Positions 1 through 33,613 of a DNA stretch of 33,613 bases are shown here, piece by piece (positions within the stretch are counted from its first letter, which is position 1; every line of letters begins with the position of its first letter). The position numbers were made by a program, and so were the translations under genes. Under the pieces are notes generated by a model. The model was not told the DNA's origin. It searched no databases and saw nothing but the letters and a program-made list of their open reading frames with translations. The DNA lies in UHGV virus genome UHGV-0204359. One strand, given 5' to 3'. The DNA is from a virus.

Positions 1-180
1 GGGTCTCCGGCAATGCACGGGTCTACGGCAATGCAGAGGTCTACGGCGATGCACGGGTCTACGGCAATGCATGGGTCTCCGGCGATGCACAGGTCTACGG
101 CAATGCAGAGGTCTACGGCGATGCACGGGTCTACGGCAATGCATGGGTCTCCGGCGATGCACGGGTCTACGGCAATGCAG
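1..180 (+). repeat. 18-bp tandem repeat (GGC RAT GCA nnG GTC TMC) encoding G[ND]A[WRQE]V[YS]
   Basis: About 10 imperfect units here and about 3.5 more at 33550-33613, with a 72-bp higher-order period. Confidence 0.95.
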
Positions 181-422
181 AATACACAACCATAAAAGGC
201 TTTGGCCGGGAATGTAGGACGACAACATTTTTCCGTCTCAAAAATGGAGAGGTCGGGGTAAGGTGCGGGTGCTTCTACGGCACAATCGAACAGTTCCGCG
301 AAAAAGTGCAGGAAACGCACAGGGACAGCAAATATGCAAAAGAGTATCTGATGATTGCGGACTTGATGGAGCTACATTTTGAGCGTGAGGAGAAAAGAGG
401 AGGCGGCGTAGATGGCGATTAA
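3..422 (+). CDS. 3' part of a hexapeptide-repeat (beta-helix-like) phage protein; 5' part is at 33400-33613
   Basis: Frame 3 reads VSGNARVYGNAEVYGDARVY...EYTTIKGFGRECRTTTFFRLKNGEVGVRCGCFYGTIEQF...GD* (TAA 420-422). It joins the window end in frame (last T + GG = TGG, Trp). Not in the ORF track. Confidence 0.85.
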   Translation, partial: VSGNARVYGNAEVYGDARVYGNAWVSGDAQVYGNAEVYGDARVYGNAWVSGDARVYGNAEYTTIKGFGRECRTTTFFRLKNGEVGVRCGCFYGTIEQFREKVQETHRDSKYAKEYLMIADLMELHFEREEKRGGGVDGD

Positions 423-1077
423 ACCCATATTATTCAATACCGAAATGGTGCGGGCGATTCTGGACGGTAGGAAGACCTGCACCAGAAGGATTGTGAAAGA
501 TGGCATTCCGGATGGTGCGATGTGGAGATATAAAGCATTTACTCCTAAAGGATATATAACTTGTAGAGGGGTGTATGCCGATGGATACGGCGAGGGATTT
601 TACAAGTTGCCATATGAACCGGGAGATATCCTGTATGTTCGGGAAACGTGGACGCGTTTTGAATGTTGGAATTGTGATGGGGATGAAGAAGGAAACTGCG
701 TAAAAGAGCCTCACATAAGTGTTTTGGAAAAACAGTGTGGCTGTTATCTGTATCGAGCAACGAGTGAAATAGGTGGAGATGCAAGATGGCACCCATCCAT
801 CCACATGCCGAAAGAAGCGGCTCGCATCTGGCTGAAGGTTACGGATGTACGGGTGGAGCGGTTGCAGGATATTGACGGAAAAGGGTGTTTGAAAGAAGGA
901 ATTGAAGAAGAACCTTTAAAATACGTCGGAGACGAGTTTGTAAAAGGGATGTTTCATGACCTTTGGGATTCCACCATCAAGAAATCCGACCTTGACCGTT
1001 ACGGATGGGAAGCGAACCCGTGGGTCTGGGCGATAGAATTTGAACGGTGTGAAAAGCCGGAGGAGGAAAGAAGATGA
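412..1077 (+). CDS. conserved phage protein, ASCH/PUA-like
   Basis: Motifs KPILFNTEMVRAILDGRKTCTRR, PGDILYVRETW, WHPSIHMPKEAARIWLKVTDVRVERLQDI, W.ANPWVW; RBS GAGGAGG upstream. Confidence 0.8.
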   Translation: MAIKPILFNTEMVRAILDGRKTCTRRIVKDGIPDGAMWRYKAFTPKGYITCRGVYADGYGEGFYKLPYEPGDILYVRETWTRFECWNCDGDEEGNCVKEPHISVLEKQCGCYLYRATSEIGGDARWHPSIHMPKEAARIWLKVTDVRVERLQDIDGKGCLKEGIEEEPLKYVGDEFVKGMFHDLWDSTIKKSDLDRYGWEANPWVWAIEFERCEKPEEERR

Positions 1078-1274
1078 AAGCAAGACCAAAGGAAGCAGCA
1101 ACCTACATCGTAGCAACCATTTCGGGTGACGCAGAAGTCTGGATTAGTTGCTTCCCACAGCAGATCTGGGAATACCGGGAAGAAGGCAGGAAAGTAACGG
1201 TAAGTCGGAAGAATATCTCCCTGACAATTCCGAAAGAGGAATTCGAAAAGCATTGGAAGGTGGTGAAAGAATGA
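1074..1274 (+). CDS. hypothetical phage protein (66 aa)
   Basis: ATGA overlaps at both ends; RBS GGAGGAGG. Confidence 0.7.
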   Translation: MKARPKEAATYIVATISGDAEVWISCFPQQIWEYREEGRKVTVSRKNISLTIPKEEFEKHWKVVKE

Positions 1275-1675
1275 GAAAGCCTATATCGAAAAAGACCAGG
1301 CAAGAGGTCTATGAAAAATACGGCGGATTCTGTGCTTACTGCGGATGTCCGCTACCGGAAAAAGGCTTCCATATTGACCATAAACACTGCGTCAGAAACT
1401 ACGATGGAAAAGAGGATGTGAACGACATATCTAATCTTATGCCGTCATGCCGTAGCTGCAATAAGTACAAGGCTACACTGGATCTTGAGGACTTCCGGGA
1501 AATGATTTCCGGCATACCGGGACGGCTCCGGCGGGATTCCAGCACTTACAATATCGCCTTACGGTATGGACTGGTGGAGGAGCATGAGAAAAAAATAAAA
1601 TTCTGGTTCGAAATGTGGGAGGATTCAGAAAGCCCCTGGCCTCATATCACAGAGAGATTCAACCGAGTTGTATAG
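1271..1675 (+). CDS. HNH endonuclease
   Basis: CAYCG...FHIDH...N..SNLMPSCRSCNKYK. Start moved to ATG 1271 (MRKPISKK), which overlaps the previous stop. Confidence 0.85.
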   Translation: MRKPISKKTRQEVYEKYGGFCAYCGCPLPEKGFHIDHKHCVRNYDGKEDVNDISNLMPSCRSCNKYKATLDLEDFREMISGIPGRLRRDSSTYNIALRYGLVEEHEKKIKFWFEMWEDSESPWPHITERFNRVV

Positions 1676-1683
1676 GAGGAAAA

Positions 1684-2100
1684 ATGACAGAGAGATTAAC
1701 CAAGCGAGAAAAGAATGGACAGGCCTACTTCCCGATGTGCTTTACACCTCCCTGCAATGGAGAAGGATGCAAGGACGAGAACTGTATATTCATCAGTGAT
1801 GTGTGTGAGCAGTTGGCCGAATATGAAGAACTGGAAGAGCAGGGACGGCTCCTGCGGTTGCCGTGCAAGGTGGGAGATACAGCTTATGCGTTTTTATCAA
1901 CCAACAATTATTTCACAAAATGTAAAATTAACAAAATAGAATTAAAGCCTACTCTTTATGGAAATATACGTTACTTTTTGGAGCAAATAGGTCATCGAGG
2001 GTGTTTATACAGATATTTTGAGGACGATTTTGGAAAAACGGTATTCCTCACAAAAGAGGAAGCGGAAGCCAAGTTGAAAGAGATGGAGGGAAGGACATGA
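1684..2100 (+). CDS. conserved hypothetical phage protein
   Basis: MTERLT...LAEYEELEEQGRLLRLPCKVGDT...FGKTVFLTKEEAEAKL; RBS AGGAGGA before ATG 1684. Confidence 0.8.
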   Translation: MTERLTKREKNGQAYFPMCFTPPCNGEGCKDENCIFISDVCEQLAEYEELEEQGRLLRLPCKVGDTAYAFLSTNNYFTKCKINKIELKPTLYGNIRYFLEQIGHRGCLYRYFEDDFGKTVFLTKEEAEAKLKEMEGRT

Positions 2101-2576
2101 ACGAGAAGGAAACTATTGAACAGCTCCAGGGTGAATACCTTGCCACAAACGGGACAGAAACCCAGGCAAGAGTGAGGTATCATAATGAAGCACTGAGCAT
2201 GGCTATTGCGGCGCTGAAAGAAGTGCAGGAGTACCATGATACTGGCTATGGACCCAAAGCTGTGAGAGAACTTGCAAGGAGATACTACAAGGCGCGTAAA
2301 AGCACAGTAGAGAAGTTAGAGCGGCTCAAACAGTACGAGGCTATCGGCACACCGGAGCAGTGCCAGGAAGCAATAGAGAGACGGACGGAGAAGCCCGTAA
2401 AAGACCAGAAGGGGACAACTTATATTTGGGCTTCCGGATATTGCCCGGTATGCGGAACGGGGATAACGTCACGGTGGAATTACTGCCAGAACTGCGGGCA
2501 GAAAGTAAAGTGGGAGCCGTACCATTTTACCAACCCCGGTAAAAAGGAGACCAATGTCGAAGAGCAGAGCAAGTAA
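2097..2576 (+). CDS. hypothetical phage protein with C-terminal zinc ribbon
   Basis: CPVCG...YCQNCGQK; ATGA overlap with the upstream gene. Confidence 0.8.
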   Translation: MNEKETIEQLQGEYLATNGTETQARVRYHNEALSMAIAALKEVQEYHDTGYGPKAVRELARRYYKARKSTVEKLERLKQYEAIGTPEQCQEAIERRTEKPVKDQKGTTYIWASGYCPVCGTGITSRWNYCQNCGQKVKWEPYHFTNPGKKETNVEEQSK

Positions 2577-2658
2577 ACAGAACGGCTACTTTGCCGCCGT
2601 GTCAAGGCAGAGAAACGATGTATATAAGACCCAGAGAGGGAAGAAGAAGCGTAAATAA
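2554..2658 (+). CDS. small basic protein (34 aa)
   Basis: RBS AAAGGAG, ATG 2554, MSKSRASKQNGYFAAVSRQRNDVYKTQRGKKKRK*; below the ORF-track cutoff. Confidence 0.5.
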   Translation: MSKSRASKQNGYFAAVSRQRNDVYKTQRGKKKRK

Positions 2659-2717
2659 TTGAGAAAGGAGACCAACCTCCGGCCGGGGTAAGGGTATACC
2701 GGGTTTCCAGAAAAATC

Positions 2718-3563
2718 ATGAAAACAAAATGCGAGATTTACAGAGATTCTATGCAGAACTATAAAAAGTATGGGATTCCGCTGGCACAGCTTGTCATTGC
2801 TGATGTACCGTACAATGTAGGCTCCAACTTTTACGGGAGTAGTCCTCAATGGTACAACGGCGGTGACAACGCCAATGGCGAAAGCAAGCTGGCGGGAAAG
2901 GCAGCATTCAATTCGGACTTCAATTTCAATTTATACGAGTACTTCCATTTCTGCTCCCGAATGCTGCGGAAAGAGGACACGAAAAAGTCTGTCAGAGGGC
3001 GGGGCAGTGACAGCCCGTGCATGATTGTATTCTGCGCCTTTGAGCAGTTGCAGACCTTGATCGCCGCGGCTGCCAAGCATGGATTTGTCCACTACATACC
3101 TCTTGTGTTTGTAAAAAACTACAGCCCGCAGGCTCTTAAGGCAAATATGCGTGTGGTAGGAGCCACGGAGTACGCCCTGATATTCTATCGGGATCGCCTT
3201 CCGAAGTTTCGCAACGGCGCACTGCGGGACGAGAACGGCAAGACGATTCGGGGCACCGGAAAGATGGTGTTTAACTGGTTCTCCTGGGAGAGGGACGGAA
3301 GGGAAATTCCGAAGATTCACCCGGCGCAGAAGCCCGTTGCAGTGCTGAAAAGGTTGATCGAGATCTTCACGGATCCGGGTGATGTGGTGATTGATCCGTG
3401 CTGTGGCTCCGGCTCAACGCTCCGGGCGGCGGCAGAACTGGGGCGCAATGCCTACGGGTTTGAGATTGACCGGACTTTTTACGAGCGGGCGAAAAATGAA
3501 ATGCTGGTATTCGAGGAGGACGGTCAGATGGATATTACAGATTTTTTGGAGGATAAAGCATGA
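2718..3563 (+). CDS. orphan DNA N6-adenine/N4-cytosine methyltransferase (beta class)
   Basis: Catalytic motif IV-like ADVPY near the N-terminus; HPAQKP and motif I VIDPCCGSGST near the C-terminus. Confidence 0.9.
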   Translation: MKTKCEIYRDSMQNYKKYGIPLAQLVIADVPYNVGSNFYGSSPQWYNGGDNANGESKLAGKAAFNSDFNFNLYEYFHFCSRMLRKEDTKKSVRGRGSDSPCMIVFCAFEQLQTLIAAAAKHGFVHYIPLVFVKNYSPQALKANMRVVGATEYALIFYRDRLPKFRNGALRDENGKTIRGTGKMVFNWFSWERDGREIPKIHPAQKPVAVLKRLIEIFTDPGDVVIDPCCGSGSTLRAAAELGRNAYGFEIDRTFYERAKNEMLVFEEDGQMDITDFLEDKA

Positions 3564-3841
3564 ACATCTACATCAGCGGCCCCATGCGGGGCGTGGACAA
3601 CTACGATACACTTTTCAGAACGGCAGAAATGAAGCTGAAAGAGGGCGGACATAATGTTGCTAATCCGGCGGATCTGGATCTTGATGGTCTTACCAGGGAG
3701 CAAATGCTCAACGTGGATCTGGTACTGCTGGACTTGTGCGACACAATCTATATGCTCAAAGGCTGGGAAAGTTCCTGCGGAGCAAACCGGGAATACGGGT
3801 ATGCGCTGGCTAAGGGGCTGGATGTCATGTTTGAAAGGTGA
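3560..3841 (+). CDS. DUF4406-like protein (nucleoside deoxyribosyltransferase-like fold)
   Basis: IYISGPM.G...F...NPA...CD.IYML.GWE.S.GAN.EY.YA signature. Confidence 0.85.
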   Translation: MNIYISGPMRGVDNYDTLFRTAEMKLKEGGHNVANPADLDLDGLTREQMLNVDLVLLDLCDTIYMLKGWESSCGANREYGYALAKGLDVMFER

Positions 3842-3846
3842 TAGCT

Positions 3847-4134
3847 ATGAAAATTGAGCTTCTGAACGATATGTACCTGGAGCCACAGAAAAGCGGAGGC
3901 TACAGCCTATACAAGCGGTACACCACAGCCAAGGGAGAGCCCCGCAGAAAGCGCATAGCCTATGCAGGAGACCTTGAACAGGCAGTCAAGTCATTCTTGC
4001 AGGCCGTCCAGTATGAGGAGCTGAAAGACCTGCACACGGTGTTTGATGGCTATGTGAAGCGGGTGGAGGAGTGCAATCGTGAGACAGTGATGAAGATCGT
4101 TGAAAAAGTGGAGCAGGAACTCAAAAGTGAATAA
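3847..4134 (+). CDS. hypothetical phage protein
   Basis: RBS AAAGGTGA then ATG 3847; continues the + strand operon. Confidence 0.7.
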   Translation: MKIELLNDMYLEPQKSGGYSLYKRYTTAKGEPRRKRIAYAGDLEQAVKSFLQAVQYEELKDLHTVFDGYVKRVEECNRETVMKIVEKVEQELKSE

Positions 4135-4215
4135 GAAAGTGAAATAGGAACTCAAAAAATGAATTAAAAATTTGAGTTGCTGAGTTAAAAGCTGAAGCAT
4201 CAGGAGGAAAAGTTG

Positions 4216-4407
4216 ATGGAAGAACTGAAACCGTGCCCGATCTGCGGAAAAACACCAGGAATCGAACATTGGTCAAGCGGAGGAATGATGCATATGGTAA
4301 AGTGTAACAATCCTGATTGTCCTGTGCCGGTAGTGTCTTATCCGGCAGGATATAACCTGAGTGAGGTAATTTCCGAATGGAACAGGAGGGCAAACGATGA
4401 CAAATAG
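4216..4407 (+). CDS. Lar-like restriction alleviation zinc-finger protein
   Basis: ELKPCPICG...VKC...C...EVISEWNRRA pattern of the Lar family; RBS AGGAGG. Confidence 0.75.
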   Translation: MEELKPCPICGKTPGIEHWSSGGMMHMVKCNNPDCPVPVVSYPAGYNLSEVISEWNRRANDDK

Positions 4408-4783
4408 AGAAGCGTATAAGGATAAGCTGGACGATCTGCTTGCCAGGATTATTGCGGTAGTAGATGGCGAACCAGTACGGTGTTGGGGTGCCAGTTGCAA
4501 AAGATGTCTTTTTCAGGACACCTGCGGGAAACCTAGACACAAGAAGAAGATCATTGACTGGCTCAATGCCGAATACCAGGAGCCGCCTGTGGACTGGAGC
4601 AAGGTGCCGATTGACACGCCAGTGCTGGCGTCATGTGATGGAGAAAGATGGTACCGCAGATACTTCGCTGGAGTGCGTGATGGAAAGCCAGAAACCTATG
4701 ATTCGGGTGCTACATCGTGGTCTGTATATGATAATCGAACATATGTTTGGAAATACATGAGGCTTGCGGAGGGCAATGAATGA
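4397..4783 (+). CDS. hypothetical phage protein
   Basis: MTNRE...C..C.F...C...WLNAEY.EPPVDWSKVPIDTPVL...W..RYFA; RBS AGGAGG. Confidence 0.8.
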   Translation: MTNREAYKDKLDDLLARIIAVVDGEPVRCWGASCKRCLFQDTCGKPRHKKKIIDWLNAEYQEPPVDWSKVPIDTPVLASCDGERWYRRYFAGVRDGKPETYDSGATSWSVYDNRTYVWKYMRLAEGNE

Positions 4784-5325
4784 CCGGGGGGGGGTATCTG
4801 AACGGATCCGGATACCCTGACCCGACAGCATACAAGGCGATAAAAGAAACGGAGGAAAAAGAGATGGAAGCGAGAAGTGGAGAGCTGTGGAGGTACGCAG
4901 CCGGGGAAGTTGAGCGAGAGGGCGTAGTGGTAGGTACAGATGGCGTTGTGGTGACGATTCTGCCACTGTTGGATATTTGCTTTGATGGGGCAATCGAGAT
5001 AACGACAAGCGCAGGAGTTAAGTATGTACAGCCACTTAGACTTAGTTACACCACGCAGAAAAAGCTGGTGGCTTACCTGCGAGATGTGCCGGATGATACG
5101 ATGCGCGAGATTAAGACCGCCATCAGCGCAGGACTAGGACTTACATCCGCAGAGCCGAGTAGACCGGACGCAACACCGGACGATGGAGCACGGGACGAGG
5201 TGGAAAGGTTCAAGGCCGAGAATCAGAGGTTAAAGAGCGAGCTGATAGAATCCACAGTGAGAGCGAAGGTCATGACAGAGCAGTACAATACGCTCCTGGA
5301 GCGGTTCTGCGATTCGTTGCGCTGA
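4780..5325 (+). CDS. degenerate PemK/MazF-like fold protein with C-terminal coiled coil
   Basis: N-terminal NGSGYPDPTAYKAI, then RSGELW...VVV...VTILPL...KKL..Y...V....M.EI..AI...LGL; G9 tract just after the start codon. Confidence 0.6.
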   Translation: MTGGGYLNGSGYPDPTAYKAIKETEEKEMEARSGELWRYAAGEVEREGVVVGTDGVVVTILPLLDICFDGAIEITTSAGVKYVQPLRLSYTTQKKLVAYLRDVPDDTMREIKTAISAGLGLTSAEPSRPDATPDDGARDEVERFKAENQRLKSELIESTVRAKVMTEQYNTLLERFCDSLR

Positions 5326-5345
5326 CAAGTTACCGGCAAGTTAAA

Positions 5346-5383
5346 AGGGCGGTGCGCTCCACGTCAAAAGAACGCACTGCCCT
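5346..5383 (+). promoter_or_regulatory. stem-loop in front of the late activator gene
   Basis: AGGGCGGTGCG (5346-5356) / CGCACTGCCCT (5373-5383). Confidence 0.5.
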
Positions 5384-5403
5384 GTATTTGAGAGGAGGAC
5401 GTA

Positions 5404-5793
5404 ATGGACGCAAAAGAACTGTACGCATATCAGAATGACCGGGAAAAACTGCGCTCCCTGCAAATTGAGCTTGCAAGGCATGAGAGCTTCAACCCATACA
5501 AAGGTTGCGAGATCTCCGATATGCCCAAAGGGAGCGGGGGTGGTATGTCCTTTGCAGAGTGGTGGACGGACGAAAAGCTCCGACTAGAAGAAAAAATCAA
5601 AGAGTGTATCGAAAAGGTGGAGAGCGACCGGAAGCGGATAGAAGCGTATATTGATGACGCACCGGAGCCGGAACAATCCATCATCAGGTACAGAGTGATC
5701 AACGGTATGGGGTGGGACGAGATTGGAGATACGATGTACCTTAATCGCCGGACGGTCAGCCGTAAGTTTTACAATTATATAAAATGCCCGTAA
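5404..5793 (+). CDS. late transcriptional activator (ArpU/RinA-like, C-terminal HTH)
   Basis: ISDMPKG...IIRYRVINGMGWDEIGDTMYLNRRTVSRK; last gene before the terminase. Confidence 0.8.
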   Translation: MDAKELYAYQNDREKLRSLQIELARHESFNPYKGCEISDMPKGSGGGMSFAEWWTDEKLRLEEKIKECIEKVESDRKRIEAYIDDAPEPEQSIIRYRVINGMGWDEIGDTMYLNRRTVSRKFYNYIKCP

Positions 5794-5838
5794 TGCCCGT
5801 AATGCCCGTAGACTGACATACGTGTAGTATGGTATGAT
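5783..5838 (+). promoter_or_regulatory. late promoter: 3 x AATGCCCGT activator-binding repeats plus extended -10
   Basis: Exact 9-bp repeats at 5783-5791, 5792-5800, 5801-5809; TG-G-TATGAT at 5830-5838; no good -35. Confidence 0.75.
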
Positions 5839-5856
5839 ATACTTGTCAGAAATGGC

Positions 5857-5894
5857 AAGAGGTGTCCGCAAGCCCACAGTGGATGCCTCTTTTC
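5857..5894 (+). terminator. terminator-like hairpin in the late leader
   Basis: AAGAGGTGTCCGC / GTGGATGCCTCTT (three G-U pairs) followed by a short T run. Confidence 0.55.
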
Positions 5895-5970
5895 TGTTGC
5901 TGTCATTTTTCCATTAACGGCGGGTGGGGAGACCTGCCCGCACCTACTCCAACCGGAAAGGGGTGAGACT

Positions 5971-6438
5971 ATGGGGCTGTCAAAATATGAGGAATGGATT
6001 ACCCCGGAAGGTCTTACCAAGATAGAGGGGTGGGCGATGGACGGTCTGATAGATACGGAGATCGCTGCAAACATGGGGGTCAACCCAGATACGCTGTACA
6101 GGTGGAAAAGGAAATATGTGGAAATTTCCGAGGCCTTAAAAAAGGGGAAGGATGTAGTAGACCGACAGGTAGAAAAGTCGCTGCTCAAGAGAGCCCTTGG
6201 ATTTGAGTACAACGAGACCAAGAACGTATATGAGACGGACAGCGAGGGAAAACGTATCCTCAAAGAGAGCACAATCACCCGCAAGATGGTAGCGCCGGAC
6301 ACTACGGCGCAGATTTTTTGGTTAAAGAACCGAAAGCCGGACAAGTGGCGTGACAAACCGGAGACTGTTAAGCAGGGAGACACAGGACTGTTTGAGGGTA
6401 TTGTAAAGGCGGTAGGTGGTAAATTTGACGCTGGTTAG
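5971..6438 (+). CDS. terS: terminase small subunit
   Basis: HTH (GL.DTEIAANMGV...TLYRWK...EISEALKKGK), V.PDTTAQIFWLKNRKPDKWRDK; directly upstream of terL. Confidence 0.85.
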   Translation: MGLSKYEEWITPEGLTKIEGWAMDGLIDTEIAANMGVNPDTLYRWKRKYVEISEALKKGKDVVDRQVEKSLLKRALGFEYNETKNVYETDSEGKRILKESTITRKMVAPDTTAQIFWLKNRKPDKWRDKPETVKQGDTGLFEGIVKAVGGKFDAG

Positions 6439-7705
6439 ATGGTCAGACAAGCAGGAGAGCCTATTGAGTATGCCATACAAGCACTGCTTAGAGGTGTTAG
6501 AGGGTACACCGAGATCCGGCAAGACAACCTGCGCAGTTGCGCGTGCGGCGTGGTACTGGTGGAACACACCAGACACAAACCACATGGTACTTGCCTACAA
6601 TCAGGAGCAGGCCTTTAAGCTGGTGCTGGACTGTGACGGTCTGGGGATACAGTATATCTTTGCGGGGCTGTGGGAAATGAAGCATGACGATTATGGCGAT
6701 CACCTACTCCTGCATACACCCAAAGGGGACAAGCGGATATATTACAAAGGCGGCGGCAAGGCCGACAGCCACAAGGCGTTTACGGGTATGTCACTCGGGA
6801 GCGTCTTTTTTTGTGAGATTAACCTGCTGCACATGAACGCCATACAGGAGGCATTTAGGCGGACGATGGCGGCGAGGATACGCTGGCACATCGCAGACCT
6901 TAATCCTCCGGCTCCGAATCACCCATGTATCACAGAGGTGTTTAATGTACAGGACACCTACTGGACACACTGGACACCGGACGACAACCCGATTCTGACG
7001 GAGCAGAGAAAGAGGGAGCTGTATAATACGCTCTGTAAAAACAAGTACTTGCTGGAGCGTGACTGGTACGGCTTGCGGGTTATCCCGGAGGGTGTCATTT
7101 ACAGCATGTTTGACCCGGGGCGTGATATCAAAAAAGAGATCCCAAGCGGTGAGTACTGCGTGGAGATGTTTTTTTCAGGGGACGGCGGACTTACAGACGC
7201 AACATCAATATCATGCAATATCATCACACGCAAGACCGAGGAGGGGCGCGTGGTGTACAGGCTGGCACGTATCGCCAACTGGTACTATGACGGCGCCAAC
7301 AAGGCCATGAGTACACAAGCCAGAGAGATAGCGCAGGAGTTTGCCCCGTACTGCCGGAATAAGACCGGTATGCGGGAGAGCTGCTGGAAGATAGACCCGG
7401 CATGTAAGGCATTGCGGAAAGAGCTGGAGCTGTTTGGCATATCTTCGGACTGCGCAGACAACAATGGCCGGGATATAAAGGGCACGAGCAAAGGCTTAAA
7501 AGTAGGCATTGAGTATATGCAATCATGCATAGACAAAGGCCTTTTTTATTGTGTTGAGGATAGCAGATACGGGCACCAGGATTTTTTAAAAGAGATTGGT
7601 CTGTACTGCGTAGACGCACACGGCAACCCCATCGACACGTGGAATCATGCGATGGACGAGGCCAGATATAGCGTAAATTACTTTTACAAAACATATGTTC
7701 TGTAA
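6425..7705 (+). CDS. terL: terminase large subunit (PBSX-like, probably headful/pac packaging)
   Basis: Walker A EGTPRSGKT, nuclease DGG..DAT and NHAMDE.RY; probable TTG start at 6425 after AGGTGG. Confidence 0.92.
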   Translation: MTLVRWSDKQESLLSMPYKHCLEVLEGTPRSGKTTCAVARAAWYWWNTPDTNHMVLAYNQEQAFKLVLDCDGLGIQYIFAGLWEMKHDDYGDHLLLHTPKGDKRIYYKGGGKADSHKAFTGMSLGSVFFCEINLLHMNAIQEAFRRTMAARIRWHIADLNPPAPNHPCITEVFNVQDTYWTHWTPDDNPILTEQRKRELYNTLCKNKYLLERDWYGLRVIPEGVIYSMFDPGRDIKKEIPSGEYCVEMFFSGDGGLTDATSISCNIITRKTEEGRVVYRLARIANWYYDGANKAMSTQAREIAQEFAPYCRNKTGMRESCWKIDPACKALRKELELFGISSDCADNNGRDIKGTSKGLKVGIEYMQSCIDKGLFYCVEDSRYGHQDFLKEIGLYCVDAHGNPIDTWNHAMDEARYSVNYFYKTYVL

Positions 7706-7717
7706 AGGAGTGAAAGA

Positions 7718-9319
7718 ATGTTTGACAAGATTAAAAAGGCGGTGAGGAGTTGGATGCAGCGGACGGGCGCAGAAACAGGCATGTCAAAAGAGTTTAAAGA
7801 TATCTTCGAGGTCGGCGGGGTTCCGGCTTTTAACCAGTTTTATTACTTCGGAATTTTTGTTTGGAAGTACCTGTACAAAGGCTTTTATAAGGCGTGGCAC
7901 AGGGTAGCGGCTCCCACGATTGCAGACCCGAGGGCAAAGCGTGACATGGAGCGCATGGACATGGCAAAGGCCATCAGCGCAGAGCTGGCCGGGCTTATTT
8001 GGTCGGAGCAGTGCGAGGTACACGTATCCCAGGGAGACGGAGAGGCGCAGCCGCTCGAGGACTTTGTGCATGATGTCCTTGCAAAAAATAACTTTTGGAC
8101 AAAAATGCAGGAGCATATTGAGCAGTCCCTTGCGCTTGGTGGTGGCGCCGTCAAGGCATGGTATGAGGAGCGGCATGACAGCGAGGGCAATGTGGTCCCG
8201 GATTCCGGACAGATTAAACTGGGCTTTTGCATGGCAGACCAGTTTGTACCGACAGGCTGGGACAATGCCAAGGTATACGATGCGGTATTTATTGACCGCA
8301 AAGCAAAAGACGGGTACTACTACACCCGGCTTGAGTGGCATAAATGGGACGGTCTCACCTACTGGGTGAGCAATGAGCTGTATCGGGCGGATATGCCAAA
8401 AAAGGGCGATATATCAGAGCCGCAGGATATCCTGGGATTTCGGTATCCGCTGGAAACCATATACCCGTATCTCAATGACAGCACACCGCTTGAGGGATTA
8501 AGCACGTCACTGTTTGCGTACTACAGGCCAGCGATGGCAAACAACCTTGATGATAACTCCCCGCTGGGCGTGAGTATCTACGCAAATGCAATGGGTACGC
8601 TTAAGGCGCTGGATATTGCATTTGACAGTTTTGTACGGGAGTTTAAGCTGGGGCGTAAAAGGATCATCGTCCCGGCAAAGTGTATCCGCACAGTCATAGA
8701 GCCGGAGACGGGTATGCCACGGCGATACTTTGACACCTCTGATGAGGCATACGAGGCGCTGGCAACTGATGACATGGACAGCCTTAAGATCCAGGACAAC
8801 AGTGTTGAGCTCCGAGTTGACGAGCATGTATCCGCCATCAATGCTCTGCTGTCTATCCTGTGTTTGCAGGTTGGCTTTTCAGCTGGCACTTTTACCTTTG
8901 ATTCGGCGCAGGGTCTTAAGACTGCAACAGAGGTCATCAGCGAAAACTCTAAGACGTACAAGACCATCAAGGGGCACCAGTTGCAGGTTAAGGCAGCCAT
9001 CGACCAGATTGTAAACGCAATCATACAGGTAGCGGCCATCTACGATCTGCAATGGGAGGGCTACAGTATCCGGAGCCTTGCGGAGCGTGGCTGGGAGTGC
9101 AAAGTAATCTTTGACGATTCCATCTTGCAGGACAGACAGACCAATATTAACGAGGGCGTGTTGCTGGTCGGCAATGGACTTATGAGCAAAAAGCGGTTTA
9201 TGGTCGATACGCTTGGCATGACCGAGGACGAGGCAGACCGGGAGATCCGGCAGATTGCGGACGAGGGAGCCGTGAGCGGTAGCATACTGGACAAGCTGGA
9301 GATGGGCGGTGCTGAATAG
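7718..9319 (+). CDS. portal protein (A118/SPP1-like)
   Basis: 533 aa after terL; NN.D.NSPLG.SIYANA, GFS.GTFTFD..GLKTATEVISENSKTY. Confidence 0.92.
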   Translation: MFDKIKKAVRSWMQRTGAETGMSKEFKDIFEVGGVPAFNQFYYFGIFVWKYLYKGFYKAWHRVAAPTIADPRAKRDMERMDMAKAISAELAGLIWSEQCEVHVSQGDGEAQPLEDFVHDVLAKNNFWTKMQEHIEQSLALGGGAVKAWYEERHDSEGNVVPDSGQIKLGFCMADQFVPTGWDNAKVYDAVFIDRKAKDGYYYTRLEWHKWDGLTYWVSNELYRADMPKKGDISEPQDILGFRYPLETIYPYLNDSTPLEGLSTSLFAYYRPAMANNLDDNSPLGVSIYANAMGTLKALDIAFDSFVREFKLGRKRIIVPAKCIRTVIEPETGMPRRYFDTSDEAYEALATDDMDSLKIQDNSVELRVDEHVSAINALLSILCLQVGFSAGTFTFDSAQGLKTATEVISENSKTYKTIKGHQLQVKAAIDQIVNAIIQVAAIYDLQWEGYSIRSLAERGWECKVIFDDSILQDRQTNINEGVLLVGNGLMSKKRFMVDTLGMTEDEADREIRQIADEGAVSGSILDKLEMGGAE

Positions 9320-10509
9320 TGGCAAGGCTGGACAAGCTGACAGCGCTCCGGTTATCGGAGCCGGTAGAGGACGCATATCTGGAGTGTATCGACAGACTGA
9401 TCGCCAATATTGCAAAGCATTTAAGGACGGGCAAGGCATTCCGCACCGCTGACTGGGAGGTTCGCAAGCTTGCGGAGTTGGGACAGCTGACCGCCGAGAA
9501 TGCGCGGATTATCAACGAGGCTACTAAGCGAGTACCGATGGAGATCCGGCTTGCACTGGAGGAATCGTCAGCCATTGCACTGCGAGACCTGGAAAGCCTG
9601 ATAGATAAGGCCATCAAAGAGGGCGCAATCGAACAAGCCCCGGTAGATAGCACAGTAGAGCTCGTGGAGAGCATGATGTCACGGGCGATAGAGCAGGCCA
9701 ACCTTACAAATGCAACGCTTTTGGAATCTTCCCGCGCGGCATACCTCCGGGTGGTGAGCGAGGTGGTGCAGTGGGAGGAGTTTAATGTTGGCATACTAAG
9801 CAAGGCTTTTGTCAAAAACGTAGCCAATCAGGCGGCGATTGCTGTGGTGTCTGGTACAGAGACACGGACGCAGGCGCTTAAAAAGGCAATATCCCAGCTT
9901 GCGGAGCGTGGCCTGTTTGGGTTTGTGGATATCTCCGGGCGGCACTGGTCTCCGGAGGCGTATATGGGTATGGTGATAAGGACAACATCACACAACACAG
10001 CGATTGACTCCGTGCGTGTCAAACAGCAGGACTATAAGAGCGATATCTTCCAGGTGTCCCAGCACCCGGGAGCAAGACCGCTGTGCTATCCGTACCAAGG
10101 CAAGTTTTACAGCTGGAGCGGAGCGTCCGGCACATTTACGGACGGTAACGGCGTAAAGCACAGATACAGCGGGATACAGTCTACCAGCTACGGCAAGCCT
10201 GCCGGGCTGTTTGGGATTAACTGCGGACACTACCCACTTCCGCAGATCCCAAAAGTCACGATACCCCAGGATAAGCCAGAGCAGGATAAAAAAGAGAATG
10301 ATAGGCTGTACCGGGAATCCCAGCAACAGAGAGCCTACGAGCGGGATATCCGCAACGCAAAGCGCAAAAGGGAGGCATTTAAAGAGGCCGGTCTTGATGA
10401 CGCAGCGAAAGAGCAGGAGGCCGTCATAAGAGCCAGACAAGAGCGCATGAGGGAGTTTATCAAGCAGACCGGGCGTACAAGACGATACGACCGGGAACAA
10501 ATCAAATAA
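9319..10509 (+). CDS. minor capsid / head morphogenesis protein
   Basis: GRHWSPEAY, VSQHPGARPLC.PYQGK, GLFGINCGH, QRAYER.IR..KR, RR.DRE.I. Confidence 0.88.
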   Translation: MARLDKLTALRLSEPVEDAYLECIDRLIANIAKHLRTGKAFRTADWEVRKLAELGQLTAENARIINEATKRVPMEIRLALEESSAIALRDLESLIDKAIKEGAIEQAPVDSTVELVESMMSRAIEQANLTNATLLESSRAAYLRVVSEVVQWEEFNVGILSKAFVKNVANQAAIAVVSGTETRTQALKKAISQLAERGLFGFVDISGRHWSPEAYMGMVIRTTSHNTAIDSVRVKQQDYKSDIFQVSQHPGARPLCYPYQGKFYSWSGASGTFTDGNGVKHRYSGIQSTSYGKPAGLFGINCGHYPLPQIPKVTIPQDKPEQDKKENDRLYRESQQQRAYERDIRNAKRKREAFKEAGLDDAAKEQEAVIRARQERMREFIKQTGRTRRYDREQIK

Positions 10510-10519
10510 GGAGGGCAAT

Positions 10520-10747
10520 ATGGACTGTAAACATGAGTTTGAGGGACGGGCTGACGGAGTGCACTGCATTAAGTGTGGTCTGTTTCTGACCCCGGAAGAG
10601 TACCGGGAACACATAGTAAACGGAAAGGAGGAGGAAAAGAGTGAACGAGTATCAGAAGCTGATAGCGTACATGAAGATTCTGGTGCAGAATCTGATGACA
10701 CTGCACCGGAACCTAAGAAAAGACGCCGCGTGGTTCGCAAATCATAA
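10520..10747 (+). CDS. small Cys/His-containing protein with acidic then basic tail
   Basis: RBS AAGGAGG; MDCKHEF...HCIKCG; overlaps the next gene by 107 nt. Confidence 0.6.
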   Translation: MDCKHEFEGRADGVHCIKCGLFLTPEEYREHIVNGKEEEKSERVSEADSVHEDSGAESDDTAPEPKKRRRVVRKS

Positions 10748-11081
10748 GCAGCTTGGAAAGTGGTACGAGACCATGAGCGAGCAGGTCGATGACCTTGCAG
10801 AGATGGGGATCGCCCTTGGATACCGTGAGCCGAGCATATCAGACGCAGTGCTGACATACTCCAGCACCGTATTGAGTACGGAGCCGCGGGAGCTTACCGA
10901 GAGTTTTAGATTGTGCATGGAATATTTTAGAACAACCGCCGGGCTCATGCAGGCGGCGGAAGCAGTTGTACCTGTAAGCGTTCAGAACCGGCTCCAGGAT
11001 TACGAATACTACTGGAACAAAGAAGCCAACTTTAAGTTGGCCGCGGCCCTTGGTGATGGGTCAGACATTGACGACGATTAA
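10641..11081 (+). CDS. Dps/ferritin-like protein
   Basis: LHRN......WFANHKQL..WYE.....VDDLAE...ALG; H35-D50-E54 spacing matches Dps ferroxidase ligands; GTG start after GGAGGAGG. Confidence 0.75.
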   Translation: MNEYQKLIAYMKILVQNLMTLHRNLRKDAAWFANHKQLGKWYETMSEQVDDLAEMGIALGYREPSISDAVLTYSSTVLSTEPRELTESFRLCMEYFRTTAGLMQAAEAVVPVSVQNRLQDYEYYWNKEANFKLAAALGDGSDIDDD

Positions 11082-11139
11082 GGAGGTGATCCTTTATCTC
11101 CCGGCTATGGGGTTATATAGCAACGCAGTATATTGAGAC

Positions 11140-11163
11140 GCACTCCTCCGGGGGTGCTTTTTT
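11140..11163 (+). terminator. intrinsic terminator upstream of the scaffold gene
   Basis: GCACTCC-TCCG-GGGGTGC followed by T6. Confidence 0.7.
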
Positions 11164-11268
11164 ATCGCCCCTGTGACAAGGCGTTAAACTGTGCCGCAAA
11201 TCGTGGCAGTCCGCAGCCGTACCGTGCGGGCAATTCGCAGCGACGAGCGATATCGGAAGGAGGCCAAT

Positions 11269-11751
11269 ATGGCATTTACACGCAAGACATTAACAGGATA
11301 TGGACTGACGGAGGAGCAGCTGGAGAAAGTCATGACGTTATACTCCACCAGTCTGGCAGACTACATCCCCAAAGCAGATATGCAGGAAAAGATTAACGAG
11401 GAGGTTAAAAAAGCCGCCGAGAATCAACCGCCTGTAGATGTGACACAGTCGGACGAGTATAAAAAGCTTCAGAGCGAGCGTGACATGCTCCGCGCCCTTG
11501 GCACTGATGACTTCTCCGGCATTAAACCCAAATTCCGCGAAACTGTGTATAACATGCTCAACCGCGAGGATGGCGCGCCGAGCGTTGAGGAGCAGTTAAA
11601 AAAGGTAGCGGAGGACTACGAAGAGTACTTTGAGCCGACCACAAGCGAGCCGGGAAAAACCCCGCAGTTTGGCGCGGGCGTATCCGGCACCATGCCGAAA
11701 GGTCAGGAAAAGACCACGGTAGATGGTATCTGGTTCGGCAGCAAAAAGTAG
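11269..11751 (+). CDS. head scaffolding protein (GP20-like)
   Basis: RBS AAGGAGG then MAFTRKTLTGYGLTEEQLEKVM; acidic, helical, immediately before the major capsid gene. Confidence 0.8.
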   Translation: MAFTRKTLTGYGLTEEQLEKVMTLYSTSLADYIPKADMQEKINEEVKKAAENQPPVDVTQSDEYKKLQSERDMLRALGTDDFSGIKPKFRETVYNMLNREDGAPSVEEQLKKVAEDYEEYFEPTTSEPGKTPQFGAGVSGTMPKGQEKTTVDGIWFGSKK

Positions 11752-11766
11752 GAAAGGAAAGAAGAT

Positions 11767-12954
11767 ATGGCATTCGAACAGCAGACACTTAACTACACAA
11801 CTGAATATAGCAAGGCGATGGCCAACGCTTACCCGCATTGGTCTTACTTTTCTGACCTGTACGGCAGCCCGAACAGTGCGACCTATAAGCCCATTGGCGG
11901 TAAGTCTGTAGCTGTCCAGAGCATGACCGTAGGCGGAGCGCGAGCTGTCAACAGAGATAGCATTGACGGCAGCTTTAAGCGCAACTTTAACACGGACGAT
12001 CAGATCCTCACCATGAGCATGGATCGCGAGTGGGATACACTGGTTGACCCGATGGATATCCAGGAGGACGCAATCGTTACCCTGGCAAACATCACACAGA
12101 CCTTCAACCAGTTCCAGAAGATCCCGGAGCAGGACGCTTATGCAGCTTCCAAGCTGGCGGCAGCAGCTTCCGCGTTTGGCAGCGTGGACGCTACAACGCT
12201 GACCGCGGACAATATCCTGACAACATGGGACTCCTACCTTGCGTACATGGTAGACCAGAGAGTTCCGAGAGACCAGATCCGCGCAAAGATCACCCCGGAC
12301 GCTTACAAGCTGCTCAAGGAGGCGGCTGGTATCACCAGATTTGTGGAGGCTGACACAGGTATCCGCAACATTGACCGCAATGTTGGCAAACTGGACGGCG
12401 TATCTATCATGGAGGTGCCGTCCGATGTGCTTATGACTGCGTATGACTTTACTGTGGGCTGGACACCTGCGGAAAATGCACAGCAGACCAATCTGCTGAT
12501 GTACAACCCGGCTTCCATCGCTGCCCCGGTGGTATACGATGTATCCATGATGTCCGCACCGACCGCGCAGAGCAAGGGCAAGTGGCTGTACTACGAGCGT
12601 TATTACTACGATATATTTGCGCTCAATCAGAGACTTCCGGGTATCTTTGCCAACATCGCGGCTCTTCCGACCATCGGCACGCTGACATTTACCACCAGCG
12701 CAGGAGCAGACAGCACCCACACAGTGCTCAATCTTCCGGCGGCTCCGTACGGCATGAAGTACGTAGCTAAGGACGGTACAGGCGCAGAGACTGTGACCTA
12801 TGGCCAGAAGCTCACAAGCGGCTGGACTGATGTTAAGAACGGTGACGCTATTACCACCGCAACAGGCCACGTTGTCACAGTGGCACTGGTCAACGCTACC
12901 AAGGGCAATGCAGCTACCGCAGCAGGCAGCGCGTCCGCAGTAGTAGGCGGCTGA
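11767..12954 (+). CDS. major capsid protein with C-terminal beta-rich (Ig-like) extension
   Basis: Position after scaffold; DREW.TLVDPMDI, IPEQDAY..SKL, KWLYYERYYYD.F; last ~95 aa are a Thr/Ala/Gly-rich beta domain. Confidence 0.9.
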   Translation: MAFEQQTLNYTTEYSKAMANAYPHWSYFSDLYGSPNSATYKPIGGKSVAVQSMTVGGARAVNRDSIDGSFKRNFNTDDQILTMSMDREWDTLVDPMDIQEDAIVTLANITQTFNQFQKIPEQDAYAASKLAAAASAFGSVDATTLTADNILTTWDSYLAYMVDQRVPRDQIRAKITPDAYKLLKEAAGITRFVEADTGIRNIDRNVGKLDGVSIMEVPSDVLMTAYDFTVGWTPAENAQQTNLLMYNPASIAAPVVYDVSMMSAPTAQSKGKWLYYERYYYDIFALNQRLPGIFANIAALPTIGTLTFTTSAGADSTHTVLNLPAAPYGMKYVAKDGTGAETVTYGQKLTSGWTDVKNGDAITTATGHVVTVALVNATKGNAATAAGSASAVVGG

Positions 12955-12969
12955 TAAGGAGGGAGAGTC

Positions 12970-13389
12970 ATGGCGTACATTGATTATAACGGATATCTTG
13001 CAATCTACGGCACTTGCCCGCTGACAGAAGAGGAGTTCCCGGTGTACGCCGAGCTTGCCAGTGACTTAATAGACAGTGTGACACGGTATAAGATTCAGCG
13101 GGGCGGCTTGTCCGCCCTGCCTGCTTATACACAGACACTTGTCAAAAAGGCAACTGCGGCTCAAATCCTGTACACCTATCAGTATGGCATGGAATCAACC
13201 ATGACCGGACAGGCAGGCCAAGGCTTTACGGTCGGCAAGGTACACGTAGACAGCGGCAAGACAGAGCAGACCGCAGCACAGATGATGATAAGCCCGGCGG
13301 TATCCGTATATCTGGAGCAGTCAGGGCTCATGGAGAGGAGCGTCGAATGCTTAGACCAATACCGCAGCAGCTACTTAGGAGTGTGGTGA
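12970..13389 (+). CDS. head-tail connector protein
   Basis: AYIDY..Y...AS.LID..T...VKKA..AQ...S.....YL.QSGL; position after the capsid gene. Confidence 0.8.
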   Translation: MAYIDYNGYLAIYGTCPLTEEEFPVYAELASDLIDSVTRYKIQRGGLSALPAYTQTLVKKATAAQILYTYQYGMESTMTGQAGQGFTVGKVHVDSGKTEQTAAQMMISPAVSVYLEQSGLMERSVECLDQYRSSYLGVW

Positions 13390-13733
13390 CGCTTAAGGTC
13401 TGCACAGCTATGGACGAGTGGCAGACTCCCACATGGGAGGAGTACACAGTTAAGAGGGTACACTTGCAGGACACAAACGAGATTCGGAAAACGGTAAACA
13501 ATACCGAGGTGACGCTGTCATCTATCCTGTTTGTCGATTCCCGGCTGTCCACGCCACAGCTTGACTACCAGGCGTTACTTGCACAGAGTTTGGAGGCCGG
13601 GAAGCCCATGCGGGCGGTGATTGAAAACCCTGGCGGAAAGGCATTGAGCGAGTACGAGGTACTGACGGTTGACCTTGTGCCGGATGCTTGCGACGGCTCA
13701 AAAATCCATCACATCGAATTGGGGCTGGTTTAA
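13347..13733 (+). CDS. head closure / neck protein
   Basis: MLRPIP..LL...IHHIELGLV; neck-module synteny. Confidence 0.75.
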   Translation: MLRPIPQQLLRSVVTLKVCTAMDEWQTPTWEEYTVKRVHLQDTNEIRKTVNNTEVTLSSILFVDSRLSTPQLDYQALLAQSLEAGKPMRAVIENPGGKALSEYEVLTVDLVPDACDGSKIHHIELGLV

Positions 13734-14098
13734 TGGCTATAGAGGTTAAGACAGACAGAGCCGCATGGGCGGCAGCACTGGAAAGAGCGAGCAAGGCCGC
13801 CACGGAAGCCCTTGCAATCCAGATCAAGAATGACAGCCTGGACTATGTACCTGATGATGGTGAGCATATCCTTCGGGATTCCTGCCAGATCGAGGACACC
13901 GAGGACGGGAAGGATCTTGTCTGGCGTGGCGTGTATGCCGGATACCAGTGGTTTGGCGCAAGAGCAGACGGCAGCCACCAGGTCAAGCACTACACTACGC
14001 CGGGCACTGGTAGCGCATGGGTCGATAAGGCCAAGGACGCGCACGGGGAAGAGTGGCAAAAAGTTGCACAAAACGCATTTACGGAGGCGCTTACATGA
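13733..14098 (+). CDS. neck protein (HK97 gp10-like)
   Basis: YVP.D....L..S...YA.YQW.G...YTTPGTG..W...AK; ATG 13733 overlaps the previous TAA. Confidence 0.75.
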   Translation: MAIEVKTDRAAWAAALERASKAATEALAIQIKNDSLDYVPDDGEHILRDSCQIEDTEDGKDLVWRGVYAGYQWFGARADGSHQVKHYTTPGTGSAWVDKAKDAHGEEWQKVAQNAFTEALT

Positions 14099-14487
14099 GA
14101 GATGGAATCATCGAGTCAGTTCAGCAGATGGTACAAGCAATCACCGGGAAAAGGGTGGTAATCGGGTCAGTGCCTCCGCTTGACGGCTACGCTGTCAGCA
14201 TGGCGGGCGGTTCACTGATTGCCACATTCCGACCGCTGACAACAAACGAATCATTCCCGGTGCTTTTTAACGGCAAGGGCGATGATTTGCACACTGTAAT
14301 GGCTGATATGGAGCGGGCACACCACGCACTTACAACGTCCAAAGCCCTCCCGTATTCGGAGGACTGGCAGATTTACGCAATAGAGACAACCGCCGCCCCG
14401 AGCGTTATCGGGCGCGAAGAAAACCGGAACTGGGTGCTGGGCTCCAGCCTCCGGGTGAAGTTTTACAACAAGAAAGGAGCAGTATAA
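14095..14487 (+). CDS. tail completion / terminator protein
   Basis: ATG 14095 after GGAGG; lies between the neck genes and the major tail gene. Confidence 0.7.
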   Translation: MRDGIIESVQQMVQAITGKRVVIGSVPPLDGYAVSMAGGSLIATFRPLTTNESFPVLFNGKGDDLHTVMADMERAHHALTTSKALPYSEDWQIYAIETTAAPSVIGREENRNWVLGSSLRVKFYNKKGAV

Positions 14488-15227
14488 TGGCAGATAACTT
14501 TTTACTTGTAGCGCATGGCATCCAGTGCGAGATTGACACCACGCCGAACGGACAGCAGCGCACATGGGAGCCGTTTGGAGAGGGCATTGAGAACTTTTCC
14601 GAAGCGCTTAATGAGGTAGTACAGCAGTACTTTTTCTTTTCCAATAAGGGCTACGCCAGCAACTACGTGACGGGCATGGCTCCGGCCTACACCTGCACAG
14701 GCCGCAGAATCATCGGAGACCCCGCACAGGATTACATCTTCGACGCTGCGAGAAAGTACGGTCTGATGGTCGAGCGGAACACCAACTTCCGGATCTCCGT
14801 AGGCAATGCAGACGGCACGATTAACCAGATCACGTGCCCGATTACGCTGGCCAACATGACAGACCTGGGCGGAGGCACCACGGACGGCTCCGCGGTATCC
14901 TTTGAGGTACGCTTTAACGGCAAGCCGACCCTTACAACCATCACACCGGGGGCGGCCCTTGAGGTTAAGTCCGTAGCTGGCACAGCAACCGGGGACACAG
15001 CGCTGTCCGTAGTACCGGAGCAGGCGGCGGCTGGCTGTAAGTATGTATGGGCATACGGCTCTGTAGCACCGACCGCAACAGTCGGCAGCGTACTGACTGG
15101 CTGGAATGACTTTACCGCCGGAGATTACACCGTGCCCAACGGCAACATTGTAACCGTGGCGATGGTCAACACGTCCACCAGTGTAGTAGTAGCAACCGGA
15201 CAGGCTACCGTAGTAGCCAAGCAGTAA
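14487..15227 (+). CDS. major tail tube protein with C-terminal beta-rich (Ig-like) domain
   Basis: GIEN.SEALNE...QY.F...G.A...VTG......TG.R..GDPAQDYI, F...FNGKP; ~95-aa C-terminal extension. Confidence 0.85.
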   Translation: MADNFLLVAHGIQCEIDTTPNGQQRTWEPFGEGIENFSEALNEVVQQYFFFSNKGYASNYVTGMAPAYTCTGRRIIGDPAQDYIFDAARKYGLMVERNTNFRISVGNADGTINQITCPITLANMTDLGGGTTDGSAVSFEVRFNGKPTLTTITPGAALEVKSVAGTATGDTALSVVPEQAAAGCKYVWAYGSVAPTATVGSVLTGWNDFTAGDYTVPNGNIVTVAMVNTSTSVVVATGQATVVAKQ

Positions 15228-15244
15228 AAAAAGGAGGAAATGGA

Positions 15245-15655
15245 ATGTATACAGTACAGCGCAAACAGACCATAAACGACGAGCTGGTTATTAACGATTC
15301 AAAAGGCGATGAGGCTCTGCGTCTCCCCGTCAAACTCTATATAGATGACATTCTGGCACAGTACAACCGCCTCCGGGCAATGCTGGGCGAGGCACAGCAC
15401 AATTTGCAGACCAACCCCACCGATGAGGTGGCACTGACATCATACGGCCTTGTATTGACCGAGTTTTTTAGCCTAATCTTCGGGCGGGCGGGCTGTGATA
15501 AGCTGCTGGCTTTTTACGGCGACAATGACCCGGACAAGTGCCGGTGGACGGAAATGCTTATGGACGTAGCCCCGTTTGTGGCTGACGTAATCAATCCCCA
15601 GGTTCAGGCAGCAATGAGAGAGCGGGCGGAGAGATTCCGCCGGATGAGCCGATGA
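15245..15655 (+). CDS. tail assembly chaperone (putative)
   Basis: Between major tail and tape measure genes; RBS AAGGAGG. Confidence 0.7.
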   Translation: MYTVQRKQTINDELVINDSKGDEALRLPVKLYIDDILAQYNRLRAMLGEAQHNLQTNPTDEVALTSYGLVLTEFFSLIFGRAGCDKLLAFYGDNDPDKCRWTEMLMDVAPFVADVINPQVQAAMRERAERFRRMSR

Positions 15656-16215
15656 GACTGTACGAGCGGGAGAAAGATACGGTTGAGCATTGCGGAAAGA
15701 CCTACAAGCTTAATCTTGGCTGGCAAAATGTACTTGCGTCACTGGACGCGCTGGACGATCCGGAGCTGTCCGAGAAAATCAAGGTTGAGGTTGCGCTTGC
15801 AAACTTAATCATAGGCAAGCACCCAGACGATTCGAAATTGCTGGAAAAAGTGATAAAGACCATTTTCCCAGACACCAAAAAAAACAGCGGTGAGCCTGTC
15901 ATTGACTTTGAGCAGGATTCTCCGCTGATTTTTTCGGCTTTTTTGCAGGCGTACCGGATAAATTTGCACACTGACGCGCTCACATGGCGGGAGTTTACGG
16001 AGCTTTTGCAGGGTGTTCCACGTGGTACACGCCTTGCAGACCGGATCGAGATCCGGCAAAGGGAAATCCCAGAGCCTACCAAGTACAACGCAAAAGAGCG
16101 GGCGGCGCTTATCAAGGCAAAGGCCGAGGTGGCGATAAAAAAGACCCCAGGCCAAAAAGAAAAGGCACTCCGGGGCTTGTACTCTATGCTGGAAGCACAG
16201 GCAAAAGGCAGGTGA
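15652..16215 (+). CDS. A118 Gp15-like tail assembly protein
   Basis: DFEQD...I.SAFLQ.Y.I.L....L.W.EF..LL.G....T.L...IEIR. Confidence 0.8.
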   Translation: MRLYEREKDTVEHCGKTYKLNLGWQNVLASLDALDDPELSEKIKVEVALANLIIGKHPDDSKLLEKVIKTIFPDTKKNSGEPVIDFEQDSPLIFSAFLQAYRINLHTDALTWREFTELLQGVPRGTRLADRIEIRQREIPEPTKYNAKERAALIKAKAEVAIKKTPGQKEKALRGLYSMLEAQAKGR

Positions 16216-16221
16216 TGATAT

Positions 16222-17943
16222 ATGCCAGACGTTGGCGAGGTAAGATATAAGGCGGTCGTTGACAACAGCGGCATTGATGAAGAGATAAAAAAGACAGAAG
16301 CGAGCCTTGGCAAGCTTGACAATCCAGTCAAAAAAAGCTCCAGCAAATTCGACAAGCTCGGGAAGGTTGGGGAAAAAGCGTTAAAAGGTATAGGAGTGGC
16401 ATTTGTCGGCCTTACATCGGCGGCTGGTGCTGGCCTTGCCGCTGTTGCAAAAATGGGCATTGAGTACAATGCACAAATGCAGTCATACCAGACAGCATTT
16501 ACTACCATGCTGGGGGACGCGGAAAAGGCGGAAGCCCTTACCGATAAACTCAAGACGCTTGCAGCGCATACCCCTCTGGCAATGACGGATCTGGCTGACG
16601 CGTCAAAGACGCTTCTGGCGTTTGGCTCGTCCGCTGAAAAGCTACCGGATCAGCTGAAAAGGCTGGGCGATGTAGCGCAGGGCAATGCACAGGCTCTTGG
16701 TACTATGGCGACGGCGTTCGGACGTGTCCAGTCCAATGGATACGCGTCCCTAGAAGAGATCAACATGATGATTGACCAGGGATTCAACCCGCTCCAGATT
16801 ATCGCGGACAAGACGGGCGAGAGCATGGCCGAAGTCCGTAAGCGTGTATCTGCGGGAAGCGTATCATTCGAGGAGCTGAACGATGCGCTTGTTACAGCAA
16901 CCGAATCCGGCGGGCAGTTTTACAACGCTATGGAAAACCAGTCCAAGACGTTCGAGGGCCAGATGTCCACACTCAAGGACAATGTATCCGCGTTGACTGG
17001 TACACTGACGGAGGATCTATTTGGTTCTTTGGCGCAGGACGCACTTCCGAAGGTCAATGAGTGGGTTGACCAGCTGACCACAGCGGCGCAGGAGGGCGGC
17101 GTAGAGGGGGCTATTGAGACGGCGGGTGTGGTGTTGACCGAAGCCATCACAGAGCTGCTCAATGGTGCGCCTAAGTTTGTGGACACGGCGGTTAAGCTGG
17201 TAGAAGCCTTTTTGGGGTCTGTCAAGGACAACGGCCCGGAGATCATGGACGGAGCCCTGAACGTGATTATGACGCTGATTGATGGGTTTATATCCATGCT
17301 TCCCGACATCATAGAGACGGCGGCTGTGCTGATAGAAGGACTTGTGGAAGGGATTGGCTCACGACTTCCGCAAATCATAGAGACAGCGATCCGGCTGGTT
17401 GTGGCGCTGGTGGATGGGTTACTTAGGGCTGCGCCAAGGTTGGCAGTCGCAGCATTGGAACTTGTCCACGATATCCTCCACTCGTTCGATAATGTGGATT
17501 GGGGGCAGGTCGGTAAAGATGTCGTACATGGCATTGGAAACGGCCTCATGGGTGCTGCATCATATCTGTATGACAAGGCCAAAAGCTTGGCGAAAAATGC
17601 GTTGAATTCGCTAAAAAAAGCCTTCGATTCTCATTCGCCGTCTAGGAAAGCGAAAAAAATCGGCGTTACGGTCCCGCAGGGCTTGGCGCAGGCTTTTGAC
17701 GAGGATACACTTGCAGAGGACGCAGCAAGAGACCTTGGAAGCCGGGCAATCGCCGGACTGACCGCAGACGTAAGCTACAATATCCCAGATGTGAGCGAGT
17801 ACGCAAAAGATTTGACAAGCGGATTCTCCGGAAGTTACAAGGCCGGGGCAGAAATCACGATCCCGCTCTATCTGGACGGTCGGGAAGTGGCAAGAGCAAG
17901 CGCATGGTGGACAGGTGAGCAATTAAGCTGGGAGGAGATGTAA
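16222..17943 (+). CDS. tail tape measure protein (short, 573 aa)
   Basis: Tape-measure domain (YNAQM..YQTAFTTMLG, TPL...L..A.K.LLAFG, LGDVAQG, MENQSKTF.GQ.STLKDN), amphipathic repeats, HSPSR. Confidence 0.92.
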   Translation: MPDVGEVRYKAVVDNSGIDEEIKKTEASLGKLDNPVKKSSSKFDKLGKVGEKALKGIGVAFVGLTSAAGAGLAAVAKMGIEYNAQMQSYQTAFTTMLGDAEKAEALTDKLKTLAAHTPLAMTDLADASKTLLAFGSSAEKLPDQLKRLGDVAQGNAQALGTMATAFGRVQSNGYASLEEINMMIDQGFNPLQIIADKTGESMAEVRKRVSAGSVSFEELNDALVTATESGGQFYNAMENQSKTFEGQMSTLKDNVSALTGTLTEDLFGSLAQDALPKVNEWVDQLTTAAQEGGVEGAIETAGVVLTEAITELLNGAPKFVDTAVKLVEAFLGSVKDNGPEIMDGALNVIMTLIDGFISMLPDIIETAAVLIEGLVEGIGSRLPQIIETAIRLVVALVDGLLRAAPRLAVAALELVHDILHSFDNVDWGQVGKDVVHGIGNGLMGAASYLYDKAKSLAKNALNSLKKAFDSHSPSRKAKKIGVTVPQGLAQAFDEDTLAEDAARDLGSRAIAGLTADVSYNIPDVSEYAKDLTSGFSGSYKAGAEITIPLYLDGREVARASAWWTGEQLSWEEM

Positions 17944-17944
17944 G

Positions 17945-18607
17945 ATGTGGATAAACGGCATTGACATAGCCGACTACGGCGGACAGCTCCGCATGGAGTA
18001 TAAGACAAGCGGATATCAGCTTGACACGGCGGCGTTTAAAGGGCGCAATCGGTCAAGCTTTGTCCTCTTAACCAGTACTGTAGGATTTATGACGCTCACC
18101 CTCCCGGTGGTGTTTGAGGGTACGGACCGGGACGATGTGACCCGTAAAAAGAGCCTGTTTGACATGCTGATTTTTGGCAAAAACGAGCTTTTGATGGACG
18201 ATGGTTTCCAGTACTCTGCATACCTGTCAGCTATTGGTGAGTCCTCATACCCAGCCCCGGAGCTTATCGAGGTAGAGTATACGCTTATTGGTGTACGGCA
18301 TGGAAACAAGGTGACCGTATTTGGGAACACAGTAGCATGTGACAGTACCCTCCCGGATACGGACTGTATACTGTCTTGTACGGTCGGGACTTCTGGCACC
18401 GGGTACAAGGTCGGGAGCGTGACTTTTAAGACCGTGACCGCAGGCCAGCGCCTTGTAGTTGACGGCATTAACAAGCGGATTCTGGTGGACGGGGTTCCGG
18501 CGGCAGAAAATGCGGAGTGGATACGGTTCCCAAGCCTTAAGCCTGGGCTTAATAATCTGGAGTGTGCCGACACTCTGACAGTAGAGTTTTATCCGGTATA
18601 CTTTTAA
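17945..18607 (+). CDS. distal tail protein (Dit)
   Basis: Directly after the tape measure gene; C-terminal VDG......FPSLKPG.N...YP.Y. Confidence 0.8.
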   Translation: MWINGIDIADYGGQLRMEYKTSGYQLDTAAFKGRNRSSFVLLTSTVGFMTLTLPVVFEGTDRDDVTRKKSLFDMLIFGKNELLMDDGFQYSAYLSAIGESSYPAPELIEVEYTLIGVRHGNKVTVFGNTVACDSTLPDTDCILSCTVGTSGTGYKVGSVTFKTVTAGQRLVVDGINKRILVDGVPAAENAEWIRFPSLKPGLNNLECADTLTVEFYPVYF

Positions 18608-18623
18608 ATAGGAGGGAAATGGA

Positions 18624-20297
18624 ATGCTTAAGCTTATATCAGATGTAAGCGCCGTCCTAAACGTAGATGACTTTTATATCTGCGAAAAATCAAACGGACT
18701 GGACGAGCTGATCTTTAACATGTCGATCTATGATGACAACTATCCGCACGTACTGGAGGAGGCTGTGATTGAGTATGAGCAGCCGTATCTGGTCAAGGCG
18801 ATAGACGCGGGAGCAAGCACAGCAAAAATCAAGTGCCAGCTTAACCTTGACGCCTTAAAGGCAGAGATGAAGCTGGGATACAGCAACAACTCCGCAACCT
18901 TGCAGCAGACGGTTGACGGTGTACTCCCGTCTGGGTGGCTGTTTGTGGACAATTCTGGAAGCACCATCAGCCGGACGATTGAGGGCAACTATACACCGTT
19001 TGAGGTGATCCAGCAGTGTGTAGATACTTATGGCGTAGTGTTTAGGTTTGACGTGTCGGCAAAGATTGTGAGAGCCTACACCCTTTCGGCATTTAAGCCC
19101 CTTGGGGCGTTTGCGAGCCGGGAGCTTAATCTGACGGAGATTAACTTTAAGGGCAAGAGCACCGACTTTTTTACACGGCTTTACGCCTACGGCAAGGACG
19201 GCTTAAGCTTTGCCGATATCAATGACGGCAAGCCCTATGTGGAGTACCACGGCTATACCGACAAGGTAATCTGTGCGTACTGGCAGGACGAGCGGTACAC
19301 AATCAAAGAAAATCTTCTGGCGGCGGCACAGGCGGCGGTAAAGACCGGAGGAAGCCCAGATCGCTCTTATGAGTGTACTGTCTATGACTTAGCGGCTACA
19401 AATCCGGAGATGTACTCATGGCAGGACTTTTCCCTCTTTTCTGTGGTGCGGCTGATTGACGACATCAAGGAGATTGCTCTTGACTATCAGGTGGTTGAGT
19501 ACTGGCGATATCCTAACTACCCGGAAAAGAATGTTGTCACGCTGTCCAGCACAGCGCCCAAAATCCAGACCACGGTAAAAAATATCAAGGCAGAGATCGA
19601 GAATCCGAACAGCTCATTCCGGCAAAACATGCAGACACTGATTGACAACATGGCGGCTTCTATCGCCGGGTATGACGGCGGAAATATGCTCATCACCCAA
19701 AACGCTGACGGAAAGCCGAACGGTATCAAGATCATGGACACCGAGGACGAGGACACGGCTCAAAAAATCCTGTGGCTTAACCTTAACGGTATCACCTACT
19801 CCCACAACGGAGCCAATGGCCCCTATGACACCGTTTGGAGTTTTGAGCAAAACGGATTTGTGGCTGATTGGATCGTCACAGGGACGATGGTGGCTAATAT
19901 CATCAAAGGCGGAACCTTAACCTTGGGCGGTAGTGAGAACGGGAACGGCGTTTGCAGGGTGTTGGACGCAAACGGAAACGAGGCGGCAAGGATTGACGCC
20001 AACGGATTCCACATGGACAGCAGTGTGGAAAAATATAAGTCCCTGGAGTATATCTACCAAGGGAACTCGAAGCTTGTCCTTTCTGGTGAAGCACTTACGG
20101 GATACCATAACAATGATAGACGATTTCGGATTCCGTTTGGCGCAGATGGAGCAGCAGCCTTTGACGGCGATGCACAGGTGTTTGGAAAACTCTCCGTATA
20201 TGGGAGTGCATACTTTGCAGAAGGGTGGAGCGGCACAGTGACTATGGGAACAAGCAGATTGACAGTCCAGAACGGGCTTATAACTGGGGTATCATAG
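18624..20297 (+). CDS. tail-associated baseplate hub protein (Tal / prophage endopeptidase-tail type)
   Basis: TRLYAYGKDGL.FA.IN.GKPYVE, W.DERYT..ENL, ADWIVTGT..A..IKGGTL.LGG. Confidence 0.82.
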   Translation: MLKLISDVSAVLNVDDFYICEKSNGLDELIFNMSIYDDNYPHVLEEAVIEYEQPYLVKAIDAGASTAKIKCQLNLDALKAEMKLGYSNNSATLQQTVDGVLPSGWLFVDNSGSTISRTIEGNYTPFEVIQQCVDTYGVVFRFDVSAKIVRAYTLSAFKPLGAFASRELNLTEINFKGKSTDFFTRLYAYGKDGLSFADINDGKPYVEYHGYTDKVICAYWQDERYTIKENLLAAAQAAVKTGGSPDRSYECTVYDLAATNPEMYSWQDFSLFSVVRLIDDIKEIALDYQVVEYWRYPNYPEKNVVTLSSTAPKIQTTVKNIKAEIENPNSSFRQNMQTLIDNMAASIAGYDGGNMLITQNADGKPNGIKIMDTEDEDTAQKILWLNLNGITYSHNGANGPYDTVWSFEQNGFVADWIVTGTMVANIIKGGTLTLGGSENGNGVCRVLDANGNEAARIDANGFHMDSSVEKYKSLEYIYQGNSKLVLSGEALTGYHNNDRRFRIPFGADGAAAFDGDAQVFGKLSVYGSAYFAEGWSGTVTMGTSRLTVQNGLITGVS

Positions 20298-20307
20298 GAG
20301 GGCATAA

Positions 20308-21810
20308 ATGCGATTATATTATCCGATAGAGGTCGATCTTTATAAACCGTATCCGCTTCCAATCATGGAGGCACAGCAGAACAATATAGGCCGTGGTGCA
20401 GTTGTGACACTAAAAGCCAATGGAGCAATCATTCAGCCAACCAACGAAGGACTGACCTTTTGGGCGAAAAAGCCGGACGGAACGGTGTCGTTCTTGGCGG
20501 CAACTCTGACAGGAAACAACATACAGATGGACTTCACAAATCAGATGCTGGCGCTTCCTGGGATGGTGCAAGTGGAGATTCGTTTGACCTCCGGAAGTGG
20601 AGACAATGAGACAGACATTAGCACACCTATATTCGCGGTGCGGGTAAATCCATCAAATATCAATGACTCTGGAGTAGAATCTCAAAACGAATTTACGGCG
20701 CTTCAAGTGGCAATCGGGGAGGTTCAGTCTGCGCTGTCTGAAGTCGACGAGTTGAAAAAGAACGGATTGAAGGGAGACCCTGGACAAGCGGCAACTGTTG
20801 AGGTTGGGACGGTTACGGCATCGGAGCCGGGAGGTGCTCCGAGTGTGACTAATGCCGGGACAGAACAAGCGGCGGTATTAGACTTTGTCCTCCCGAGAGG
20901 CGAGCAGGGGCCGAAAGGCAACGATGGCGCAGCGGGGAAAGACGGAAAAGAACAAATTGTATTTGCAGCAATGTCCGCATTCCCTGCAACGGGCAATCCG
21001 GCTATGCTGTATGTAGATAACACTGTCAGCCCGGCCATCATTTACACATGGGACGGTAGCTCCTACGTGCAGGCCTCTGCGGATATAGGTACGGTGATGG
21101 CTATGCTTGCCACCCCATTTAGCGCGGCAGAGAGCTACTCGGCTGGGAAGTACGTCACATACAACGGGCAGTACTGGAGATTTACGGCTGATAAGACCGC
21201 CGGAGCATGGGACGCGAGCAAGGCAGAGGCTACCAATATAGGAGCGGAGCTTAATTCGATAAATACCAAGATAGCGTGGTGGATCGAAAAACTGTATCTG
21301 CCAGATCCGGATGTAGCACGGACGTATATCTACTCCGCTGGGATTTTCGCTCCAGGCCAATCGCTGGGCCAGGACACTTATGGAAACAATCATGTAGTTA
21401 CTATCACCGAAGCCTCTGCTTATCTTAATGTCGCCATAGAAAAAAACACATCCTCAAATATCGGCTGTGTTGGCGGTGTCATGTTCCAGACAGCAGTAGA
21501 TGTAACTGGATACAATAAGCTCTGTATAGATTACGATATTACCGAGATCCTGTACCCCAACTATCCAACATCTGGTACTAGATGGGGGCTTCTGATGTAT
21601 GCAGTGGATGATCCTTCCAAGTTATCTTATAGCGGATTCCAGAACGCCACTCCGGTAACGCTTATGAATGGTGTGCAAGGTGTCGGCTATCATTCAGAAG
21701 TTGACGTGTCCGCTATATCTGGTCTGCGCTATGCCGCGATCTTGCTGGCTTCATATGGTTCTTACGCCTATAATGTACACATGAATATTAAGAACGTGTG
21801 GTTGGAGTAA
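20308..21810 (+). CDS. BppU-like baseplate / receptor-binding tail fibre
   Basis: N-terminal BppU-like region (KKPDGT, QMLA.PG.V.VEI, S.NEF.AL), collagen-like G-X-Y stretch, short aromatic module (YSAGKYVTYNGQYWRF), unique C-terminal domain. Confidence 0.78.
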   Translation: MRLYYPIEVDLYKPYPLPIMEAQQNNIGRGAVVTLKANGAIIQPTNEGLTFWAKKPDGTVSFLAATLTGNNIQMDFTNQMLALPGMVQVEIRLTSGSGDNETDISTPIFAVRVNPSNINDSGVESQNEFTALQVAIGEVQSALSEVDELKKNGLKGDPGQAATVEVGTVTASEPGGAPSVTNAGTEQAAVLDFVLPRGEQGPKGNDGAAGKDGKEQIVFAAMSAFPATGNPAMLYVDNTVSPAIIYTWDGSSYVQASADIGTVMAMLATPFSAAESYSAGKYVTYNGQYWRFTADKTAGAWDASKAEATNIGAELNSINTKIAWWIEKLYLPDPDVARTYIYSAGIFAPGQSLGQDTYGNNHVVTITEASAYLNVAIEKNTSSNIGCVGGVMFQTAVDVTGYNKLCIDYDITEILYPNYPTSGTRWGLLMYAVDDPSKLSYSGFQNATPVTLMNGVQGVGYHSEVDVSAISGLRYAAILLASYGSYAYNVHMNIKNVWLE

Positions 21811-21881
21811 CCACAGGATATACCGCACGGATCCAAATGAGCTTTTTGTAACCCGTAAACATACCCATAGGAGATAAACCA

Positions 21882-22190
21882 ATGGATACAACAATCAGCA
21901 GGGCAGAGCACGAAGAATTTGCCAAAAGGATTGAAGAAGAGAACCATCGCCAGAATCGCCGGATTGATATCCTGGAAAAGAACATGCAACAGTTAGCCGC
22001 CCTTACGTCATCGGTGGAAAAACTGGCCTACTCCATCGAGGGCATGGTAAAAGAGCAAGAAAGCCAGGGGCACAGGCTGGAAAAGCTGGAAAGTAAGGAC
22101 GGGGAAAGATGGAGGTCAGTCTCCAGCTATGTGATCACTGTAATCATCGGCCTTGTGCTGGGGTATATCTTCCAGCAGGCCGGAATGTAG
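21882..22190 (+). CDS. lysis-module membrane protein (coiled coil + C-terminal TM)
   Basis: ISRAEHEEF.KR..EEN.RQN.RI..LE...W....YVITVIIGLVLGYIF. Confidence 0.75.
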   Translation: MDTTISRAEHEEFAKRIEEENHRQNRRIDILEKNMQQLAALTSSVEKLAYSIEGMVKEQESQGHRLEKLESKDGERWRSVSSYVITVIIGLVLGYIFQQAGM

Positions 22191-22205
22191 AAAGGAGAAA
22201 AGAAC

Positions 22206-22433
22206 ATGAAGAACTGTGTATTTAAGGAAAGCGTGAACACCCAGAAGTGGATCAAGGCGGCAGCTGTCCGGGCGATTAAGACAGCGGCGCAAACGGCTGT
22301 AGGTGTCATTGGAGCGGCGGCAGTCATGGGCGCAGTAGACTGGCAGATGGTAGCGAGTGCGTCTGCTCTGGCGGCTGTGGTGTCTGTCCTGACGAGCGTG
22401 GCCGGAATCCCGGAAGTCAGCGAGGAGGCGTAG
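22206..22433 (+). CDS. holin (r1t-like)
   Basis: WIKAAAVRAIKTAAQTAVG.I......VDW..V.S...LA...S.LTS.AG.PEV. Confidence 0.9.
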   Translation: MKNCVFKESVNTQKWIKAAAVRAIKTAAQTAVGVIGAAAVMGAVDWQMVASASALAAVVSVLTSVAGIPEVSEEA

Positions 22434-22436
22434 GCG

Positions 22437-23222
22437 ATGGCGATCATGGTATCTTCTGCCCGCTCTGATGAGCGTGGCAGATACTCCGGCGGTAAGGCCG
22501 GAGACCAGAAACAGAAATCAAAGACCAATGACACCCGGGGCGAGGTGAGTATGCAGGCAATGTATACCCACCGGAGAGGGTGGTATATCCTGCGCCCCAA
22601 GAAGGTATCACACGCTGACGCAATCGCAGAGCTGGGCATTAAGGCGGCAAACAATCCCAATATTGGATACAGCCAGTCTGACCGTCTGGGCGTGGTTAAG
22701 CATGGCATTAACACCAAGGTCAAGACCAATGCAGACTGTAGCTCACTGGTGCGGCAGGCGGTAAAAGAAGCGACAGGAAGAGACCCGGGCAACTTTACGA
22801 CAGCCAACGAGGCCAAGGTATTGGCTGCCACCGGACTGTTTACAAAGATTGGTTATGTAAACCAGTCAAAGACCCCGGTCTATAATGGTGATATCCTTGT
22901 CACCAAGACCAAGGGACACACTGTTATCGTAGTATCTGGCAATCCCCGCCCACGTGCCACAGTCGGCAATCCGTACCCGGTGCCTACCAGAACCATCAAG
23001 CTGACAAGACCGATGATGAAAGGTGATGATGTGCGCTGGGTACAGTACCACCTGATTCGCCTGGGATTCCTGCCCGAGAAGAACAGCAAGGGAAAGAGCA
23101 GCATTGACGGAACCTATGGCAAGGCTACCAGAGCGGCAGTACTGGCGGCGCAGAAGCACTATGGTATTGAGGTGGATGGCATTGTCGGAGCTGATACAAG
23201 GCGGGCAATACAATTCAATTGA
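22437..23222 (+). CDS. endolysin (NlpC/P60-CHAP-like Cys-His domain + peptidoglycan-binding domain)
   Basis: AR.DE.G..SGGKAGDQ, IGYSQ..R, ADCSSLV, GDILVTKTKGHT; C-terminal KGDDVRWVQ..L...IDG.YG..T..AV...Q...G..VDGIVG. Confidence 0.9.
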   Translation: MAIMVSSARSDERGRYSGGKAGDQKQKSKTNDTRGEVSMQAMYTHRRGWYILRPKKVSHADAIAELGIKAANNPNIGYSQSDRLGVVKHGINTKVKTNADCSSLVRQAVKEATGRDPGNFTTANEAKVLAATGLFTKIGYVNQSKTPVYNGDILVTKTKGHTVIVVSGNPRPRATVGNPYPVPTRTIKLTRPMMKGDDVRWVQYHLIRLGFLPEKNSKGKSSIDGTYGKATRAAVLAAQKHYGIEVDGIVGADTRRAIQFN

Positions 23223-23228
23223 TTAGAG

Positions 23229-23257
23229 ATCCCCGGAGCAATCCGGGGATTTTTTTT
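23229..23257 (+). terminator. late operon terminator
   Basis: ATCCCCGGA-GCAA-TCCGGGGAT followed by T7. Confidence 0.9.
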
Positions 23258-23272
23258 ATTTTAAAATAATGC

Positions 23273-23301
23273 TTGACTATTTGTACAAATAGTGATATAC
23301 T
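23273..23301 (+). promoter_or_regulatory. sigma-A promoter with an 18-bp palindromic operator
   Basis: TTGACT-17 bp-TATACT with TG extension; perfect palindrome ACTATTTGTACAAATAGT at 23276-23293. Confidence 0.85.
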
Positions 23302-23329
23302 TAAATCATCAACAGAGAGGAGGCGGAAC

Positions 23330-23512
23330 GTGAGAAAGAAAATCACGGTTTGCAAGGCTGGCGGGACAGCCAGCAAGAATGCCTTAATATACAGGCTGAC
23401 CGTCCCGGCGGAGATGATAAAAGCCCTTGGGGTCACACCAGAGGACAGGAGCATAGAGCTGGATATGGTGGGCGATACGCTCACCATCAGAAAAGCTAAG
23501 GAGGAAAAGTAA
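23330..23512 (+). CDS. AbrB/MazE/SpoVT-family DNA-binding protein (60 aa)
   Basis: GTG 23330 after GAGGAGG; K.GG.A....YRLTVPAEMIKALGVTPEDRSIEL......LTIRK. Confidence 0.8.
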   Translation: MRKKITVCKAGGTASKNALIYRLTVPAEMIKALGVTPEDRSIELDMVGDTLTIRKAKEEK

Positions 23513-23513
23513 A

Positions 23514-23804
23514 ATGGCAGTAGCAAAAACATGGAGAGTATGGGGAGCAAACGGACACAGACAGAGGGAGAGCTTCGAGCCGTCTTATAAATACAACTGG
23601 ACGGAGGGCGAGGATATCCGGGAGATCGAGGTTGAGAACTCCGACAAGACCGGGACAAATGAATATAGTATCATTCAGATCACCCGCAACACCGCCGAAG
23701 AGTGTGAGGCGGAGCTGGAAGGTCAGCTTTCCGATGGCATTTTTGAGAGCGTAAACTATGGGAAGGTTGAAGAGCTGGTTGACGGCTCTTGGATTGAATG
23801 GTAG
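23514..23804 (+). CDS. small acidic protein of unknown function (96 aa)
   Basis: RBS AAGGAGG; 21 D/E versus 9 K/R; co-transcribed with the AbrB-fold gene. Confidence 0.8.
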   Translation: MAVAKTWRVWGANGHRQRESFEPSYKYNWTEGEDIREIEVENSDKTGTNEYSIIQITRNTAEECEAELEGQLSDGIFESVNYGKVEELVDGSWIEW

Positions 23805-23843
23805 TATAGTTGTAGAGGGGAGGTGTTTGAGAGCCTTGTAAGT

Positions 23844-23878
23844 AAAAACCCGTCTGGTTAATTCCGAACGGGTTTTTT
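23844..23878. terminator. bidirectional terminator
   Basis: AAAAACCCGT...ACGGGTTTTTT. Confidence 0.75.
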
Positions 23879-23890
23879 ATGATAAAAGAG

Positions 23891-24123
23891 GGGGCAAAAA
23901 AAGGGGCAAATAATCAGACATATATAGACACTTTTGTACATTGCAACTTCAAAAAGCCTTGATTTTATGCACCTTTTAACACTATTGCACATTTAAAAAA
24001 GTCCCATCACCCGCTTATTTTTATGCCAAAAAATGCCGTAAATAAGCCACTTTCCGGGCTATGTCATGATTTTATGGGGCAAAAAAGGGGCAAGAATGAA
24101 AAAATTGAACCGCCCGGGGCAAA
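23891..24123. other. attP: arm-type repeats flanking a tRNA 3'-like core
   Basis: GGGGCAAAAAAAGGGGCAAA (23891-23910), GGGGCAAAAAAGGGGCAA (24076-24093), GGGGCAAA (24116-24123); candidate core AAGTCCCATCACCCGC (23999-24014); non-coding and just downstream of int. Confidence 0.75.
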
Positions 24124-24137
24124 CCGGACGGCTCTTT

Positions 24138-25250
24138 TTATAACAAAGATGTATTTGATATCCTCTTCCGGTCCCGCTCCTCCAGCCTTTTTGTGACGTG
24201 CATATACACTTCTTTTGTGACTTTGCTGCCGGAATGCCCCAGCCGTCTGGATATGGCCTCCAGTGGTACGCCTGCTTCTGCCAGTAATGACACATGAGTG
24301 TGTCGGAGTATGTGCGGGGTGATCTCTCGGCCTATCACTTTTTTGCTGACCTCCCGCATATACTTTGCGTAGTCATAGTAGTGCATATATCCGCCATCGA
24401 GATCCGGGAAAAAGAGCGTTGAGGACTTCCGCAGCCCTGCCGTGTCAAAAAAATCGTCAATCTTTTTGCACACGTTCGCAAGTTCCGGCTGGATAAATAC
24501 GTCACGGGTGGAGGTAAAGGTCTTTGTGCTTGTCAGTACCTGATTGTTATAGTCATAGTTTTTTGTGACGTGGATCGTCTGCTCCGACCGGCTTACATCT
24601 TTCTGCTCCAGTCCGCACACCTCACCATAGCGCAGGCCTGACAGCACCAGAAACTCCGTCAGCAGTTCCCACCGCTCCAGCGTCATCTCTTTGAGCAGTG
24701 CGGAAAGCTCCTCCCGCTCCAGGTATTTGTTTACCAGCTTTTCCCGGCGTGTATCGTTCGGGAGCTTTTTGAGCTTGTCCAGATAGCGTATATCAGCCAC
24801 CAGGTCATTCTCATAGCCCCAGCGCAGCATTGCCTTAAACCTTGTGATATACTCGTTATATGAGCCGTTCTCAAGGTCGAGCGTGTCCATCTTTTGTTTG
24901 ATGTATCCGGCTGACAGGGAGGACACCAGTATATCAGACCCAAGACGCTTGATAGTAGTGTTGAGATTGTAGTAGTTCCGCCTGTAGGTGGACAGTTTAA
25001 AGGCCTTTTTCTGGTATGCCAGATACAGCTCTTTCAGCTTCCCGAGCGTCAGCCCTTTTTCTTCCGGCTCTGTGTTTATGGCTTCCAGTTTGCCCCGTAT
25101 TTTTTTGTTAAGCGCTTCTAGAGCCACTTTCCGGGTGCTTGCCGTGTTCTTCTCCATCACCACCGACACGCGCCCGTATTTGCCCGTCAGAGGGTTTGTA
25201 TAGCGTTCTACAAATTTAACTTTTCCGCTTTCTAATTCCTCAGCCCACAT
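24138..25250 (-). CDS. int: tyrosine integrase
   Basis: SGLRYGE, TPHILRHTH.S.L.E.G.PL..IS.RLGH...VT..VY.H; start reassigned to ATG 25250 (MWAEELESGK) after AGGAGG. Confidence 0.95.
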   Translation of the reverse strand: MWAEELESGKVKFVERYTNPLTGKYGRVSVVMEKNTASTRKVALEALNKKIRGKLEAINTEPEEKGLTLGKLKELYLAYQKKAFKLSTYRRNYYNLNTTIKRLGSDILVSSLSAGYIKQKMDTLDLENGSYNEYITRFKAMLRWGYENDLVADIRYLDKLKKLPNDTRREKLVNKYLEREELSALLKEMTLERWELLTEFLVLSGLRYGEVCGLEQKDVSRSEQTIHVTKNYDYNNQVLTSTKTFTSTRDVFIQPELANVCKKIDDFFDTAGLRKSSTLFFPDLDGGYMHYYDYAKYMREVSKKVIGREITPHILRHTHVSLLAEAGVPLEAISRRLGHSGSKVTKEVYMHVTKRLEERDRKRISNTSLL

Positions 25251-25264
25251 TTTTTTATTCCTCC

Positions 25265-25369
25265 TTGCATTTTTTAGCATGGAGTGATAAGATATATATG
25301 TATTTTTCGTATCACCCCATACAGTGGTACTCTGAAAAGACCTCTTGCCCCAGCAGGAGGTTCTTTTTT
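25265..25369 (+). ncRNA. putative ~70-nt counter-transcript module, copy 1 (antisense to the int leader)
   Basis: TTGCAT-17-TAAGAT (TG extended), then terminator ACCTCTTGC-CCCA-GCAGGAGGT + T run; no ORF inside; paralogous to 25984-26085. Confidence 0.6.
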
Positions 25370-25437
25370 GTTAAAACAAGCATATCTTATAAATGTAATG
25401 CAGTCAATACCATACATTTATAAACACAGATTTACAT

Positions 25438-25971
25438 TTAAAATATACTTTTTCCTGATTTTAAATCTTCAATATATTCCATGCTTTCTGGCAAAAATTC
25501 ATCATTATAGGATTCTATATCTATAAAAAAATTGTCGATTTTTCTTTTTCTTGCAGCCGGAGTTTTAAGCTTTTCCGCAGATTCATAAACTTTGTAAAAC
25601 GCTCTTTTTATAAAAAGTTCTTCTGTAGCATATCTATTGTGCAAAATCATGGCATACTGTTCTGATGGCAACGGGTGCTTGAAAGGCACAAACTTTTCGT
25701 ATTTATTGACTATCTGGCAGTGGTAAAGAAGCATATTCCAACGTTTAAAAAAAATATATGGGCTTGTTGTGGTGTTTACCAACCGGACACAATCGTCAAT
25801 TATTCGATTGTGCTGCTCTAAAGTCTTCAAAGACATTTCCATTAAACTTTCTCTGCTTAGGTGAATCTCGTTTGTTATACAGCCGGTGAGTAAGTTTTGC
25901 CAAGCGATCACATCTTCCGGCGGCATGTGATATCTTTCCATAATTTGTTTTTCGTAGCTTTTGAAAAACAT
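25438..25971 (-). CDS. hypothetical accessory protein (177 aa, AT-rich)
   Basis: RBS AAGGAGGTG; lies between int and the repressor. Confidence 0.75.
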   Translation of the reverse strand: MFFKSYEKQIMERYHMPPEDVIAWQNLLTGCITNEIHLSRESLMEMSLKTLEQHNRIIDDCVRLVNTTTSPYIFFKRWNMLLYHCQIVNKYEKFVPFKHPLPSEQYAMILHNRYATEELFIKRAFYKVYESAEKLKTPAARKRKIDNFFIDIESYNDEFLPESMEYIEDLKSGKSIF

Positions 25972-25983
25972 AAGAACACCTCC

Positions 25984-26085
25984 TTGTTTTTTACCGCATG
26001 GAGTGATAAGATATATGCATTTTTCGTATCACCCATGCAGTGGTACTCTAAAAAAAGCCTCCTGCCCTAGCAGGAGGTTCTTTTT
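25984..26085 (+). ncRNA. putative ~70-nt counter-transcript module, copy 2
   Basis: TTGTTT-17-TAAGAT (TG extended), terminator CCTCCTGC-CCTA-GCAGGAGG + T run; aligns with copy 1. Confidence 0.6.
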
Positions 26086-26090
26086 ATTTG

Positions 26091-26297
26091 CTATAACCGC
26101 TCAAAAATCATAGTAGCCTGTATCCTGTCACCGCCCATCATACCCTTACTGCCCGATGATGTAGTTGATATGGTGTGCAGCCGGTATCCCTTTGCTGCCT
26201 GCTCATTGATGATATGTTCCAGCTCCGTAAGGTTTTTTGAGCCTACACCAATCAGCTTTTCTTTCAAGATCACCTGTAAAACTACATATTGTTGCAT
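26091..26297 (-). CDS. DUF4177-like small protein
   Basis: YVVLQV.LKEK..G.GS.NLTELE..INEQAAKGYRLHTIST.....G..GGDRIQAT..FE; RBS GAGGGGG. Confidence 0.75.
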   Translation of the reverse strand: MQQYVVLQVILKEKLIGVGSKNLTELEHIINEQAAKGYRLHTISTTSSGSKGMMGGDRIQATMIFERL

Positions 26298-26312
26298 AAA
26301 AATCCCCCCTCG

Positions 26313-26471
26313 TTAAAATTTAAAAAGCATTCTGGCCAGTTTGTTCCTCCGGCCTTGCTTCGTGGTCGGGATTCCCGTTGCCTTTGCGATCTTCCGCTTT
26401 GCCCCTGTGATTCCCAGAGCCTTTTTCCAGCTAAATGAAAGCCCCAGTATACTTTTTCTGCGTCTTGCCAT
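26313..26471 (-). CDS. small basic protein (52 aa)
   Basis: MARRRKSILGLSFSWKKALGITGAKRKIAKATGIPTTKQGRRNKLARMLFKF*; RBS AAAGGA; fills the gap in the minus-strand operon; not in the ORF track. Confidence 0.7.
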   Translation of the reverse strand: MARRRKSILGLSFSWKKALGITGAKRKIAKATGIPTTKQGRRNKLARMLFKF

Positions 26472-26500
26472 GTTTACCCATCCTTTGTTTAGTTTTCGTT

Positions 26501-27091
26501 TTATTTTCCTACGGCGTAACTGTCCACTCCATCACAGGCTGATTTCCTGCCGTCCATCACGGCCTTTTTCAGTGTATCCAGATCCGGCATCACTTCATCG
26601 GTGTTCACAAGCTCCCCTCTGGCTTTTTCCATACAGAAGTTGTCATACACAGTTTGAGCTACAGTCACCCTCGCCCTCATAGAACAATGATTGTCAGCAA
26701 CAATCATGTTGAGCTGCTCCCGCCACGATGACCCGGTCTTTCCAAAAATGCAGAAGTATGTCCGCCGGATATCCTCTTCGGTGAAATGTGCATTCACGTA
26801 CCGTTGTAACATATCCCTCATCTTTACCACATCATCATCGGAGCTTTTCGCTATAAATCCCGGATGTCGATACTCCATGATGTACCGCCCCATGTCTTGA
26901 CCACAGGCGGCAAACCACTTTTCTAATGTCCGATATCCCGGCTCACCTATCCCGGATTCCCAGTTCTGGATAGTAGCCACAGACCGCCCAAGAGCCTGCG
27001 CCATGAATTTACGGGACTTTCCCGCAGCGGTTCGGGACTTTTCGAGCATTAAGCCAAAATCCCTCGCTCTGTCTACCTCTTTCCTTTGCAT
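26501..27091 (-). CDS. XRE-type HTH protein with uncharacterised C-terminal domain
   Basis: SRTAAGKSRKFMAQALGRSVATIQNWESGIGEP; RBS AGGAGGGG. Confidence 0.8.
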   Translation of the reverse strand: MQRKEVDRARDFGLMLEKSRTAAGKSRKFMAQALGRSVATIQNWESGIGEPGYRTLEKWFAACGQDMGRYIMEYRHPGFIAKSSDDDVVKMRDMLQRYVNAHFTEEDIRRTYFCIFGKTGSSWREQLNMIVADNHCSMRARVTVAQTVYDNFCMEKARGELVNTDEVMPDLDTLKKAVMDGRKSACDGVDSYAVGK

Positions 27092-27267
27092 ATAGTTCCA
27101 TTTCCCCTCCTGGCTGAAAAAATAATTGGTAGATTTTCCAAAGAAAATAGCTAAAATATTTTATTTCTTTTTGAAATCAGATTAACCAACTACTTTTCCG
27201 TAAGTTGTTTTATAATACAAGCATATCTTATTACAATTTTAAACAGATTGCAACACAAATAAACAAA

Positions 27268-27296
27268 TTGACAAGTGCGAACATACGTTCTATAAT
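27268..27296 (+). promoter_or_regulatory. consensus sigma-A promoter containing a LexA (SOS) box
   Basis: TTGACA (27268-27273)-17 bp-TATAAT (27291-27296); CGAACATACGTTCT (27278-27291) fits the Gram-positive GAAC-N4-GTTC box. Confidence 0.9.
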
Positions 27297-27327
27297 TTAA
27301 GCCAAGGAACGGCAAAGGGGGATCTGT

Positions 27328-27459
27328 ATGGGTGATAAGGAAAAGATGGAGCAGTACAAAAAGGAAATCATGGAACTGGTGGAGAAAGTCCCAGATGAAA
27401 AAATGTTGCTATTTTTACTAAGGTTTATTGCAAGGAGCTTAAAAAACCGGGGAATTTAA
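27328..27459 (+). CDS. putative SOS-inducible antirepressor (43 aa)
   Basis: RBS AAAGGGGG; MGDKEKMEQYKKEIMELVEKVPDEKMLLFLLRFIARSLKNRGI*; downstream of the LexA-box promoter and convergent with the repressor. Function is inferred. Confidence 0.7.
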   Translation: MGDKEKMEQYKKEIMELVEKVPDEKMLLFLLRFIARSLKNRGI

Positions 27460-27470
27460 TCCCCGGTTTT
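27443..27470. terminator. bidirectional hairpin centred on the overlapping stop codons
   Basis: AAAACCGGGGA-ATTTAA-TCCCCGGTTTT. Confidence 0.7.
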
Positions 27471-27809
27471 GCTTTTGGAATAGAGAGCTTCGACATACCC
27501 GAATACCAGTTGTTGATCTTCAGGCGGCAAAGACATCATCTTATTAACACAATCAACAAACTTTTGGTTCATTGATATATCCGCCATCAATTCAGCATTA
27601 TCAGGTTCTTGTTCTTCCCATCCCATTAAGTAAGCAGGCGTTACGCCCAAAGCGTTGGCGTAATCACGTACTTTTTTATTAGACAGCTCCCTTGATTTTT
27701 CAACCTTGTTTACAGACGAACGGGATTTATACCCAAGCTTTCTTGCAAGTTCGTCTTGTGTCAGTCCGGCCTGCTCCCTGCACTGTCTAATACGCTCCCC
27801 TATATTCAT
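27456..27809 (-). CDS. CI-like immunity repressor (XRE HTH, 117 aa, no S24 peptidase domain)
   Basis: MNIGERIRQCREQAGLTQDELARKLGYKSRSSVNKVE...ANALGVTPAYLMGWE; ATG 27809 after AAAGGAGG. Confidence 0.9.
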   Translation of the reverse strand: MNIGERIRQCREQAGLTQDELARKLGYKSRSSVNKVEKSRELSNKKVRDYANALGVTPAYLMGWEEQEPDNAELMADISMNQKFVDCVNKMMSLPPEDQQLVFGYVEALYSKSKTGD

Positions 27810-27839
27810 GGAGTTTTCCTCCTTTCTGCTTACACTGGA

Positions 27840-27951
27840 AGTATACCATGTGTTGAAAAATTTTTCAACATTTTTCGAAAAAATAGTTGACAAAAATGTC
27901 AACAAGGTTTATATTATGATTGTAGACAAAAACGTCAACAAAAACGTCAAC
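27840..27951. promoter_or_regulatory. divergent lysogenic/lytic promoters with GTTGAC-N6-GTCAAC-type operators
   Basis: Leftward TTGAAA-17-TATACT (27868-27840); rightward TTGACA-17-TATATT (27887-27915); operators at 27852-27869, 27886-27903, 27922-27939. Confidence 0.85.
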
Positions 27952-27974
27952 AAAAACAGAAAGGAGATGATTAA

Positions 27975-28184
27975 ATGGTTGATACTCAGCTACTTGAAGA
28001 GAAGATAAAAGAATCGGGCAAAAAGTACGGATATCTGGCTGAAAAGCTGGGCATTTCAAGGCAGTATTTTAGAATGAAATGCAAAAACAAAGCCGACTTT
28101 ACAAATAAAGAAACCGATATTCTTTGCAAAGAGCTTGGTATTACATCTCTTACAGAAAAAGAAAAAATTTTCTTCAAAAAGTAG
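27975..28184 (+). CDS. Cro-like HTH regulator
   Basis: L.EKIKESGKKYGYLAEKLGISRQ....K..NK.DF...E...LC..L.I......IFF; divergent from the repressor; RBS AAAGGAG. Confidence 0.88.
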   Translation: MVDTQLLEEKIKESGKKYGYLAEKLGISRQYFRMKCKNKADFTNKETDILCKELGITSLTEKEKIFFKK

Positions 28185-28227
28185 ACAAAAACGGCAACAA
28201 CGGCAACAACGAAGAGGAGGAATAAAC

Positions 28228-28503
28228 ATGGCGCTTTACTGTAACAAGTCCGAAGCCGCAAGGTTTTTCGGAATGTGCCGTCAGACCATGTACAAGGTCA
28301 TTGACGGCATACAGGGCGAGATAAAGGCCGGGCGGTACAGCCAGTACGCCATAGCCGGGAATCTGGTAAACAAGGCCGTAGTGCTTGACTACCTCCGATA
28401 CAGGGAGTGGCTGGAGAACAAGAACACCCGGGAGCTTGTCCCACCCTATGACGAAACCGCAGCTATACGGGAGGTCGGTGAGATGGGGGGTGTGGGTAAA
28501 TGA
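28228..28503 (+). CDS. excisionase-like / winged-helix DNA-binding protein
   Basis: KSEAARFFGMCRQTMYK...LVN.....DYLRYR; ATG 28228 after GAGGAGG. Confidence 0.6.
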   Translation: MALYCNKSEAARFFGMCRQTMYKVIDGIQGEIKAGRYSQYAIAGNLVNKAVVLDYLRYREWLENKNTRELVPPYDETAAIREVGEMGGVGK

Positions 28504-28853
28504 CGGACGAGGCTATGCACCTGCTCCGTCATGCAATCGTAGCTCGTGCGTGTCTTGACTATGACACGGCGATCCGGTACATGGCAAGACCTCCGGAGCG
28601 ACAGACAGGAGCCGGAATCATCAAGCATGAGGCAATGATTGCCGAGTGCGAAAGGTTTTTCCGTGGGAACTGGTTCCGCTGCCTGTGCGAGCTGGACGGG
28701 GCGACCGTCATGCAGGCGGTCATGGAAAACGGGTATTGCAATAACAGCTTTGCTGCAAGCTCACACGTCAACCGGATTGTTCAAGGAAGTAAGCGGCGGG
28801 AGCAACGCAGAAAGGAGATGGAAGAGTATGAGAAGAAACAGGCGGGAGATTAG
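28500..28853 (+). CDS. hypothetical phage protein
   Basis: L..AIV..A..DY...ECERFFR..WF..L..LDG; ATGA overlap. Confidence 0.75.
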   Translation: MTDEAMHLLRHAIVARACLDYDTAIRYMARPPERQTGAGIIKHEAMIAECERFFRGNWFRCLCELDGATVMQAVMENGYCNNSFAASSHVNRIVQGSKRREQRRKEMEEYEKKQAGD

Positions 28854-28941
28854 AGCCCTGCTCCGGGAGCTTCCCGGAATGCTTGCAATCTGTGCGGGAT
28901 TGTACGCTTGGGCGCTCATCTTGTGGATGGTAGCACCATGA
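28828..28941 (+). CDS. small membrane protein (37 aa)
   Basis: MRRNRREIRALLRELPGMLAICAGLYAWALILWMVAP; single hydrophobic helix; stop overlaps the next ATG. Confidence 0.5.
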   Translation: MRRNRREIRALLRELPGMLAICAGLYAWALILWMVAP

Positions 28942-29423
28942 GGAGGGGCAAGATGGCAGCAGTGTTGATTCTGGCCGGGCTGATTGCCTTGTCGGTACTG
29001 GTCGACAGAAAAGTGGAAGCCGCGGAGCGCAGGGCAGACCTGGAAGCGTATATCGAACGGGTATGCGAGCCATACAACATCTGCCCGGAGTTGGTAGAAG
29101 CCATGATTGAGCGAGAGAGCCGATGGAACCCGAAAGCCCAGAACGGGGACTGCATGGGACTTATGCAGATATCCGAGCGGTGGCACCGGGAACGCATGGA
29201 GCGCCTTGGCGTTACAGACCTGTTAGAGCCTTACGATAATATCCTTGTTGGGGTTGACTACATGGCAGAGCTGTTTGAGAGATACGAGGATCCGGGCATG
29301 GTGCTGATGGTCTACAACGGCGACAGCCGGGCGAAAGACTTACAGGCAACCGGGAAGTTGTCCGAGTACGCAGACTGGATTCTGACACGCTCCGCAGAAC
29401 TGGAGCGAGAGCATGGCAAGTAA
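28938..29423 (+). CDS. SLT-domain lytic transglycosylase with N-terminal signal/TM
   Basis: ELVEAMIERESRWNPKA......GLMQI...L.EPYDNI.VGVDY..EL...LMVYNG; alternative start at 28953. Confidence 0.85.
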   Translation: MRRGKMAAVLILAGLIALSVLVDRKVEAAERRADLEAYIERVCEPYNICPELVEAMIERESRWNPKAQNGDCMGLMQISERWHRERMERLGVTDLLEPYDNILVGVDYMAELFERYEDPGMVLMVYNGDSRAKDLQATGKLSEYADWILTRSAELEREHGK

Positions 29424-29509
29424 AAATAAGCCCCAGCGAATGAGGGTTCGCTTTCGGGGCTTGCCAAAAAAGACACTTATATTATAGCAAAAAACAGGAG
29501 GACATACAA
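29424..29509 (-). ncRNA. putative ~50-nt counter-transcript module in the early operon
   Basis: Minus-strand TTGTAT (29509-29504)-17-TATAAT (29486-29481) with TG extension; hairpin AAGCCCC..AGCGAA/TTCGCT..GGGGCTT followed by a T run on the minus strand. Confidence 0.55.
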
Positions 29510-29688
29510 TGGGAAATGAAGTGGTAGTTATTCCGCTGGACGAATACAGAGCGCTCTGCTCAATGGAAGGGCGTGTAAACGCACTGCGGGATCTGGCAAA
29601 AAGAAACCGGTATATCAGCACCGAGGACGCGTTGAGTATGCTTGGCTTTGAGGAGGAGGATCATGCTGGAGAATCGAATGGTAATTGA
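29509..29688 (+). CDS. hypothetical protein (59 aa)
   Basis: RBS AGGAGG; MGNEVVVIPLDEYRALCSMEGRVNALRDL...; below the ORF-track cutoff. Confidence 0.7.
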   Translation: MGNEVVVIPLDEYRALCSMEGRVNALRDLAKRNRYISTEDALSMLGFEEEDHAGESNGN

Positions 29689-29800
29689 TTCCGAGTGGAA
29701 TGAGAGCGAGTACGGCGTACCGCTGCCGAGAAAGCGGGACAGATGGGAAGAGGAGGAAAGTGAGGAGTATGAGCGAGAACAAGAGCATGACGATATATGA
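29663..29800 (+). CDS. small acidic protein (45 aa)
   Basis: RBS GAGGAGGAGG; MLENRMVIDSEWNESEYGVPLPRKRDRWEEEESEEYEREQEHDDI*. Confidence 0.55.
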   Translation: MLENRMVIDSEWNESEYGVPLPRKRDRWEEEESEEYEREQEHDDI

Positions 29801-30407
29801 AGCTGTCAGAACGGTTCCTGATAACGCCCAGCGAGAAATTAAGGCCGGACGCTTAAAAGGAAAGACCGATATTAACCCTATGTGGAGGATTAAGGTACTG
29901 ACAGAACTGTTCGGTCCGTGCGGCGTTGGCTGGTACTACGAAACAACCCGGAAATGGATTGAAGAATCTGAAAAGGAAGCTGCTGCTTTCGTCGATATCA
30001 AGCTCTATATCAAGGTTGATGGCGAATGGTCAATGCCTATCGAAGGAACCGGCGGAAGTATGTTCAGATCGTTGGAAAGCAAGGGAATCTACACTTCCGA
30101 CGAATGCTATAAGATGGCGACCACGGACGCAATATCAGTTGCGTGTAAACAACTTGGTATTGGAGCTGACGTATACTGGGGTGCTGATTCTACAAAATAC
30201 ACATCACAGGCGGAACCACCGCTTTCACAGGATGGAGACAAGCCCGCATCGCAGGCAATGATTAAGACCATCGAGAGCATCTGCAAAAAACACGGAACCA
30301 CGCCTGAGGATATCTGTAAGGGCTTTGGAGTGAGCTGGAAAGGAATCACGAACACCACAGCCGGGCAGATGCTGGCGTATCTGAAGCAGACATATAAGGA
30401 CGAGTGA
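29769..30407 (+). CDS. Sak/Rad52-like single-strand annealing protein
   Basis: TDINPMWRIK.LTE.FGPCG.GW.Y, GTGGS, DECYKMA.TDAISVACKQLGIGADVYW; ATG 29769 after GAGGAG. Confidence 0.85.
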   Translation: MSENKSMTIYEAVRTVPDNAQREIKAGRLKGKTDINPMWRIKVLTELFGPCGVGWYYETTRKWIEESEKEAAAFVDIKLYIKVDGEWSMPIEGTGGSMFRSLESKGIYTSDECYKMATTDAISVACKQLGIGADVYWGADSTKYTSQAEPPLSQDGDKPASQAMIKTIESICKKHGTTPEDICKGFGVSWKGITNTTAGQMLAYLKQTYKDE

Positions 30408-30408
30408 C

Positions 30409-30972
30409 ATGAGATACACGGGATTTCTCAAAGACCTATTCCTCGACTGGAAAAGCCGGAGAACACGGGTGACGCTGGAGATTGACGCAAAGCCGGAGGA
30501 CTTGGAAAAGCTGAAGGACAAAAAGCTGACGGTTGAGATTAAGCCGTACAGGAAAAATCGGACACTGGACGCGAATAAGTACTATTGGATATTGCTATCA
30601 AAGCTTGCCGAAGTACTCAACCTGTCGAGACCCGAACTCCACAACATCATGCTCCGGCGGTATGGACAACTTGAGATTGTCGATGACTGCCCGATATACA
30701 ACATCTTCCCAGATACAGACAAGGCAGAAAAAGCTGTCAACAATGCCGAGACTTATCACGTGAAACCTACATCACAGGTTAAGGAAGGACGAGACGGGAA
30801 GATGTATCGCACGTATCTGATGTTGAGAGGGTCACACACCTACGATACGAAAGAAATGAGCGTGTTAATCAATGGATTAGTTGAGGAATGCAAGGAGCAG
30901 GGTATTGAAACCCTGACACCTGATGAATTAAGGAGGATGATGGAAGATGCAGAAAAGCATAATCCAAGCTGA
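30409..30972 (+). CDS. NinB/Orf-like recombination protein (putative)
   Basis: R..RTLDAN.YYW.L...LA, GSH.YDTKEMS.LI.G.V.EC...GIET.TP.E. Confidence 0.65.
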   Translation: MRYTGFLKDLFLDWKSRRTRVTLEIDAKPEDLEKLKDKKLTVEIKPYRKNRTLDANKYYWILLSKLAEVLNLSRPELHNIMLRRYGQLEIVDDCPIYNIFPDTDKAEKAVNNAETYHVKPTSQVKEGRDGKMYRTYLMLRGSHTYDTKEMSVLINGLVEECKEQGIETLTPDELRRMMEDAEKHNPS

Positions 30973-31270
30973 CCGTAAAGTGTGCTTCCTGTGCGGAAGG
31001 AATGGCAACTGGGATCCGTTGGAATGCCATCATGTTTTTTTCGGAAAATCCAACAAACCGCACTCTGACGAGGACGGTCTTGTGGTCTGGTTATGCGGCG
31101 AACGGTGCCACCGGACCGGTAAATGGTCAGCCCACCAATGCGACGATACGAACAGATACCTTAAGCGAGAAGCCCAGAACGTCTGGGAGTTGGAAAAGAG
31201 AAAGAAAGGCATGACACCGGAGGGAGCCCGGAAAGCATTCCGGGACAGATACGGCAAGAGCGAGTTATAA
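30947..31270 (+). CDS. HNH-like zinc-binding protein
   Basis: CFLCG......LECHHVFFG...S...GL.VWLC...CH......H...F...YGKS.L. Confidence 0.75.
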   Translation: MQKSIIQADRKVCFLCGRNGNWDPLECHHVFFGKSNKPHSDEDGLVVWLCGERCHRTGKWSAHQCDDTNRYLKREAQNVWELEKRKKGMTPEGARKAFRDRYGKSEL

Positions 31271-31387
31271 AAGCCTATGCGTCCAGACATACTTGGACTG
31301 CAATAATATATCACACAATGTAAGCCAAGATTTTACCTCCTTCCATGATTGGAAGGCCCGCCCTTCGGGGCGGGAGAAAGGAGGAAC

Positions 31388-31789
31388 ATGAACAGCAGGG
31401 AGAAAGGGAAAAAGGGCGAGCGTGAACTTGCCGGAATCCTGAAGGCTCACGGATACAAAGCCCGCCGGGGTCAGCAGTACTGTGGGACAAGCGGAGAGGC
31501 TGATGTGGTCGGTATCCCTGGCGTACACATAGAGTGCAAGAGAGCAGAAGCGCTAAACATCTACACAGCAATGGCGCAGGCCGTCCGGGACGCGAGACCT
31601 GGGGAAATCCCCACAGTGTTCCACCGCAAAAACCGGGAGGACTGGCTTGTAACTATGAGATTGGAGGACTACCTGGAAGAGAGGAGGGCGAAAGATGAAG
31701 CAGCAGGACATAGAAGCCCGGTTATTATTCCGAAAAATTGGGATAGGCCGGGAGCGGGCGATAAAGAGACCCGAGAACCGGAGCCTTGA
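31388..31789 (+). CDS. PD-(D/E)XK Holliday-junction-resolvase-like nuclease
   Basis: MNSREKGK.GERE.A..L...GY.ARRGQQ.......DVVG.PG.HIECKR; ATG 31388 after AAAGGAGG. Confidence 0.8.
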   Translation: MNSREKGKKGERELAGILKAHGYKARRGQQYCGTSGEADVVGIPGVHIECKRAEALNIYTAMAQAVRDARPGEIPTVFHRKNREDWLVTMRLEDYLEERRAKDEAAGHRSPVIIPKNWDRPGAGDKETREPEP

Positions 31790-32063
31790 CCGTAAGCTCC
31801 GCAGGCTGATAGCCGAGGCCAACGCACAGGGCTGTCTTATCATCAATGTGGGCAGCGGGATCTATATCCCAAGGCTTGACGTGCCGGAAGAGGACAGCGA
31901 GCTGCGGGAGTACATCGCAAAAGAGACTAGCAGAGGCGTAGAGACACTGAAAAAGGCGCGGGCTATGAATAAGGCATACCAGCGATTAAAGGCCGTATAT
32001 CAAGGCCAGATGAGCATGGAGGACTACGTGGACGAGTGGAGGCGGGGGCAACATGAGGGATAG
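31695..32063 (+). CDS. hypothetical phage protein
   Basis: I..GRE.AI.R......DRKLR.LI..A...G..IIN.G.G.Y.P. Confidence 0.7.
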   Translation: MKQQDIEARLLFRKIGIGRERAIKRPENRSLDRKLRRLIAEANAQGCLIINVGSGIYIPRLDVPEEDSELREYIAKETSRGVETLKKARAMNKAYQRLKAVYQGQMSMEDYVDEWRRGQHEG

Positions 32064-32796
32064 CTTTGTGCTGTATACCGAGTATATGGCTCAAATAGAG
32101 CTCCTAAACATGGAGCAACGGGGCGAACTGCTTACCGCAATCATGAATCATGCGCTTGGCAGAGCGTCGCCGGAGTTGGACGCCGTCACATCAATGGCCT
32201 TTAGCTTTATCAGTTCCAGAATGGACAGAGACGGCGAAAAGTACGAAAAGACAGTGGAGGCACGAAAAGAAGCCGGTAAGATGGGCGGCAGGCCTAAAGC
32301 AAATGGTTTTTCGGAAAAGCAAACGAAAGCAAAAAAAGCAAATGGTTTTTCGGAAAAGCAAACGAAAGCAAAAAAACCTGTATATGATCCTGATAATGAT
32401 CCTGATAGTGATTGTGATAATGATAAAAATAATATGTCGCCGCCCACAAGTGGGGGCCGCCCTGCATACCAGTATGCGGAGATTGTTGATTATCTGAATC
32501 AAAAAGCCGGGACACGGTACAAACACTCATCAGAGGATACCCGTAAGCATATACGGGCACGGGTCAATGATGGCTATACCCTTGATGATTTTAAGACCGT
32601 GATTGACCGCAAAGTCAAGGAGTGGAAGGGTACGGAGTGGGAGAAGTTTTTGAGACCGTCCACCCTGTTCGGGAGCAAGTTTGAAGGATATTTGAACCAG
32701 ATGGACGGGCCGAGATATGCAAAAAAAACAGGCTTTAGCAATTTTCAAGAGCGGGAATATGACAAGGATTTTTTGGAAAGTCTTGTCGGAAAGTAG
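32053..32796 (+). CDS. replication initiator protein
   Basis: N-terminal RDSFVLY...L..EQRG.LL.AI...AGKMGGRP; C-terminal I.DYLN.KAG..Y...I.AR..DGYT.DDFK.VID.K..EW......LRPSTLFGSKFEGYLNQ. Confidence 0.88.
   Translation: MRDSFVLYTEYMAQIELLNMEQRGELLTAIMNHALGRASPELDAVTSMAFSFISSRMDRDGEKYEKTVEARKEAGKMGGRPKANGFSEKQTKAKKANGFSEKQTKAKKPVYDPDNDPDSDCDNDKNNMSPPTSGGRPAYQYAEIVDYLNQKAGTRYKHSSEDTRKHIRARVNDGYTLDDFKTVIDRKVKEWKGTEWEKFLRPSTLFGSKFEGYLNQMDGPRYAKKTGFSNFQEREYDKDFLESLVGK
32296..32436 (+). repeat. probable origin: 2 x 39-bp exact tandem repeat plus GAT-periodic AT-rich tract
   Basis: AAAGCAAATGGTTTTTCGGAAAAGCAAACGAAAGCAAAA at 32296-32334 and 32335-32373, followed by GATCCTGATAATGATCCTGATAGTGATTGTGATAATGATAAAAATAAT, all inside the initiator gene. 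Confidence 0.75.
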
Positions 32797-32802
32797 GAGG
32801 AT

Positions 32803-33051
32803 ATGACGGTGACAGAGGAGAAGATGGAGAAGATCCGACGGCTGGAAAAGTTGCACGGTGTCAAGGTCGGGGAGCGCATAAAGCTCCGCATACAGAGCAC
32901 ACTGCGGGACGAGGAGGTGGACAGCAACGGAGTGCATGAGATCTGTGGGAAAATCTATCAGTTGTATGAGCGGTTTGTGGTTATCAAGACCAGCTTCGGG
33001 ACGCACCCGAGCTACTTCTGGAGCGATTTTGAAAAATGGAGGGCGGAGTAA
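32803..33051 (+). CDS. hypothetical phage protein
   Basis: RBS AGGAGG; operon continuity. Confidence 0.7.
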   Translation: MTVTEEKMEKIRRLEKLHGVKVGERIKLRIQSTLRDEEVDSNGVHEICGKIYQLYERFVVIKTSFGTHPSYFWSDFEKWRAE

Positions 33052-33416
33052 TGAGCGAGGACGAAAAGAAAGCACTTTTGGATGAACTTGAAAAGCGATT
33101 CGAGGAAAAGTATAAAGGCTGTCTTACCAGAGAAGATGTGTTTAAACCTCTGAAAGAGCCGAGAGAGAAATGGTTTAAGGACGAGAATGGTGGTTGCGGA
33201 AATTCGCTGATGGCTGAAGCATTCGGTTCCAGTATCATTGCATGGCAGGTATGGGAAACTATCCGAAAGCTGACCTGCGTTATTTGCGGGAAGCAGTATG
33301 TACGTCAGATTGCCGGAATCGAAGAAGCACCGGAGATTGCGGAAAAGATATGCCAGTATATCTATGATCTGGCGGTGGAGTTTAAGGAGGAGAAAAAAGA
33401 TGGCAAAGAAATTTGA
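33051..33416 (+). CDS. hypothetical phage protein
   Basis: ATG 33051 overlaps the previous TAA; ...WQVWETIRKLTC.ICG. Confidence 0.7.
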   Translation: MSEDEKKALLDELEKRFEEKYKGCLTREDVFKPLKEPREKWFKDENGGCGNSLMAEAFGSSIIAWQVWETIRKLTCVICGKQYVRQIAGIEEAPEIAEKICQYIYDLAVEFKEEKKDGKEI

Positions 33417-33613
33417 ACTGACGGCAGAGTTTGTGACAAATATTTTCGGAAATAAGCTTTTCCGGATTAAGGCACTGATGGCATTCGGAGACGTCAAAGA
33501 GGGCGAGCTTGGCGGATATGTGGAGAAAGAAGAGAACCTTGATCATGACGGCGATGCATGGGTCTCCGGCAATGCACAGGTCTCCGGCGATGCACGGGTC
33601 TACGGCGATGCAT
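33400..33613 (+). CDS. 5' part of the hexapeptide-repeat protein (continues at 1-422)
   Basis: RBS AAGGAGG; MAKKFELTAEFVTNIFGNKLFRIKALMAFGDVKEGELGGYVEKEENLDHDGDAWVSGNAQVSGDARVYGDA, open to the window end. Confidence 0.85.
   Translation, partial: MAKKFELTAEFVTNIFGNKLFRIKALMAFGDVKEGELGGYVEKEENLDHDGDAWVSGNAQVSGDARVYGDA

Follow-up and report, generated by a model that had tools for sequence, protein, structure and literature searches.

A small gene convergent with a short phage repressor: a candidate LexA-gated antirepressor and its relatives in satellite-like arrays

How is a prophage induced by DNA damage when its repressor carries no autopeptidase? The question is raised by a locus in the virus genome UHGV-0204359, in which a small ORF behind a LexA-type box converges on a short repressor gene. 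The window, i.e., the whole stretch of 33,613 nucleotides analysed here, is the genome of a temperate siphovirus as judged by gene content (terminase, portal, capsid, tail, lysin and integrase). It is likely complete and circularly permuted, as one repeat protein is found at both ends. Relatives of the module come from a Lachnospiraceae assembly, from R. gnavus phages and from animal gut metagenomes; we infer a Lachnospiraceae host for the phage.

The small gene and its immunity region

The initial annotation had described a perfect consensus promoter with a LexA-type box in its spacer, a 43-aa ORF whose stop overlaps that of a repressor gene inside a shared hairpin, and a repressor without an S24 domain in a genome devoid of an ImmA-type protease. 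Each of these elements was found again (Table 1). The promoter of the small gene is the sole 12/12 match among 12 promoter sites in the 25.5-29.5 kb region. The hairpin is a perfect 11-bp stem with the two overlapping TAA stops in its loop, and it folds on either strand (z -4.4 and -5.0). The 117-aa repressor has no S24 match, and no HExxH motif is present in any window ORF of 90 aa or more.

Table 1. Coordinates of the small gene, the immunity region and neighbouring genes in the window.
Feature	Position	Strand	Remarks
Tyrosine integrase (temperate phage)	24138..25280	-	
196-aa HTH protein, divergent from the small gene; place of aimR-aimP in arbitrium phages	26501..27091	-	
Consensus sigma-A promoter of the small gene, TTGACA-17-TATAAT	27268..27296	+	12/12 match
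LexA-type (Cheo) box CGAACATACGTTCT, in the promoter spacer, abutting the -10 box	27278..27291	.	exact GAAC-N4-GTTC core; predicted site
Shine-Dalgarno-like GGGGGA	27317..27322	+	sequence
43-aa (37-aa from codon 7) helical-hairpin protein, predicted antirepressor, unnamed family	27328..27459	+	
Shared hairpin, predicted bidirectional terminator, U-tracts on both sides, both stops in loop	27443..27470	.	
117-aa HTH repressor without autopeptidase	27456..27809	-	HTH_3 at residues 7-61; AF2 model
Predicted repressor promoter, TTGAAA-17-TG-TATACT	27840..27868	-	
Four predicted operators, GTTGAC-N6-GTCAAC-like (27852, 27886, 27922, 27934)	27852..27951	.	
Predicted early lytic promoter, TTGACA-17-TATATT	27887..27915	+	
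69-aa cro-like HTH gene, first in the early operon (aimL position)	27975..28184	+	weak HTH matches, E 0.036 and 0.0014
Fifth operator-like site, behind the cro-like gene	28181..28198	.	

Two divergent promoters are situated between the repressor and the cro-like gene, each with a predicted operator over its -35 box; the operator pattern was derived from these very sites, so that its chance figure of 0.10 is flattering. The fourth operator (window 27920-27953) stems from a 12-bp duplication which is missing in the three other runs that cover the region. On the integrase side, similar blocks with a terminator-like hairpin follow two genes (window 25265-25300 and 26040-26090), and the translations of 25274-25417 and 25908-26036 resemble each other. 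This suggests a cassette in which duplicated ends flank a swappable 177-aa gene.

Close strains are represented by contigs of three other runs. Among the listed variants 7 codons of the small ORF are changed, 6 silently and one as K>R, and the listed indels are confined to the interval between promoter and ribosome binding site. None of the listed variants of the covering runs falls inside either promoter hexamer or the box core; variants flank the core. In 11 hand-chosen ungapped pairs the pooled pS was 0.75 vs a pN of 0.17, the latter biased downward because the pairs were picked for protein likeness. By this pattern of codon changes the small ORF is a conserved gene under protein-level constraint. 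A second ATG at codon 7 is closer to the family start; therefore, the product may be 37 aa long.

The family profile collects 339 clusters at E<=0.01 with members of 32-45 aa. The family is present in 55 of 400 Lachnospiraceae genomes and, class-wide, in 4 of 301 Clostridia genomes, at least two of which are also part of the Lachnospiraceae sample. At the search sensitivity used it looks largely restricted to Lachnospiraceae. It is unnamed: no Pfam, named PHROG or PDB-sequence match was obtained, and the unnamed phrog_19640 is hit by 2 of 18 members. Narrower searches returned little. Using the single peptide phmmer retrieved 6 representatives, one of them a chance repeat protein, a strict DNA pattern found 1 locus in genome contigs, and the nearest virus record (G001, 77% complete) gave no family match.

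The convergent repressor and its C-terminal helices

Searching with the repressor alone, 34 of 42 loci possess a convergent family member; 29 of these are near-identical and 5 have repressors which are only 29-46% alike. The 8 repressor loci without peptide include two with a metalloprotease-like gene behind the repressor (L030, L031) and one with an S24-like tail (L037), motif and tail being judged by eye. A search with box plus N-terminus yielded a convergent ORF within 150 bp in 37 of 50 loci, HTH-like in the 20 distinct ones listed. Of the rest, 12 represent one common peptide with an HTH gene about 420 bp beyond (two inspected), and one is located at a contig end. Among genome-derived loci a convergent HTH gene is present in 22/30 (20 by HMM, 2 more by eye). 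The partner of the family peptides usually is an HTH-only repressor of about 120 aa, positioned tail-to-tail across a shared hairpin. The proposed survey of related phages for box, small ORF and repressor shows that the arrangement recurs: the whole module with two boxes is present in the cultured R. gnavus phages phiRM10, where the gene is unannotated, and RG-TP1, where it is labelled 'hypothetical'. At some loci a second family member lies upstream of or past the repressor (L210:7570-7909, L211:6602-7355, L212/L215), i.e., two peptides in one immunity region.

In the AF2 model of the repressor a linker joins the HTH to three helices at the C-terminus (70-80, 82-93, 96-115). When the two profiles are compared, that of the peptide falls on the final 36 columns of that of the repressor, i.e., on the last two helices, with an E-value of 3.6e-4 and an HH probability of 37%. 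The profile score is 22.4 vs 11.2 for the reversed and 8.7+/-1.7 for column-shuffled profiles, bearing in mind that amphipathic helices match loosely in any case. In 34 dereplicated pairs peptide similarity goes with similarity of the repressor tail (partial rho 0.19, p 0.0135) and shows no such relation to the HTH (0.05, p 0.32), and the nearest peptide is in the top 3 by tail for 22/34 and by HTH for 14/34, with 3 expected by chance; this co-variation is modest, and linked genes have common ancestry.

A different picture emerges when individual pairs are considered. A peptide is no more alike to its own tail than to other tails (median rank 17.5 of 34). For the pair of the window the likeness is weak: its local score of 28 takes rank 7 among the 34 tails and corresponds to z 1.4 relative to a shuffled tail. 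The proline is conserved neither in the peptide family nor in the repressor family. With no preference for the cognate tail among the pairs and no conserved proline, the peptides resemble the repressor tails in fold and as a family and do not reproduce the tail of their own partner. The helix-Pro-helix likeness put forward in the initial annotation was consequently given up as a conserved motif. Of the tail mimicry proposed there, the likeness of the family to the terminal helix pair and the co-variation with the tail have stood, whereas a cognate-specific likeness has not. A complex prediction of repressor tail (60-117) and peptide using 34-row alignments scored 0.01, with its controls unfolded, and is counted neither for nor against the interaction. 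Searched by its tail alone, the repressor gave a single near-identical protein. Over positions 1-105 the repressor profile aligns with SinR (E 2e-10); the peptide profile matches neither SinI nor any natural relative in PDB sequences.

The closest precedent is the AimX-AimC-AimL 'extended arbitrium' module of the phi106 family in Bacillus (Kabel et al., bioRxiv 10.1101/2025.11.23.689978). According to the available text of this preprint, AimX genes of 29-80 aa are convergent with short AimC repressors and act as proteins; an AimX-AimC heterodimer was shown, DNA binding and dimerisation are blocked, and contact with the tail was modelled (bioRxiv 10.1101/2025.11.23.689978). A LexA site is located upstream of aimX in phi106 and antisense effects were inconsequential; the accessible portion reports few aimC/aimL homologues outside of arbitrium loci and makes no mention of Clostridia (bioRxiv 10.1101/2025.11.23.689978). 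The window module likewise combines a small helical ORF, convergent and overlapping with an HTH repressor in the 80-140-aa range that is devoid of autocleavage, a divergent cro-like gene and a LexA-type site. It differs in that aimR and aimP are missing, in that a consensus promoter of its own is gated only by a LexA-type box, in its assignment to Lachnospiraceae instead of Bacillus, and in the arrays discussed below, none of which are described for AimX. Among 15 proteins near the small gene no TPR/AimR-family match was detected, the upstream neighbour being the divergent 196-aa HTH gene. The locus likely works like an AimX module without being a member, as aimR and aimP are absent; it is likened to it by layout, not by sequence.

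Tum of phage 186 and AntC of N15 are LexA-controlled antirepressors. So are GfoA/GfhA of the Gifsy phages, which, as far as described in the text available, antagonise a non-cleavable repressor and act in trans on non-cognate prophages (PMC3121763). The window phage would follow the same logic: a LexA-type box covers the promoter, the repressor lacks an S24 domain, and an ImmA protease was not found. SinI-SinR (structure 1b0n), as portrayed in the part of the arbitrium preprint at hand (bioRxiv 10.1101/2025.11.23.689978), also comprises a small helical antagonist resembling the oligomerisation tail of its repressor. Unlike the window module, SinI-SinR is chromosomal and not LexA-controlled.

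The proposed switch and its alternatives

We consider it probable that the small gene encodes a DNA-damage-induced, LexA-gated antirepressor which binds the C-terminal helices of the repressor in place of a second subunit. The parts are in place: the small ORF has its promoter with the box and ends in the shared hairpin, and beyond it lie an HTH-only repressor, a cro-like gene and operator repeats that cover divergent promoters. Judging from lexA promoters of Lachnospiraceae, host LexA bound to the spacer would keep the consensus promoter off in the lysogen. Upon DNA damage LexA would be cleaved and the peptide made, and the hairpin would halt transcription ahead of the repressor gene. Profile likeness, co-variation and the precedents of AimX and SinI suggest that the helical hairpin then heterodimerises with the repressor tail; the repressor would come off its palindromic operators and the early operon would fire. 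As a peptide of this kind would act in trans, coding sequences that differ in specificity may have been acquired by satellite-like elements and assembled into arrays.

The box is one of 3 window sites with at most 1 mismatch from CGAAC-N4-GTTCG. Allowing up to 2 mismatches the window contains 4 matches vs 12 expected; hence, the box is meaningful by its position, not by count. Another LexA-like site (1 mismatch) exists at window 4736-4749, immediately upstream of a 181-aa ORF at 4780. Of 10 Lachnospiraceae genomes, 8 have the motif with at most 1 mismatch upstream of lexA, 4 of them exactly, the family of the window host being our assignment. An exact box precedes the peptide gene in 31/34 and 50/58 IMG/VR loci, both sets being redundant. 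In the less biased set of the best 30 genome matches the box is exact in 6 and within 1 mismatch in 8, compared with 4/492 and 18/492 in control windows. Boxes with at most 1 mismatch are confined to repressor-facing copies (8/22 vs 0/8).

The remaining 14 of the 22 genome-derived peptide-repressor pairs have no box with at most 1 mismatch in the 150 bp upstream. Consequently, LexA control is not a constant of the family. The distribution of the boxes marks LexA as one of the inputs which the family can have, AimR being a different one in Bacillus. A gene for an HTH protein of about 60 aa, running in the same direction, is often located upstream of the peptide gene (L103, L107, L110-L112, L114, L120, L122, L038). 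Most of these loci are without a LexA box, which hints at another input. One may thus ask whether the peptide binds the tail, yet mainly tunes the lysis-lysogeny decision at infection or serves as co-repressor or in feedback, with the LexA box as an optional input. The pairs without box and the small upstream HTH genes would agree with this, as would the activity of AimX at infection as well as at induction reported in the accessible text (bioRxiv 10.1101/2025.11.23.689978). The 12/12 promoter of the window with a box over its spacer, which would require tight repression, and the occurrence of boxes solely in repressor-facing copies render this reading improbable.

An SOS-induced toxin or host modulator unrelated to the repressor, either TisB/type I-like or a LexA binder like gp7 of GIL01, would also be small and LexA-gated, and the second helix of the peptide appears hydrophobic. 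Furthermore, a convergent layout with a shared terminator is typical of Firmicutes type I systems. Yet a transmembrane segment is missing: the best mean hydropathy over 19 aa is 0.88 here, and 0 of 34 members reach 1.6. This led us to reject a type I toxin. As in addition the peptide sequence tracks the repressor tail and the convergent partner is a protein gene, a role as toxin or modulator is very unlikely altogether.

Antisense RNA or transcriptional collision against the repressor gene, with the ORF as a secondary matter, would fit the convergent layout, the overlapping stops and the very strong promoter, but was rejected as main mechanism and is hardly credible in view of a junction which in 33 of the 34 dereplicated pairs folds into a hairpin of at most -10 kcal/mol, the codon-level constraint, satellite copies which retain the coding part without the overlap, and the experimental exclusion of antisense for aimX in the text available (bioRxiv 10.1101/2025.11.23.689978). 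The hairpins and the Bacillus systems make antisense silencing unlikely even as the auxiliary effect which the initial annotation had envisaged.

Peptide arrays in satellite-like elements

Several top homologues of the peptide turned out to be two family members in tandem. By way of these we reached short IMG/VR records in which such genes follow one another at about 112-bp spacing, ahead of an integrase. A scan for two successive starts produced 37 loci, of which 34 are true arrays; L244, L245 and L273 were dropped as they had no family match. Nine arrays have two units, 11 have three, 10 have four and 4 have five. The units form 10 classes at 60% identity and 14 compositions in the 34 arrays. 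The records are for the most part one related element family: 32/34 measure 9-21 kb, and in the DNA examined 33/34 share a common integrase and 32/34 a common tape measure protein. An exact LexA box within 1.6 kb was seen in one of the 34 records, and no convergent short repressor lies beside the arrays of L124-L145.

Whole elements encode an integrase, an HTH regulator, an excisionase-like protein, a primase-helicase, Rha and a tape measure protein of 1200-1300 aa. The array records gave no match to the terminase, portal, capsid or tail tube of the window, which is a weak test. PHROG and Pfam scans, which covered the majority of genes in L204 and L207 and 7 genes of L209, together with the gene list of L206, recognised no capsid, portal or large terminase, with several genes unnamed and a remote capsid gene possible among them. 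With integrase, divergent regulators, primase/helicase and small size as PICI-like features these elements are best termed satellite-like. In the satellite-like elements (L124:2773-3330, L204-L207, L243-L279) a gene unnamed in PHROGs immediately precedes the tape measure gene. In L205:5294-11803 a nested mobile element with a serine recombinase, a relaxase-like gene, an HTH and an MFS transporter splits the tape measure gene. Two longer genes (84-116 aa) right before the arrays (L204:17876-18464, L205:17527-18154) display, by eye, stretches like degenerate units with the helix-turn-helix hairpin pattern and may be further antirepressors.

Two units each are present in L208 and L238-L241. A differently built element, L209, carries another integrase, a D5 primase, a gp3-like packaging protein and three units. 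In this element (L209:7605-10136; G241:C13) an RHH regulator is divergent from an operon with the three peptides plus a Tn916-type integrase, and a sigma-70-like gene is also present. The gene whose 3' end adjoins the element resembles that of a lysyl-tRNA synthetase.

Where do the units come from? For two unit classes, identity to solo peptides reaches 94% and 84%; the solo peptides concerned belong to two prophage modules whose repressors differ. The other eight classes reach 48-63%. For the 94% class, the repressor of the matching module is 73-74% identical to that of the window. A unit of the satellite L278 and its counterpart in the prophage L001 have 5 differences in the first 105 nt, 4 of them silent, whereas the flanks are unlike and the overlap with a repressor gene is missing. 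This pattern is as expected for the capture of a coding sequence. Taken at face value, the arrays support an action of the peptide as a protein in trans.

We lean to the view that satellites gather tail-mimicking, repressor-specific antirepressors of about 35 aa from prophages of unrelated immunity types and line up 2-5 of them in arrays which vary and are LexA-free; one satellite could then wake several helpers without DNA damage, and be updated by capture as helper repressors change. A possible, though more doubtful, reading is that the arrays disarm incoming or co-resident phages by forcing lysis or blocking lysogeny, or that they are decaying remains of captured phage DNA. Broken or fused units (L102/L208, L135, L237; P0007-type fusions) would be in line with the latter. 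On the other hand, units are intact in most arrays, the variation is modular (10 classes, 14 compositions), and array units display pS > pN against their phage counterparts.

Satellite-borne antirepression as such has a precedent: the epsilon (E) antirepressor of P4 derepresses the resident helper prophage P2 via C, as stated in the text available (PMC2995052). Epsilon is one protein for one helper family, whereas the arrays comprise 2-5 variable units, some nearly identical to prophage genes. The EPIP satellites of Mycolicibacterium are small, possess a tape measure protein and induce a helper prophage; in the accessible text they are described without antirepressors (PMC12822802). They belong to a different phylum, and the array elements have in addition a primase-helicase and the peptide arrays. 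In the open-access literature, including the available part of a 2026 gut prophage preprint, we found no report of the peptide family or of such arrays. What is already known, then, is the AimX-type logic of a single module; new are the satellite arrays in 34 IMG/VR records.

The single module represents a concrete candidate switch for the induction of gut prophages of Lachnospiraceae which have short, non-cleavable repressors. It would be AimX-like logic operating without arbitrium, likely as a LexA-only switch, and is directly testable because it is present, unannotated, in the cultured R. gnavus phage phiRM10. Of greater weight are the arrays. Should the prediction hold, a satellite would bring about the induction of several heteroimmune helpers with no SOS signal involved. 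If true, prophages in the gut could be induced by this route, and nature would have supplied, in arrays and modules, a panel of matched pairs of peptide and repressor with which to study specificity or to induce chosen prophages in the laboratory.
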